From Alphaproteobacteria bacterium (GTDB lineage: Bacteria; Pseudomonadota; Alphaproteobacteria; MPNO01; UBA830): a DNA stretch of 64,000 bases. The notes below the pieces were generated by a model. That model was not told where the DNA came from and did no database searches. It saw nothing but the letters and a program-made list of their open reading frames with translations. The DNA lies in NCBI GenBank assembly GCA_964291215.2, contig OZ219791.1, forward strand, positions 1,248,001-1,312,000. Direction: 5' to 3'. Positions 1-64,000 of this stretch are shown piece after piece (the stretch's first letter is position 1; each line of letters starts with the position of its first letter). The translations under genes were made by a program, and so were the position numbers.

Positions 1-891
1 GCAACTGCGCCGAAAGCCCGCGCCGCGCCAGCGTGGGGCAATCATTGCGCTTCTGCTTCGAACGCCCGAAGCGGGGGAGCTTGCCGTCGGCGCGGCCGTG
101 AACAGGTCGTAAAAGGCGATGGTGTCGGGGATGCAGCGCGCGCTCACGGTTGAACAGCTCCTTCCGGATGGCGGCCCGGTGACGCAGGTCGCCGATGCGG
201 TACAGCGTCTTGCGCGACTTGCCCTCCGGAAGCTCCGCGCTGTCATCGCGCAGCCGGCGCTCGCTGGCGGATCATCCTGGCGACGATCAGCGCACTCGCG
301 GCCCGTGAAGCCGAGATCGTGAAGCCGAGATCGCGCCTCGAGGCACAGGCAGCCGACCGAACGCGGGTTCTCGAGGCTGTCGAGGTTGACGGTCGCAATT
401 TGCGTGCGTCTTCCTCTGGAGCGTCGGCGCGGAACCTCCGGGCCCTTGTTGACGATGTCCTCGGCTGCGGCCTGCACGCGGCTTCGAACAGCGGCGGGCG
501 GCCGTGGAGCAGCGCTTCGGCGGCAACCTCCTTTCAGTTCTTGCGCGCCACCGGACAGTCGGTGCCGAGGCAGCGTGCGCTGCCTGACCTTGTCGCCGAT
601 GCGTTGAGAAAGCACAAGCCGGTGGACGGGTTTGTCGTCTGCGGTGCTGCGGGTTTTGGTTGCCCTGATGAACATGTTGTCTGGAGCCTTTTGTGTTGAC
701 GAGGCTCCGGATATACCGGGTTTGGCGGCGGGGTCGAGCGAATTCGGCAATATTCTGGCACTACGCCGACCATCCCGGACAGAAAATCGCAAATATAGTG
801 GAAATCCGCACACTGTACACCAACAAATAGTATCTCGGCAGGGCTGCTGCATAAATTTCCCCTTCAACTGACGCAAAAAGTGCCAACTCGG
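1..891 (-). mobile_element. IS1634-family transposase remnant including its left end, truncated by window edge
   Basis: Minus-strand fragments MFIRATKT..HRLVLSQRIGDKVRQRTL, VNLDSLENPRSVG, IAFYDL and FGRSKQKRNDCP in shifting frames. About 620-890 is an inverted homologue of 37182-37425. Confidence 0.7.
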
Positions 892-948
892 GGTCGGGCT
901 GGGGCGGATACCACGCCCGCCCGCGCGACGGATCGCGACCCGTCGCCG

Positions 949-1791
949 TCAGCCTTTGGCGCCCCGCAGACCCAGCAGCTTGCGCACCCGCTTTTCGAGA
1001 TCGGGGTCGGGTTCCTGCGGCGTCAGGTCAACATTCTGTGACAGGCTGTCGACGATCCGGCCGAACGCCGCAAGACGGGCGTATTTCTTGTCATTGGCTG
1101 GAATGACGGTCCATGGGCACGCGACGGTCGATGTTTTGGCGAACATCTCCTCGATCGCCTCTTCGTAGTCCTTGAAGCGCCTCCTGTTGCGAAGATCTTC
1201 CGCCGAGAGCTTCCAGCGCTTGAGCGGATCCCGGAACCGGGCGCGAAAGCGCTTGAGCTGTTCGTCGGGCGTGATGTGGAGGAATATCTTGACCAGTCGG
1301 ATGCCGTCATCGGACAGCATGCGTTCGAATTCGTTGATCTCCGCGTAGGCGCGTTGCCACTCGGGCTTGGTCGCATACCCCTCGACCCTTTCGACGAGGA
1401 CGCGGCCGTACCATGAGCGGTCGAAGATCGCCAGTTCGCCTAGCTGCGGCAGCCGCGTCCAGAAACGATGGAGATAGTGGTGGCCGCGGTCTTGCGGCGC
1501 CGGCGCCGCGATTGGCCACACCTTGCAGGCGCGGGGGTCAAGCGACCAGCACATCCGGCGAATGATCCCGCCCTTTCCGGCTGCGTCCCAACCCTCGAAG
1601 ACGATGATCGCCCGCCGCCGGTCCCTGTAGGCCAGGGAGATTTCAGTCAGGCGCACTTGGAGCGCGCCAAGTTCCGTCTCGTACCGGGCCTTGTCGGCCG
1701 TCAGCGTCATGTCGAGGTCGGAAAGGCTCGGTGGCTCGGGTTCGGGCTGTATCGGAGGACGATTGCTGTCGTGGTGAGTCGTTTCGTTCAT
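949..1791 (-). CDS. ppk2: Polyphosphate kinase 2 family protein (single domain)
   Basis: FEGWDAAGKGG Walker A, FDRSWYGRVLVERV, KRWKLS motifs. Start trimmed to MNETTH; the upstream ORF extension runs into a MITE. Confidence 0.92.
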   Translation of the reverse strand: MNETTHHDSNRPPIQPEPEPPSLSDLDMTLTADKARYETELGALQVRLTEISLAYRDRRRAIIVFEGWDAAGKGGIIRRMCWSLDPRACKVWPIAAPAPQDRGHHYLHRFWTRLPQLGELAIFDRSWYGRVLVERVEGYATKPEWQRAYAEINEFERMLSDDGIRLVKIFLHITPDEQLKRFRARFRDPLKRWKLSAEDLRNRRRFKDYEEAIEEMFAKTSTVACPWTVIPANDKKYARLAAFGRIVDSLSQNVDLTPQEPDPDLEKRVRKLLGLRGAKG

Positions 1792-2056
1792 GTTGGGTCT
1801 TTCGTCGCTGGCTGGGAAGGGAACTGTCGCGAACGCTTCCGGATGCTGCCACAGGACGCATCTTTCGCGGCGGCGCTCTGTTTGCGCAGCACTTAGTTCA
1901 TCACCATACCAGATGGCCGCGGTGTCTTCCGGCCGTCCGCATCGGGCCCCGGCCAGGCGGGCGCGGTGGGCAACGAATCGGGATTTCGATACCGGCGCGG
2001 CGCCGGCGGGGCGCTCCCCCTCGGCGCAAGCCTGCCGATCGCGGCATAGTGGACCG

Positions 2057-2250
2057 CAGGACTTTCCCACGCTGCATTCGATCTTGCTGACTGCTGATGG
2101 AGGGAGGTTGAACAGGCCCAACCCTGTCGGGTCTTCTGACCGCGGGGCTGTCCACGGGTCGCCGCAGCCGGAAAACCTGGCAAGAATGCGGAAATTTGTG
2201 CCCCGTTCAGCGATCATTCAAAACACCAACCACAGCGTGGGAAAGTCCTG
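2057..2250. mobile_element. MITE family A, copy 1 (194 bp)
   Basis: Perfect 18-bp TIR CAGGACTTTCCCACGCTG / CAGCGTGGGAAAGTCCTG. Flanks AGTGGACCG / AGTGAACCG (9-bp TSD, 1 mismatch). Near-identical to 51664-51858. Confidence 0.9.
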
Positions 2251-2468
2251 AGTGAACCGTGTTCCGCCTTGAACGGCCGGCGCCGTCCCGATAGTATGAT
2301 CCCGTAGCGGATTTCCGCCGCTTCGGTTGGAAGGGTGCGGGAACCTGGCAGAGCCTCGGGATTCGCGTGCCCGACCGCAAGCGGCCTCCGGACGGGTCGT
2401 ACGGGAGGCCAAGCGGTTCCGGTGGCGTCGAACCGGGACTTAATCTACAGAATTTCTGGCGCCCTCGA

Positions 2469-4688
2469 ATGACTGAAACCCCTGTTCTGAGCGACCAGCC
2501 GGACGCGACCGCCACGGCCGCCGAGGGGGGCGCAGAGAGCATCCCGGCAGCGCACAGCCTCGAGTTCGGAGCCTCTTCGGAAGCGCCCGGAGAACGCTAC
2601 CTCAATCGCGAACTGTCGTGGCTTGCTTTCAACTGGCGGGTTCTCGGGGAGGCCGACAACCGGCGCCATCCGCTGCTTGAACGCCTGCGTTTCCTGTCGA
2701 TCTCGGCCAGCAATCTCGACGAGTTCTTCATGGTGCGGCTCGCCGGTCTCAGGGGCCAGGTAAACGCCGACATCACGCTGCCCAGCCTCGACGACCGCAC
2801 GCCGCTCGAACAGCTGACCGAGGCGTCGGCGGACGGCGCAAGGCTCATGGACGAGCAGGAAGCGGTATGGCAGCGACTGCGCGTCGAACTCGTCGCTTCG
2901 GGTATCTCTCTGGTTGCGGCGGCCGACCTCAAACCCGGCGATGTGGACTGGCTCGGCAACTACTTCCTCGAACAGGTGTTTCCGGTGCTCACGCCGCTCG
3001 CCATCGACCCTGCGCACCCCTTTCCGTTTATCGCTAACAGGGGTTTCTCCCTGGCTCTCGAACTGGAAAGCGTCGTCGGCGGCAGGCAGATGCTCGCCCT
3101 GGTGCCGCTGCCACTGCAGGCGCGGAGATTTACCCGCCTGCCCGGTGACGGCATCCGCTTCATCGCCCTTGAGAACCTCGTCGAACTGTTCATCGACCGG
3201 CTGTTTCCCGGTTTCCGCATCGTCGAAAGCGGCACGTTCCGCCTGATCCGCGACAGCGACATCGAGTATGAGGAGGAGGCCGAAGACCTCGTCGCGCTCT
3301 TCGAGACCATGCTCCGCCAGCGCCGACGCGGAGGTGTCGTGCGGTTCATGCTCAGCGCCGACATGCCTGCCTCGCTCCGCGACCTCGTGATCGCCGAGGT
3401 CAAGGCCTCGCCAGAGGACATCGTCGAGGTGTCGGGCATGCTCGGCAAGGAACAGCTCAAGGAGATGATCGACTGCGATCGTTCCGATCTCGTCTTTCCC
3501 GCCTATGGGGCGCGTTTCCCCGAGCGCATCCGGGAGTTCGACAATGACTGTTTCGCTGCCATCCGGCGCAAGGACATCGTCGTCCACCACCCCTATGAGA
3601 GCTTCGACGTGGTCGTCCAGTTCCTCGAGCAGGCTGCGGCCGACCCCGAGGTGCTGGCAATCAAGCAGACGCTCTACCGCACCACGGCCGAGTCGCCGAT
3701 CGTCAGGGCGCTGATCGCTGCTGCTGAATCGGGCAAGACGGTCACAGCGCTGGTCGAACTCAAGGCCCGTTTCGATGAGGAGACCAATCTCGAACTGTCG
3801 CGTTCCCTCGAGCGCGCCGGGGTGCATGTCGTCTACGGCTTCATGAACCTCAAGACCCATGCCAAGGTCACCTGTGTGGTGCGCCGCGAGAGCGGCAAGC
3901 TGGTGACCTATGCCCATTTCGGGACCGGCAACTACCACCCGCTGACGGCGCGCGTCTATACCGACCTGTCGTTCTTTACCTGCGACCAGCGCTACGGACG
4001 GGACGTGGCGCGGCTGTTCAATTTCACCACCGGCTATGCCGTTCCGGATTCCTTCGAGTGCCTCTCGGTTGCACCGTTCGGGCTGCGCAAGTCGCTCATC
4101 GAGCTGATCGAAACTGAAATTGCCAATGCGCGGGCAGGGCGGCCGGCAGCGATCTGGGCCAAGATGAACTCGCTTGTCGACGGTCCGATCATCGACAAGC
4201 TGTACGAGGCGAGCGCAGCCGGGGTCGAGATCGAGCTCGTGGTGCGCGGCATATGCTGCCTGCGTCCCGGCGTGTCCGGCCTCTCCGAGAACATCCGTGT
4301 CAAGAGCATCATCGGACGTTTTCTCGAGCATTCGCGCATTGTCTGCTTCGCCAACGGCCACAAGCTGCCGTCGCCGAAGGCCAGGGTGTTCATCACCTCT
4401 GCCGACTGGATGCCGCGCAATTTCGACCGGCGCTGCGAGGTGCTGGTGCCGATCGAGAACGAGACCGTGCACCGCCAGATCCTCGACCAGATCATGGTCG
4501 CAAATCTGAAGGACGATCTGCAGAGTTCGAGGATGCTTCCAGACGGCAGCTACGAGCGGCTGGTTGCGGGCGACGACGGCTTTGCTGCCCATACGTATTT
4601 TATGACCAATCCAAGCCTGTCGGGCCGTGGCAGTGCGCTTCGTCGCTTGGGTGGACCGGCGAGGCTGCGGATTGCCGAAGACGGCTGA
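2469..4688 (+). CDS. ppk1: Polyphosphate kinase 1
   Basis: [57 protein letters not shown] motifs. Confidence 0.97.
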
Positions 4689-6210
4689 ACACCGGTTCCG
4701 GGACGCTGCTGATTCGGCCACCCGGATCGACGATCTCGCACACGCACCTTTCGGGGTGGTCGATATCGGCTCCAACTCCGTTCGGCTGGTGGTGTTCGAC
4801 GGCCTCCGCCGCTCGCCCCTGCCGCTGTTCAACGAAACGGTCATGTGCGGCCTTGGTTTCGGCCTCGGCGAAAGCGGCCGGCTTCACCCCGAGGGAGTTG
4901 ACCGGGCGCTCCGGAGCCTGGAGCGGTTCGTCGCGCTTCTCGCGGCGATGGGCGTCGATTCGGTCGATGTCGTCGCGACCGCCGCGGTTCGCAATGCCGA
5001 GGACCGCGGCGCGTTCCTGGAGGCCGTGCGGCGCAGGTGCGGGCTGGAGGTGCGCGTGCTGTCGGGCGCGGAAGAAGCGGAGCATGCCGCGCTTGGCGTG
5101 CTGAGCGGCATGCCCTCGGCCAACGGCCTCATGGGCGATCTCGGCGGCGGCAGCTTGGAACTGGTACGCTTGGTCGACGGCGCCATCGGCGAACAGACGA
5201 CCCTGCCGCTCGGCCCGCTGAGCCTCATGGCGGCTGCGGGCGGGTCGAGGGATCTCGCAAACGGGATGGTCGAGGAGGCTCTCGCCCCGATTCCCTGGCT
5301 CGCGGACGCGCGCGGCGCCTCGCTCTACGCGATCGGCGGCAGTTGGCGGGCCCTGGCGCGCGCGCACATGGCGTACAACGATTATCCGCTGAGCGTCATC
5401 GATCACTATCGCGTTCCCTGCCCGACTCTTTCGAACATGGTCGGACTGCTCGCGACCCAGAGCACGGAGGCCCTTTCCAGGCTGGAGCATGTACCGCAAC
5501 GACGTATCGATCTGCTGCCGCTTTCAGCCGTGGTCATGGGCGCATTGCTTGAAGCGGTGCAGCCGCACGATGTCGTGTTTTCCGCGTCGGGCCTCCGCGA
5601 GGGGCTGGCTCATGCGCGACTGCCGCCCGGCCGGCGGACACGTGATCCTCTTATCAGCGCGTGCGAGGATATCGCCCGGCGTGCGGCGAGGTTCCCTGCG
5701 CACCCCCGCGAACTGACAAGCTGGACGCGGCACCTGTTCCCCGGAGAAGATGTCGGAGAACGGCGGCTTCGCCAAGCTGCCTGCCTGCTCAGCGACATCG
5801 GCTGGCGCGTACACCCGGACTACCGCGCCGACCATGCTCGCGCCGAGGTCCTGCGCGCTCCAGGGCTGCACGCGACGCACGAGGAACGCGCTTTCCTGGC
5901 TGCAGCGGTATGCGCCCGCTATACGAGCGGAACCAGGGCATTCGCGGATCTTCAGCGGCTGCTCTCGGCGGATCAGATCAGGCGGGCGCGCACAATTGGC
6001 GCGGCCGTGCGCCTCGGCGAGACGCTTTCCGGCGGTGTGCCCGGCATCATCGACCGGTTTTCCCTGTGTGCGCACAAGCGCAAGCCCGGCCTGCGCCTGC
6101 GCTACGGTTCGGCGGACCGGGCGATGGTCGGCGAGGTCGTGATGCGGCGATTCGAGGTGCTGGCGAAGCTTATGGGACGCGAGCCGAAACTGTGGTGCGC
6201 CGACAGCTAG
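4672..6210 (+). CDS. ppx: Exopolyphosphatase Ppx/GppA
   Basis: [30 protein letters not shown] motifs and C-terminal HD-like region. TTG start is approximate. Confidence 0.93.
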
Positions 6211-6276
6211 AGCCTGCGCCGCGCAGGCGGCGGCCCGGTTTCCGAAACGTACCCCGAGCTTGGGCCGAAGGATTGA

Positions 6277-6362
6277 TGGTGCGGGCGGTCGGGCTCGAAC
6301 CGACACTCCTGAAAGGAACGGGTTTTTGAGACCCGCGCGTCTACCAATTCCGCCACGCCCGC
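6277..6362 (-). tRNA. tRNA-Leu(CAA)
   Basis: Reverse complement GCGGGCGTGGCGGAATTGGTAGACGCG-CGGGT-CTCAAAA-ACCCG...GGTTCGAGCCC...CCCGCACCA, with long variable arm and encoded CCA. Confidence 0.96.
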
Positions 6363-6479
6363 GCACCGGGAGGGGTACTCCAACCGCAAGGCGCCGGTCA
6401 AGTCCGGGTCGGCGGGCATGCATGTCCCGACTCGGACGCTCTTTCCCTGACGGTCATTCGCGCCGGCGACGGCGGGGAG

Positions 6480-7679
6480 TTACAGGATGTCGGTTCCGGG
6501 GTCCAGCCCCAGGAGCGTCCGACCGTAGATCTCCGTGTCCGGCGTGAAACGAAGAAGGGCGTGCTGACTCATGGCGTAAACGTCCCGCCAGGCCCGCTGG
6601 ACCGGGTTGCGCTCCGCAAGTCCGGCACCGCCGCTCGCGAGGAACAACTCGTCGATTGCATCCCGGCACAGCCTGACCGCGTACGCGCAATCCATGCGTG
6701 CCCGGGCGCGCCTTTTCCTCGTCATGCGTCCTTCGCGTCCTGCGGCCTCGTGAATGTCGTCGGCTGCCCGGCGGACGAGGGTGCGCGCTGTGTCGACGCC
6801 GGCGGCTGCGGTGGCGACGGCCTGGTGGGTCAACGGACTCTCGATCTCTGCCGCGCCGCGCCGGTGGCGGTCCGTCCGGTTGGACACATGGTTCGCGAAA
6901 TCGGCGATGGCGCTTCCGGTGATGCCGACGGCGGGTGCGCACAGCGCGAGCGCCAGGCAGGGGGCGAGCGGCGCCCGGTAGAGGTCGCTGCGGTGAAGAT
7001 TGCTGCCCGGGCTGCGGCCCAGCGCTGCGTCGCGGAACCGAAGGACGCGCCGCGCCGGCACCGAAATCGCCTCGCCGCCGAGGCTGCAACTTCCTGTGCC
7101 GCGCAGCCCGGCAACGTGCCAGTCGTCATGAAGGGTCACGTCGGCGATTGGCACCGCGAAGCAGGCCTCGTCTCCGGCTCCGCCGTCCGAGTCCGGTATC
7201 CGTGCGCCGAGTATTGCCCAATCCGCATGTTCGGAACCGGACGCGAACGGCCACAAGCCTTCAAGGACGTAGCCATCGCCCTGTCTACGGGCAGTGCCGC
7301 GCGGATCGAGAACGGCGGCCACTAGCGTGTCCGGATCGGCACCGTAGATTTCGTCCTGCACGTCTCTTGCGAACAGGCCGGCGAGCCATGAATTGATGTG
7401 GAAAACCCCGAGGCACCATCCTGTCGACCCGCATCCCCGCGACACTTCCTCGACCGCGTCGAGATGGGCGTGATAGTCGAGTTCCAGGCCGCCGCAGCGC
7501 GCCGGCTGCAGGATCCTCGCCAGCCCCGACGCCTTGAGGTCAGCTATCGTCTCCACGGGGAGCCGCCGTTCGCGTTCCGTTGCGAGGGCGCGCCCGCGCG
7601 CCGCCTCCGCGAGGCTGCGCGCGGTATCCATCAGGCCGGAAGTCTCCGGCGACTTGGCTGTCGCTGTCCGGGAATCCAT
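6480..7679 (-). CDS. Acyl-CoA dehydrogenase-fold flavin-dependent monooxygenase (HsaA/C2-HpaH-like)
   Basis: ERERRLP, GCGSTGW, W.FASG..HADW, DDWHVAGLRGTGS, QRAWRD motifs. Confidence 0.85.
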   Translation of the reverse strand: MDSRTATAKSPETSGLMDTARSLAEAARGRALATERERRLPVETIADLKASGLARILQPARCGGLELDYHAHLDAVEEVSRGCGSTGWCLGVFHINSWLAGLFARDVQDEIYGADPDTLVAAVLDPRGTARRQGDGYVLEGLWPFASGSEHADWAILGARIPDSDGGAGDEACFAVPIADVTLHDDWHVAGLRGTGSCSLGGEAISVPARRVLRFRDAALGRSPGSNLHRSDLYRAPLAPCLALALCAPAVGITGSAIADFANHVSNRTDRHRRGAAEIESPLTHQAVATAAAGVDTARTLVRRAADDIHEAAGREGRMTRKRRARARMDCAYAVRLCRDAIDELFLASGGAGLAERNPVQRAWRDVYAMSQHALLRFTPDTEIYGRTLLGLDPGTDIL

Positions 7680-7734
7680 CGCGGCAATATAGCGGCGCCG
7701 ACATTTCCGTAAAACAGCGGTGCCGAAGGCGCCA

Positions 7735-7760
7735 ATACTCTCCCACGCTGTGGTTGGTGT
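7735..7760 (-). repeat. Isolated terminal fragment of MITE family A / ISAs1-like element
   Basis: CTCTCCCACGCTGTGGTTGGTGT is close to the reverse complement of the MITE end ACACCAACCACAGCGTGGGAAAG. Confidence 0.7.
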
Positions 7761-8453
7761 GTAACTGCTTACCGCTGCTGGTCATGGATTGCCGTTCCTG
7801 ACGGCGTTCGGGGTCAAGCATCTTTTCTCGTCCCCTTCCCTCGCTGATTGCCGGAAACCGGAGGTGCGGGTTCCGATGGGCAAGAACCGTTCCGGTCTTC
7901 GGCCGGTCTTGCTTTCCGGCCGGTGTCGCCGGGTCTGCAATGCGGTACCGAGCCCGCGGCGCGGGTTCCATCGTGCCGGCTGAGGAATCCGGCGGTGCAG
8001 CTTCAGATATCCTGGCCTCTGGAGAATTGGCAGGCAAGGCCCTCCGGCGGCCGTTCAGGCGGGCTTCGGAGGCAGTTCGTAGACCATGCGGAGCTCGGTT
8101 CCGAGAACGCAGGTGCCGGTTTCGTTGAGTTCCTTCAGCAGCCCTGCGATGGCGGCGTTGCAGGCGGATCCGGGGATGCGCACCCGGAGGATCCCCGGTT
8201 CAGGTTCGGGGAGGATGTCGGCGTCGGCCTGCAGGAGGGCGCGGAGGGGTTTTCGCGGGCGCGGTTTCCTGCCCTGCTCCTTCGCCACGGCCGCCATCGT
8301 CCGGGTTTCGGCGCGGTAGGCGATCATGCGCAGGATGTCGAGCCGGTGCTTCTCCCGGAACGGAAGAGCATCGAGGGCCAGATCGGCGGCGAGTTCCCGG
8401 ATGCGAACGCCGTCAGGAAAGGCGGCCAATGATCAGCAGGGGCGAGCAGTTAC
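7761..8453. mobile_element. IS66-type non-autonomous shell (GTAA termini)
   Basis: GTAACTGCTTACCGCTGCTGGTCAT versus reverse complement of 8429-8453 (GTAACTGCTCGCCCCTGCTGATCAT), 21/25 identical. No TSD seen. Confidence 0.6.
8055..8429 (-). pseudogene. C-terminal fragment of an unclassified large transposase
   Basis: DILRMIAYRAET..ADILPEP..ILRVRI..LLKELNET..GTELRMVY. Nearby TCAGATATCCTGGCCTC (about 8003) resembles the TIR at 36706. Confidence 0.6.
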
Positions 8454-8551
8454 TGGAGGCGTTCATAAACGCCGATCCCGGCTTCAAGCGGGCGCGCAAA
8501 GCTCTGGGCGACGCCCGTTCATCGTCAACCCAACCGAAGGAGAGTTGAGCA

Positions 8552-8860
8552 ATGGCCACGATTGACAACTTCACCGCCGGCAAGGACGGCTATGTCGAAA
8601 AGATCCGGACCCTGACGGTCAACGTCAAGGCGAAGATCGTCGCCAATGACCAGAAAAAGAGCGAAGGCGCGCCGGACTTTCGCGTCTACGCTGGCCGCGC
8701 CGAACTTGGCGCCGCCTGGTAGGCTAGGACCAATAGCGAGGAGCCCCGGGACTATCTCAGCGTCTAGCTAGACGACCCGAGCTTCACCGAGCCCATCCGG
8801 GCGGCTCTCTTCGAGGAGGACGGGGCGGCGTTCCTGGTCTGGAATAAGCGGGAAGGGCAG
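8552..8860 (+). pseudogene. DUF736 family protein with two in-frame TAG stops
   Basis: MATIDNFT..IRTLTVNVKA..APDFRVYAGRAELGAAW*..YLSV*LDDPSF..PIRAAL. GAAGGAG RBS upstream. TAG at 8720 and 8765. Confidence 0.8.
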
Positions 8861-8899
8861 GATTTTTCTTGCCTGAATCTCCATTATTGGTGTAACAAA

Positions 8900-9500
8900 A
8901 CTTTGGAAATTAAAAGAAAATATCGACGGTTTTTTACATGGGCGCTATCCATAAAGGATTACGCAACCTGATGTCTGGAAATTGTCGTGAATCTGATCGA
9001 GCTGTTCCCATTTGATCTTGGTTTCGGTTTCCCATTTTTCGTCGATGAGGACTGCGGTTGAGAGACGCTCCAACGAGGCGATGTTCGGAAAGACCCTGAC
9101 TTTGGAGGTGCGCCGCTTGAGCTCTTGCCGGATCGGTCGCTCGATGCCGTTCGAGGTTCGCATACGTTTGTGGTGAGCATCGGGCAAGGTGAAGACAGCG
9201 AGCCCCGCATTGTTTTCCAGCTAGGAAGCCTGGATGCTTGTCGCGATAGCTGGCCACGAGGGCGCCCAGTTCAGCCTCGGCGGTTTGGAGTGAGGAGGCG
9301 TGGCTCCGAGCTGTTTTCCGATACGTTTCCTGATGTCGTTGTTCGGTGCACGGCGTTTTGTGCCAGGTGGAACTGGCAGCGCTGCCATGTCGCCGCGCCT
9401 TGCACCGTGCCGCTTTCAGCCCGGCATCCGAGACGATGAAAATCGTCCTATGCAGGCCACGGGCTTGCAAGCTTTCCAGGAAGGCTCTTTACAGTACCTT
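8900..9500 (-). mobile_element. IS256-family transposase remnant
   Basis: QARGL..IVSDAGLKAAR and HKRMRTSNGIERPIRQELKRRTSKVRVFPN fragments in different frames. Confidence 0.8.
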
Positions 9501-9506
9501 CGATAT

Positions 9507-9669
9507 ATCTTGCCGACTGCTGATGGAGGGAGATTGCACAGCCTGCCGGGTTTTCTGGCCGCGGGGCCGTCCACGGGTTGCCGCAGCCGGAAAACCTGGC
9601 AAGAATGCGGAAATTTGTGCCCCGTTTAGCGGTCATTCAATACATCAACCACAGCGTGAGAAAGTCCTG
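9507..9669. mobile_element. MITE family A, copy 2 (left end lost)
   Basis: ATCTTGCCGACTGCTGATGGAGGGAG...GCAAGAATGCGGAAATTTGTGCCCCG...CAGCGTGAGAAAGTCCTG matches copies 1 and 3. Confidence 0.85.
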
Positions 9670-9902
9670 GGATTCGCCACCGTGGCGGTTCAGGAATCGC
9701 GGTCCTGATTCCTCCGTGGGCGCATGTGCGGCCGCCGTGGGCGTCGCGAGAAAGCTGGAGGGCTGAGAGATCTTCCATCTGTGGAAACAATCCGTCGGGC
9801 CGGGACAGGTCACCGATGGACTCCCGACATCGCCATGTTTGCCCATATCCCGCGAATCCGACAAACTCCCGATTCCAGCTATCGCCGCTGCAAGAAACCG
9901 TC

Positions 9903-10484
9903 ATGTTGAGACGCCTCTATGATCGGACGATCGACCTTGCCGCCCATCGCCGCGCGATATGGGTGCTTGCTGCGGTCGCGTTCACGGAGAGTTTCGTCTT
10001 TCCGGTGCCTCCCGATGTCCTGCTGATTCCGATGGTGCTCGCGGCGCGGCGCGGGGCCTGGCGCATCGCGCTCGTCTGCACCGCGGCATCGGTCGCCGGC
10101 GGACTTCTCGGTTACGGAATCGGCGCCGTCCTCTATGAGGGGGTCGGCCGCCAGATCGTGGAGTTCTACGGCTACGGCCCGCAATTTGCGAACGCGTCCG
10201 GGCTCTACAACGAGTACGGTGCATGGATCGTGCTGGTTGCGGGTCTGACGCCGATCCCCTACAAGATATTCACGATCGCCAGCGGGGTGGCGGCACTCGA
10301 TCCGGCCATGTTCGTCGCCGCGTCGGTCGTCGCGCGGGGGTTGCGCTTCTTCCTGATCGCGGCACTGCTCTGCTGGATCGGGCCGCCGGTCCGGGATTTC
10401 GTCGAGCGCCGGCTGGGCTTGGTCTTCGCGCTTTTCTGCATTCTGCTGGTCGGTGGTTTCGTGATCGTCGGAGCGCTCGCATGA
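9903..10484 (+). CDS. YqaA/DedA family membrane protein
   Basis: AFTESFVFPVPPDVLLIPM, GLTPIPYKIFTI, RGLRF motifs. Confidence 0.9.
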   Translation: MLRRLYDRTIDLAAHRRAIWVLAAVAFTESFVFPVPPDVLLIPMVLAARRGAWRIALVCTAASVAGGLLGYGIGAVLYEGVGRQIVEFYGYGPQFANASGLYNEYGAWIVLVAGLTPIPYKIFTIASGVAALDPAMFVAASVVARGLRFFLIAALLCWIGPPVRDFVERRLGLVFALFCILLVGGFVIVGALA

Positions 10485-10999
10485 TGATTGCCGGCATCTA
10501 TTTCCGCGATGAGGCGGCGCCGCTTTGGGCGGGGGCCGCGTCGGCGGTCGCGCTTGCCGTCGCGCTTGGCAGCCAGTACTGGGGCGGCCTGCAGCCCTGC
10601 GAACTCTGCCTCTGGCAGCGGGTGCCGTACGGCGTGGTGATCGCCGCCGGTGTCGGGGCGCTGCTGTGGTTCCGCTCGCCGCGCGAACGCATGGCGCTGG
10701 TCTGGCTGGCGGTGCTATGCTTCGCCGCGGGGGCCGCGATCGCGCTCTACCATGTCGGAGTCGAGCTCCACTGGGTTGTCGGCCCGGCATCCTGTTCCGG
10801 CCCGGCGTTGCTCAACGATGCGCAGACGGTCGAGGAGCTTCGCCGCCTGCTTGCCGCCGCGCCCGTCGTGCGCTGCGACGAGGTCGCATGGTCGCTGTTC
10901 GGCATCTCGATGCCGGGATGGAACGCGCTGGTCTCGCTGACGCTCCTTGCCGGATGCGCTCTGGCTGGCTGGCGCCTTGCGCACGCGAAGGGGGCCTGA
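10481..10999 (+). CDS. dsbB: Disulfide bond formation protein B
   Basis: PCELCLWQR, YHVGVE, second Cys pair, FGISMPGWN. Confidence 0.88.
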   Translation: MMIAGIYFRDEAAPLWAGAASAVALAVALGSQYWGGLQPCELCLWQRVPYGVVIAAGVGALLWFRSPRERMALVWLAVLCFAAGAAIALYHVGVELHWVVGPASCSGPALLNDAQTVEELRRLLAAAPVVRCDEVAWSLFGISMPGWNALVSLTLLAGCALAGWRLAHAKGA

Positions 11000-11001
11000 C
11001 C

Positions 11002-11559
11002 ATGGCAAGGAAGGATACGCGCCACGGCATTCTTCCGGGCGATCTGCCGGCCGAGGTGCTGGTCGAGCGCATGGTCCGGGTCGACCATGCCGGCGAGTAC
11101 GGGGCGGTGCGCATCTATGAGGGGCAACTCGCCGTGCTCAATGGAACGAAGTCCGGCGAGGTCATTCGCGAGATGGCCGAGAAGGAACGCGAACATCTCG
11201 CGGAATTCGACCGGCTCGTCGGGGAACGCCGTGTGCGCCCCACGGCATTGCTGCCGGTCTGGCATGTCGCCGGGTACGCCCTCGGCGCGGCGACTGCGAT
11301 GATGGGAGAACGCGCGGCGATGGCCTGCACGGTCGCCGTCGAGGAGGTGATCGAAGCCCATTACGGACGGCAGGCAGAGGCGCTGGGCGACGACGAGGCC
11401 CCGCTTCGCGAGACCGTCGAGCAGTTCCGCGAGGACGAGCGCGCCCATCACGACACCGGGCTCGAGCACGAGGCCGCGAAGGCACCGGGTTACGAGGCGC
11501 TGTCGGCGGCCGTCAAGGCGGGATCCAGGCTCGCGATCTGGCTCAGCGAGAGGATCTGA
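11002..11559 (+). CDS. coq7: Demethoxyubiquinone hydroxylase (Coq7)
   Basis: RVDHAGEYGAVRIYEGQ, AMACTVAVEEVI, FREDE.H diiron motifs. Confidence 0.93.
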   Translation: MARKDTRHGILPGDLPAEVLVERMVRVDHAGEYGAVRIYEGQLAVLNGTKSGEVIREMAEKEREHLAEFDRLVGERRVRPTALLPVWHVAGYALGAATAMMGERAAMACTVAVEEVIEAHYGRQAEALGDDEAPLRETVEQFREDERAHHDTGLEHEAAKAPGYEALSAAVKAGSRLAIWLSERI

Positions 11560-11564
11560 GCCCT

Positions 11565-12149
11565 TCAGAACCGCGCCATTTCGTTGCGGATCTTCTCGAT
11601 GAACCGCGTCGGTTTCGACGAGTCCCCCTTCTGCAGGCCGTAGAGCCCGAAATATGATACCCGGGCGCCCGAGGCGAGGAACGGCCGGAGGTAGCGCGTC
11701 ATCAGCCGGCGCGGGCCATCGCCGAGCCAGAGGAACGAGCTGCGGCCGCGGCTGTACGTGGCGACGGTCGCGGCGCGCCTGATTTGCTTGAGATCGGGTT
11801 TGAGGGCGCCGCCCTCGTCGAAACGGAAGGCGACGCCCGGGACGAGTGCCCGGTCCCAGAACCCCTTAAATATCGCTGGCGGGCCGAGGCACCAGACGGG
11901 AAAGCAGCAGACCAGCCCCTCGGCGGCGGCGATCCGCGCGGCGTAGTCCTCGAGCCGTGCCCGGTTGGCCTCGACATCGAAGTAGCTTTTCCGTTCCTCG
12001 GCCGAGAGCACTGGATCGAAACCCTCGGCGTAGAGATCCATGTCGTCGACCTCATGGCCGGCGTTCCGCAGCCCGTCGACGATCGCTTCGTGAAGGGCGC
12101 CGTTGAGGCTGTCGGCCAGCGGGTGGGCAAAGACCACGAGCACGCGCAT
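11565..12149 (-). CDS. NAD(P)H:quinone oxidoreductase, flavodoxin-2 fold
   Basis: MRVLVVFAHP..SLN, DLYAEGFDP, FPVW..PAIFKG.DR. Confidence 0.85.
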   Translation of the reverse strand: MRVLVVFAHPLADSLNGALHEAIVDGLRNAGHEVDDMDLYAEGFDPVLSAEERKSYFDVEANRARLEDYAARIAAAEGLVCCFPVWCLGPPAIFKGFWDRALVPGVAFRFDEGGALKPDLKQIRRAATVATYSRGRSSFLWLGDGPRRLMTRYLRPFLASGARVSYFGLYGLQKGDSSKPTRFIEKIRNEMARF

Positions 12150-12172
12150 CGCTTCGTCTCCCTGTCCGCCGC

Positions 12173-13432
12173 CTACGCGGCGAGCACTGGATAGCTGGTG
12201 AAGCCCCGGAAGCGCGCGCGCATGTGGTGGCGCGCCTCCGCGGCGCGTTCGATCTCGGCAAACCTCCGGACGAAGGCGTCGAGCGCGACGCTTACCTCCA
12301 TGCGTCCGAGCGACATGCCGGCGCAGACATGGATGCCGCCGCCGAAGGCAAGGTGCCGGTTGGGCTTCCGCGTGATGTCGAGGGAATCGGGATCCCCGAA
12401 TATGTCCGGGTCGCGGTTGGCGGCGCCTATCGCCAGCCACACATAGGTGCCCTCCGCCAGCCGTTCGCTGCTGATCTCGCCATTCGCAGTCAGCTTGCGG
12501 TTGCCGAGCTGGACCGGGCTCTCGAAGCGCAGGATTTCCTCGACCGCGGAGCCGATTAACTCGGGGCGGCGCCTGAGCATCGCGAGCTGGGCGGGAAAGC
12601 GGAGGAGCGCGTCGACGCCGTTGGTAATGGTGTTGGCCGTTGTCTCGTGGCCGGCGTTGAGGAGGAAGATGCAGTTGTGGAGGAGTTCGAGTTCCGAGAG
12701 CGTGTCGCCGTCCGCGTCGGGGCCGATGAGCTTGGAGAGCACCTCGCCGCTGTCGCCGGAAAGCGGGTTGCGTTCCCGCTCCCGGATCAGCCACCGCAGA
12801 TAGGTCTTGAACTCCTCGACGGCCTCGCTGCCCGCGGTGCGCTGTTCGTCGCTCAGCCCGGCCTCCAAGCCGCCGAGAATGGCTACGGCCCATGGCGACA
12901 GCCGGTGGCGGTCGGCGCGCGGCACCCCCAGCATGTCGCCGATCAGTTCGATCGGGAGCTTCATCGCGAAATCGTGCAGAAGATCGAAGCGGCCCATCTC
13001 CGCGACCTCGTCGAGCGCTTCGGCGACGACCTCCTCGACCCGCGCCCTGAGCGTGCGAAGTGCTCGCGGCGTGAATGCCGGGGCGAGGCGCTTGCGCACC
13101 CGCGTGTGGCGCGGCGGATCGTTGAAGACGAGGCTGGTGGTGTGGTGTTCGTAGAGCGGCGTGTCGCCCATGGTGCGCCGGAAATCGACCGTCTTGTCGG
13201 AAGAGAACAGATGCGGATTCCGGTAGATCGCGTCGAGATCGGCATGGCGGGTCAGGAACCGGGAGCCGTCCGGCAGCGTCCTGAGCGGCGCATGGCGGCG
13301 GAGCGCATGGAACACCGGGTAGGGATCCTCGTAGAACTCCCTGTCGAGGTGGCCGATGTCGAATGATGCCGCCGCTTCCGGCCCGGCTTCGGCAATGCCG
13401 TCATAGAGCGCATCGGCGTCGATCGCGTCCAT
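12173..13432 (-). CDS. Cytochrome P450
   Basis: DPPRHTR, AGHETT, EEILR (ExxR), [13 protein letters not shown] heme motif. Confidence 0.95.
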
Positions 13433-13560
13433 TGCGCCAGTTTATCGGCGGCGCCGGCGCGGGGCAAAGGCCGCTCCGGCGCTTGACCTGACCCGGCAAA
13501 GGGCGGCATCCTCTCCGGCGCACCGACCGGTGCCCGTATTTTTCGTCAGGAGACAGCGAG

Positions 13561-14148
13561 ATGCCCCGCATAGGCTACATTGAGGAACAGGAAAAGACCG
13601 AGGAAGTCCGCGAGATGATCGCCTCGGCGGAACGCACCGGGGCACCCGATCCCCGCGTCGTCAGCATCATGGCGCGGCATCCGACCGCTGGCCTGGGCTG
13701 GGTCAGGTACTGGAATTCCCTTCTCTATGAGGGCCTGCTGCCCCACGTGATGAAGGAGATGTGCCGGATCTTCATTTCGATGGCGCATGAGTGCGGCTAC
13801 TGCTCGACCGTGCGCTCGAAGGTCGCGCAGGAACAGGGGCTCACCGAGGACAAGGTGCTCGCGCTTTCGGACTTCGAGACCAGCGCGCTCTTCGACGCCC
13901 GCGAGCGCGCCGCTCTGCGCTACGCCAGGCTCTTCAAGCAGGGCGAGCACGCGATCGACAGCGATGCCGTGTACGACGATCTCAAGGTCCACTTCTCCGA
14001 GGAGGAAATCATCGAACTCGGGCAGTTGTGCGCCCAGACCGACGGTGTCGGCAAGCTCGTCAAGTCCTTCAACGTGATCAGTTGGGACGAGGCCTGCGAG
14101 ATCAATCCCGAGCTTTTCCGGGCGACGGCCCCGGCCCGGGCCGCCTGA
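13561..14148 (+). CDS. AhpD/carboxymuconolactone decarboxylase-like protein
   Basis: LP..KE..R..S.AHECGYC, ERAALRYA, HFSEEEIIEL. Confidence 0.8.
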   Translation: MPRIGYIEEQEKTEEVREMIASAERTGAPDPRVVSIMARHPTAGLGWVRYWNSLLYEGLLPHVMKEMCRIFISMAHECGYCSTVRSKVAQEQGLTEDKVLALSDFETSALFDARERAALRYARLFKQGEHAIDSDAVYDDLKVHFSEEEIIELGQLCAQTDGVGKLVKSFNVISWDEACEINPELFRATAPARAA

Positions 14149-14170
14149 GGCGCGTCCGCGAAGCCGGCCG

Positions 14171-15781
14171 TCAGCCGGCTTCGCGGTTCGGGGACAGTCC
14201 GACGATCCTTGCAAGGAGCGCGGCCGGGTCGTCCGGCGCCTGGTCGCCGCGCCATGCGACATGCTGGTCGGGGCGGACGAGGATCAGCCGCGCCCCGTAG
14301 GCGCCCGGCGCGTCCGCGGCGCTGTCGCGCACGACCTTCAGCGGCACCGCGAGCGCGGCGGCCGCAGCCTCGATATCGCGAACCGGCCCGTCGTCCGCCT
14401 CGAGGGCCAGCAGCGTGAAGCCCGAACCCAGCTCCTCGAAGGTGTTGCGTCCCGACGACAGCGCCCGCGGGGTCAGGTGATAGCCCGGCCGAGCGGCTTC
14501 GGCGTGGCTGGCGCGGGCGCCGCTCCGGTCGTCCGCGGCGCCGCAGACCACCGGCGATCCGGAATAGTGCGGAACATATGACAGGGTCCGCGGCGCGGCC
14601 GCGGCGGCGTGGTCCCCGTTCCAGGCGCGCGCAAAGGCTTCCGGGTCGCGCTCGGGATCATGTTGTTCGAGGAAGCGGCGGTCGGACTCGATGCCGGCGG
14701 CGATGAAGTGTTCGACGATGTCCTTCATCACCGGGCGGCGTTCCTCGTCGTAGGACTGCAGCAGCGCCTCGCCGCCCCAGCCCTCGAGGACGGCGGCGAG
14801 TTTCCAGCCGAGATTGGCGGCGTCCTCAAGCCCGTTATTAAGTCCGAAACCGCCATAGGGCGGATGGCTGTGGGCGGCGTCGCCGGCGATGAAGATGCGG
14901 CCGGAGCGGTAGCTGTTGGCAACCTCAATGCGGAGCTCCCAGAAGCCGACATGGTCGAACTCGCAGGCGAACCCGAACCCCGCCGCCCGGTGCAGGAGGC
15001 CGCGGAAATCATAGCCCTCCCGCGTCGTGCCGCGCGGCACGGGCGCGTGAAAGAACCAGCCGTCCTCAATGTCGATCCTGCCGAAGAACTGCCAGTAGCC
15101 TCTCAGGCGCCGGTCCATGACGCGATAGGTCGAGCGTTCGGGAAACCGCTGCAGGCGCTCTCCAAGCTCGCGCGAGCGGAACACGGCAAGGACCATCAGC
15201 TGGTCATAATCGCAGCCGGATCGCGAGACGCCGATGCGCTCGCGGACCAGCGAATGGCTGCCGTCGCAGCCGACCACGAAATCCGCCTCAAGCTCGCACG
15301 GCTCCCCGTCGCTGCCGGAGATCGCGACCGTCGCCGCCGATCCATCCTCCGTGACATCGGCTGCCGACTCTCCGAACCGCGCGTCGACGGCGGGAAGCGC
15401 GGCGATGCGGGTGCGCAGCACCTCCTCGGTCAGGTACTGCGGCAATCGTTCGTTGTCGAGGAAGAACCAGCGGTTGACGATCTCGCGCTGCGGCGGCGCG
15501 TACCACCAGTCGTCCGCGAGGTTCTCGTAGGCGACGATGCCGCTGGCCGGAAAATCCGGGGGCAGGGTTCGGGCGGTACGGATGGCGTCGGCGACGCCCC
15601 AGAACCAGAAATGCTCCATCGAGCGCTGGGTGAGGTTTTGGCCCTTGGGTATGCGCTGCGGTTGGCGGCGGCGCTCGATCAGCGCCGTACGGATTCCCCG
15701 GAGCCCGAGCACCGTGGCGAGCGCAAGGCCGACTGGTCCGCCGCCGACGATGGCGACCTGATAGCGCCGCCGCGGCGTCAT
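14171..15781 (-). CDS. FAD-dependent monooxygenase (PheA/TfdB-like)
   Basis: GGGPVG, VGCDGSHS, FIAGDAAHSHPPYGGFGLNNG, SYDEER, LVRPDQHVAW. Confidence 0.9.
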   Translation of the reverse strand: MTPRRRYQVAIVGGGPVGLALATVLGLRGIRTALIERRRQPQRIPKGQNLTQRSMEHFWFWGVADAIRTARTLPPDFPASGIVAYENLADDWWYAPPQREIVNRWFFLDNERLPQYLTEEVLRTRIAALPAVDARFGESAADVTEDGSAATVAISGSDGEPCELEADFVVGCDGSHSLVRERIGVSRSGCDYDQLMVLAVFRSRELGERLQRFPERSTYRVMDRRLRGYWQFFGRIDIEDGWFFHAPVPRGTTREGYDFRGLLHRAAGFGFACEFDHVGFWELRIEVANSYRSGRIFIAGDAAHSHPPYGGFGLNNGLEDAANLGWKLAAVLEGWGGEALLQSYDEERRPVMKDIVEHFIAAGIESDRRFLEQHDPERDPEAFARAWNGDHAAAAAPRTLSYVPHYSGSPVVCGAADDRSGARASHAEAARPGYHLTPRALSSGRNTFEELGSGFTLLALEADDGPVRDIEAAAAALAVPLKVVRDSAADAPGAYGARLILVRPDQHVAWRGDQAPDDPAALLARIVGLSPNREAG

Positions 15782-15817
15782 CGCGCCGCCCGCCGTTGCC
15801 GCGGCGGCCGGCCGCGG

Positions 15818-16744
15818 TCACTCTGCAGCGGCGGCAAGGGTGAAGCCGTACGCCCTGTAGAGTTCGAGTTCGGCCAGGATGTCGAGGCCGCGCTGCAGCG
15901 CCGCGCCCTCGAGCCCGGTGAGCGGCCGCCTGAGGTCGCCGGACGGGAGGCCGACCGCGCGCATCAGCGACTTCACCGGCACCGGGTTGATCGCGGAGTA
16001 GGTGAAGTGGAGCATGGGCAGCATGTTGAGCCAGGTCCGGCGGAAGTTCTCGGCGTCGGCATGACTCTTCCAGGGCCTGGACATCACGGCCATTTCCGCC
16101 GGGATGATGTTCCCCGACATGTTCGCGGTGCCGTGCCCGCCGAGCGACATGGTCGGCACGACGAGGCCGAGGTTGGGCGAATCGCAGCACATCAGCGACA
16201 GGTCGGGATTTCCGGCGGCGAGCTTCGCGACCTGGCCCACCCGTGCGGTCGATTCCTTGTTGACCACGATGTTGGGATGGCGGGCGAGTCGCAGGATTGC
16301 TTCCGCGGACAGGTCGGTCGCCACTCGCGGCGGGTTGTTGTAGATGCCGATCGGAATGCCGCTGGCGTCGGCGACATCGAGGAAGAACTGCTCGATGTCC
16401 TTCTCCGGCGCGCAGATGTAGGCCGGCGCGGCGATGATGGCGCCGTCCGCGCCCGAAGCCGCGGCGTGGCGCACATGGTCGATGGTGGTCCGGGTGTTGT
16501 TGCCGGTGCAGCCGTAATAGAACTGCATGGCACCGGTCCGGAACTTCATCGTTTCCTCGACGATCTCCCGGCGTTCTTCCGTGCTCAGCATCGACACTTC
16601 GCCGGTCGAGCCCATGATCAGCACGGCGCTGGTGCCGTGGCGCTCCTGGAAGTCGAGCAGCGTACGGAACCCGCCATAGTCTATTGATCCGTCGCGGTTG
16701 AACGGCGTGATCATGGCGACGAATGAGCCGGTCGGCTTGTCCAT
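15818..16744 (-). CDS. Dihydrodipicolinate synthase family aldolase
   Basis: AMITPF, GSTGE, IYNNP, KES, NPVPVK. GGAGG RBS upstream. Confidence 0.85.
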   Translation of the reverse strand: MDKPTGSFVAMITPFNRDGSIDYGGFRTLLDFQERHGTSAVLIMGSTGEVSMLSTEERREIVEETMKFRTGAMQFYYGCTGNNTRTTIDHVRHAAASGADGAIIAAPAYICAPEKDIEQFFLDVADASGIPIGIYNNPPRVATDLSAEAILRLARHPNIVVNKESTARVGQVAKLAAGNPDLSLMCCDSPNLGLVVPTMSLGGHGTANMSGNIIPAEMAVMSRPWKSHADAENFRRTWLNMLPMLHFTYSAINPVPVKSLMRAVGLPSGDLRRPLTGLEGAALQRGLDILAELELYRAYGFTLAAAAE

Positions 16745-16908
16745 GTTTCCCTCCTGTGCATGAGATGCGCACACGCAACCGCGCCATGTGACCATATTTG
16801 CGGGCTCGGTTCCAGCGGCCGCAGCCGGCGCGCACGATTTCCGTTGCCAAGAGCCGTGCGATGACGAACAATCGCCGCTGGCGCGACACGATTGGGAGGA
16901 ATCAGGCG

Positions 16909-17913
16909 ATGAGGGTTTTCTTGCGGTCGGCGTTTCGCTGCCGGCCGTGGCCGGCGGTGGCGGCGGCCGTCGCGGCCTGGATCTGCGTGGCCGTCTCGGC
17001 ACACGCCAATCCCGCGTACTGGCAAGCCTCGTGGCCGAAGACGGACTTCTCCAGGACGTCGGTCGAATTCTCGGAGATCTTTTCGGGCGGTCCCCCGAAG
17101 GACGGCATCCCGTCGATCGACAGTCCGCGCTTCGTGCCCGTCGCGGAATATTCCGGCACCGGAGATACCGAACCCGTGATTTCCTTCGCCCATGGCGGCG
17201 ATGCCCGGGCCTATCCGCTGCGCGTCCTGATCTGGCACGAGATCGTCAATGATACCGTCGGCGGGCTGGCGGTATCGGTGACCTACTGTCCGCTCTGCAA
17301 CTCCGCGATCGCGTTCGACCGCAGGGCCGGCGGCCGGGTGCTGGATTTCGGAACCACCGGCAAGCTCAGGAACTCCGATCTTGTCATGTATGACCGCCAG
17401 ACCGAAAGCTGGTGGCAGCAGTTCACCGGAACCGCGATCGTCGGACAATTGACCGGCACCGAGCTCCGCATGCTGCCGGTGCGCGTCGAATCCATGGAAC
17501 GGTTCCGCACGAGGTTTCCGTCCGGCCGCGTCCTGGTGCCCAAAGACCCGGACATGCGACCCTACGGCGTCAACCCCTATGTGCGCTACGACTCGCTCGA
17601 GGTTCCGCTCCTCTATCGTGGCGAGATGCCGGCCGGGATAGCGCCGCTGGCCTATGTCGTGAAGGTCGGCAAGGAAGCGTGGCCGCTCGAACTGCTGATG
17701 GATCGGGGCCGGATCGTCAGCGATGATCTCGTCATCACCTGGACGGCCGGCCAGAACTCCGCCCTCGATTCGCGCGAGATCGCGGGCGGCCGCGATATCG
17801 GCAACGTCGTGGTTCAGCGCCGGACCCCGGACGGGCTGCGCGACGAGGTCCACGACCTCACCTTCGCGTTCGTGTTCCACGCCTTTGTCGCGGACGGAAC
17901 GATACACAAGTAG
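16909..17913 (+). CDS. DUF3179 domain exported protein
   Basis: SGGPPKDGIPSID, ARAYPL..L.WHEIVND, TYCPLCNS, SDLVMYDRQTESWWQQ; signal-like N-terminus. Confidence 0.88.
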   Translation: MRVFLRSAFRCRPWPAVAAAVAAWICVAVSAHANPAYWQASWPKTDFSRTSVEFSEIFSGGPPKDGIPSIDSPRFVPVAEYSGTGDTEPVISFAHGGDARAYPLRVLIWHEIVNDTVGGLAVSVTYCPLCNSAIAFDRRAGGRVLDFGTTGKLRNSDLVMYDRQTESWWQQFTGTAIVGQLTGTELRMLPVRVESMERFRTRFPSGRVLVPKDPDMRPYGVNPYVRYDSLEVPLLYRGEMPAGIAPLAYVVKVGKEAWPLELLMDRGRIVSDDLVITWTAGQNSALDSREIAGGRDIGNVVVQRRTPDGLRDEVHDLTFAFVFHAFVADGTIHK

Positions 17914-17966
17914 CTGAGGGTCAGCTATATTCCGAAACCGGCCGCACCCGGAGGAGGTCCCGCGAC

Positions 17967-20027
17967 ATGCCGCTCGATACCGCCCATTCCGTTTGTCCGC
18001 ATGATTGCGCGAGCGCCTGTGCGCTCGATGTCGAGCTTGAGGCGCCCGACCGCATCGGACGCGTGCATGGATCGCGGACCAACAGCTATACCGCGGGCGT
18101 GGTCTGCGCCAAGGTTGCGCGCTATGCCGAGCGGGTGCATCACCCGGCGCGGCTGACGCAGCCCCTCAGGCGCAAGGGCGCGAAATCGGCGTCGTCGACG
18201 ATCGCCGACTTCGAGCCCATCGGCTGGGACGACGCTCTCGACATCGTCGCCGAAGCCTTTACCCGCGCTGCCCGGACCCACGGCGCGGAGACCGTGTGGC
18301 CGTACAACTATGCCGGCACCATGGGCAAGATCCAGCGCGACGCCATCCAGGGCTTCCGCAACGCGCTCGGCTATTCGCGCCAGCACTACACGGTCTGCTC
18401 GTCGATCATGCTCGCCGGCATGACGGCCGGCATCGGTGCCCAGCGCGGAAGCGATCCGCGCGAGTTCGGCGAGTCCGACCTGATCGTCATCTGGGGGTCG
18501 AACCCGGTTTACACGCAGGTCAACCTGATGACCCATATCAGCCGAGCGCGCCGCGAGCGCGCCGCCAGGCTGGTCGTCATCGACCCCTACAGGACGGCGA
18601 CCGCGGAGATTGCCGACAGCCACGTTCAGCCGCGTCCCGGAACCGACGCGGCGCTGGCGCTTGCGGTGATGCACGTGCTGTTCCGCGACGGTTACGCCGA
18701 TCGCTCCTACATGGCGCGCTACACGGACGATCCGGAAGCGCTGGAACGGCATGTAGCGGACCGCGATCCGGCCTGGGCGTCGGCGATCACCGGCGTCCCG
18801 ACTGCCGCAATCGAGGAACTGGCGCGCAGCTACGGACAGGCCGAGCGCGCGATAATCCGCCTCGGCTATGGTTTTTCCCGGTCGCGTAACGGCGCTGCCG
18901 GCCTTCATGCGGTGAGCTGCCTTCCCGCCGTGCGCGGAGCCTGGAAGCATCGTGGCGGTGGCCTCTACGGGTCGATCAGCCAGACATTCGACGTCGATTC
19001 GCGCCTCCTTACCGGCGTCGAGAACCCCGATGTCCGCCTGCTCGACATGTCCGAGCTCGGTCCCGTGCTGACCGGCAATGCGGAAGCGCTGAAAGGCGGC
19101 CCGCCGGTGACCGCGATGCTGGTGCAGAGCTCGAACCCGGCCGTGGTGGCGCCCGAGTCGGGGCGCGTCCGCGCCGGGATGCTGAAGGACGATTTCTTTC
19201 TCTGTGTCCACGAGCAGTTCCTCACCGACACGGCGCGGCTGGCCGACATCGTGCTGCCGGCGACGACCTTCCTCGAGCACGACGATCTCTACACCTCCTA
19301 CGGCCAGACCTTTCTCCAGATCGGGCCGCGGATCCTCGATCCGGTGGGCGAGTCGCGCAGCAATCTCGACATGGTGTCGGCGCTGGGCCGCAGGCTGGGC
19401 GCCGACTGGCCGGCCATGGAGAGGACGGCGTGGCAGCTCATCGACGAGATCCTTCTGGCGTCCGGCTATTGCGGCGCCGACGAACTCAGGGAAAGGCGCA
19501 GCATCGACATCGCACCCGCGTTCGAGGAGGCGCACTTTCTCAACGGCTTTCCGCAGCCCGGCGGCAGGTTCCGTTTCTGCGCCGACTGGGAGGCGCTCGG
19601 TCCGGCGCATGCCGCGCTTCCCGAGCTGCCGGACCATGTGCCCTGCATCGACGAGGCCGATCACGAGCGCCCTTGGCGCCTGGTGACGGCGCCGTCGCGG
19701 AACTACCTCAATTCGAGCTTTACCGAGACCGAGACATCTGCGATTCGCGAATCTCGGCCCGAGGTCATGCTCTACCCCGCCGATTGCGAGGCCATCGGCG
19801 TGGATGCCGGCGATCGAGTGAGAGTCGGCAATGCGCGCGGCAGCCTGGTGGTCCACGTGCGGCCTTTCGACGGAGTGAAGCCGGGCATCGCCATTGTCGA
19901 GAGCATCTGGCCCAACGACGCCTTCGAGGAAGGGATTGGGATCAACCTGTTGACAAGCTCGGAGCCCGGGGCGCCCAACGGCGGCGCCGTGTTCCATGAT
20001 ACTGCGGTCTGGATCAAGCCGGCCTGA
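17967..20027 (+). CDS. Molybdopterin oxidoreductase family protein
   Basis: CPHDC.SAC..C Fe-S motif, PGTDAALA, HEQFLTDTA..ADIVLPATT, C-terminal MopB_CT-like domain. Confidence 0.9.
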   Translation: MPLDTAHSVCPHDCASACALDVELEAPDRIGRVHGSRTNSYTAGVVCAKVARYAERVHHPARLTQPLRRKGAKSASSTIADFEPIGWDDALDIVAEAFTRAARTHGAETVWPYNYAGTMGKIQRDAIQGFRNALGYSRQHYTVCSSIMLAGMTAGIGAQRGSDPREFGESDLIVIWGSNPVYTQVNLMTHISRARRERAARLVVIDPYRTATAEIADSHVQPRPGTDAALALAVMHVLFRDGYADRSYMARYTDDPEALERHVADRDPAWASAITGVPTAAIEELARSYGQAERAIIRLGYGFSRSRNGAAGLHAVSCLPAVRGAWKHRGGGLYGSISQTFDVDSRLLTGVENPDVRLLDMSELGPVLTGNAEALKGGPPVTAMLVQSSNPAVVAPESGRVRAGMLKDDFFLCVHEQFLTDTARLADIVLPATTFLEHDDLYTSYGQTFLQIGPRILDPVGESRSNLDMVSALGRRLGADWPAMERTAWQLIDEILLASGYCGADELRERRSIDIAPAFEEAHFLNGFPQPGGRFRFCADWEALGPAHAALPELPDHVPCIDEADHERPWRLVTAPSRNYLNSSFTETETSAIRESRPEVMLYPADCEAIGVDAGDRVRVGNARGSLVVHVRPFDGVKPGIAIVESIWPNDAFEEGIGINLLTSSEPGAPNGGAVFHDTAVWIKPA

Positions 20028-20081
20028 GCCGGGCGCCCGGAGGGGGCGTGCCGCGCCTTCAGGGCCGCGCGGAGTGGCCGC

Positions 20082-20807
20082 ATGACCGGCTCGGGCGGCG
20101 GCAGGGGGCGTGTGCTCGTGCGCTCGACAACCGACCAGGTCACGGAGTTCCTCGAGAAGGTCGCGGCGACGCCGACGGTGCGGCCGGCCGCAGGCCGCGG
20201 GCGGCTGATCTTCGCGATGGACGCAACGGCAAGCCGCGAACCGAGCTGGGACCAGGCCTGTCATCTGCAGGCCGACATGTTTCACGCCACCGACGGGCTC
20301 GGCGGGCTCGAGGTACAGCTCGTTTTCTACCGCGGATATGGCGAGTGCAAGGCGAGCCCGTGGGTCACGTCGTCGGACGAACTGGTCCGTCGCATGGTCA
20401 AGGTCAGGTGCCTGGGCGGGCGCACCCAGCTGCGCAAGGTTCTCGCCCATGCGATCCGGGAGACCGACAGCCGGCAGGTCAACGCCCTAGTGTTCGTCGG
20501 CGACTGTTTCGAGGAGGATGTCGACGATGTCTGCCACGTCGCCGGCGAGCTCGGCATCCGCGGTGTGCCCGCCTTCCTGTTCCAGGAGGGCGGAGATCCG
20601 ATCGCGGCGCAGACATTCCGGCAGGTGGCCAAGCTCACCGGTGGCGCGCACTGCAGATTCGACCTGTCGTCGGCGCGCCAGCTGAAGGAGCTGCTGAGCG
20701 CCGTCGCCGTGTTTGCCGCCGGCGGGCGGGCAGCGCTCGAAGACCTTTCCAGCCGCGGCGGCGCGGCGCGGCTGATCACCAGCCAGATCGGGAAGGCCGG
20801 CCGCTAG
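20082..20807 (+). CDS. vWA domain protein
   Basis: RLIFAMDATASR (MIDAS-like), LVFYRG, VFVGDCFEE. Confidence 0.8.
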   Translation: MTGSGGGRGRVLVRSTTDQVTEFLEKVAATPTVRPAAGRGRLIFAMDATASREPSWDQACHLQADMFHATDGLGGLEVQLVFYRGYGECKASPWVTSSDELVRRMVKVRCLGGRTQLRKVLAHAIRETDSRQVNALVFVGDCFEEDVDDVCHVAGELGIRGVPAFLFQEGGDPIAAQTFRQVAKLTGGAHCRFDLSSARQLKELLSAVAVFAAGGRAALEDLSSRGGAARLITSQIGKAGR

Positions 20808-20850
20808 CCGGCGCCCGGCGAAGGGAATCCGTTCCCGCTGATGTGACCTG

Positions 20851-21549
20851 ATGCCCTATATCCTGCTCGCCATCGCCGTTGCCATCGGCCTGTTCCTGGT
20901 GATCAAGGGCCTGCGGGGCACCAGCCCGAAGAACCTCGGCCGCATGATCGCCATGGTCGCGGTGTTGCTCGGCACCGGCATCATCGTGTTCTTCGCCGCC
21001 ACCGGGCGGCTTGGACCGATCGGCTGGGCCGCGCTCCTGCTGCCGTTTCTCCTGCGCCTGCGCCAGATCAGGCAGGCGTTCCGGAACATGCGCGGGCCGT
21101 CGCCCGGGCGCAGCTCCGATGTCGAAACCCGCTTCCTGCGCATGGAGCTCGATCACGACAGCGGCGTTCTCAGGGGGACCGTGATCGCCGGAAAGTACCA
21201 GGGCCGTACTCTTGAGGAGCTCACGCTCGACGAGAGTCTCGACCTGCTTCGCGAATGCCGCGTCAACGATCCGCAGTCCGCCTCGGTGCTCGAATCCTAT
21301 CTCGACCGCGTCCATGGCGCGGCGTGGCGCGGTGGCGGAGATGGTGGCGGGCGGGCCGCCGCCCCGGACGGTGCCATGACCCGCGAGGAGGCCCTCGACA
21401 TACTCGGCCTCTCGCCTGGCGCCTCGGAGCAGGATATCCGCGAGGCGCATCGGCGCCTGCTGCGCGCGAACCATCCCGACCGCGGCGGGTCGACCTTCAT
21501 CGCCGCCCAGATCAACAGGGCCAAGGATGTGTTGCTGCGGGATGGCTGA
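20851..21549 (+). CDS. Membrane-anchored J-domain protein (Tim14/Pam18-like C-terminal J domain)
   Basis: N-terminal hydrophobic helices; MTREEALDILGL..AHRRL..NHPDRGGS..AAQINRAKD. Confidence 0.85.
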   Translation: MPYILLAIAVAIGLFLVIKGLRGTSPKNLGRMIAMVAVLLGTGIIVFFAATGRLGPIGWAALLLPFLLRLRQIRQAFRNMRGPSPGRSSDVETRFLRMELDHDSGVLRGTVIAGKYQGRTLEELTLDESLDLLRECRVNDPQSASVLESYLDRVHGAAWRGGGDGGGRAAAPDGAMTREEALDILGLSPGASEQDIREAHRRLLRANHPDRGGSTFIAAQINRAKDVLLRDG

Positions 21550-21580
21550 CGGGCGCCGCGCCCGGCCTTCCGGCGCCGTG

Positions 21581-21979
21581 TCACGGCAGGGCGCCAGCGG
21601 CGCTGCGCTGCCGTGGCAACGAGGCGAGGAACCGGCTCCGCGACACCAGCATGCGCTCGTGGGTGCCGTGCGCGATTTCGCGGGTGCCGGCGCGGGCAAA
21701 GACGTTGAACGTGATGCGCCGGCCTGCGACGGCGGTGATGACCGCCTCGCAGTGCAGGGACTCCCCGGCCGCGGCGTCACCCCAGAACCAGATGTCGTTG
21801 GAGTGTCCGACGCTGGCATCGTCGGCGGCGTAGTGCGGCGCCAGGACGTTGTGGCACGCCATCTCGCAGAACAGGTGCAGGGTCATCGTCGGCAGCAAGC
21901 CATCCACGAGGTCGCTTCCTTCGAGCTTGCGCGACTTGCTGGCGGTCATCCCGACGGTGTATTCGGGCCAGCCGCTCAC
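21581..21979 (-). CDS. FlK-like hot-dog fold thioesterase
   Basis: L..FCEMAC, SVG, GRRITFNV.A..EIAHGTHER. GTG start overlaps the upstream TGA. Confidence 0.7.
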   Translation of the reverse strand: MSGWPEYTVGMTASKSRKLEGSDLVDGLLPTMTLHLFCEMACHNVLAPHYAADDASVGHSNDIWFWGDAAAGESLHCEAVITAVAGRRITFNVFARAGTREIAHGTHERMLVSRSRFLASLPRQRSAAGALP

Positions 21980-22320
21980 GGATCGAGGACCCGTATGACC
22001 TGGCCGGACACGATGGTGCGGCGCGAATCCTCGCCCTCGATCTCGAACACCAGGCGACCGCCGTCGGTTTCCGCAAGACGCGCGCACACCTCCACCGTGT
22101 CGCCGACCGGGGTTGCGGCGAGATGGCGGATGTCGACCCGCATCCGCCTCGTGGGTTCGGCGCCGGCGCGCTCGCAGGCGTCCTTTGCTGCCCGGTCGCA
22201 GAACTCGGCGAGAACCGGCGTGGCGAGGACATGTATGTCGGGATTGCCGAGCGCGTGCGCGGTATCGGGCTCCTCGACCCGCGACCGCCACGTGCCGACC
22301 TGTCCGCGATCCAGACTCAT
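21976..22320 (-). CDS. FlK-like hot-dog fold thioesterase
   Basis: DTAHALG..VLATP, HLAATPVG, GRLVFEI. Confidence 0.75.
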   Translation of the reverse strand: MSLDRGQVGTWRSRVEEPDTAHALGNPDIHVLATPVLAEFCDRAAKDACERAGAEPTRRMRVDIRHLAATPVGDTVEVCARLAETDGGRLVFEIEGEDSRRTIVSGQVIRVLDP

Positions 22321-23339
22321 GGCCGCTGATAGCGGATCAGCCCGTCCGTGCTTCTCCGGCGGTGAAGCCGGCCGGCGCTGACCAGGCGGTTGAGGTGGGC
22401 AAGCGTCTCGCCGATCGCGAAGCTGTAATCGTCGGGGGCGATGTCACGGTCGAACAGGAACGGAATGACCTCGTCGGCCGTCCGCGGTTCGGCGCAGACC
22501 GCAAGCGCGGTCTCGAGCCGCGCCTCGTGATGGTCGCGCAGTTCCGCGATGCGGCCATGAATGCCGTGAAAGGGATAGCCGTGAGACGGCAGCACCAGCG
22601 TCCGGTCCGAGATGGCGCCGAACTTGGCGAAGCTCTCCAGATAGTCGCCGAGCGGATCGCCCTCCGGCTCGGTGTACCAGAGGCTGATGTTCGACGTGAT
22701 CCGGGGCAATATCTGGTCGCCGGAGATCAGGATGTCGAGTCCGGCGCACCACAGCGACGCGTGTTCGTGGGTGTGGCCGCCGGCAGTGATGACGCGCCAG
22801 GAATGATCGCCGATCAGGATGTCTTCGCCGTCCCTGATCCGCCGGACGGTCTGCGGAATGCTGTGCCAGGGCTCGTCGAGGCGGTTGAGGAAGGTCCTGA
22901 AACCGTCCGTCTTCTGCGCCGATGCGCCGTTTTCGACGAAAAACTCGTCCCAGCGCTCGAAGTCATGGGTGAGCTGGCGTGACCGCGCAAGGTGGGCTTG
23001 GAGCCATTCCGAATAGGTCATCCACAGCGACGCCCCGAACTCGGCTGCAAACCAGCCCGCCAGCCCCATGTGATCGGGATGGAAATGGGAGCAGATCACG
23101 CGCGCCGCCGCGCCGCCGCCGGCAATTTCGCCCAGCACCCGCTTCCAGATGCCGCGGGTTGCGGCGCTGTTGTAGCCGGCGTCGATGACCGTCCAGCCGT
23201 CGCCGTCGGCGAGCAGCCACAGGTTGATGTGGTCGAGCGCGAACGGTAGCGGCATGCGGATCCAGTGGACGCCGTCGACGACCTCGAGTGTCTGGCCGTC
23301 TTCCAGCCGGGGGAACGGGTAGTCGGGTTGGTAGGCCAT
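22317..23339 (-). CDS. MBL-fold metallo-hydrolase
   Basis: PLPFALDHIN, SHFHPDHMG, GGHT..H, SGDQILP, PSHG. Confidence 0.9.
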   Translation of the reverse strand: MAYQPDYPFPRLEDGQTLEVVDGVHWIRMPLPFALDHINLWLLADGDGWTVIDAGYNSAATRGIWKRVLGEIAGGGAAARVICSHFHPDHMGLAGWFAAEFGASLWMTYSEWLQAHLARSRQLTHDFERWDEFFVENGASAQKTDGFRTFLNRLDEPWHSIPQTVRRIRDGEDILIGDHSWRVITAGGHTHEHASLWCAGLDILISGDQILPRITSNISLWYTEPEGDPLGDYLESFAKFGAISDRTLVLPSHGYPFHGIHGRIAELRDHHEARLETALAVCAEPRTADEVIPFLFDRDIAPDDYSFAIGETLAHLNRLVSAGRLHRRRSTDGLIRYQRP

Positions 23340-23346
23340 GCTCCGG

Positions 23347-24186
23347 TCAGTCTCGCGGGGCGCCGGACACTGCCGTCGCTCCAGATTCGCCACAATTCGG
23401 AATGAGAAACTCGCGTATGCGCTTGATGATGTGTACAGCATCTTCGAGATGCGGGAAATGTCCGAGCCCGTCGATGAGGTCGATCTCGGCATGCCCCACC
23501 GCCGCCGCGATGCTCTCGAGCTGGCTCGGAAGCCCGTAGGCGTCCTCGGTTCCCTGGATGGCGAGAAGCGGCACCCTGATCGACGAGATCTCGTCTCCGA
23601 TGTCCCAGTCGTCATAGAGCGTGCGCTGCCACGTCTTCGCCCAGAGCAGAATCAGGTGCCGTGCGCGGTCGCCGTGGAACCGCGGCATCCAGTCGGGAAT
23701 GTCGCCGTCCTCGGCCATCTTCTGGTGGCGCAGCACCTGTCCGAGGGTCAAGCTGTCGCGCCGGACATGGGCGGCGAGGGTCACGATCGCACGCACCCGC
23801 CCGTGATGCCGCGCGCCGTGCAGCAGCGCCACCGTGCCGCCGTCGGAATGGCCGACGAGGCAGCAATCGGCGATTCCGGCGGCGTCGAGGACGCTTTCGA
23901 GCCGGTCCGCCTCGGCGCCCATGAAGTCGTCGGGGAAGTCGCCGACCTCGTCCGAGCGTCCATAGCCGAGCCGGTCATAGGCGAAGGCGGGAAGGTCGAG
24001 GGCCGCGCTGAGGCGCGCGGGAAATTTCCTGAGCGTCCCGATGCTGCCGAGCCCGTCATGAAGGAACACCAGGACCGGCCGCCGCCCGGCGCGCGGCCCG
24101 TGCCAGGCGCCGAAGATGCGGTGGCCGCCGACGTCGAGCCGGACGGTTTCCGGACTTTCGCTGGACGGGCTGGAAGTTGCGGGCAT
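23347..24186 (-). CDS. Alpha/beta hydrolase
   Basis: FLHDGLGS, YDRLGYG, GHSDGG nucleophile elbow, GHFPH. Confidence 0.88.
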   Translation of the reverse strand: MPATSSPSSESPETVRLDVGGHRIFGAWHGPRAGRRPVLVFLHDGLGSIGTLRKFPARLSAALDLPAFAYDRLGYGRSDEVGDFPDDFMGAEADRLESVLDAAGIADCCLVGHSDGGTVALLHGARHHGRVRAIVTLAAHVRRDSLTLGQVLRHQKMAEDGDIPDWMPRFHGDRARHLILLWAKTWQRTLYDDWDIGDEISSIRVPLLAIQGTEDAYGLPSQLESIAAAVGHAEIDLIDGLGHFPHLEDAVHIIKRIREFLIPNCGESGATAVSGAPRD

Positions 24187-24207
24187 TGGCAGGCTTGGCT
24201 GGCACGG

Positions 24208-25185
24208 TCAGCTGTAGCAGCCGGCCTCGCGGGCGCGCTGCCGGATCAGGGCAAGGACGGCGTCTATCGACGGGGTCTCGATACCGGTCATCCGCCCCAT
24301 TTCCTGGACCGCGGTCACCAGTGCGTCGATCTCCATCGGCCGCCCGCGCTCGAGATCCTGGAGCATCGATGTCTTGTGGGCGCCGACCTCGACCGCTCCC
24401 CTGATCCGGTGGTCGACATCGACCGAGAACCGGACGCCGAGGGCCTCACCGATGTTCTGCGCCTCGCGCATCATGCACCGCGCCACCTCGCGGGTGCCGG
24501 CGTCGGTACCGATGGTCTCGAGCGTGGCCCCGGTGAGTGCGCTGATCGGGTTGAAGGACAGGTTGCCCCACAGCTTGATCCAGATCTCGTTGCGGATCTG
24601 CGGCCGCACCGGCGCCTTGAAGCCGGCAGCGATCAGGAGCTCCGACAGCTGCCGGACGCGCGGCGTCCGCTCGCCGGACGGCTCGCCGAGCGAGAACCGG
24701 TTGCCCTCGACATGCCTGATTACCCCGGGCTCGATGACCTCGGCGGCCGGATAGACGACACAGCCGATCATGCGCTCGGGGCCGAGCCTGTCCCACAGCG
24801 CACCGTCGGGGTCGAGGCAGCTGATGCGGCAGTCGCGAAAGGCGCCGTCGAGGCCGTAGAAATACCACCACGGGACCCCGTTCACGCCCCACACCACCGC
24901 GGTTTGCTCATCGAAGAGCTCCGCGATCCGGTCCGCGACCGGCGGCACGGAGTGCGCCTTCAGGGTGACAAACACGTAGTCCTGCGGTCCGGCCTCCGCG
25001 GGATCCTCGAATGCCGAAACCGGCACCTGCTCGCGCTCCTCACCGGAGACCAGGACAAGGCCGCCCGCCTGCATGGCCTCGAGATGCGGCCCCCGCGCGA
25101 TCAGGGTTACCTTGGCGCCGTGGCGCGCCAGCCCGGCGCCGAGATAGCCGCCGATGGCGCCGGCGCCATAGATGCAGATGCGCAC
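24208..25185 (-). CDS. 2-dehydropantoate reductase family, probable oxalyl-CoA reductase
   Basis: GAGAIGG, NGVPWWYF, IWIKLWGN, HKTSMLQD; adjacent to oxalate-CoA ligase-like gene. Confidence 0.8.
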   Translation of the reverse strand: MRICIYGAGAIGGYLGAGLARHGAKVTLIARGPHLEAMQAGGLVLVSGEEREQVPVSAFEDPAEAGPQDYVFVTLKAHSVPPVADRIAELFDEQTAVVWGVNGVPWWYFYGLDGAFRDCRISCLDPDGALWDRLGPERMIGCVVYPAAEVIEPGVIRHVEGNRFSLGEPSGERTPRVRQLSELLIAAGFKAPVRPQIRNEIWIKLWGNLSFNPISALTGATLETIGTDAGTREVARCMMREAQNIGEALGVRFSVDVDHRIRGAVEVGAHKTSMLQDLERGRPMEIDALVTAVQEMGRMTGIETPSIDAVLALIRQRAREAGCYS

Positions 25186-25194
25186 CGGCCGCCC

Positions 25195-26719
<1,525 letters not shown>

Positions 26720-26727
<8 letters not shown>

Positions 26728-28900
26728 GCCCGGCCTCCGCCTTGGCTTCCTTTCGCCGACGGTGCAACACCGGTTCTGTATAGCCGTTTGGCTGTTCGGT
26801 ACCCCTGAAGACCAGATCGCAGGCGGCCCGGAAGGCGATGCTGGCGTCGAAGTCCGGCGCCATGTTCCGGTAGGCGGGGTCGCCGGCGTTCTGGCGGTCG
26901 ACCACGGCCGCCATGCGCTTGAGGGTCCGGCGCACCTCGTCCTCGCTGCACACGCCGTGGTGAAGCCAGTTGGCGATGTGCTGGCTGGAGATGCGCAGCG
27001 TCGCCCGGTCCTCCATCAGCCCGACATCGTTGATGTCCGGCACCTTGGAGCAGCCGATGCCCTGTTCGACCCACCGCACGACATAGCCGAGGATCCCCTG
27101 GGCGTTGTTCTCGAGTTCGCGGCGGATGTCGTCGGGCGACCAGTTCGGCCGGTCGGCGACCGGCAGCGTCAGTATGTCGTCGAGGCTGGCGCGCTTCCGC
27201 TTCACGAGTTCGTTCTGGCGTGCGAACACATCGACCTTGTGGTAATGGATGGCGTGGAGCGTCGCCGCCGTCGGCGACGGCACCCAGGCGGTGTTCGCGC
27301 CCGCCTCGGGGTGTCCGATCTTCTGGCTGAGCATGTCCGCCATCAGGTCCGGCATCGCCCACATGCCCTTGCCGATCTGGGCGCGGCCTTGCAGGCCGCA
27401 CTCCAGTCCGATATCGACGTTCCAGTCCTCGTAGGCGCGGATCCAGGCGGATGCCTTCATGTCGACCTTGCGAATCATCGGGCCGGCTCCCATGGATGTG
27501 TGCATCTCGTCGCCGGTGCGGTCGAGGAAGCCGGTATTGATGAAGGCGACGCGATTCCGGGCGGCGCGTATGCACTCCTTGAGATTGACCGTCGTGCGCC
27601 GTTCCTCGTCCATGATTCCCATCTTGAGGGTGTTGGGCTCGAGTCCGAGCCGTTCCTCGATGCGCCCGAACAGGTCGGTGGCGAACGCGACCTCTTCGGG
27701 ACCGTGCATCTTCGGCTTGACGATGTATATCGAGCCGGCCCGGGAATTGCGGCCGGCGGCAGGGCCCCGGATGTCGTGGCTGGCTATCAGCGAGGTGACG
27801 ACGCCGTCGAGGATGCCTTCCGGTATCTCGTTGCCGTCGCCGTCGAGCACGGCGTCGATGGTCATCAGGTGGCCGACATTGCGGATCAGCATGAGGCTGC
27901 GTCCGGGAAGCGTGATCTCACCGCCATCGGGCGCACGGTATACGCGGTCGGGCGCCAGTGTCCGGTTGACCGTCCTGCCGCCCTTCTCGAAGTTCTCCGC
28001 AAGATTGCCCTTCACCAGCCCCAGCCAGTTGCAGTAGGCCTGCACCTTGTCCTCGGCGTCCACCGTGGCCACCGAATCCTCGCAGTCCATGATCGTGGTC
28101 ACCGCGGCTTCCAGGGTTACGTCGGAGACGCCGGCGGCGTCGTCCGCTCCGACCGGGTGCTGGCGGTCGATGCGTATCTCGACATGGAGTTCGTTGTTGA
28201 CGAGCAGGATCGCGGACGGCTCCTCGGGCGTCCCCTGGTATCCGGCGAGCCGGCCGGGGTCGGCGAGGCCCGCCGATCCGCCGCCGGCGAGCGACACCGA
28301 CAGGGCGCCGCTGTCGAGGGAATAGCCGGTGGCGTCGCGGTGCGAACCGCCGGCGAGCGGCGCGGCCTCGTCCAGGAAGCCACGCGCGAACGCGATGACG
28401 TGCGCACCGCGCGCGGGATTGTAGGCGCTGCTGCGTTCAGCGCCGCCATCCTCGGGGATCACATCGGTGCCGTAGAGCGCGTCGTAGAGGCTGCCCCACC
28501 GCGCGTTCGCAGCGTTGAGGGCATAGCGGGCATTGGTTACCGGGACGACGAGTTGCGGCCCCGGGACCGCCGATATCTCGGCGTCGATGTTGGCGGTGCC
28601 GATGGTGAACGCGTCGCCTTCGGGGACAAGGTATCCGATGTCCACGAGAAACGCCTTGTATTCGTCCGGGTCGAACAGACCGCCCTTGCGTTCGCGGTGC
28701 CAGGCGTCGATCTGCTCTTGGAGGCGGTCGCGACGGGCCAGTAATTCCCGGTTCCGCGGGGCGAACTCCGCCAGGATGTCTTCGAACGAGGCCCAGAAAG
28801 CCTCCGGTTCGATGCCGGTCCCGGGCAGGGCCTCGGCATTGACGAAGTCGTAGAGCGCCCGGTCCACTCTCAGCGTTCCCGTTTCGATGCGTTCGATCAT
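26720..28900 (-). CDS. glcB: Malate synthase G
   Basis: [64 protein letters not shown]. Confidence 0.97.
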
Positions 28901-29143
28901 GGCGTGTTCCCTGTCGAAATGGGTCTTGTCCGCAACTCTGCTCGGACTGCAGAGTCGCAAGCCAGCCGTCGACGGCAGCGGCTCCGCGCTGCCTTCCGCG
29001 CTGTCGGCACCGGTTTCCGGCGAGCCCGGATCCGTTGCGCCGGATCCGGCGACAGCTTAGGCGATAGCCGGGCCGTTCACAACGCGCCGCGGCCTCCGGC
29101 GACGCGCGCGGACCGTACGTTCGGGGCTGCGACGGTAGCATGA

Positions 29144-30430
<1,287 letters not shown>

Positions 30431-31658
30431 GGATTCTCGCCAAAATAGATTGTTTTTTGATGTGGATCTGCTATCTAATGTGTCATGGAAGCGATAGTCG
30501 ATACGCTGCGATCCAAATTTGTGGTGTTGCGTCCGGTTCTGAACGAACGTGCGCGGCGCCTGTAGGCGGCGACGGAGGCCCGTGCCATCGGGCGCGGAGG
30601 CATTGCGCGAGTGGCTGAGGCGACGGGGATGTCGCGCAGCACCGTTCGCGCCGGGCTGAAGGAGCTTGATTCGGAATCTTCGAGTGAGATTCCTTCAGGA
30701 CGTTTGCGTCGCCCCGGCGGCGGGCGCAAGCGGGTGGCGGATGTGGATCCGGGTTTGGTGGCGGCGCTGGAGCGCGAGCTTGAACCGATGACGCGCGGCG
30801 ATCCGGAGAGTCCGCTGCGGTGTCACAGTGCCGCACGGCTGGCGGACCGTCTTGCGGTCGAGGGCCACCGCGTCAGCGAGCGCACGGTGAACCGGCTGCT
30901 CCACGATCTGGGGTACAGCCTCCAGGCCAATCGCAAGACGCTGGAAGGCCGCCAGCCCGGGATGCGCAGTTCCGACGCGCCGGGTGCGCGCGTTCCAGAG
31001 GCTGGGCCAGCCTGTGGTGACACGAAGAAGAAGGAAATCCAGTACCGCAATGGCGGCCGGGCCCCAAGGGCGACCCTGAAGCCGTCAACGTGCATGACTT
31101 CCCCAATCCAGAGCTCGGCAAGGCGATCCCCTACGGGGTCTACGATCTCACCGCCAACGCCGGCTGGGTCAGCGTCGGACACGACACGGCGGCGTTCGCG
31201 GTTGAGACCCTGCGCCGCTGGTGGCGGCAGATGGGCCGGCTGCTCTATCCCGATGCCAAGCGCCTGCTGATCACCGCCGACGGCTCCAACAACAGCCGCA
31301 ACCGGCTGTGGAAGCTGCAGCACCTCGCCGACGAACTCGGGTTGAAGGTGTCGGTGGCCCACTTCCCGCCCGGAACCAGCAAGTGGAACAAGATCGAGCA
31401 CCGGATGTTCTGCCATATCACCCAGAACTGGCGCGGCCGGCCCCTCGTCAGCTACCAGGTGATCGTCAAGCTGATCGCCGCGACCACCACCGGCCTCACC
31501 ATACGCTCGGACCTCGACGAGAACAGCTATCCGCTCGGGGTCAAGGTCAGCGACGATGAGATGGACGGCCTCGCCATCCGCAGAGACCCGTTCCACGGCG
31601 AGTGGAACTACACCCTCACGCCACGGACATAACGAACATATTATTTTGGCGAGAGTCC
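30431..31658 (+). mobile_element. ISAzo13-family element, transposase pseudogenised
   Basis: TIR GGATTCTCGCCAAAATA / TATTTTGGCGAGAGTCC; TAA TSD at 30428-30430 and 31659-31661. TRGDPESPL, DTKKKE, PPGTSKWNKIEHR motifs; TAG at 30563 and frameshifts. Confidence 0.92.
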
Positions 31659-31720
31659 TAACCGCGGAGCCCGCCGAACCGCCGCCGCGGACGGCGTGAT
31701 GACGGAGCCTGAGGTTGTCG

Positions 31721-32096
31721 ATGACTGACCCGGCGCTGCTGTCGGCCACGCGTCTCGCGGGCCAGCTCTGCCGCCGCACCATCGGCTACCTGGAGCTATT
31801 TGAGCATTACCTGGACCGGGTCGAACGCTTCAATCCGGAACTGAACGCGATCATAGCGACCGACATCCCACGCGCACGCCGCCGCCCGCGCGCGGCGGAC
31901 CGGGCGCTTGCGAAGGGCGACGTGTGGGGGCCGCTGCACGGCCTTCCGATGACCGTGAAGGACTCCTTCGATGTCGCCGGGCTGCCCACAACATGGGGCG
32001 TGCCGGCAGAGCGCGGCAATATCGCCGCTGCCGACGCGCTTTCCGTGAAACGCCTGCGCGACGCCGGCGCCGTCATCTTCGGCAAGACCAACGTGC
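31721..32096 (+). pseudogene. Amidase, N-terminal fragment
   Basis: NPELNAI, GPLHGLPMTVKD, AGAVIFGKTNVP, then abrupt switch to IS-end sequence. Confidence 0.85.
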
Positions 32097-32237
32097 CGCC
32101 CACAACCCGAAAACAACCCGCCCACGCGCCGATAACGCCGCCGGCGACGACCGCGGACGGCCCCAAAGCCAGAAAACCCGGCACGCTGTGAAACCTCCAG
32201 ACAGCAGAAGACAGCAAAATTGAATGCAGCGTGGGAA
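32097..32237 (+). repeat. 3' end of ISAs1-like element related to MITE family A
   Basis: Near-identical to 63860-64000 (GACGACCGCGGACGGCCCC..GCCAGAAAACCCGGCAC..GAATGCAGCGTGGG). Confidence 0.8.
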
Positions 32238-32329
32238 CCACTTGCAAGATTTTCGGTGCCGGTCGACACTGCGGGGCGGCGGCCCTAATGCTCCGAAGGA
32301 CCGAGGGCAAGCCGATGGAGCCGGGTGGT

Positions 32330-32963
32330 GAGCAAACGAATCGCGCGGGTACGCATTGAGCTTCAGGAACTTGAGCCCACGATTTGGCGGCGGATCGACA
32401 TGCCGCTGTCGGCGACGCTGGAGGTCCTGCACGAGGCCATTCAAATGACCATGGGCTGGACATTCTCGCACCTGTGAGAGTTCGAGACCGGCCACCGCAG
32501 CTAAGGCGATCCGTCGTTTCGCGAGTTCGACGACGAGCCGGTGGTTTACAGGGCGAAGGGGTTGCGGCTGGGTACCGTGATTGCACGCGGTGCGGACCGG
32601 TTCGTCTATGTCTACGACTACGGTGACAACTGGCGCCATGACGTGATCGTCGAAGAGGTTCGCGACGGCGATCCGAACATGGAATATCCGGTGTTCGTGG
32701 ATGGGAACCGACGCTGTCCGACGGAGGATGTCGGCGGGCCGGGAGGCTTCATGGATTTTCTGGAGGCGATACTCGATTCGACGCACGAGGAGCACCGGGC
32801 GATGCTCGACTGGCACCGGGCGATGCTCGACTGATACGACGGGCCGTTCGATCCGTTCGGCTTCGACGAAGCGCGAGCCCATCTCGGCATGGAGAACATG
32901 GCGCGGCGTCGGCACGGTTTGTTCGCCAGCCACAAGAGCGGGGCGCGACATCCCAACTTTTGA
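32330..32963 (+). pseudogene. pRiA4b ORF-3 / IS1096 passenger TnpR-like protein
   Basis: LHEAIQMTMGWTFSHL*EF, FVYVYDYGDNWRHDV, RCPTEDVGG..G motifs; in-frame stops and a 21-bp duplication. Confidence 0.8.
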
Positions 32964-33028
32964 GTCCGAGGGCCCCCATCTGTCGCCAGCGGTCGCGCGT
33001 CGGGGGCGTTCGCAGACACCGGATCGTA

Positions 33029-34732
33029 TCAGCGGACACCGAGCCCGAAATCGGCGTTGCCGCCCGCCGGCTCGAACTTCGAAAAGAATTCGGCGACGAC
33101 CGCGCTATCGCCCTTGAGGGAAACCGCGCCGCTCTCGATTCCCTCCTCGAAACTCGGACCGCCGCCTGCCCAGGCGCTCAGGAACTGCCGCGGGAACGTC
33201 AGCGATGCGTCGCAGTTTTCGGGCGCCGTCTCGTGGAACTGGCAGACGCCACGCCGGATTTCCAGCGCGAACGACTCCTGCATGTCGGTCGTCGTGAAGC
33301 CGAGGATGATTCGGGTTTCCATGCACTCTTCGGCCTTGAGGCGGACGGTCAGCAGTTCGAGCAATCCGCCCATCGGATAGTTGCGCGCCCGGTTGGGCTG
33401 GATTCGGTGACCCCCGCGCTGCTCGCCCAAGCGATCCTCCAGCTCGAGCGCCTGACACAGCGCCCAGTTGCGCCAGGTGCTCGTCTTCTGCCTGTAGCCC
33501 CAGGCCCGGAGTGCCGTCGCCTTCACGGCTCTCGCTTCCGTATCGGTGTTGTCCGCCCGCACTGCCCAGGTGGCGATGTCGGCCGCCCACTGAAACTCCT
33601 CGTCCTCGATCGCCTTCCTCGCTTCGGCGAGCACGGCATCGCGCCCGCCCATCGCGCGGACGTAGCGCTCGGCCCGTTCGCGCCAGGGCAGCGGGTCCAG
33701 TTCCACCGCGTCGCCCTGGAACCAGCCGACATAGCCCGCATAGACGCTCCGGACCGAATGCTTGTAGCTGCCGTAGAACTCGCCCAACCACGGATGCGAG
33801 GCGAGGTGCGGCGGCATCGTCACCTTTTCCGCCAACTCGTCCCAAGTGCATCCCCTGTTAATCCAGCGTACGGCCTGGTCGTGCAGGTACTGGATCGCAT
33901 CCCGGTGCGCGATCAGCACATCCTCGACGGCGTCCGTGCCTTCCACCGTGGGCCCGTGATGGGGGATCAGGATCTCGGCCTTGAACGCGCGCAACCGGTC
34001 GATCCCCTTGGCCCATTGCATGGGGTTTCGATATTGCGTGCCGCGAAGCGCGTAAACGTTGGGAAACGTCATGCCCTGGATGGCGTCGGCGGAGATCAGC
34101 ACCTTCTCGTCGGGCAGCCAGACGACGCACTGATCATCGGTTTCGCTGGGCACATGCATGATGTGCAACCGAATGCCCGCGATCTCGACTTCGAGCCTGT
34201 CCTCGAAGGTTCGGGTCGGATTCGCGAAGCCCGCCTTGCCGCGCCGAGGCGGAGCGCCGATCGCGCTGCCGAAGGAGCCGGTTTCGCCGAACTCCAAATG
34301 CCCGCCGAACTGATAGGGACCGCGGCGACGCCGGATGGGCGCGAGAATGCCCTCGTCGCGCAACAGGTTGTCGGTCAGGTCGGACTGGGTGATAACCTCC
34401 ACCTTGCCGGCCCGAATGTCCTCTTCGGAAACGAAGCTGAAGATGCCGCTGACGTGGTCTCCATGAAAATGGGTGACGATCACAGCCTCGATGGGAAGGT
34501 CAGTGATCTCCCGGAAAGCGGCCGCGGCTTCATCGCCGGGGAGTTCGCCGCTCAGCGTATCGACGAGGACACAGCCATCCATGCCCACGATGAGCGTGCA
34601 GTTCGATCCCGTGTAGCAGTGCGCCGTATGAATGTAGCCCCTCGTCGTGATTATCCGCGGCGTGTCATAGAGCACCATCTGGGCAGCAAGATCGGGATGT
34701 ACCCCCGGTTCGGCAACATCTCTTGGCGGCAT
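33029..34732 (-). CDS. Alkyl/aryl sulfatase (SdsA1/BDS1-like MBL fold with dimerisation and SCP2 domains)
   Basis: THFHGDH, PSETDD, FPNVYALRG, YLHDQAVR.IN.G, FYGS, YVGWF.G. Start uncertain. Confidence 0.88.
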   Translation of the reverse strand: MPPRDVAEPGVHPDLAAQMVLYDTPRIITTRGYIHTAHCYTGSNCTLIVGMDGCVLVDTLSGELPGDEAAAAFREITDLPIEAVIVTHFHGDHVSGIFSFVSEEDIRAGKVEVITQSDLTDNLLRDEGILAPIRRRRGPYQFGGHLEFGETGSFGSAIGAPPRRGKAGFANPTRTFEDRLEVEIAGIRLHIMHVPSETDDQCVVWLPDEKVLISADAIQGMTFPNVYALRGTQYRNPMQWAKGIDRLRAFKAEILIPHHGPTVEGTDAVEDVLIAHRDAIQYLHDQAVRWINRGCTWDELAEKVTMPPHLASHPWLGEFYGSYKHSVRSVYAGYVGWFQGDAVELDPLPWRERAERYVRAMGGRDAVLAEARKAIEDEEFQWAADIATWAVRADNTDTEARAVKATALRAWGYRQKTSTWRNWALCQALELEDRLGEQRGGHRIQPNRARNYPMGGLLELLTVRLKAEECMETRIILGFTTTDMQESFALEIRRGVCQFHETAPENCDASLTFPRQFLSAWAGGGPSFEEGIESGAVSLKGDSAVVAEFFSKFEPAGGNADFGLGVR

Positions 34733-34800
34733 CGACCTACTCCCGAGCGGATTTAGAGGGAAGATTAGCATAGGTGCACGGACGCGCAAAGTATATATTC

Positions 34801-35098
34801 GTAAGCGTTGTTCGTGCGGTGATGACGGTTTGCGCTGAGGTTTATTTGACGCTTGCAAGAAGGGGGGGCTGATAATTTGAATTCGGCTGTGCTATCAGGT
34901 TGTGCACAGTCATGTGCATCGAGGGTTTCATGTCATCATCGGGTGCGGACGCCGCTGACGATGTGCTGCAGTCGTCGTGTTGTGATTCGGTTATCTGGAA
35001 ATCCCTGTACGATCGCGAGCGTATTCGAGCCCGGGTGGCGGAAGCCCGCGCGGCGGCTGCAGAGGGTCGCTATGAGGAGTTGCGCTTGCAGGCGGTGG
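34801..35098 (+). mobile_element. IS66-like left end and transposase N-terminal fragment
   Basis: GTAAGCG start; coiled-coil-like LYDRERIRARVAEARAAAAEGRYEELR continues after the intron as ERSRANSL. Confidence 0.55.
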
Positions 35099-36670
35099 GA
35101 GCGCCAGGTTAACTGGTAGGATGTCGCCGGGTGAGAGTCCCGGCAGGAAGAGAGGCTAACCACCACTTCCTCCGTGAACCATGCGTCGTGAGGCGAAGCG
35201 TTGGGGAGCGGCAAGCCGGGCTATTGAGCCACGAGATACTGTGAAACCGGAGTGCCGAGGTCGTGGCCGAAGGCAACACCCTGCGAGCCGCGTTGGTGAG
35301 GGGGGCTTCGCGGGGTCTGAGAACCATGGCCGAAGCAGGGACCTGGGAGGTCTTGCCCCTCTGTCGTAGAGGGGTCGCAGAGGAAATTCCGTAAACCGAT
35401 GATGAACGAGAAGTCAGATTCGGCGTGCAGCGAGTCTAGCTGCTGTACTTGCGGGTGTGAGTCCCGCCGGCGCAATTTCCAGTTTGGCGCCGTAGCATTG
35501 GTTCAGGGGTGACCGTGGACCAGCGAGCTGGGATGTAGAAGCCGTTGTGGGCTGGCTGGAACGCAGTGTCCAGCCGGTTCGGTCAGCCAGGGCGGCGAGC
35601 AAACCGGAGGGCCGTAGCGAAAGCGAACGATTGGATGAAGCCCCGAAATTGATTTCCCACATGAAGCTGATTAGTGGGGTAAACGGGAATGCCAAGGGCC
35701 TGCCGATAGCCCGATGGCCAGAGTCGATGCGGAAGAACTGGAGAGCACGCATCGGGTTCCCCGGTGGTAGAGACGGCGGCAATCCGGGACAGTACAGCGG
35801 TGAAAGATCGGAAGGTGAGGAGGACAGACAGGATGAAGTGACCCTTGAATGTCAAGGACCGCGTCTATAACCAGGACTGGGAAAGGACGCGGAGTCCTCC
35901 TGACTGGCGGATGAGGTCGATTAAGCGTTGACGGGCGGGACAACACAACCCGTCCTGAGCGAGGACCTCAGGGCTCAGGTGGCCTGTGCCGCGGTAGGTC
36001 AACGCCAGTGCTCAGAAACTGGCACCGACCGACAAGACCGCGAGGTCGAAGGACGGAGCAAACGCTCGGAGATGCCGTGGGTACGGTTGGGTCAGCCTTG
36101 ACCATGGCGCGTCCGGCGGAAGGCTCCGCACCGAACTCCAAGTGGGTGCCTGATGCTTGAACCGGGAAAACCGGACGTACGGAATTTTAGGGGGGCTGCT
36201 GGAAACGTGGTCTATGGTAGTTCAGCGACCCCGCCCGCAATCGAAAGAGCGGTGACGGACAAAGCCTCTGCCTACGGATGCGCGCGCCAGCGGCCTACCC
36301 GACCGCAAACCATCCCGGAAACGCGCACCCTGCGGCGGATCAAGGAGGCGCTGCGCAAGCGGTGGCACGACAATCGGCACAAGACGGCCAAGTGGCGAGT
36401 GATCAAAGGCTGCTACTACGCCGTTCCGGGAAGCAGTGAGTCCCTGCAGGGGTTCATATACCAATGCAAACGGCTGCGTGCCCTTCGGCGGCGTTCCCAA
36501 AAGGATCGCACCGAATGGAGGGACATGGACACCCTCATCGAAGCTCACTGGCCTAAGGCCAGCATCCGTGGCCAAACCAGCGCCTTGTCGTCAGGGGAGG
36601 AGCCGGATGCGAACAGCGCAAGTCCGGATCTGTGCGGGGGGACCGGGGAAACCCGGTTCCCTACCGCGAT
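35099..36670 (+). ncRNA. Degenerate group II intron (outer) with residual maturase X-domain fragment
   Basis: 5' GAGCG (GTGCG-like), GGTGAGAGTCC, CTATTGAGCC; IEP remnant RKRWHD..YYAVPG..LRRRSQK; D5/D6 GAGCCGGATGCG..CAAGTCCGGATCTGTGCGGGGG..CCTACCGCGAT. Confidence 0.85.
35418..36303 (+). ncRNA. Nested ORF-less group II intron (inner)
   Basis: 5' CGGCGTGCAGCGAGTCTAGCTG..GGGTGTGAGTCCC; D5-like GAACCGGGAAAACCGGACGTACGGAATTTTAGGGGGG; long D6 ending CCTACCCGAC. Confidence 0.75.
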
Positions 36671-36698
36671 AGGAGCGCAGCCGCGCGAATTCCCTGAA

Positions 36699-37460
36699 CC
36701 CAAGTTCAGACGTCCTGACCTCGGCTTTGATTTCTTCGAATCAGGGTGATACTTCTGGGCTGAGTTTGCGTGCGTTGTCTGACAGTTCGTAGATCATGCG
36801 GAGGCCGGTTCCGGAGCTTCTTCACCGCCCGCTGCACGGTCGCGCGGCTCACGCCGCCTGCAGGTCTCTTTGAGGAACGCAGTGCCTGGCGATCCGCAAC
36901 AACATCGCCGGCCGGTCGCCCTCGTCGTGGCAGGGCTCCATGTTCGAGAAGTAGACGGTCTGTCCGTCGACATCGGCAAGGGAGAAGCACGAGGTTCCGA
37001 TGGCTTCAGGAGGGTGCATCGCGAGCGTGTTCATGGCCGGGAGTATCCAATTACAGGGGTCATGTTATATCGGGCCATCACGCGGCTATGTTGCCAAGCA
37101 AGAACCGGGAAAATCGTTCATTCGTGGCGGAAAAAAGGGGGGCCGGACTGATCAAGTCAACTCACGAGGTCAGAACGTCTGAAGTTGGCACTTTTTTGCG
37201 TCAGTTGAAGGGGAAATTTATGCGGCAGCCCCGCTCGATATACTATATCTATGATTTCCTGTCCGGGATGGCCAGTGTGGTGCCAGAATATTGCAGATTC
37301 GCTCGACCTCGCCGCCAAACCCGGTATATCCGGGGCCTTGCCAGCATAAAAGCTTCCAGCCAACATGTTCATCAGGGCAACCAAAACCCACAGCACCGCA
37401 GACGGCAAGTCCGTCCACAGCCACCGGCCTTTCAACGAACCATGATCGAGTCTTCGTTCA
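36699..37460 (+). mobile_element. IS1634 left-end fragment interrupted by the 36707-37181 element
   Basis: CCCAAGTT|GGCACTTTTTTGCGTCAGTTG..ATGTTCATCAGGGCAACCAAAACC; inverted homologue of about 620-891. Confidence 0.75.
36707..37181 (-). mobile_element. Internally deleted IS with transposase N-terminal remnant (475 bp)
   Basis: TIR CAGACGTCCTGACCTCG / CGAGGTCAGAACGTCTG (16/17); AAGTT TSD on both sides; VSRATVQRAVKK HTH-like fragment. Confidence 0.8.
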
Positions 37461-37481
37461 TGAGGCCTTATATAGTGGCCC

Positions 37482-38544
37482 ATGAGAATTGGCTTTCGAC
37501 ATCTATCCACGACGACGGTTGATTGGCTGAAGGTGGCGTCGGTTGCCGAGGGCAGCACGCCCTGGCGCAGGGATTGTGCGAGCGCGAGGACTGGTGCAAC
37601 GCGAAGGGCGAACTGTGCCTTACCGCGTGCGGCCCTGCCTGATCTTGCCTCGGCGCTCGGCATCGTCCTTCCTGCACCAAGGCCTCATGGCCTCGACACC
37701 CTTGAGCGGGACTATCCCGACAAGCCACTCGCATGTTCTCCGGAGGAGCTTGGCGAGGTCACCGTGGAGCTGGTCGGCGAGGACAAGCGCTTGGCGATGA
37801 TGGCGACCTGGCATCCCAAAGGCGAGGCGCCCGGATGAGCTACCGGATCACCTCGTCGCGCTACGGCCGCCTCGGCGGCCTGGTGTTCCGTGCGGCCAAT
37901 TGGCATCAGAAGGCGCGCGACGACTTCTGGTCCCGGGGAGCGCGTGACGTCCACCTCGGCAAGGTCGTCAACAACGCTCGCTTGCTGATACTTCCGTCGG
38001 TGAATGTTCCGGAGCTGGCCTCCCGCGTCCTGGCCTGCCGGCGGCTTGCTGCGGACTGAGAAGTGACGCCGATTCTGGCCTACGCCCATGTGAGCCCCGA
38101 AGACACCGGCACGAGCTGCAGGGCGGCAGGCCGGGAGCGTTGTGAGAAGATGACCTCGGGTCGACCTCCCGGGGCCACCGGCCAGGGCGTGCGGTGTGGA
38201 TGAAGCCCCTGGCTTGGCAAGACGTGTCGTGCCGGCAGCGTGTCATGGGCCAGGCGGCACCCCTTGTTGGCGATGACAACCGGGCGATGAGGGAGTACAG
38301 CCGCAGCAACCACGGTGACGTGCGCATCTGCGACCGCCTTGTCACCATGGGCGTGGAACGATCGTCCCGGAGAGATCCTGCCGGTGATCTTCCCCGACGG
38401 GGCGGAAAAGAAGGCGGCCTGCCGTCTGTTGTCGAACCCCGAGGTGACCATATCCTCGAGGGGCATCAGGAAGCGATGGTGGAGCGCTGCCGTCCGCAGC
38501 GCCGGATCCTTGCCATCCAGGACACGACGTTCCTGAATTACAAT
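37482..38544 (+). pseudogene. DUF4338 (DruA-like) plus IS4/IS50 transposase fusion remnant, copy A
   Basis: GRLGGLVFRAANWHQKARD, VVNNARLLILPSVNVPELASRVL, then KAACRLLSNPEV, ILAIQDTTFLNY. Confidence 0.7.
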
Positions 38545-39788
38545 GGGTGCAGTTTTCGTATGGCGAATGCAAGCCATTGATTTAACGCGGTTGTGTGGTT
38601 ACGAAGCAGCGGCGAAAACGGGTTTTCGTGACAATCGCCCGTTTCAGGACAGGATTTTGTCACGGGCCGAGCGGTGGAGGTGGGAACGCTCTGCACCGCA
38701 AGATGCGAGATGATATTGGAGACAATCCACAGCATCAGGAGCGCTCCCATGTCAGTTTCGCAGCCTTCCGCGTCGATCGATATTTCCGGCTTGCCGCCTC
38801 GGGTTGTCGAGGCGGTCACGCAGATAACCGCAGTTTGTCATCAGCAACTCGGTTCGCAGCGCTCTGCCGAGGCCTTTGAGGAAACGGAGCGGCGGGTGCG
38901 TGAGAGCGTGTACGCGCTGCGAGATCCCGGGTGCCGAGGCCCGGGACGACGGTGCGCCCCGGATCGAGCGGGACGGGCAGAGATGGGGCGCCGAAGACGA
39001 TCATGACCTCGCCCGATGACCTTTCGGCGTGCCGCACCGGCGCGCGCTGCCGGTCGCTGATGCCGGTGGACGAAAGCCTCGTCGACGACTACCTGACACG
39101 GCCGGCGGCTTGGGCTGATGATGATCGGCCACTGCACGGCGCGGGAAGCGGAGGCGTTCTTCGGCAAGCTCGGCGCCATGACGCCAGCACCTTGTAGCGC
39201 CTGACCATGCAGGAGCGCTGGGAAAGTCTCGGCCCCGACATCCGGGAAGCGGAGGACATCCCGCAGGATGCAGTCACCGCCTCGCTGGACGGCGTCATGG
39301 TGGCGCTGCGGGCCGGCGAGGGCGGCCGTTCCGAAGCCTGCTGGCGGCGAGGGCGGCCTGTGGCACGGTCTCCTTCCACGACGGTGAGCGCCTGAAGACC
39401 GTCTGTCTCGGCCGCATGCCCGAGGGCCGAAAGTGCACACTGAAGGCGCAGCTCGCAAGCGAAGTCGCGCATATCAGACAGAGGCGTCCCGAGATCAGCG
39501 CCGCCGCCGACAACTGGACCTTCCTCGGGGGTCTTGAACCCGAAACCGAGGTGATCGACTTGCCTGCGAGCATCTGCGCGTGGCGGCCGACCATGCAGCG
39601 GCGCCCCACTGGTTCGAGAAGTACCGCGAGATCCTGCGTCACGATCCCTGCGGCATCGACAGGGTGATCCGGGCGCTGCGCCACCTTCCGCGCCCTGCTC
39701 GAATCCGGCCGCTTCGAGAGCGCGTGGACGGTCATGATCGGTGCAGACGACGCACCAGCCAACGACAACATCAGCCCAAATCACACCC
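38545..39788 (+). mobile_element. ISKra4-family remnant
   Basis: GGGTG..CACCC termini; SLDGVMV, GRMPEGRKCTLKAQL, ADNWTFL, ILRHDP..VIRALR fragments. Confidence 0.7.
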
Positions 39789-39849
39789 CGGCACTGGCCG
39801 CATGAGATGAACAAATGGTACTGAGCCTGCAACTGTGCCATACGAAACT

Positions 39850-40317
39850 CTCACCCGCGCGAGACCTGCCACAGGATCAACAAGAGCGCATCCAGGACCC
39901 TGAACGAGGCCGGGCGCAAGCGCTACCGGACCATCCTGACCCGGGGGGCGAAGGAACTGCCTGAAATCCCGCCCCGACAGAAAGGAAAACGCGGACCGAT
40001 CGCGAACGCGCACAACCTCCAGGAGCGTCTCGCAAGGCATGAAGAGTCCGTCCTGCGCTTCATGAGCGATCCGGACGTCAGCTTCACCAACAACACCGGC
40101 GAGCAGAAAATCCGGATGGCAAAGGTCAAGGTGTCCGGATGCTTCCGAACCCCGCTCTAGCCGAGGCCTGGTGCCGAAGCTCAAGCTATCTCACCTCCAT
40201 GGCCGCACTCGGCTACAGCCCGCTTGTCGCCATCCGGATCGCACTCGCCGGAAACGCCGCCGACATGATCAAAATGCACAACGCCAAACCCGCCTCTGCG
40301 GAGGGGTGAGGAGATAC
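39850..40317 (+). pseudogene. IS66-family transposase, C-terminal fragment
   Basis: AHNLQERL..EESVLRFMSDPDVSFTNNTGEQKIRMAKV.KVSGCFRT, SSYLTS. Confidence 0.8.
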
Positions 40318-40319
40318 CC

Positions 40320-40590
40320 CGACGCCAGGAAAGATCCGGCGTGCCGGGCGCGGTGCCTGACCGCAATGAGCCGCGTCGGGATTCTCGTGACCTCCCGGAA
40401 ACCGCGCTCCGAGCGGGTCCCGCTTCCAGACGGTACGACGCATGATGTGCCGGCACAACGCGAGAAGAAAACAGACCTTCGGATTGGTCTCGACATGGTG
40501 CGAATGGCGCGCAACGATGCTCTCGATGTGGCCGTGATATTCAGCCAAGATCAGGATTTGGCGGAGCTAGCCCAGGAAGTTCACACTAAC
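40320..40590 (+). pseudogene. NYN (LabA/DUF88-like) domain fragment
   Basis: REKKTDLRIGLDMV..DVAVIFSQDQDL. Confidence 0.65.
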
Positions 40591-40895
40591 CGAATCGATC
40601 TGCAGTGTCAGATCTCCACGAAAACCCGTTTGTTGCTCTACCCCGACATCAAGCCGAAACCAGGAGGTGAGCAGTTACAACCGAACAAAATAAGCTCGTT
40701 TTTCATGGAGTTTTGTCCATTCCCCGATTGAACTCCGATGCGCAACGGTTCGGGGTATCCATCCGCAGGATAGTGCAGCAAAGCTGGCCGTTTTGGCGCT
40801 CTCCGCCAACAGGGTCCCCAAACACTTCGCGCGGGGACCGTTCGACCGGAGCGTGCTCCGATACCGGGGTCGCCGCGCCGCCGGGAGTTCTCCCG

Positions 40896-42155
40896 CTATC
40901 CCAGCTGCGCCGCCACCGCGTCGTACTCCGCCAGGTCGGCCACCGGGCCGAGTGCGGCGACGACCGGTTTCGACGAGAACACCCGCTCGGCCACGCGGCG
41001 CACGTCTTCGCTTTCGACTGCGTCGATGCGCGCCGCAATGTCGTCGATCGCAATGGTGTGTCCGTGGACCTGCATCTGCATTGCGAGTCTCTCGGCGCGT
41101 GCGGCCATGCTTTCCAGGGACAGGAGTGCGCCCGCCTTGATGAGGGTCCGGGCGCGCGTGATCTCGGACCCGGCCATCGTTTTACTTGCGGCCTGCACCA
41201 GTTCGGCGCCTGCGGCTGTGACGAGTTCGCCGATCTCGTCCGGGCCGGTACCGGCATAGAGCCCGAACAGCCCGCCGTCGAGGTAGCTCGAAGAGAACGT
41301 GTAGACCGCATAGGCTAGGCCGCGCCGTTCTCGCAGCTCCTGGAAAAGACGCGACGACATGCCTCCGCCAAGCGCCGTCGAGAGGACAGCCAGCGGGTAA
41401 TAATCCTCGTCGCCGAACCGGAGTCCCTCGAACCCGACAACCAGATGGACCTGTTCGAGGTCGCGGACCTCGCGCCAGTCGCCGCCTTCATAGCGCGCCG
41501 GACACGGGTATCCCCCGCCAGTGCGCCCGAAGTTGCCGAGGAACCGCTCCGCGAGACTGACGATTCGGTCGTGATCGAGCGCCCCGGCGGCGGCGAGAAT
41601 CATGCGGTCGGCGCCGTAATGGGTGCTGACATAGTCGGTCAGCGCCCGGCGGGGCAGGCCGGATACGATATCGGCGGTGCCGAGGACGGGCCGTCCGAGC
41701 GGTTGCGCAGGAAAGGCTGCCGTCTGGAACTGGTCGAAGATCGTGTCGTCCGGCGTGTCCGCGGCCTGCCTGATCTCCTGAAGGATGACGTTGCGTTCGC
41801 GGTCGATCTCGGCCTCGTCGAAGGTGGAGTTGCAGAGGATGTCGGCGAGAATGTCGAGGGCGACGGAGATGTGCTGCTTGAGAACCGTAGCGTGGTAGAC
41901 GGTGGTCTCCCGCGAGGTGTAGGCGTTCAAATGCCCGCCGATGTCCTCGATCTCGGTCGCTATCCGGAAGGCCGACCGGGTCGAGGTTCCCTTGAACGCC
42001 ATGTGTTCGAGAAAATGGGAAACGCCGTTCTCGGCTTCGACCTCATGGCGGGCCCCGACATCCACCCACAGGCCGAGGGACACGGACTGGACCGTGTCGA
42101 CGCGGTCGGTGACGATGCGTAGCCCGTTCGCGAGTTCTGCCGTCTCGATGCTCAA
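40896..42155 (-). CDS. M16 family metallopeptidase (MPP-beta-like)
   Basis: HFLEHMAFKGT, LNAYTSRE, GGGMSSRLFQELRE. TTG start overlaps the thrC stop. Confidence 0.93.
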   Translation of the reverse strand: MSIETAELANGLRIVTDRVDTVQSVSLGLWVDVGARHEVEAENGVSHFLEHMAFKGTSTRSAFRIATEIEDIGGHLNAYTSRETTVYHATVLKQHISVALDILADILCNSTFDEAEIDRERNVILQEIRQAADTPDDTIFDQFQTAAFPAQPLGRPVLGTADIVSGLPRRALTDYVSTHYGADRMILAAAGALDHDRIVSLAERFLGNFGRTGGGYPCPARYEGGDWREVRDLEQVHLVVGFEGLRFGDEDYYPLAVLSTALGGGMSSRLFQELRERRGLAYAVYTFSSSYLDGGLFGLYAGTGPDEIGELVTAAGAELVQAASKTMAGSEITRARTLIKAGALLSLESMAARAERLAMQMQVHGHTIAIDDIAARIDAVESEDVRRVAERVFSSKPVVAALGPVADLAEYDAVAAQLG

Positions 42156-43555
42156 CTGCCCGCGCCTCCCGACGCGGCTTCGATGAAGTGCTGCACGGCT
42201 CCGAGATCGTTGGGGAGAACGGCAAAGCGTTCCTCGCGCTCGAACAGGTCGGCCATGCGCGCCGGCAGTCCGGGGTGCTGGCCGGTCGCCGATTCGACAG
42301 CCTCCGGAAACTTCGCGGGATGCGCGGTGGCGAGGCACACCATCGGGGTCTCCGGATTGCCGCGGCATCTGCGGGCCGCCGCCCAGCCGATCGCGCTGTG
42401 GGGATCGAGGAGTTCGCCCGTCCGCTCGAAGGCTTCCTTCATGACGCGCAGGGTCTCGGCGTCGTCGAAACGCGCCGCGGCGAATTTTCGACGCGCCTCG
42501 GCGAATCGGGAATCGTCGACCGCGACACTGCCGTGTTCGCGGAAATCGGCCATCCAGCGGCCGACGGCGTCGCCGTCGCCGTCGAACATGTCGTACAGCA
42601 GGCGCTCGAAGTTGCTCGAGATCTGGATGTCCATGCTCGGCGAGATCGTCGGCTCGACGCCGACCAGCGCCATCTCGCCGGTCTCGAAGAACCGGAACAG
42701 GATGTCGTTGCGGTTCGTGCCGATCACCAGCCGGTCCACCGGCAGGCCCGATTTCCAGGCGGCCCAGCCTGCCAAGACGTTGCCGAAATTCCCCGTCGGC
42801 ACCGCGAAGCTGACCGCGCGGTCGGGCGCACCGAGGCGGACCGCGGCGACGACATAGTAGACGATCTGAGCCATGACCCGGGCCCAGTTGATGGAATTGA
42901 CCGCCGACAGCCGGTGGGCGTCGCGAAAGACGGAATCGCCGAACATTGCCTTGACCAGGTCCTGGCAGTCGTCAAAGGTTCCCCGGATCGCAATCGCATG
43001 GACATTGTCGGAGGCGACTGTCGTTATCTGGCGGCGCTGGACGTCGGACACCCGCCCCTCCGGGAAGAGGATGAAGATGTCGAGGTTGGCGCGGTCCCGG
43101 CAGGCCTCGATGGCGGCCGAACCGGTATCGCCCGACGTCGCGCCGACGATCGTCACCCGCTCGCAGCGGCGGGCCAGGATATCGTCGAACATGCGCCCGA
43201 CGAGTTGCAGCGCGTAATCCTTGAATGCCAGCGTCGGGCCGTGGAACAGTTCCATAAGCCAAGTGTTTGCGCCGAGCTGCCTGAGGGGTGCGATGGCGGG
43301 ATGGCCGAAATCCCGGTAGGTGTCGGCCACCATGCGCACGAGGTGGTCGTCGGGGATGGTGCCGTCGACGAAGGGCCGGATGACCCGGCAGGCGATTTCC
43401 GGATAGTCGAGACCGGCCATCGCCCTCAGTTCGGACGGCCCGAACTCCGGCCATTGCGATGGCACGTAGAGGCCGCCATCGTCGGCGAGGCCGGCTAGCA
43501 GGACATCGTCGAAGGCGAGAGCGGGCGAGTTGCCGCGCGTGGAGTTATATTTCAC
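42152..43555 (-). CDS. thrC: Threonine synthase
   Basis: Y.STRG, ELFHGPTLAFKD, ATSGDTGSAA, NSINWAR, PTGNFG, ATAHPAKF. Confidence 0.97.
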   Translation of the reverse strand: MKYNSTRGNSPALAFDDVLLAGLADDGGLYVPSQWPEFGPSELRAMAGLDYPEIACRVIRPFVDGTIPDDHLVRMVADTYRDFGHPAIAPLRQLGANTWLMELFHGPTLAFKDYALQLVGRMFDDILARRCERVTIVGATSGDTGSAAIEACRDRANLDIFILFPEGRVSDVQRRQITTVASDNVHAIAIRGTFDDCQDLVKAMFGDSVFRDAHRLSAVNSINWARVMAQIVYYVVAAVRLGAPDRAVSFAVPTGNFGNVLAGWAAWKSGLPVDRLVIGTNRNDILFRFFETGEMALVGVEPTISPSMDIQISSNFERLLYDMFDGDGDAVGRWMADFREHGSVAVDDSRFAEARRKFAAARFDDAETLRVMKEAFERTGELLDPHSAIGWAAARRCRGNPETPMVCLATAHPAKFPEAVESATGQHPGLPARMADLFEREERFAVLPNDLGAVQHFIEAASGGAGS

Positions 43556-43634
43556 GAAGGGATCCTCGACCGCGGCGGCCAGTCTAGTCCGACCGTTGTC
43601 CGAGTCAAACCGGACGCGGCCCCTCTCAAAGTAT

Positions 43635-45566
43635 CAGACTTCTATAGGTGATTGGTTTCGTGCATGCTGCAGGTCGGTCTCCGCCATTTCGATTCACGGA
43701 CACCTGACTGGTTCGCTGGCGCGTTGTGCTCTGCCGACGCCACCCGTCACGGTCTGGCTCGCGAGCTTTGCGAGCGCACCGGCTGGCGCAACGCGCCTGG
43801 TCGTCCGTGCCTGTCGGCGGCAGGTGCTGCCGGCGCTCGCCGAGCGCGTGGGTCTCGAGCTGCCGCGGCGCGTCCCCGATCGTCGTGCCCGCCGTCCCGT
43901 CCGATGACGCTCGCCTGCCTGCTGCAGGATCTCGGCCCGGTCTCGCCGGTGGGCGGCACCGACGATCGCCGGCTCCGGGAGGCGATGATGGCGACGCACC
44001 ACCCGCCGGGACGGGCGCCCCGGCGGCCAGATGCGGGTCCGCCACCACGGCACGCGGCTTCGGGTCCGCAACCTGGCGGGCGCGGGACAAGTGGATGGTC
44101 TGCCGACGCCCGCGCCGCCAACATCAGGCGCGTGATCTGCCATCATCGGTTTCTTCCCGGCGTCCGGGTCTGCGGGCTGGGGTCCTGCGCATGGCGGCGG
44201 AGCGCGTCGCCGACGACCGGGAGGCCCGCGGTGCGTCCAGTGGCGGCCTGTACTCATGTCGGCGCGGAGCGGTTACCGCTGCCACTGCGCCGGCCGGACT
44301 GTCGCCGGGCGCGGGCGCCGCGGCGAGGGGTCCTGGCGCTGGAGAGCGGCTGGCGCTCCAGGAGACAGGGCGACATCCACTCGGCGCCCTGACGGGCGCC
44401 TGTGACGGCACTGACGCGGACCGGGAGTACGGGCCGACGGGCGGCGGCCATCGTTGACATGGGCCCGGATGGAGAACATGGGGGAGGATCTGCCGGTCAT
44501 CTTTCCGGAGAAGGCGGAGCAGAAGGCCGCCTGCTGTCGAACCCGAGGATCTCCATGGAGCACGTTCTGGAGGCGCATGTCGAGGCGCCCGTCGAGCGTT
44601 GTCGGACAGAGCCTCTTGCGATACAGGACACGACGGCACTCAACTGCAGCGGCCCGGGGTCGACGAAGGGTCCGGACGGGGGCGGCAAGGGGAGTGTCGG
44701 CATTCTCGCCGGTCTGGCGGTGACGCCGGAGGGCCGGCCCCCGGGCCTGATGGACGCGGCCTTCCGGCAGGAGCCTGGGGAGGACAGCCGGCGCCGGGCG
44801 GGCACGGGAGCCCGCGGCGGCCTGCCCGGACACGCGGGTGGTCTGCGAGGGCGACTTCCGGGAGCTGCGGACACCGGGACCGCGCTGCTGGTGCGCGCGA
44901 GCCAGCGCGTGCGGACGGCAACGAGGCGTGCCTGCGGGAGCATGTCGCGGCCCGTGACGGAGCTGACGATCCCGGCGGCCCGCGCGCCCGCAAGGAGCGC
45001 GTTGTCCGTCTCGAGATCCGCACAGGTGGCGCCGCCGCACCGCGAGGGCGACGCCTGTTTCCATGTTTGCGGCCAGCGAGACGGCGACGAGGCGCTGCTG
45101 ACCACCGAGCGCCCGGCGCAAGCGGAGGCCGTGCATGCGGCGACCGGCTGGTACCGGACGCGCATCGAGACCTGGTTCCGCACGCTGAAGACCCGGATCA
45201 AGGACCGCCGGCGGGCCGACGACCTGAAGAAGTGCCTCGCCGTCCATGTCCTGACCGTCCTCGCGCGGGAGCATCCCTCGACCTCGGCGAGCGAGGTGTT
45301 TGCGGAGGAGGACATCGGCCTGCTCCACACGCTGCCGGAAGCGCAGGGTCATCGCAACGTCGTGAGGATGGCGGACGGGAAGGCGCCCGACATCAGGGCG
45401 GTGGTCATCGATCTCGGACGCCTCGTCGGATCGCATCTTGCCGCCCGGCAATCGCTCCCGGGAACGAAGAAGGTCTGGCGGGGTCTCGAGCGGCTGCACC
45501 GGGCGATCCAAGTGCGCGACGCACTCGGCGAGAGAAGGCGGGAATGAGATACCTAATATAAGTGTG
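43635..45566 (+). mobile_element. DUF4338 (DruA-like) plus IS4/IS50 transposase element, copy B, heavily eroded
   Basis: LARELCERTGWRN, GWSADARAANI..HRFLPGVRV, LLSNPRISMEHVLEAH, AIQDTT.LN, WY..RIETWFRTLK, PGTKKVWRGL; imperfect TIR CAGACTTCTATAGGT / ACCTAATATAAGTGTG. Confidence 0.72.
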
Positions 45567-45711
45567 GGATGTTGAAAGACGCGGCCCCTGCCGCCGGGCG
45601 AAACCTCGCGGGCCGCCGCGTGGCCGGATCCCCGGGGCGCGGCGCAGCAGCGCCGCCGGAGAGAAGCTCTCCTGTGGCGCCTTTTCCCTGTCCGGCCGGT
45701 ATCTGCGGGCC

Positions 45712-46218
45712 CTAGCGCCGCCAGTGGCGACCCTTCCGGCCCAGCGAATCGAGCGCCTTCCGCTGGCCCTCGTCAAGGGACCCGTAGAACTTCGCGAAAG
45801 CCGGCCGAACACTCCGCATGGCCTCGAGCCTGGCCGCCAGCATGTTCTCCCTGCGCTCGAGCCTCGCCAGCACCGTCGTCGGGCGTTCCTCCTCGACCAG
45901 CGCTTCGCAGGCCTGGCGGAGGCCGGCTTTCGCTGCTTCGCCCGCCTTCCTGAAATTGGTCCAGGCTGCCTTCTGGGCATCGTCGAGAACGGCGAGGCCC
46001 TCGACGACCGCTGCCATCCGCTCCATGGGCCAGCCTGCCTGCCTGCTGCAGAAACGGGCGTGCCGGCTGGCGCGGCGGTCGGCCTTTGCCGCCGAGGCCG
46101 CCGACCCGCCAGCGCCGGTCTCGGTAGCGGGTTGCGCATGTCCGTCCGGGATGCTGGCCGCTCCGGCGAACAGCAGCGCCGGGATCAGCAGGTAGGCAAA
46201 TGTCCTTGCAGTCTTCAT
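45712..46218 (-). CDS. Spy/CpxP-like (LTXXQ) periplasmic protein
   Basis: Signal peptide; LDDAQKAAW and FYGSLDEGQRK repeats. Confidence 0.75.
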   Translation of the reverse strand: MKTARTFAYLLIPALLFAGAASIPDGHAQPATETGAGGSAASAAKADRRASRHARFCSRQAGWPMERMAAVVEGLAVLDDAQKAAWTNFRKAGEAAKAGLRQACEALVEEERPTTVLARLERRENMLAARLEAMRSVRPAFAKFYGSLDEGQRKALDSLGRKGRHWRR

Positions 46219-46431
46219 CGCGGTCTTCTCCTGTCTGATGCCCCGCGAGGGGGTGTTTCAACGACCCGTGCATGCTGCCATGCAGATGTTGCCGGAGTAT
46301 TTCAGGTCGACCGATTTCGGATAACAAATTGTAACGGTGTACGGAACGCGTCCGTGATCGGCTATGCTCCGTTCCTGCTCCCGGGTCGCTGCCGGGGGAC
46401 GGACCGCAGACGCATCACCGGACGACTCCAC

Positions 46432-47142
46432 ATGACCAGACGGCCCCATCTTCTCATCGTCGACGATGACCACGAGATCCGGTCGCTGCTGTCACGTTTT
46501 CTCGCCCGCCATGGCTTTCGGGTCGCGACCGTGGCGAACGGCAGCGATTCGCCGTGGGAGACGCGGACGTTCGACCTCATAATCCTCGACTTGATGCTGC
46601 CCGGCGAGGACGGCCTTGCGATCTGCCGCCGCATCCGGCGCGAGAGCAGCGTACCGATCATCATGCTGACGGCGCTCGACACCGATACCGATCGCATCAT
46701 CGGGCTTGAGGTCGGCGCCGACGACTATCTCGCCAAGCCGTTCAATCCGCGCGAGCTTCTCGCCCGCATTCGGGCGGTGCTGCGGCGTGCGGAAAACGCG
46801 GTTGTTGCGGAGGAAAGTCAAGACGGCATCTATGGCTTCGAGGGCTGGGCTCTCGACAGCGGGCGGCGCACGCTCCACGATCCCGACGGTGAGCCCGTGG
46901 CGCTGACCGCCGGGGAGTTCGACCTCCTCGCCGCGCTTGTTCACCGCGCCGACCGTATCGTGAGCCGTGAACAGTTGATGGACATTCTCCATGGCCGCGA
47001 GGCCGGACCGTTCGACCGCAGCATCGATGTCCAGATAAGCCGCCTCAGGGGCAAGATAGAGAAATCCCCGTCCGAACCGCAGCTTGTCAAGACGGTCCGC
47101 GGCCAGGGCTACGTGATTGCCGCACGGGTCACGCGGTCATGA
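46432..47142 (+). CDS. OmpR-family response regulator
   Basis: IVDDD, LDLMLPGEDG, GADDYLAKPF, FDRSIDVQISRLR, KTVRG.GY. Confidence 0.93.
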   Translation: MTRRPHLLIVDDDHEIRSLLSRFLARHGFRVATVANGSDSPWETRTFDLIILDLMLPGEDGLAICRRIRRESSVPIIMLTALDTDTDRIIGLEVGADDYLAKPFNPRELLARIRAVLRRAENAVVAEESQDGIYGFEGWALDSGRRTLHDPDGEPVALTAGEFDLLAALVHRADRIVSREQLMDILHGREAGPFDRSIDVQISRLRGKIEKSPSEPQLVKTVRGQGYVIAARVTRS

Positions 47143-48524
47143 GTCGGCGATCGCACGGCAGGCGCTTGGTCCCCCAGGGGCTGGCAAGCTGGCTCAGCCT
47201 TTTGCTGGTCGCCGCGGTGGCGGCGACGGCGTCGTTCGGGCTTGCGGTCTGGTGGATACAGGACAGCCGGCTCGCGGGCATCGGGGCCGACCGGAAGATG
47301 CTCCAGCGGATCGTCGCGCGGGTCGTGCCGGCGGTACTGCTCCTCGAGCGGACCGAACCGCAGGACCGGCAGCGGCTGCTCGATGCGGTCAGCGGCCGCC
47401 CGCTCCGCATCCAGCTGCATTCCGGGAGTTTGCCGGAGACGCTTCCCGGTGTCCCGGCCACTCCGGAACTCGACCGGTTCGTCCGGTCTCGGCTCGGGCC
47501 GCTCGCCGGGCGCGATGTCGGGATCTGGGCTCATCGCGGCGGCGGCGACAGGTTCTACCGGCGGCCCGGCCTGCGGCTCGCGATTCCGCTGGCCTCCGGC
47601 GGCTGGGCCGAGGTCGGCATCCGGCCCGTCCGGCGGCGGCCGGGTCCGGTATTCCTGATCTGGCTCGGCGCGACCGCGATCCTCGTCGGCCTGTCCGCGG
47701 CATGGGCCGGGTGGCGCCTTACGAGGCCGCTCAGCCGGCTCGCCGAAGCGACGGAACGCTTCAACCTCGACGGTGAGGAGAATCCGCTCCCCGAGACCGG
47801 TCCGCGCGAAGTGCGCAACGCGGCCTACGCCTTCAACCGCATGACGGTACGGATCCGCCGCCTGGTCGAGGAGCGGACACTTCTTCTCGCTGCGCTGTCC
47901 CACGATCTCAAGACCTTCCTGACGCGGCTGAGACTGCGCATGGAAATGGTCGAGGACCCGGAACAGCGCCGGAAGGGTATCTCCGACATAGCGGAAATGC
48001 AGTCGGTGCTCGATGCGACGCTCGGGCTCGCGCGCGACGAGACTCGGGGCGAAAGGCCGGTGGCGGTCGATCTCGCAGGCCTGCTTCGCACCGTCGCCGA
48101 GCGCCACCGGGAACTCGGCCGGAAGGTGTCCTACCACGGGCCGGAGCAGCTTGCGTTCCACGGCCGTGCGACCGCGCTCGGCCGGTGTTTCGAGAATCTC
48201 GTCGACAACGCGGTGAAGTATGGCGGCGAGGCCGAGATTCTGCTCGAGCGTGAGGACGGTGGCGCCGTCGTCAGGATCCGGGATCGCGGTCCCGGAATAG
48301 CGCCCGAACACCGGGAGGCGGTGCTGGCACCGTTCTTCCGGCTCGAATCCTCGCGCAGTCGCGACACCGGAGGCGTAGGGCTCGGGCTCGCCGTCGCCCG
48401 CACGGTGGTCGACCGCCACGGCGGCACGCTGTTGCTGGAAGACCGCGATGGTGGCGGGCTTGAAGTGTTGGTGATGCTGCCCCAGCAGATGCGGCGGCCG
48501 ACAGCTGACAGCGGCGCGGATTGA
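47139..48524 (+). CDS. Sensor histidine kinase (HAMP-HisKA-HATPase)
   Basis: Two TM helices, SHDLKT, NLVDNAVKY, DRGPG, GLGL. Confidence 0.92.
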   Translation: MSRRSHGRRLVPQGLASWLSLLLVAAVAATASFGLAVWWIQDSRLAGIGADRKMLQRIVARVVPAVLLLERTEPQDRQRLLDAVSGRPLRIQLHSGSLPETLPGVPATPELDRFVRSRLGPLAGRDVGIWAHRGGGDRFYRRPGLRLAIPLASGGWAEVGIRPVRRRPGPVFLIWLGATAILVGLSAAWAGWRLTRPLSRLAEATERFNLDGEENPLPETGPREVRNAAYAFNRMTVRIRRLVEERTLLLAALSHDLKTFLTRLRLRMEMVEDPEQRRKGISDIAEMQSVLDATLGLARDETRGERPVAVDLAGLLRTVAERHRELGRKVSYHGPEQLAFHGRATALGRCFENLVDNAVKYGGEAEILLEREDGGAVVRIRDRGPGIAPEHREAVLAPFFRLESSRSRDTGGVGLGLAVARTVVDRHGGTLLLEDRDGGGLEVLVMLPQQMRRPTADSGAD

Positions 48525-48695
48525 CCGGGCATCGCGGACCCGTCAGCCAAGGGTGCCGTCGGCGCCGGGGTCGGACGGGTCCGGCCGGCGCAGCGTCCGC
48601 CGCCGGGGAGTTGGGGCCGATTGTCGGCGAGCCCTGCGCCGGTGCTGTCGTCGGGCGAACCGTGGACGCGGCGCCGCGTCCGGGATGACGAGGTC

Positions 48696-49892
48696 ATGTC
48701 GCGTGACCGCGTCAGCTTCCTTTTTCTCAATGTCGGGCACTTCCTCGACCACCTGTTCATGTTGATCTTCGCGACGGTCGCCGCGCTGCGGCTGGCCGGG
48801 GAGTGGGGGATGAACTACGCGGAGCTCATCCCCTACGCGACGCCCGGATTCGTCGCCTTCGGGATCTGCGCCATCCCCGCCGGGTGGATCGCCGACAAGT
48901 GGAGCCGCGAGGCCATGATGGTTGTCTTCTTCTCCGGCATCGGGGCGAGCTCGATCGTAACGGCGCTCGCGGACACCCCTGTCGGGATCGTGCTCGGACT
49001 GTTCGCGATCGGCGTTTTCGCCGCGATCTACCATCCGGTCGCACTCGCACTGGTGGTGCAGGGCCGAGAGAAGCCGGGCATTCCGCTTGCGATCAATGGC
49101 GTGTTCGGCAATTTCGGAGCTGCGGTGGCGGCGCTGCTGACCGGTTGGCTGATTGATACCGGCGGCTGGCGCAGCGCGTTCGTCCTGCCGGGTGCGGTCG
49201 CCATCGGCGTCGCCTATGCCACCTTCCTGTGGACGGGACGCAGCAGGACCGTTCCGCCCGGCAGGGGCGGGAAGACCGCCGGCCCGGCCGCCGCCTCGCC
49301 GGTCGGGCGCGCGGTGTTTCTTAGCGTGCTCTCGGTCGTCGTGTTCACGACCGCGATCGGCGGGCTGATATTTCAGAGCACGACCTTCGCGTTGCCCAAG
49401 ATCTTCGATGAACGGCTGGCCGGGCTGGCGGGGTCCGCAACCGCGGTCGGCGGCTATGTGTTCCTGGTGTTTGCGGTGGCGGCGCTCGCTCAACTCGCGG
49501 TGGGCTATCTCGTCGACCGCTACCCGATGCGCACCGTGTTCACGGTCGTCGCCGGGCTTCAGGCGCTCCTGTTTGCGGTCATGTACGAACTCACGGGGAT
49601 TGCCGCACTCGTCGTCGCGCCTGCCTTCATGCTCGCAGTGTTCGGGCAGATCCCCATCAACGACGTGCTCGTGGTGCGGATCGCGAGCAGCGCGTGGCGC
49701 AGCCGCCTTTACGCCATTCACTACATCGTAACCTTCTCGGTGATGGCCTCGGCCCTGCCGCTGATCGAGGGGATTCATGCGAGCCGTGGGTTCCAGGCGC
49801 TGTTCGTGGCGATGGCGGCGGGCGGCATCTTGGCCGCGGCCCTGATACTGCCCCGCGCCGGCGGTCCGGCCCCGCAGCCCGCCGGTGGATGA
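48696..49892 (+). CDS. MFS transporter
   Basis: About 12 hydrophobic segments; GWIADKW, AAIYHP, GYLVDRY. Confidence 0.85.
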   Translation: MSRDRVSFLFLNVGHFLDHLFMLIFATVAALRLAGEWGMNYAELIPYATPGFVAFGICAIPAGWIADKWSREAMMVVFFSGIGASSIVTALADTPVGIVLGLFAIGVFAAIYHPVALALVVQGREKPGIPLAINGVFGNFGAAVAALLTGWLIDTGGWRSAFVLPGAVAIGVAYATFLWTGRSRTVPPGRGGKTAGPAAASPVGRAVFLSVLSVVVFTTAIGGLIFQSTTFALPKIFDERLAGLAGSATAVGGYVFLVFAVAALAQLAVGYLVDRYPMRTVFTVVAGLQALLFAVMYELTGIAALVVAPAFMLAVFGQIPINDVLVVRIASSAWRSRLYAIHYIVTFSVMASALPLIEGIHASRGFQALFVAMAAGGILAAALILPRAGGPAPQPAGG

Positions 49893-50020
49893 TGGCGCTC
49901 CCGGGGACCGGCGGTCCGGCCTGCCGACGACCGGATGCTGCGGCGCCGTCAACCGGATCCGCAGCGGTTCCCACCGGGCCTCGTCCGTTCTAGTCTTGCC
50001 GCGGTCGGGAAGGAGAGGCG

Positions 50021-50923
50021 ATGCGCACGACACGCCGGGCAATGCTGGCAGGGGCGGGCGCCGTGCTTGCCGCGCCAGCGTTCGGCGCGGCGGCCGGAAA
50101 GGCGCTTTCGAAGCGCATTCCGGCGACCGGGGAACCCATCCCGGCCGTCGGGATCGGCAGCTGGATCACCTTCAACGTCGGCGATGATCCGTTGCTGCGC
50201 GTCGAATGCCGCGCGGTGATGTCTGCCTTTTTCGAGGCTGGCGGCGGCATCGTCGATTCCTCGCCAATGTACGGTTCGTCGCAGGAGGTGATTGGCGACG
50301 CGCTGGCGAGGCTGAGGCGTCCGCGGGGCCTGTTCTCCGCCGACAAGGTATGGACCCGGGCCCCCTCCGGACCGGCGCAGATTGCGGAAACGGCGCGGCG
50401 CTGGGGTGTGGAACGTTTCGACTTGCTGCAGGTCCACAATCTGGTCGACTGGGAAAGGAATCTCGACATCCTCGCCGCCATGAAGGAGGCTGGCCTGGTG
50501 CGCTATACGGGGGTCACCACCTCGCACGGGCGCCGGCACGGGGCGCTCGAGGAGATCATGCGACGCCGTCCGCCGGACTTCATTCAGCTCACCTACAACA
50601 TCGTGGACCGGGAGGCGGAACGGCGTCTGCTGCCGCTCGCCCTGGAACTCGGGATCGCGGTCATCTGCAACCGGCCCTTCCGGCGCGGTCGATTGCCCGA
50701 CCGGCTTGCCGGCCATCCGCTCCCTGGCTGGGCGAGGGAAATCGGCGCGTCCACCTGGCCGCAGTTCCTCCTGAAGTTCATTCTGTCCCACCCCGCGGTG
50801 ACGGCAGCCATCCCCGCGACCCGGCGAGTCGACCACCTGCGGGAAAACAAGTCCGCTGCCTTCGGCCCGATGCCGGACGCGGCCATGAGCCGGCGCATGG
50901 CGGAGCATGTGCGCGCGCTGTAG
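50021..50923 (+). CDS. Aldo/keto reductase with Tat-like signal
   Basis: TRRAML; DSSPMYG, DKVW, QVHNL, IPAT. Confidence 0.85.
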   Translation: MRTTRRAMLAGAGAVLAAPAFGAAAGKALSKRIPATGEPIPAVGIGSWITFNVGDDPLLRVECRAVMSAFFEAGGGIVDSSPMYGSSQEVIGDALARLRRPRGLFSADKVWTRAPSGPAQIAETARRWGVERFDLLQVHNLVDWERNLDILAAMKEAGLVRYTGVTTSHGRRHGALEEIMRRRPPDFIQLTYNIVDREAERRLLPLALELGIAVICNRPFRRGRLPDRLAGHPLPGWAREIGASTWPQFLLKFILSHPAVTAAIPATRRVDHLRENKSAAFGPMPDAAMSRRMAEHVRAL

Positions 50924-50959
50924 GGCCGCGCCGCCGGGGACGGCATAGAGAGGCCCGCA

Positions 50960-51628
50960 ATGGCAGGAAGCTGGGCGCTGGAGGACTTTCTGCCATTCTC
51001 GCCGCAGGCCTACTGGCGACTGTTCGCGCTGGAGAACGAGGCGGTCTGGCCGGCCCAGCTACTGCTGGTGACGGCGGGGGCGCTGCTCGTCCTCTTGCTG
51101 CTGCGGGGCAGGCAGCCTTCCTTTCGGTGGCTTGGCCCGGCGCTCGGAGCGGCCTGGATCTGGGCCGGCTGGCAGTTCGTGGCGATGCGCTACGGCACGC
51201 TTAACTGGGCCGCGCCGACGCTTGCCTGGGGATTCTACGCCGAAGGCGCGCTCCTGGCGGCGCTCGGCCTCTCGGGGCGGCCGGCATTCGCCGCACGGGA
51301 GAAATCCCGGGCGGGCATCGGGCTTGTCGCGGCGGCGCTTCTGGTCTGGCCGGTCCTGGCACCTCTCGACGGGCGGCCGTGGCGCGAGGCGGAGGTGTTC
51401 GCGGTCGCGCCCGACCCGACCGCGGCCGCCACGCTCGCCCTGCTTGCGCTCGCCGCGCGCGGCAAGTGGAGCACGCTCCTCTGCGTCGCTCCGGTGCTGT
51501 GGCTTGCAGCCTCCGCGCTCACGCTCCTCACCATGGGCGCCTGGCAAGGCTGGGCGGTGCTTGCGGTCCTGCTCGCCGGCGTCGCCGCCTGCGCCCTGCT
51601 GCGGAAAGGGACCACGGACGGCTCGTGA
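50960..51628 (+). CDS. Membrane protein, DUF6064-like
   Basis: FSP..Y.RLF...N..VWP.Q, NWAA, APDPTA.AT. Confidence 0.65.
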   Translation: MAGSWALEDFLPFSPQAYWRLFALENEAVWPAQLLLVTAGALLVLLLLRGRQPSFRWLGPALGAAWIWAGWQFVAMRYGTLNWAAPTLAWGFYAEGALLAALGLSGRPAFAAREKSRAGIGLVAAALLVWPVLAPLDGRPWREAEVFAVAPDPTAAATLALLALAARGKWSTLLCVAPVLWLAASALTLLTMGAWQGWAVLAVLLAGVAACALLRKGTTDGS

Positions 51629-51663
51629 ACGCCGCCAATTCCCTCGTGAACGCCGCCAATTCC
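51622..51663. repeat. 21-bp tandem duplication
   Basis: CTCGTGAACGCCGCCAATTCC twice. Confidence 0.95.
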
Positions 51664-51858
51664 CAAGACTTTCCCCACGCTGCATTCGATCTTGCCAACT
51701 GCTGATGGAGGGAGGTTGTACAGGCTCGACCCTCCTGGGTTTTCTGGCCGCGGGGCCGTCCACGGGTCGCCGCAGCCGGAAAACCTGGCAAGAATGCGGA
51801 AATTTGTGCTCCGTTCAGCGGTCATTCAAAACACCAACCACAGCATGAGAAAGTCCTG
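51664..51858. mobile_element. MITE family A, copy 3 (195 bp)
   Basis: CAAGACTTTCCCCACGCTG / CAGCATGAGAAAGTCCTG; perfect 10-bp TSD CGCCAATTCC at 51654-51663 and 51859-51868. Confidence 0.9.
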
Positions 51859-52012
51859 CGCCAATTCCCGGCCCCGGTTGCCCGAGCGCGGGCGCCCGGA
51901 TAGAGTTACGGGCGAACTGCGGAACCTGTCGCGCATGCCCGCCCCGGAGGGGCGGCGCGTCGGTGGCGATGCGGCCGTCCGCAACAGCTGAAACGGATTC
52001 TGGGAGGCAACG

Positions 52013-53017
52013 ATGAAAGTGAATATCAGCCAGATCGCCGCGGTGGTTTGCGGGGCCGCGCTGCTGCTTGCGCCGGTTGCGGCGTTCGCGGAGACGATCA
52101 TGAAGATCGGTTTCGTGACGATCAATGACGGCCAGCACAAATCCGCGAACTGGATTCAGAAGGAAGTCGAGAAGCGGACCGGCGGCTCGATCAAGGTCAA
52201 GGTCTTTCCGGCCGCGCAGCTCGGCAAGATCCCGCGCCAGATCGAGGGCGTCCTGTTGGGCACCCAGGAGGCGTTCATCTCGCCGCCCGGATTCTTCGTC
52301 GGCCTCAACAAGGCGTTCATGGCCCCCGACGCGCCCGGCCTGTTCAAGGATTTCGCGCACCAGACGGCGGTTTTGAACCACCCGAAGGTCCGCGACAAAT
52401 TCCTCAATCTCGGAACCTCGAAGGGCGTCACCGGGGCCTATGTCGTGTGTGCCGGCTCTTCGGCGCTTGCCATGCGCGATCCGGTGCGCAAGCTCGCCGA
52501 CGTCCAGGGCAAGAAGATCCGGGTGCTGGCCTCGCCCATGGAGGTCGCGATCATGAGGCAGCTCAAGGCGGCGGGTACCCCGATGGCATATTCCGAGGTT
52601 CTTCCGGCAATCCAGCGCCGCGTGCTCGACGGTGCGAGCTCTGCGATCGTGGTCATGGGGCCGTCGAAATTCTACACCGCGGCGAAGTACCTCACGCCGA
52701 CCAACTTCACCTTCATCCCGAGCGCGATGTGGACCAGCGCCAGGTGGCTTGCCAAGCTCTCCGAGAAGGAGCGCGACATCCTCATGCAGGTCGGCCGTGA
52801 GGTGACGCCGATGGCCAACAAGTGGTCGGAGGACGACACCGCGAAGTGGGAGAAGAAATGGGGCGAGGAGGGCGGCACCGTGATCCGGCTCGACGAGAAG
52901 GAGCGTCTCGCGGCGCTCGAGAAGCTGCGACCCCTCGGCGACGAGATCTTCCTCAAGGATCCCGCCATCGCGCCGATGTACAAGCTGCTGAAGGCAGTGG
53001 CCAAGGAAACGATGTAG
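52013..53017 (+). CDS. TRAP transporter substrate-binding protein (DctP family)
   Basis: Signal peptide; KVFPAAQLG, GKKIRV, PMAYSEV..AIQ..VLDG. Confidence 0.9.
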   Translation: MKVNISQIAAVVCGAALLLAPVAAFAETIMKIGFVTINDGQHKSANWIQKEVEKRTGGSIKVKVFPAAQLGKIPRQIEGVLLGTQEAFISPPGFFVGLNKAFMAPDAPGLFKDFAHQTAVLNHPKVRDKFLNLGTSKGVTGAYVVCAGSSALAMRDPVRKLADVQGKKIRVLASPMEVAIMRQLKAAGTPMAYSEVLPAIQRRVLDGASSAIVVMGPSKFYTAAKYLTPTNFTFIPSAMWTSARWLAKLSEKERDILMQVGREVTPMANKWSEDDTAKWEKKWGEEGGTVIRLDEKERLAALEKLRPLGDEIFLKDPAIAPMYKLLKAVAKETM

Positions 53018-53103
53018 CCTGCCGGTTCCGCTGGAAGCGGAGGGTCGGCCCGCTGGTCCTCCGCGACTGCGGAGCCTCAATCCTTGCGGCGGACGGCTGC
53101 CGG

Positions 53104-53799
53104 TCAGGCGAGCCAGGTCGTGAACGCGTCGACATCGATGCGTTCGGGCTGAAACCGGTTGACGCCGGCGCCGTCGTCCGACCATCCGATGCTCATGCCG
53201 CCGATCAGCGTGTGGTCGGCGCCGATGCCGAACATCCGGTGCGCGACATGCGGGTACATGCCGAGCGCGCCCTGCGCGGTTGCCGCCAGCCCCCAGCCCT
53301 GCGCCGACAGCACGATGGAATGGATGAAGGTGCCGTAATCGAGCCACGAGCCGTGCTCGAGATCGGCCAAGATCCAGAACAAGAGGCCGGTTCCGGCGCC
53401 GAAGAACTCAAAATTCCGCCGCATCGCCCGGCGCCGCCCCGCGCGGTCGTCGCGGGCGACGCCCATCGCGTCATAGAGGCCGTAGCCGCAGGCGCGCCGG
53501 CGCGCGAGGAATGGCTCGCGCCAGTTCGGTGGGTAGTAGTGATACTCCATGTCCGCGCTCTCGCCGGCCTCCTCGGCGGCCAGCAGGGCGCGGCTGTAGC
53601 GGCGCAAGCTCTCGCCATTGAGGATGTGCACCTTCCAGGGCTGGATGTTGGAGCCGGACGGTGCCCATCGCGCTGCCTCAAGGATGCGGCGCATGACCGC
53701 GTCGGGAACGGGTTCGGGACGGAACGCCCGGATCGAGCGCCGCGACAGGATTGCGTCCTCGACATGAACGTCCGGACGCTCTAGCCCGGGATCGGTCAT
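53104..53799 (-). CDS. Nitroreductase family protein
   Basis: SRRSIRAF, APSGSNIQPW, NFEFFGA, WLDYG.F. Confidence 0.9.
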   Translation of the reverse strand: MTDPGLERPDVHVEDAILSRRSIRAFRPEPVPDAVMRRILEAARWAPSGSNIQPWKVHILNGESLRRYSRALLAAEEAGESADMEYHYYPPNWREPFLARRRACGYGLYDAMGVARDDRAGRRRAMRRNFEFFGAGTGLLFWILADLEHGSWLDYGTFIHSIVLSAQGWGLAATAQGALGMYPHVAHRMFGIGADHTLIGGMSIGWSDDGAGVNRFQPERIDVDAFTTWLA

Positions 53800-53874
53800 G
53801 TGCCGGCGCCGTTCGGCGGCGATCCGGGCTGGCGTGGGCGGTGCGGGGCCGGTCATCTCTGGTGCCCGGTGGTT

Positions 53875-54120
53875 TCAGGTGCCGACCGAGGGCGTCGGCG
53901 GCAGCCGGCCGCGCCACTTGATCCAGTTGAAGCTCGTGTCGCAGCTGCGGCAGCGGAACATGACCTCGGAAGCCGCGCCTCCGAAGAGCGAGAGCACCTC
54001 AAGGCCGCAGGATCCACAGTCGGGGCAGGACACGCCGTCGAAATCCGGGTCGCCGGAATGAAGCTCGCGATGGCGCGCGGCATAGCCGCCGCTCCGCCCG
54101 GCTCCGCGCTCAGTGGGCAA
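53875..54120 (-). CDS. Stand-alone PaaD-like zinc-ribbon protein
   Basis: CPDCGS..SLFGGAAS..FRCRSC..F.W.K; TTG start overlapping the upstream gene. Confidence 0.7.
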   Translation of the reverse strand: MPTERGAGRSGGYAARHRELHSGDPDFDGVSCPDCGSCGLEVLSLFGGAASEVMFRCRSCDTSFNWIKWRGRLPPTPSVGT

Positions 54121-54889
54121 GCTCGGCGTCCTTGAAGCGGACGACATTGAACAGCCCGTCGGGTAGCGGACCGGTCCGCCGCGCGTCCTCGCGCCAGTCG
54201 GCGCCGACGCTGACCGGGGTTTCATGGTCAAGCGGAGCGCCCAGCATTTCCGAAGCCTGCGCCGCCTCCTTGACGAAGGCGCTGCGCAGCGCGCTCAGCC
54301 GCACGTCGCGGAGCTCGGCCTTGAAAACCGGGTCCTGTCCCCGCGGCGGCCCGAACCAGGCCAGGGCCAGCGGGAAGCGGCGGGCATAGGCTTTCTGGAA
54401 ACGGGCCGTCGTCGCCTTCGCCTCGCCGATGATGCGGAACCAGCCGTGGGCGTATTTGAGGTGGAAATAGGCTTCCTCCCCGATCTTCTTGGTCAGGCCC
54501 GAGACAACGCGGTCGGAATGGTTGAGAAAGCCCGAGGCGAGCATCCAGGTCGCGAGTTCGGCGAGCCAGGTACTGACGATGAAATCCTCCCAGTTCGCCG
54601 GCGCATCGTCGAGGAGGTTCATCGCGTGGATGTCCTCGGGGCCGCGGCCGCGCTCAAGATGGACATAGCCGCGGCCATGCGCCGCGAGGTACTGGTAGAT
54701 TGCGCGGGTGTGGCCGTAATTGGCGGTGCACATGCCGAGGATCGCCGCGAAATCCGGCAGCGAGCGCCCGTTCATCACGCATTCCGCGTACCAGTTGCCG
54801 AGCACGAGCTTGGTGTCGGCAATGGCCAGCAGGTCGTTCTCGAATTCCGCATGCAGTCTGGTGCCCGGAGTCCCGGGTTCATAGGTCAT
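54110..54889 (-). CDS. PaaC-like ferritin-fold subunit
   Basis: LLAIAD..LVLG, YGH.R, KKI.EEAYFH. Confidence 0.75.
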   Translation of the reverse strand: MTYEPGTPGTRLHAEFENDLLAIADTKLVLGNWYAECVMNGRSLPDFAAILGMCTANYGHTRAIYQYLAAHGRGYVHLERGRGPEDIHAMNLLDDAPANWEDFIVSTWLAELATWMLASGFLNHSDRVVSGLTKKIGEEAYFHLKYAHGWFRIIGEAKATTARFQKAYARRFPLALAWFGPPRGQDPVFKAELRDVRLSALRSAFVKEAAQASEMLGAPLDHETPVSVGADWREDARRTGPLPDGLFNVVRFKDAELAH

Positions 54890-54916
54890 CTGACGCTGTC
54901 TCCATGTTGCGGGGCC

Positions 54917-55189
54917 TCAGCCCATCTTGATCTTGGCCGACTTGCCCTCTTCGGTGACGGTGATGATCGCGTCGAGCGGCACGACGCACATTTCCCGCCA
55001 GTGGTGCTGATCGTAGATGTACCATGCGCGCACCTTGGCAAGTTCGTCGTTGGGCGCCTCGACGGATCCGACATGCGACAGGTCGGACTCGGAATCGCGG
55101 CGCGCGAACACTTCGTAGTATTTGGGACTGGTCCCGCCACGCTCGCGCAGCTGGTTGATCTTCTTTCTGCGAATCGCCTGTACCGCCAT
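54917..55189 (-). CDS. PaaB-like small subunit
   Basis: YEVFAR..HVGSVEAPNDELA..A..Y..VVP..I. Confidence 0.78.
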   Translation of the reverse strand: MAVQAIRRKKINQLRERGGTSPKYYEVFARRDSESDLSHVGSVEAPNDELAKVRAWYIYDQHHWREMCVVPLDAIITVTEEGKSAKIKMG

Positions 55190-55206
55190 CGTTTTCCTCG
55201 CGCTCT

Positions 55207-55539
55207 TCAGACCTGTATGCCGTTGGTCCGCATCATTTCCTGCACCTCGGGCTCGATCATTTCGCGCGACCATGGAAGGTGCCAACCTTCCTCGACCACG
55301 ACCCCGCTGACGCCGTCGAGCGCCATCACCGCGTCGCGTATCGAGTCGCGCAGCATGCCGGCACCGGGGCAGCCCATGCACGGGATGCAGACCGCCACGC
55401 GCACGGTGCCGTCGTCCGCGATGTCGATGTCGCGCAGCATCCCCATGCGCCGGAGGCTGACCGGCACGTGAGGATCGTTGACCGTCTCGAGCGCGGCAGT
55501 GACATCGTCTCGGGATGGCGGTGGAGGCGCGGCGGCCAT
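55207..55539 (-). CDS. DUF59/FeS_assembly_P protein (PaaD N-terminal-like)
   Basis: L.TV.DP..PVS...MG, GCPG, PWS. Confidence 0.8.
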   Translation of the reverse strand: MAAAPPPPSRDDVTAALETVNDPHVPVSLRRMGMLRDIDIADDGTVRVAVCIPCMGCPGAGMLRDSIRDAVMALDGVSGVVVEEGWHLPWSREMIEPEVQEMMRTNGIQV

Positions 55540-55562
55540 GGCGGGATCGTAGCCCTACGCCG

Positions 55563-56516
55563 TTACCAGAGGTCGTTGCCCCAGACCTCGGAGAGCACGC
55601 GGCTGATCGAGGGCACCTTGTGCTTCGAGCCCCGCTTCCAGATCTCGATCTGCTCTTCCCAGCTGATCGTCGTGGCGTAGTCCCAGGTGCGGGTTTCCTC
55701 GTCGAGGGCGATCGGGGGTTCGTAGTCGAGTACGTATCGGCCTTCGTCCTCATCCCAGTGGGCGGGGACCTTGATGCCGACGCTCTCCGAGAACGGGACG
55801 ATGCGCGAGAGCCATTTCTGGCGCATCTCGTCGTTGGAGGCGCCGCGGATACGGTAGCGGATCTGGTCGGTCCGGGTCTTCAGGTGATCGGGCAGGCCGA
55901 ACCAGGCGGCACAGAGCGGAAAATAGAAATCCACCGATTCCTGCACGCGCCGCCGGGCCGCCTCCGAGTGGTTCCAGAAAAACCGCACCCAGCGCTCGCC
56001 GTGGCTCACGTGGAAGGTCTCTTCGTAATTGACCTTGCGGAGCGAGCGGGCAAACGGAGCGTAGGAGCAATTCTCCTCGAGATCGACTGTCGTGATGTAG
56101 CCAGCACGGTCGCCGTAGCACATCGAGACGACGGATTCGATGTAGTCCTCGTGGGGAAATTCCAGCATCTGAAAGGTTCGCCACTCCTCGGGATCGCGCT
56201 CGAACAGGAACCTGTGCGTGTCGTATCCGAAATCCTCGAGGATGCGGTACATCATCTGCGCGTGTCCGAGCTCGTCCTGGCAGGCGGCGGCGATCGCAAT
56301 CTTGTCCTCGAGCGTCGGCGATGTCCTGATCGCCGGCGAATAGGTGGGCAGGGTGACGACCTCGAGATCGGCGGCGATGTGGATGGTGTTGACCAGCACG
56401 TTGCGGTAGCGCGGGGTCATCTCCTCGACATCTTCGAGCTTCTGCCCCGACGCCACGCGCTCCTGCAGGGCGCGCTCGCGCGGATCTTCCCGTTTGTCCT
56501 TGACTGCTGCGTCCAT
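55563..56516 (-). CDS. PaaA-like diiron oxygenase subunit
   Basis: PTLEDK, QDELGH, SY.P.AR.L..V..EETFH, RQKW. Confidence 0.82.
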   Translation of the reverse strand: MDAAVKDKREDPRERALQERVASGQKLEDVEEMTPRYRNVLVNTIHIAADLEVVTLPTYSPAIRTSPTLEDKIAIAAACQDELGHAQMMYRILEDFGYDTHRFLFERDPEEWRTFQMLEFPHEDYIESVVSMCYGDRAGYITTVDLEENCSYAPFARSLRKVNYEETFHVSHGERWVRFFWNHSEAARRRVQESVDFYFPLCAAWFGLPDHLKTRTDQIRYRIRGASNDEMRQKWLSRIVPFSESVGIKVPAHWDEDEGRYVLDYEPPIALDEETRTWDYATTISWEEQIEIWKRGSKHKVPSISRVLSEVWGNDLW

Positions 56517-56550
56517 CTTGCTCCTGCTCCCGTCTGTCGTGATTGGTGGT

Positions 56551-57216
56551 CTAGCCGCGCCGTTCCGCAGCGACGCCGTCAATGACGAAGTCGCGGAACG
56601 CCCTGGCGAAATCGTGGCCGTCGAGACCGCGGCCGCGCATGTACCATTCGACGTAGCACCCCTTGTTGAGCGCCATGATTACGCTCGTGATCTCGTCGGC
56701 GCCGATACCGTTGCGGAACACGCCGCCGGCCTGGCCCGACTGCACCGTTTCGCGCAGCGCGTTTTCCATCCGCGCCATCATTTCCTGGAGGCGGACCTCC
56801 GTGCTTTCGCCCGAGCCATTGAATTCCGCACTCATCAGAATCGCGAGAAGCATGTACTCCGTCTTTTCGGCTCCGATGACGGACTGGGTGCGGATGAAGG
56901 CACCCAGGCGTTCGCTCGGGTCCATGCCGGCGTCGCCCATGGCGGCGATCGTGGGCTCAACGATCAACGCCTCGGCGCGGTCGAGCAGAGCTTCGAGCAG
57001 CATCGACTTGCTGCGGAAGTAGAAATACACCGCGCCCTTGGTCAGGCCCGCGGACTGCGCTATTTCCTCGACGGTGGTCGCATGATAGCCCTGCGTGATG
57101 AACAGCGTCAGCGCCGCCGACAGCAGGGATTCGATGCTTGCGGCCCGCTGTTCGCGCTTGGTCAGCGGCCGCGTGCGTTCCAGAACTTGGTCGGCGATTT
57201 GTGTCGTGTCGTCCAT
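56551..57216 (-). CDS. TetR-family regulator
   Basis: LF..QGY.ATTVEEIA..AGLTKGAVYFYF.SK. Confidence 0.9.
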   Translation of the reverse strand: MDDTTQIADQVLERTRPLTKREQRAASIESLLSAALTLFITQGYHATTVEEIAQSAGLTKGAVYFYFRSKSMLLEALLDRAEALIVEPTIAAMGDAGMDPSERLGAFIRTQSVIGAEKTEYMLLAILMSAEFNGSGESTEVRLQEMMARMENALRETVQSGQAGGVFRNGIGADEITSVIMALNKGCYVEWYMRGRGLDGHDFARAFRDFVIDGVAAERRG

Positions 57217-57322
57217 GGCAGAGCGGATGGCCCAAGCATCGTGAAGCCCACGCGTTTCACATACTGATCAGACAGTATCTTCAATTCGTAGCCGTCGCAA
57301 GCCCGTCCCGGCGCGTCGGGCT

Positions 57323-58372
57323 TCAGCCCGCCTCCGCGCCCAGATCCTCGAGGGGCCAGCGCGGCCGCGGCGCGAAATCGAGCCCGTCGGCGCGGCCCGA
57401 CTGCAGGCGCTCGATCCCCGCCCAGGCAATCATCACGGCGTTGTCGGTGCAGAGCCCCTGCGGCGGCGCGACGAACTTGTAGCCGACCGACCCGCACAGC
57501 CCCAGCAACCGGCCGCGCAGGAAGCGGTTGGCGGCAACGCCGCCGGCCACGACCAGCGTCCGGTGGCCGCCGGTCGCGCCGTGCTGGCCGTCGAAGATCC
57601 GCATCGCCCTTGCGCAGCGGTCGACGAGCACATCCCCGACCGCGGCTTGGAACGAGGCGCAGACATCCGCTACGTCCCTTTCGGCCACCGTTTCGCCGCC
57701 GAGGCCCGCGACCGCGTGGCGGACTGCCGTCTTGAGCCCGGAGAACGAGAAGTCGCACCCGTCGCGCCCGCGCATGGGGCGGGGAAAGTCGAATCGTTCA
57801 GCGTCGCCGCCGACGGCGGCCGCCTCGACGGCCGGACCGCCGGGGAATCCAAGCCCGAGAATCCGCGCCGTCTTGTCGAAGGCCTCGCCGGCGGCGTCGT
57901 CGAGGGTCGATCCGAGCCGGGTGTAGCGTCGCGGGTCCTCGACGCCTAGGATTTGGCAGTGCCCGCCAGAGACCAGCAGCAGCAGATAGGGAAACGCGAC
58001 ATCGTCAGTGAGGCGTGCGGTCAGCGCGTGCCCCTCGAGATGGTTGATTGCGAGGAACGGACGGCCGAGCGTCGCGGCCATGGCCTTCGCCGTCATCACG
58101 CCGACGATCAGGCCGCCGATCAGGCCGGGACCGGCTGCGGCGGCGATGCCGTCGAGTTGCCCGGGCGCGATCCGCGCCCGGGACAGCGCAAGGCGCACGA
58201 TGCCGTCGATGGTTTCGAGATGCGCGCGCGCAGCGATCTCGGGCACCACGCCGCCATAGGGCCGGTGGTCCTCGATCTGTGAGTGGATCACGTTCGCGCG
58301 CACCGCGCCGTCGCCGTCGACGACTGCCGCTGCGGTCTCGTCGCAACTTGTCTCGATTCCCAGCACCGTCAT
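57323..58372 (-). CDS. tsaD: tRNA threonylcarbamoyltransferase TsaD
   Basis: [45 protein letters not shown]. Confidence 0.97.
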
Positions 58373-58468
58373 TTTCGGCCCTTCTGCCGCAGCCCCGCAG
58401 GAGTCTCGCCAGCGCCTGCGGGGCGCAAGCCGCTTTCATGAAACGACATATGGTTCTAGACTCCGGAG

Positions 58469-59386
58469 ATGTCGACGTCACCCCTCAGAATCGGCACCCG
58501 GGGGAGCCCGCTGGCGATGGCGCAGGCCAGCGAGGTGCGCGACCGTCTGATTTTGGCCCATGGTGAAATCGACGCCACGATCGTGCCGATCACCACCACC
58601 GGCGACCGCCATCCGCTGCCGCCGGCACCCGCTGCCGGGGGCAAGGGAATGTTCACCGGCGAACTTGAACAGGCGCTTCTCGACGGCCGTATCGATATCG
58701 CGGTCCATTCGATGAAGGATCTCCCGGCGCCGTTGCGGCGCGGTCTCGATATCGACTGCTATCTGCCGCGCGAGGATCCGCGCGACATGCTGGTCTCCCC
58801 GGATGCGTGGGACCTCGCGGGGCTGCCGCCGGAAGCGACCGTCGGCACCGCTTCACCGCGCCGTCGTGCGCTGCTGCTGTATCACCGTCCCGATCTCCGC
58901 ATTGTGCCGTTTCGCGGCAATGTCGACACCCGCCTAGCCCGTCTCGAGAGCGGGGAAGTCGATGCGACCGTGCTCGCGGCCGCCGGCATCAAACGCCTCG
59001 GGCGCGGGGACGTCACGGGGATACCGCTGGATCCCTCGACGGTCCTGCCGGCGGCCTGCCAGGGTATTATCGGAGTCCAGCGGCGGGTCGGGAATCGCCG
59101 AGCCGCGGCGCTCCTTGAGCCGGTGAACGATCCCGCGGCAACGGCGAGCGCGACCGCCGAGCGGGCGCTGCTGGTCGGGCTCGACGGTTCGTGCCAGACC
59201 GCGATCGCTGCCCTCGCGTCGCCGCATGGCGACTGCCTGACCCTGCGCTCCGCCATCGCGCGGCCCGACGGTGGCGAGGTGCTGGAAACCGAGCGCCGGG
59301 GATCGTGGAGCGACGCTGCGGCGCTCGGCGCCAGCGCGGCGACGGAATTGCGTGAACGTTCGGGACCCGGGTTCTTCCATGGTTAA
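58469..59386 (+). CDS. hemC: Hydroxymethylbilane synthase
   Basis: GTRGSPLA, GKG.F, AVHSMKD, RGNVDTRL, GSC. Confidence 0.95.
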   Translation: MSTSPLRIGTRGSPLAMAQASEVRDRLILAHGEIDATIVPITTTGDRHPLPPAPAAGGKGMFTGELEQALLDGRIDIAVHSMKDLPAPLRRGLDIDCYLPREDPRDMLVSPDAWDLAGLPPEATVGTASPRRRALLLYHRPDLRIVPFRGNVDTRLARLESGEVDATVLAAAGIKRLGRGDVTGIPLDPSTVLPAACQGIIGVQRRVGNRRAAALLEPVNDPAATASATAERALLVGLDGSCQTAIAALASPHGDCLTLRSAIARPDGGEVLETERRGSWSDAAALGASAATELRERSGPGFFHG

Positions 59387-61658
59387 GCCGTTCGAATCGA
59401 GCAGCCGTCATGCCCTGATCACCCGCCCCCGCGAGGATGCGGCGGCAGTCGCCGCGGCAGTAATGCGCCGAGGCGTGATGCCCGTGATCTCGCCGGTCAT
59501 GACCGTCGAACAGTTCGATATCGAAATTGACCGCGACGTCGATCGCTGCCAGGCGATTCTTTTCACCAGCGGCAACGGCGTGCGCGCGTTTTGCCGCCTG
59601 TCCGACAGGCGCGACAAGCACGCATATGTGGTCGGATCCGCGACCGCCGCGCTGGCTCGCGACAGCGGTTTCGCTCTGGTCACCAGTGCCGACGGAAACA
59701 GCGCCGATCTTGCACGGATGGTCGCCGCCAGCTTGAGCGCCTATGACGGCCCGCTGTTCCACGCAGCGGGAACGACGGTCGCTGGCGATCTGTCGAGGCA
59801 GCTCGACGAGGCCGGATTCGAGACCGTGCGGCGCACGCTCTATGCGGCCCGCCCGGTCGACCGGCTGCCGCCCGAGGCCGAAACCGCGCTGCGCGAGGAC
59901 AGGTTCGACTATGTCCTGCTCTTCTCGCCGAGAACCGCGAAGGTGTTCGGAGGGCTCGTGGAGGCCGCAGGGCTGGCGCCGGCGCTGGGTCGCATCGCCG
60001 CGGTCTGCCTGTCGGGGGCGGTGGCCGATGAACTCGACGGTGAATCGTGGAAGGAGATCCGGGTTGTCGACCGGCCGACGCTTGAAGCCATGGTCGAGGC
60101 CATCGACGCTGCCGCGGCCGGAACCGCCGGGCCGGAGAATGCCGGAACCGGACAGCCGTCGACGACGCCTGCCGATGCAGCGCCGGAACCCGAGATCGAA
60201 ATCATCGTGCCGGAGGATGCTGCGGGCCGGCTCGGGGCCGGCAGAACGGACAGCAGTTCTGACGCCAGCGGGATGCCCGGCGCGGCGCCGTGGGGCTTCC
60301 GGGCGCGCAGCGCCGCGGGTGCCCCCGTTTCGGGAACCGGCGCCGGTTCGCCGGACACGCCGCCGGGGAGCGATGGCCGGCCGGGTCCGACCGGCCCCGC
60401 TTCCCCGACGCCAGCGGCGCTGCGGGGTGGGTACTTCTCGCGTCGGGCGGCGATCGCCGCCGGCGCCGTTGTCATCGTGGTGGCCGTGGCCTTCGGCTAT
60501 CTCGTGTGGTCGTTGTGGCAGACCCGGGCAACCGGTCAGGAGGTCCGGGCGCTTGTGACGCTTGGCGAATCGCAGCGCGCCGACCTGGCGAGGCTGGCCG
60601 AACAGCGGAACGCCGACCTGGTCCGCCTCGACGCGGAACGGCACGCCGGGCTTGCCGCACTCCGTGAGGAGAGCGCACTCCTTGCCCGGGAAGTCGCCGG
60701 GTTGAAGGACTGGCTGGCCGCGGCCGAGGCTCGACTTGCGGATGCTGACGGGCTCGTTGCGCGCCTGGACGCGCTTGAGAAGGAGGATCGAGCATCGGAT
60801 GGTAGCGCTGCCGCTGCCGCCGTCGGCGGGCTTGCAGAGCGCATCGACGGCGTCGAAAGCCGGCTGGCCGAAGCGGAGAAGGCTCGCGTGGCTGCCGAGG
60901 AACGGCTGCGGACCCGCGACCGGTCCGAGACCGGGTTGCGTTCGGAGCTCGACCGCGCGCACGCCCGCATCGACGAGCTCGGGTCGGTGCTGAAATCGGT
61001 GCAGGAGGCGTCCGGCGATCCGGCGCGAACGGCTGCGGAGCTGCATTCGGGGCTGGACCGCGCCAATGCCCGCATCGACGAGCTCGGGTCGTTGGTGAAG
61101 TCGGTCCGGGAGACGCCGCGCGATCCGGGACGCTACGGCGTCATTGCCCTGGCGGCGAGCCGGCTGCGCGAGGCGATGACAGGCCCGCGCCCGTTCGCCA
61201 CGGAACTTGCCGCCGTTGAGAACTTGGCGCGCGGGGACGCCGACATAGCCAAGGCGATCGCCGCGCTCGCTCCATACGCAGCCGATGGTGTTCCGTCACG
61301 GGTTCTTCTGTTCGACCGGTTTTCCGATGTCGTTCGCGCCGTCGCGGCGGCGGTTCCGGAAGCCGATGTGGCGGGAGACTGGTGGGACCAGGCTGTCACC
61401 GAACTGAGGAACCTCGTCAGGATCCGGCGCGTGGACGGCAGCGGCGGCGGTGTTCACTCGATTCTTGCCCGCGCCGAGACGCAGGCGCGTCGTGGCGATC
61501 TCGCCAGCATGGTCCTTGAACTCTCCGGGCTTGAGGGTCGTCCGGCCACCGCCGCGCGGCGCTGGCTCGACGAGGCGCGGGCGAGACTCGCCGTCGAGAG
61601 CGCGGCAGCGGCGCTCAACTATGTCGTTCTCGACCGTCTCGGGGCTGCCGGCGGCTGA
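59379..61658 (+). CDS. hemD: HemD fused to COG4223/mitofilin (alpha-Mic60-like) domain
   Basis: LITRP, FTSGNGV, VGSATA, LFSPRTA; Pro/Ala-rich linker, one TM helix, coiled coil, PFATEL, LVRIR, ARAE..GDL..W. Confidence 0.85.
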   Translation: MVKPFESSSRHALITRPREDAAAVAAAVMRRGVMPVISPVMTVEQFDIEIDRDVDRCQAILFTSGNGVRAFCRLSDRRDKHAYVVGSATAALARDSGFALVTSADGNSADLARMVAASLSAYDGPLFHAAGTTVAGDLSRQLDEAGFETVRRTLYAARPVDRLPPEAETALREDRFDYVLLFSPRTAKVFGGLVEAAGLAPALGRIAAVCLSGAVADELDGESWKEIRVVDRPTLEAMVEAIDAAAAGTAGPENAGTGQPSTTPADAAPEPEIEIIVPEDAAGRLGAGRTDSSSDASGMPGAAPWGFRARSAAGAPVSGTGAGSPDTPPGSDGRPGPTGPASPTPAALRGGYFSRRAAIAAGAVVIVVAVAFGYLVWSLWQTRATGQEVRALVTLGESQRADLARLAEQRNADLVRLDAERHAGLAALREESALLAREVAGLKDWLAAAEARLADADGLVARLDALEKEDRASDGSAAAAAVGGLAERIDGVESRLAEAEKARVAAEERLRTRDRSETGLRSELDRAHARIDELGSVLKSVQEASGDPARTAAELHSGLDRANARIDELGSLVKSVRETPRDPGRYGVIALAASRLREAMTGPRPFATELAAVENLARGDADIAKAIAALAPYAADGVPSRVLLFDRFSDVVRAVAAAVPEADVAGDWWDQAVTELRNLVRIRRVDGSGGGVHSILARAETQARRGDLASMVLELSGLEGRPATAARRWLDEARARLAVESAAAALNYVVLDRLGAAGG

Positions 61659-61666
61659 CGGGACCG

Positions 61667-63076
61667 GTGATCAGATTCGTCATTCTGCTTGTCGTCGCCC
61701 TGGCGCTCGTCGTCGCGGGGGCGGCCTGGCTCAGCGCGAGGCCGGGAGCCGTCGCGATCGAGTGGCAGGGCTGGCTGATCGAGATGTCCGCGGGGAGCCT
61801 CGCGCTGATCGGCGTCATGGTTGTGGTACTGGCGGTTCTCGTTGTCGGAATCGTGCGCCTCATCTGGCAGTTGCCGGGATCGGTCCAGAACAGCCTCCGC
61901 GCGTCGCGTCGCGACCGCGGCTACCGGACGCTGACCCGGGGCATGGTGGCCGCCGCCGCCGGCGAGCCCGACGAGGCTCTCAGGCTGGCGCGCCGCGCCA
62001 ATGCGCTGCTCGACGATCCGCCACTGACCATGCTGCTGTCAGCCCAGGCGGCACAACTCAACGGCGAGGAGGAGGCGGCGCGCAGTTATTTTCTCGAGAT
62101 GCTCGAACGGCCCGACATGGCCTTTCTCGGACTTCGCGGCTTGCTGATGCAGGCGCAGCGCGGCGGCGACCGGGCGGCGGCGCTGGAATATGCGCGCCGG
62201 GCCTATGAGCTGCAGTCCGGTTCGTCGTGGGTTCTCTCGACCCTGTTCGACCTCTACGTCGAAAGGCGCGAGTGGTCGGAAGCGCTGGCCATCCTTGACG
62301 ACGCCGCCAGGCACAGGGTCGAGATGCCGGATGTCGGGGGCCGGATGCGGGCGGCGGTACTGCTCGGTTGCAGCGGTGAGGCCGAGGAGGCCGGCCGGCA
62401 GTCGCGCGCGCTGCGCTATGCGCGGCGCGCGCAGGTCTTGGCGCCATCGTTCCTTCCAGCCGTGCTGCGCACCGTCGAACTCCTGGTGCGGTCGGGAAGC
62501 ACGGGGCGTGCGAGCCGGATGATTCTTGAGACTTGGGCCGAGACCCCGCATCCCGAACTCGCCCGCGTCTACGGCGAGGTTGGCACCGGCGGTAACCCGT
62601 TGAAGAGGGTGCTGCGACACGAGGAACTGCTCGCGGCCAATCCCGAGCATCAGGAAAGCCACGTGGCGCTTGCTGAGGCAGCGCTCGGCGCCGGGCTTTG
62701 GGGCGAGGCGCGCAATCACCTGGGCAGGGCGGCGGCGCAGGATCCGTCGGCGCGCGTCTGTCGTCTGATGGCAGAGCTGGAGGAACGCGAGCGCGGGGAC
62801 GAGGAGAAAGTACGATCTTGGCTCCTCAGGGCGTCGTCGGCAGCTCCGGATCCGGCCTGGGTGTGCAGCGATTGCGGGAACGCCTGGGAAAACTGGGCCG
62901 CATTGTGCGGCAGTTGCGGCGCTCTGGGCACGCTGGACTGGCGCCCGCCGGCCCGTGCGCTTGCGCTTGGTTTGGACGCGGTGCATACCGGTGCCGTCGC
63001 TGTCGCCGGGGCGAACATGTTTCCTGCGGTAACGGAGGGAGATGCCGGACAGCCGGCGCCGCCGGCCGCCGGATAG
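61667..63076 (+). CDS. hemY: HemY_N/TPR membrane protein
   Basis: PG.V.I.W.GW.IE, LLSAQAAQL, FLGLRGL, PHPELA, C-terminal CxxC..CxxC. Confidence 0.88.
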   Translation: MIRFVILLVVALALVVAGAAWLSARPGAVAIEWQGWLIEMSAGSLALIGVMVVVLAVLVVGIVRLIWQLPGSVQNSLRASRRDRGYRTLTRGMVAAAAGEPDEALRLARRANALLDDPPLTMLLSAQAAQLNGEEEAARSYFLEMLERPDMAFLGLRGLLMQAQRGGDRAAALEYARRAYELQSGSSWVLSTLFDLYVERREWSEALAILDDAARHRVEMPDVGGRMRAAVLLGCSGEAEEAGRQSRALRYARRAQVLAPSFLPAVLRTVELLVRSGSTGRASRMILETWAETPHPELARVYGEVGTGGNPLKRVLRHEELLAANPEHQESHVALAEAALGAGLWGEARNHLGRAAAQDPSARVCRLMAELEERERGDEEKVRSWLLRASSAAPDPAWVCSDCGNAWENWAALCGSCGALGTLDWRPPARALALGLDAVHTGAVAVAGANMFPAVTEGDAGQPAPPAAG

Positions 63077-63079
63077 TCG

Positions 63080-64000
63080 CGGCAGGGTGATCACCCGCGC
63101 TGCACACGACGCCGGCGACGCTGATCACCCGGCGCTGCGGCGCAGACCATGTCTTCCCGGTCAAGGGCGCCCGAAACCTTCGACGGCATCGACCGGGAGA
63201 CGGATGCCACCGGCCGCTTCAAGGAGGAGTTCGACAAGGCCTACGGACGCCTCGAGCAGCGCTCGATACGTGCCGCTCGAGGATCTGATCAACTACCCCG
63301 GCGTCAGCCCACGGTGATCCCACGCTGCTAATCCGGCGACGACTGGCGAGATTTTTATAGTTTGCGTCGCGGTGCAATCGTGCCGCCAAGGCTCGATGGG
63401 ACCTTCTCGGCACGAAAATTGCGATCAAGGAGGCGATCTGTGATGATCCGAGCCCCAACGCATTCGGATTTCGCGTCTCCGAATTAGCATGGGATCGTCA
63501 TGCGTCAGCCAGATCGCCCGTATCAAGCGCTACCGCGAGCCGCTGGGAAAGAGCGTCAGCGGCGCAGCGAGCGGCAACGACCACACCGGTACATCATCAC
63601 CCGCTCGATGCGCAACACGCGTCGCCAGAGGAACTTCTGCGGCCGCGGGCCGTGGAAAACATGAACCACCGAGACTGCGTCTTCGGCGAACACGTCTGCC
63701 TGACACGCCCTGCAAACCGCGCCAGCCTCAACAACATCGCGCTCACGGTGATCTTCGCCAACCGACGCGAGAACCTCGCCGAAACACGACGGCGGCTCGA
63801 CCGCCGGGAAGCCGTCGCAGCCCTGAGCGCCAATGGTGTCCGGCCGATTCCCGGACGCCGCCCACAACCCGCCCACATTCCGAAAACAACCCGCCGATAA
63901 CGCCGCCAGCGACGACCGCGGACGGCCCCGAAGCCAGAAAACCCGGCACGCCGTGAAACCTCCGGACAGCAGAAGACAGCAAAATTGAATGCAGCGTGGG
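63080..64000 (+). mobile_element. ISAs1-family transposase remnant and 3' end, truncated by window edge
   Basis: KAYGRLEQRSI, YPGVSQIARIKR, VENMNH.RDCVFGE, NRASLNNIAL; 3' end ..GAATGCAGCGTGGG matches the MITE A terminus. Confidence 0.72.
63310..63502. mobile_element. MITE family B (193 bp) inserted in the ISAs1 remnant
   Basis: Imperfect TIR CACGGTGATCCCACGCTGCTAATCCGGCGAC / GTCTCCGAATTAGCATGGGATCGTCATG; 8-bp TSD CGTCAGCC; removal restores YPGVSQIARIKR. Confidence 0.8.

What the first reader, a model, noticed from the sequence alone, without database searches (positions are those of the whole stretch)
53104..57216. Divergent, rearranged PaaABCD-like diiron oxygenase cluster with split PaaD and no PaaE
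Seen: co-oriented TetR, PaaA-like, DUF59, PaaB-like, PaaC-like, Zn-ribbon and nitroreductase genes. Established: canonical phenylacetyl-CoA epoxidase is paaABCDE, with DUF59 and Zn-ribbon in one PaaD and a PaaE reductase. Here PaaD is two separated genes and the DUF59 part is Cys-rich (CIPCMGCPG). The PaaA-like protein keeps DELGH/EETFH iron ligands, but its substrate-facing N-terminus (NTIHIAADLEVV) differs from canonical IGQHAHSEIVG. No CoA ligase, PaaG or PaaZ is adjacent. Inference: an uncharacterised oxygenase for another substrate, perhaps using the nitroreductase as electron donor. Best candidate for a new system in this window.
Basis: partly seen in the sequence, partly recalled or inferred. 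Interest (0 to 1): 0.7.

Follow-up and report, generated by a model that had tools for sequence, protein, structure and literature searches.

The report
Divergent aryl-CoA oxygenase captured by phages
These genes encode a sister branch of the phenylacetate ring-opening iron enzyme that likely attacks a different, benzoate-like aromatic compound, and ocean phages carry intact copies of its predicted catalytic subunit and of one small helper protein.

Summary
Observation confirmed. The PaaA-like protein keeps all six iron ligands and the PaaA fold, but is 26% identical to E. coli PaaA, lacks the lysine bridge and forms a sister clade outside canonical PaaA. The order A-DUF59-B-C-Zn ribbon holds in 27 of 27 GTDB loci and recurs in Agrobacterium and haloarchaea. 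A split PaaD without reductase is not unique: canonical haloarchaeal paa has it. The nitroreductase is dispensable, so unlikely the donor. Relatives place CoA ligases, a dedicated crotonase and UbiD decarboxylases beside the operon. A palindrome before tetR recurs before boxC/boxB in 17 of 17 family box loci and 0 of 20 outside, so the operon is likely co-regulated with benzoyl-CoA epoxidation. Best reading: an epoxidase for a substituted or heteroaromatic benzoyl-type CoA ester; substrate not determined. Unexpected: 24 IMG/VR phage loci carry subunit A, many amid T4-like genes, some also the DUF59 gene, under strong purifying selection; B, C and the Zn ribbon were not found in those fragments. 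The scan met this enzyme family before in another genome (e1-2872730); no note on phage copies came up.

The parts
57259..57280 (.). Palindrome ATACTG-N6-CAGTAT, predicted TetR operator over the promoter
   Evidence: Found upstream of tetR in 54 of 55 loci with enough flank; position
56551..57216 (-). TetR-family regulator, predicted repressor of this operon and of boxCB
   Evidence: PF00440; present in the same 30 of 78 genomes of the order as subunit A
55563..56516 (-). Subunit A: diiron oxygenase, sister clade to PaaA; ligands E52, E82, H85, D136, E166, H169
55207..55539 (-). D1: DUF59 half of PaaD with DPH...CxPCxGCP motif; predicted iron-loading or maturation partner of A
   Evidence: PF01883; motif conserved in cells and phages; co-carried with A by phages
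54917..55189 (-). Subunit B: PaaB-like bridging subunit
   Evidence: PF06243 31.3 bits; TIGR02157 below cut-off
54110..54889 (-). Subunit C: PaaC-like structural subunit lacking most iron ligands
   Evidence: PF05138; 20% to E. coli PaaC; ligand positions
53875..54120 (-). D2: Zn-ribbon half of PaaD (CPDC...CRSC), inferred TTG start overlapping C
   Evidence: PF23451; starts in relatives
53104..53856 (-). Nitroreductase (NfnB-like), accessory and dispensable
52013..53017 (+). TRAP solute-binding protein DctP, convergent, a conserved neighbour in the family
   Evidence: NF037995 over cut-off; synteny

Best explanation
The operon encodes a PaaABC-type diiron oxygenase of a separate, uncharacterised clade that likely epoxidises the ring of a substituted or heteroaromatic benzoyl-type CoA ester rather than phenylacetyl-CoA, and it is likely switched on together with the benzoyl-CoA (box) pathway. 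Steps: (1) an aromatic acid enters by TRAP/ABC transport and is activated by a CoA ligase, in some hosts after UbiD decarboxylation (inferred from neighbours); (2) the aryl-CoA releases TetR from the palindrome before tetR and before boxC (inferred); (3) A, held by C and B, uses O2 and two electrons at a diiron site (ligands and fold shown; activity inferred); (4) D1 loads or repairs the iron site of A, D2 assists (inferred); (5) electrons come from an unlinked ferredoxin/reductase, as they must for BoxB in this genome, where no BoxA was found (inferred); (6) the epoxide is opened by the dedicated crotonase in most relatives, or by BoxC in this genus, which lacks that crotonase (inferred, weakest step). 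T4-like marine phages carry A and sometimes D1 (shown), likely to keep the host complex working during infection (inferred).
For: Six ligands kept in 124-125 of 125 core-clade rows, K68 in none of them against 38 of 42 canonical rows. AlphaFold model pLDDT 91.8, best match PaaA TM 0.81, BoxB 0.57. Sister clade 99/92, canonical clade 100/100; joining it to proteobacterial PaaA rejected, p-AU 3.6e-14. Two of 5 genomes tested hold both it and a PaaA over cut-off. No PaaA or PaaK over cut-off in 26 of 26 family genomes, BoxB in 23 of 26. Ligase directly after D2 in L030, L032, L034, L106, L108, L123; benzoate-CoA-ligase-family genes over cut-off in L034 and the Thermus cluster. Crotonase orthologue at 70% or more in 22 of 78 genomes, all A-positive. 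Operator: second-best genome site 34.7 bits lies before boxC, next 14.5; 17 of 17 family box loci, 0 of 20 outside; no BoxR-type second shikimate-kinase domain found. Phage copies.
Against: No substrate, activity or binding was measured. Several CoA-contact positions differ from PaaA (R33 to N, Q37 to I, N132 to T), so CoA binding is inferred from neighbours only. The window's genome has no orthologue of the crotonase (best 38%) or of either operon ligase (best 33%). The ligase most often fused into the operon is FadD/feruloyl-CoA-synthetase-like, not benzoate-type, and MaoC plus aldehyde dehydrogenase neighbours in L032/L108 resemble a split PaaZ, which fits an arylacetyl substrate. Five TetR-positive genomes outside the family lack the site at boxC, and G001 has the site although neither TetR nor A was found in it (93% complete). 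The matrix was trained on the tetR sites, so the 54 of 55 count is partly circular.
Confidence: 0.5

Rival explanations
1. It is a non-orthologous stand-in for phenylacetyl-CoA epoxidase, or acts on a substituted arylacetyl/arylalkanoyl-CoA, with a PaaG/PaaZ-like lower pathway.
For: None of 26 family genomes has canonical PaaA, so the niche is open; same subunit set as Paa; split PaaZ-like MaoC plus aldehyde dehydrogenase near L032 and L108; FadD-like ligases in the operon.
Against: No PaaK over cut-off in 26 genomes; coexists with canonical PaaA in 2 of 5 genomes tested; F108, K68, E49, R33 changed; shared palindrome with boxC.
Confidence: 0.22
2. It is a second benzoyl-CoA epoxidase, an isoenzyme of BoxB for another oxygen or iron regime.
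For: Shared palindrome with boxC-boxB-ligase; the Thermus member (39-40% identical) sits with a benzoate-CoA ligase at 591 bits, crotonases, aldehyde dehydrogenases and a thiolase.
Against: BoxB is already present in 23 of 26 family genomes; pocket positions differ between the window's subclade and the Thermus/haloarchaeal subclade; the window's subclade keeps its own crotonase.
Confidence: 0.13
3. The diiron site hydroxylates or desaturates rather than epoxidises, possibly on a non-CoA substrate, and phages use A plus D1 as a stand-alone enzyme for their own ends.
For: Phage copies lack B, C and D2 in the fragments searched and often sit among nucleotide-metabolism and 2OG-Fe oxygenase genes; lysine bridge and some CoA contacts are lost.
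Against: Phage proteins are 75-84% identical to the cellular A with the same residues at nearly all pocket positions checked; E. coli PaaA is insoluble without PaaC (PMC4498308); cellular neighbours are CoA-pathway genes across bacteria and archaea.
Confidence: 0.1
4. One reading: the nitroreductase is the dedicated electron donor replacing PaaE.
For: It follows D2 in 16 of 26 GTDB loci and is a flavoprotein family member.
Against: Missing from 10 of 26 loci, from G003 (99% complete, intact operon) and from the Azospirillum, Agrobacterium, Thermus and haloarchaeal clusters; some haloarchaeal clusters carry a 2Fe-2S ferredoxin instead.
Confidence: 0.08

Closest known systems
PaaABC(D)E phenylacetyl-CoA 1,2-epoxidase (E. 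coli, Klebsiella; PDB 3PW8, 4IIT)
   Same: Subunits A, B, C, DUF59 and Zn-ribbon domains; six iron ligands; fold TM 0.81
   Different: 26% identity; lysine bridge K68/E49 and F108 lost; order A-D1-B-C-D2; no PaaE, PaaG, PaaK, PaaZ; separate clade
Haloarchaeal canonical paa cluster (NCBIfam NF041868 paad_haloarch, NF041869 paae_haloarch)
   Same: PaaD split into a DUF59 gene and a 55-aa Zn-ribbon-sized gene, no reductase gene in the cluster
   Different: Its A is canonical (K68, E49, F108 kept), order A-B-C-D1-D2, 28% identical to the window's A
BoxABC benzoyl-CoA epoxidase pathway (Azoarcus; PDB 3PM5)
   Same: Diiron aryl-CoA chemistry; boxCB is in the same genome behind a matching palindrome
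   Different: BoxB is a single 475-aa chain, TM 0.57; known control is BoxR at TGCA boxes (PMC6449761), a different motif
Phage auxiliary metabolic genes for a host complex's catalytic subunit (psbA, pmoC; recalled, not tested here)
   Same: Phages carry the catalytic subunit without the rest of the complex
   Different: Here an aromatic-catabolism oxygenase subunit plus a DUF59 partner; no PHROG family at E 1e-10

Membership tests
PaaA phenylacetyl-CoA epoxidase subunit A | TIGR02156 score over 280 | tested here: not met
   123.6 bits
PaaA phenylacetyl-CoA epoxidase subunit A | Iron ligands E42, E72, H75, D126, E155, H158 | tested here: met
PaaA phenylacetyl-CoA epoxidase subunit A | Lysine bridge K68/E49 and substrate-orienting F108 | tested here: not met
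   A78, T58/Y59, L119
PaaA phenylacetyl-CoA epoxidase subunit A | Nests in the clade of characterised PaaA | tested here: not met
PaaA phenylacetyl-CoA epoxidase subunit A | PaaA fold | tested here: met
   Predicted model, TM 0.81 to 3PW8
Paa pathway | PaaE reductase, PaaK, PaaG, PaaZ in the genome | tested here: not met
   Best matches 27%, 30%, 40%, 26-28%; PaaK model 229 bits against cut-off 646
Paa pathway | Epoxidation of phenylacetyl-CoA | not testable with these tools
   Needs an assay
BoxB benzoyl-CoA epoxidase | TIGR03225 over cut-off, about 475 aa | tested here: not met
   No TIGR03225 hit for A; the genome's BoxB is a separate gene
Aryl-CoA diiron epoxidases in the wide sense (works like PaaABC/BoxB) | CoA-ester substrate, judged by linked ligase and crotonase genes | tested here: inconclusive
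   Met in relatives, not in the window's own locus or genome
Phage auxiliary metabolic gene | Host-derived gene flanked by viral hallmark genes, intact and under purifying selection | tested here: met
Phage auxiliary metabolic gene | Expressed and active during infection of a known host | not tested
   Host not identified; no infection data examined

The most novel reading that the evidence does not exclude
A third family of CoA-dependent ring epoxidases, beside PaaA and BoxB, opens an abundant marine (hetero)aromatic acid in a common uncultured alphaproteobacterial family, and this flux matters so much during infection that several T4-like phage lineages keep the catalytic subunit and its DUF59 iron-loading partner; the co-capture would identify A, not the reductase, as the client of PaaD-type proteins.
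Probability: 0.35. Interest if true: 0.82.

Novelty: new variant of a known kind. Interest (0 to 1): 0.66.

Why it matters
Many of these proteins carry the name PaaA or PaaC in public annotation, so phenylacetate catabolism is probably over-called in marine and soil metagenomes, and a separate aromatic pathway is hidden under the label. The clade is near-fixed in one marine family (24 of 26 genomes) but rare in a phylum sample (1 of 400). Phage carriage points to a substrate that is worth energy or carbon during infection. The role of PaaD is an open question (needed in vivo, not in vitro; client PaaA or PaaE unknown; PMC4498308); a system without PaaE in which D1 follows A and is co-carried by phages makes it directly testable.

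Tried and rejected
Complex prediction A with D1 gave no verdict (score 0.00), which is neither for nor against binding. PhgA (NIH-shift hydroxylase) as a relative: the passages read (PMC11848710) describe a three-gene system and gave no link. Furoyl-CoA as substrate: one UbiD in L032 matches PDB 6H6V at 482 bits (that 6H6V is HmfF is recalled), but it occurs in one locus only and the palindrome lies before the second UbiD, so it is kept only as a candidate. The crotonase motif DPH-x8-D resembles a beta-diketone hydrolase dyad (recalled; one search found no paper to check it). Frameshift or fusion of C and D2: rejected, relatives have ATG, GTG or TTG starts overlapping the C stop. Scans of viral contigs with subunit C and with BoxB found no relative (close-relative patterns only). 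INPHARED gave two hits at 23% annotated paaA on records of 330-380 kb, not followed up. Metatranscriptomes: 20 RNA runs of 18 study codes hold half or more of a relative's operon (L059) and contigs cover it, but runs were chosen by that stretch and may contain DNA, so this is weak evidence only. The ESM Atlas returned only PF05138 clusters. The second palindrome in the actinobacterial genome (L214) had no evident catabolic gene beside it and its control also matched once. Literature: searches listed no paper on this clade or gene order (search 133 was swamped by its general terms and is uninformative); PMC9554406 mentions one PaaA and four PaaD calls in freshwater viromes without clade detail; PMC11360552 has no paaA in its main text and only one small supplement was held, so its AMG tables could list K02609. 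Most subscription journals are not in the library.
Full report
Observation. The seven genes lie on the minus strand as described. Every Paa-like protein falls below the NCBIfam cut-off of its canonical model (A 123.6 of 280; B 27.9 of 85; C 27.2 of 133). The Zn-ribbon gene has no ATG; a TTG at 54120 overlaps the end of C and follows AAGGA, and relatives show overlapping ATG, GTG or TTG starts. A 22-base palindrome lies at 57259-57280, just upstream of tetR.

Subunit A. It is 26% identical to E. coli PaaA, whereas proteobacterial PaaA on plasmids are 64% or more identical to E. coli in the rows listed. Using the residues named in PMC4498308 (part 2 of 5 read), all six iron ligands are kept, while the lysine bridge (K68, E49) and F108 are not. 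In the FastTree set, the 125-row core clade has A or S at position 68 in every row and G at 125 in 124; the 42-row group holding characterised PaaA has K68 in 38. Smaller residues near the iron suggest a roomier pocket; this is read from alignment, not from coordinates. The AlphaFold model (pLDDT 91.8) matches PaaA at TM 0.81 and BoxB at 0.57. The IQ-TREE tree of 60 chosen rows, rooted on PaaC, gives canonical PaaA 100/100 and the new clade 99/92 as sisters. Forcing the new clade together with proteobacterial PaaA, to the exclusion of haloarchaeal PaaA, is rejected (p-AU 3.6e-14; 30 rows, simpler model, groups named after the tree was seen).

Distribution and gene order. A is found in 30 of 78 genomes of the order and 24 of 26 of the family, in exactly the genomes that hold the TetR, but in 1 of 400 genomes of a phylum sample. 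The order A-D1-B-C-D2 holds in 27 of 27 GTDB loci with enough flank and 55 of 66 cellular loci overall; seven exceptions are a paralogue with A-B-C only, four are Thermus or haloarchaeal loci where tblastn missed C or D2. Agrobacterium plasmids (53%), Thermus plasmids (39-40%) and haloarchaeal plasmids (34-50%) carry the same kind of cluster. A search with the Thermus member returned 4329 proteins at E 1e-40, so the wider clade is large.

What is not new. The canonical paa clusters of Haloferax volcanii and Haloarcula sinaiiensis also have a DUF59-only paaD followed by a 55-aa gene and no reductase; NCBIfam has models for both. PMC13186573 (passages read) reports partial epoxidase modules in Halobacteria and Bacilli.

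Electron donor. The nitroreductase follows D2 in 16 of 26 GTDB loci; its orthologue (67% or more) is in 18 of 26 family genomes and was not found in G003, 99% complete with an intact operon. The genome has BoxB but no BoxA over cut-off and no PaaE, so both diiron enzymes must draw on an unlinked reductase. Some haloarchaeal clusters include a 2Fe-2S ferredoxin.

Substrate clues. In relatives a crotonase follows the operon; its orthologue at 70% or more occurs in 22 of 78 genomes, all A-positive, and also in an actinobacterial locus (73%). It is missing from the window's genus (0 of 5) and from four other A-positive genomes. Ligases sit in the operon in L030, L032, L034, L106, L108 and L123; one type is FadD/feruloyl-CoA-synthetase-like, another passes the benzoate-CoA ligase family cut-off and is nearest to anthranilate- and benzoate-CoA ligases in the PDB. 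UbiD decarboxylases occur in L030, L032, L107, L108 and two haloarchaeal loci. No family genome has PaaA or PaaK over cut-off (0 of 26), 23 of 26 have BoxB, and 2 of 5 more distant genomes tested hold both this A and a canonical PaaA.

Regulon. A matrix built from the tetR-upstream sites finds one other strong site in the 6.15-Mb genome, 34.7 bits against 14.5 for the next, directly before boxC. In 17 of 17 box loci from 14 family genomes the top site of each stretch of 12-15 kb lies just before boxC or boxB (17-32 bits, next site 6 or less). In 20 box promoters from other families of the order, 5 with and 15 without the TetR, no such site is present (best 5.6 bits). The motif differs from the TGCA boxes of BoxR (PMC6449761, passages), and the genome shows only one shikimate-kinase domain. 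In Azospirillum and L107/L108 related sites precede the second UbiD, the transporter, A and the aldehyde dehydrogenase. Kin share promoters, so 17 of 17 is one evolutionary event, not 17. G001 has the site though TetR was not found in it. Binding is untested.

Phages. A profile-based scan of IMG/VR returned 24 loci at 75-84% identity to A; 32 further low-GC metagenome loci look alike. Flanks are T4-like hallmark genes: major capsid, UvsW, UvsY, late sigma factor, nrdAB, thymidylate synthase, lysozyme. At least four insertion contexts occur: after nrdB, after UvsW, after the lysis genes, before purC; several short loci show no marker. D1 lies within the flanks in 16 of these 56 loci, directly after A or 2.9 kb upstream, and 22 kb away in one record. 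B and D2 were found in none of the 56, and four larger records (15-44% complete) each hold one PF05138 gene and no B or D2; the fifth record asked for was not held. Among 12 phage copies, dN/dS is 0.07 or less in every pair where synonymous sites were not saturated. The four phage rows in the tree form one clade (100/100) inside a group with the window's family (95/84), which suggests one capture from that lineage or an unsampled relative; the host is not shown. PHROGs has no family for it at E 1e-10.

Mechanism and verdict. The protein works like a PaaABC aryl-CoA oxygenase but fails the PaaA membership tests. The likeliest substrate is a benzoyl-type CoA ester other than benzoyl-CoA (0.5), then an arylacetyl type including phenylacetyl-CoA (0.22), benzoyl-CoA itself (0.13), or other chemistry (0.1). 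D1 as maturase of A rests on its position, its DPH...CxPCxGCP motif, co-capture by phages and the suggestion in PMC4498308. A word search of the scan's notes for the phage link returned nothing. New variant of a known kind; interest 0.66.

Noticed in passing
window 21614-25122: FlK thioesterase, metallo-beta-lactamase-fold hydrolase, alpha/beta hydrolase and ApbA-like genes that directly follow the cluster in free-living relatives lie about 28 kb away here.
   Followed up: partly
L116-L119, L124-L126: A paralogue (61-66% to A) with only A-B-C and no D1/D2, beside TauD, TRAP, luciferase-like and Rieske O-demethylase genes; G012, G019 and G031 hold both types, and in G031 the palindrome precedes it.
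   Followed up: partly
G000:C2:2107954-2108694 (L005): Another stand-alone 246-aa ferritin-like PF05138 protein next to a crotonase; similar weak hits occur across the family.
   Followed up: no
G000 whole genome: About 30 tblastn hits to UbiD queries, two of them 60-66% identical to the UbiD of the Azospirillum cluster: a possible UbiD expansion.
   Followed up: no
L195, L197, L212: A second boxB copy (with a BoxA-like ferredoxin-NADP reductase in L195) lies among cbb3-oxidase maturation-like and stress genes and has the same palindrome; the copy in G007 is broken.
   Followed up: partly
L223-L236, upstream of boxC: Many other families of the order have a different palindrome there (ATTGTTGAC-N3-4-CAACAAT-like), pointing to an undescribed box regulator.
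   Followed up: no
L008 (G002): About 2.9 kb of extra DNA separates A from D1 in this genome.
   Followed up: no
L072 8794-9993; L102 10930-18768; L133 3876-4232: The same phages carry a glutaredoxin-NrdB fusion, purC and purM, and an AdoMet decarboxylase-like gene.
   Followed up: no
window 44273-45547 and 63489-64000: Transposase-like remnants with broken frames (seen in translations only).
   Followed up: no
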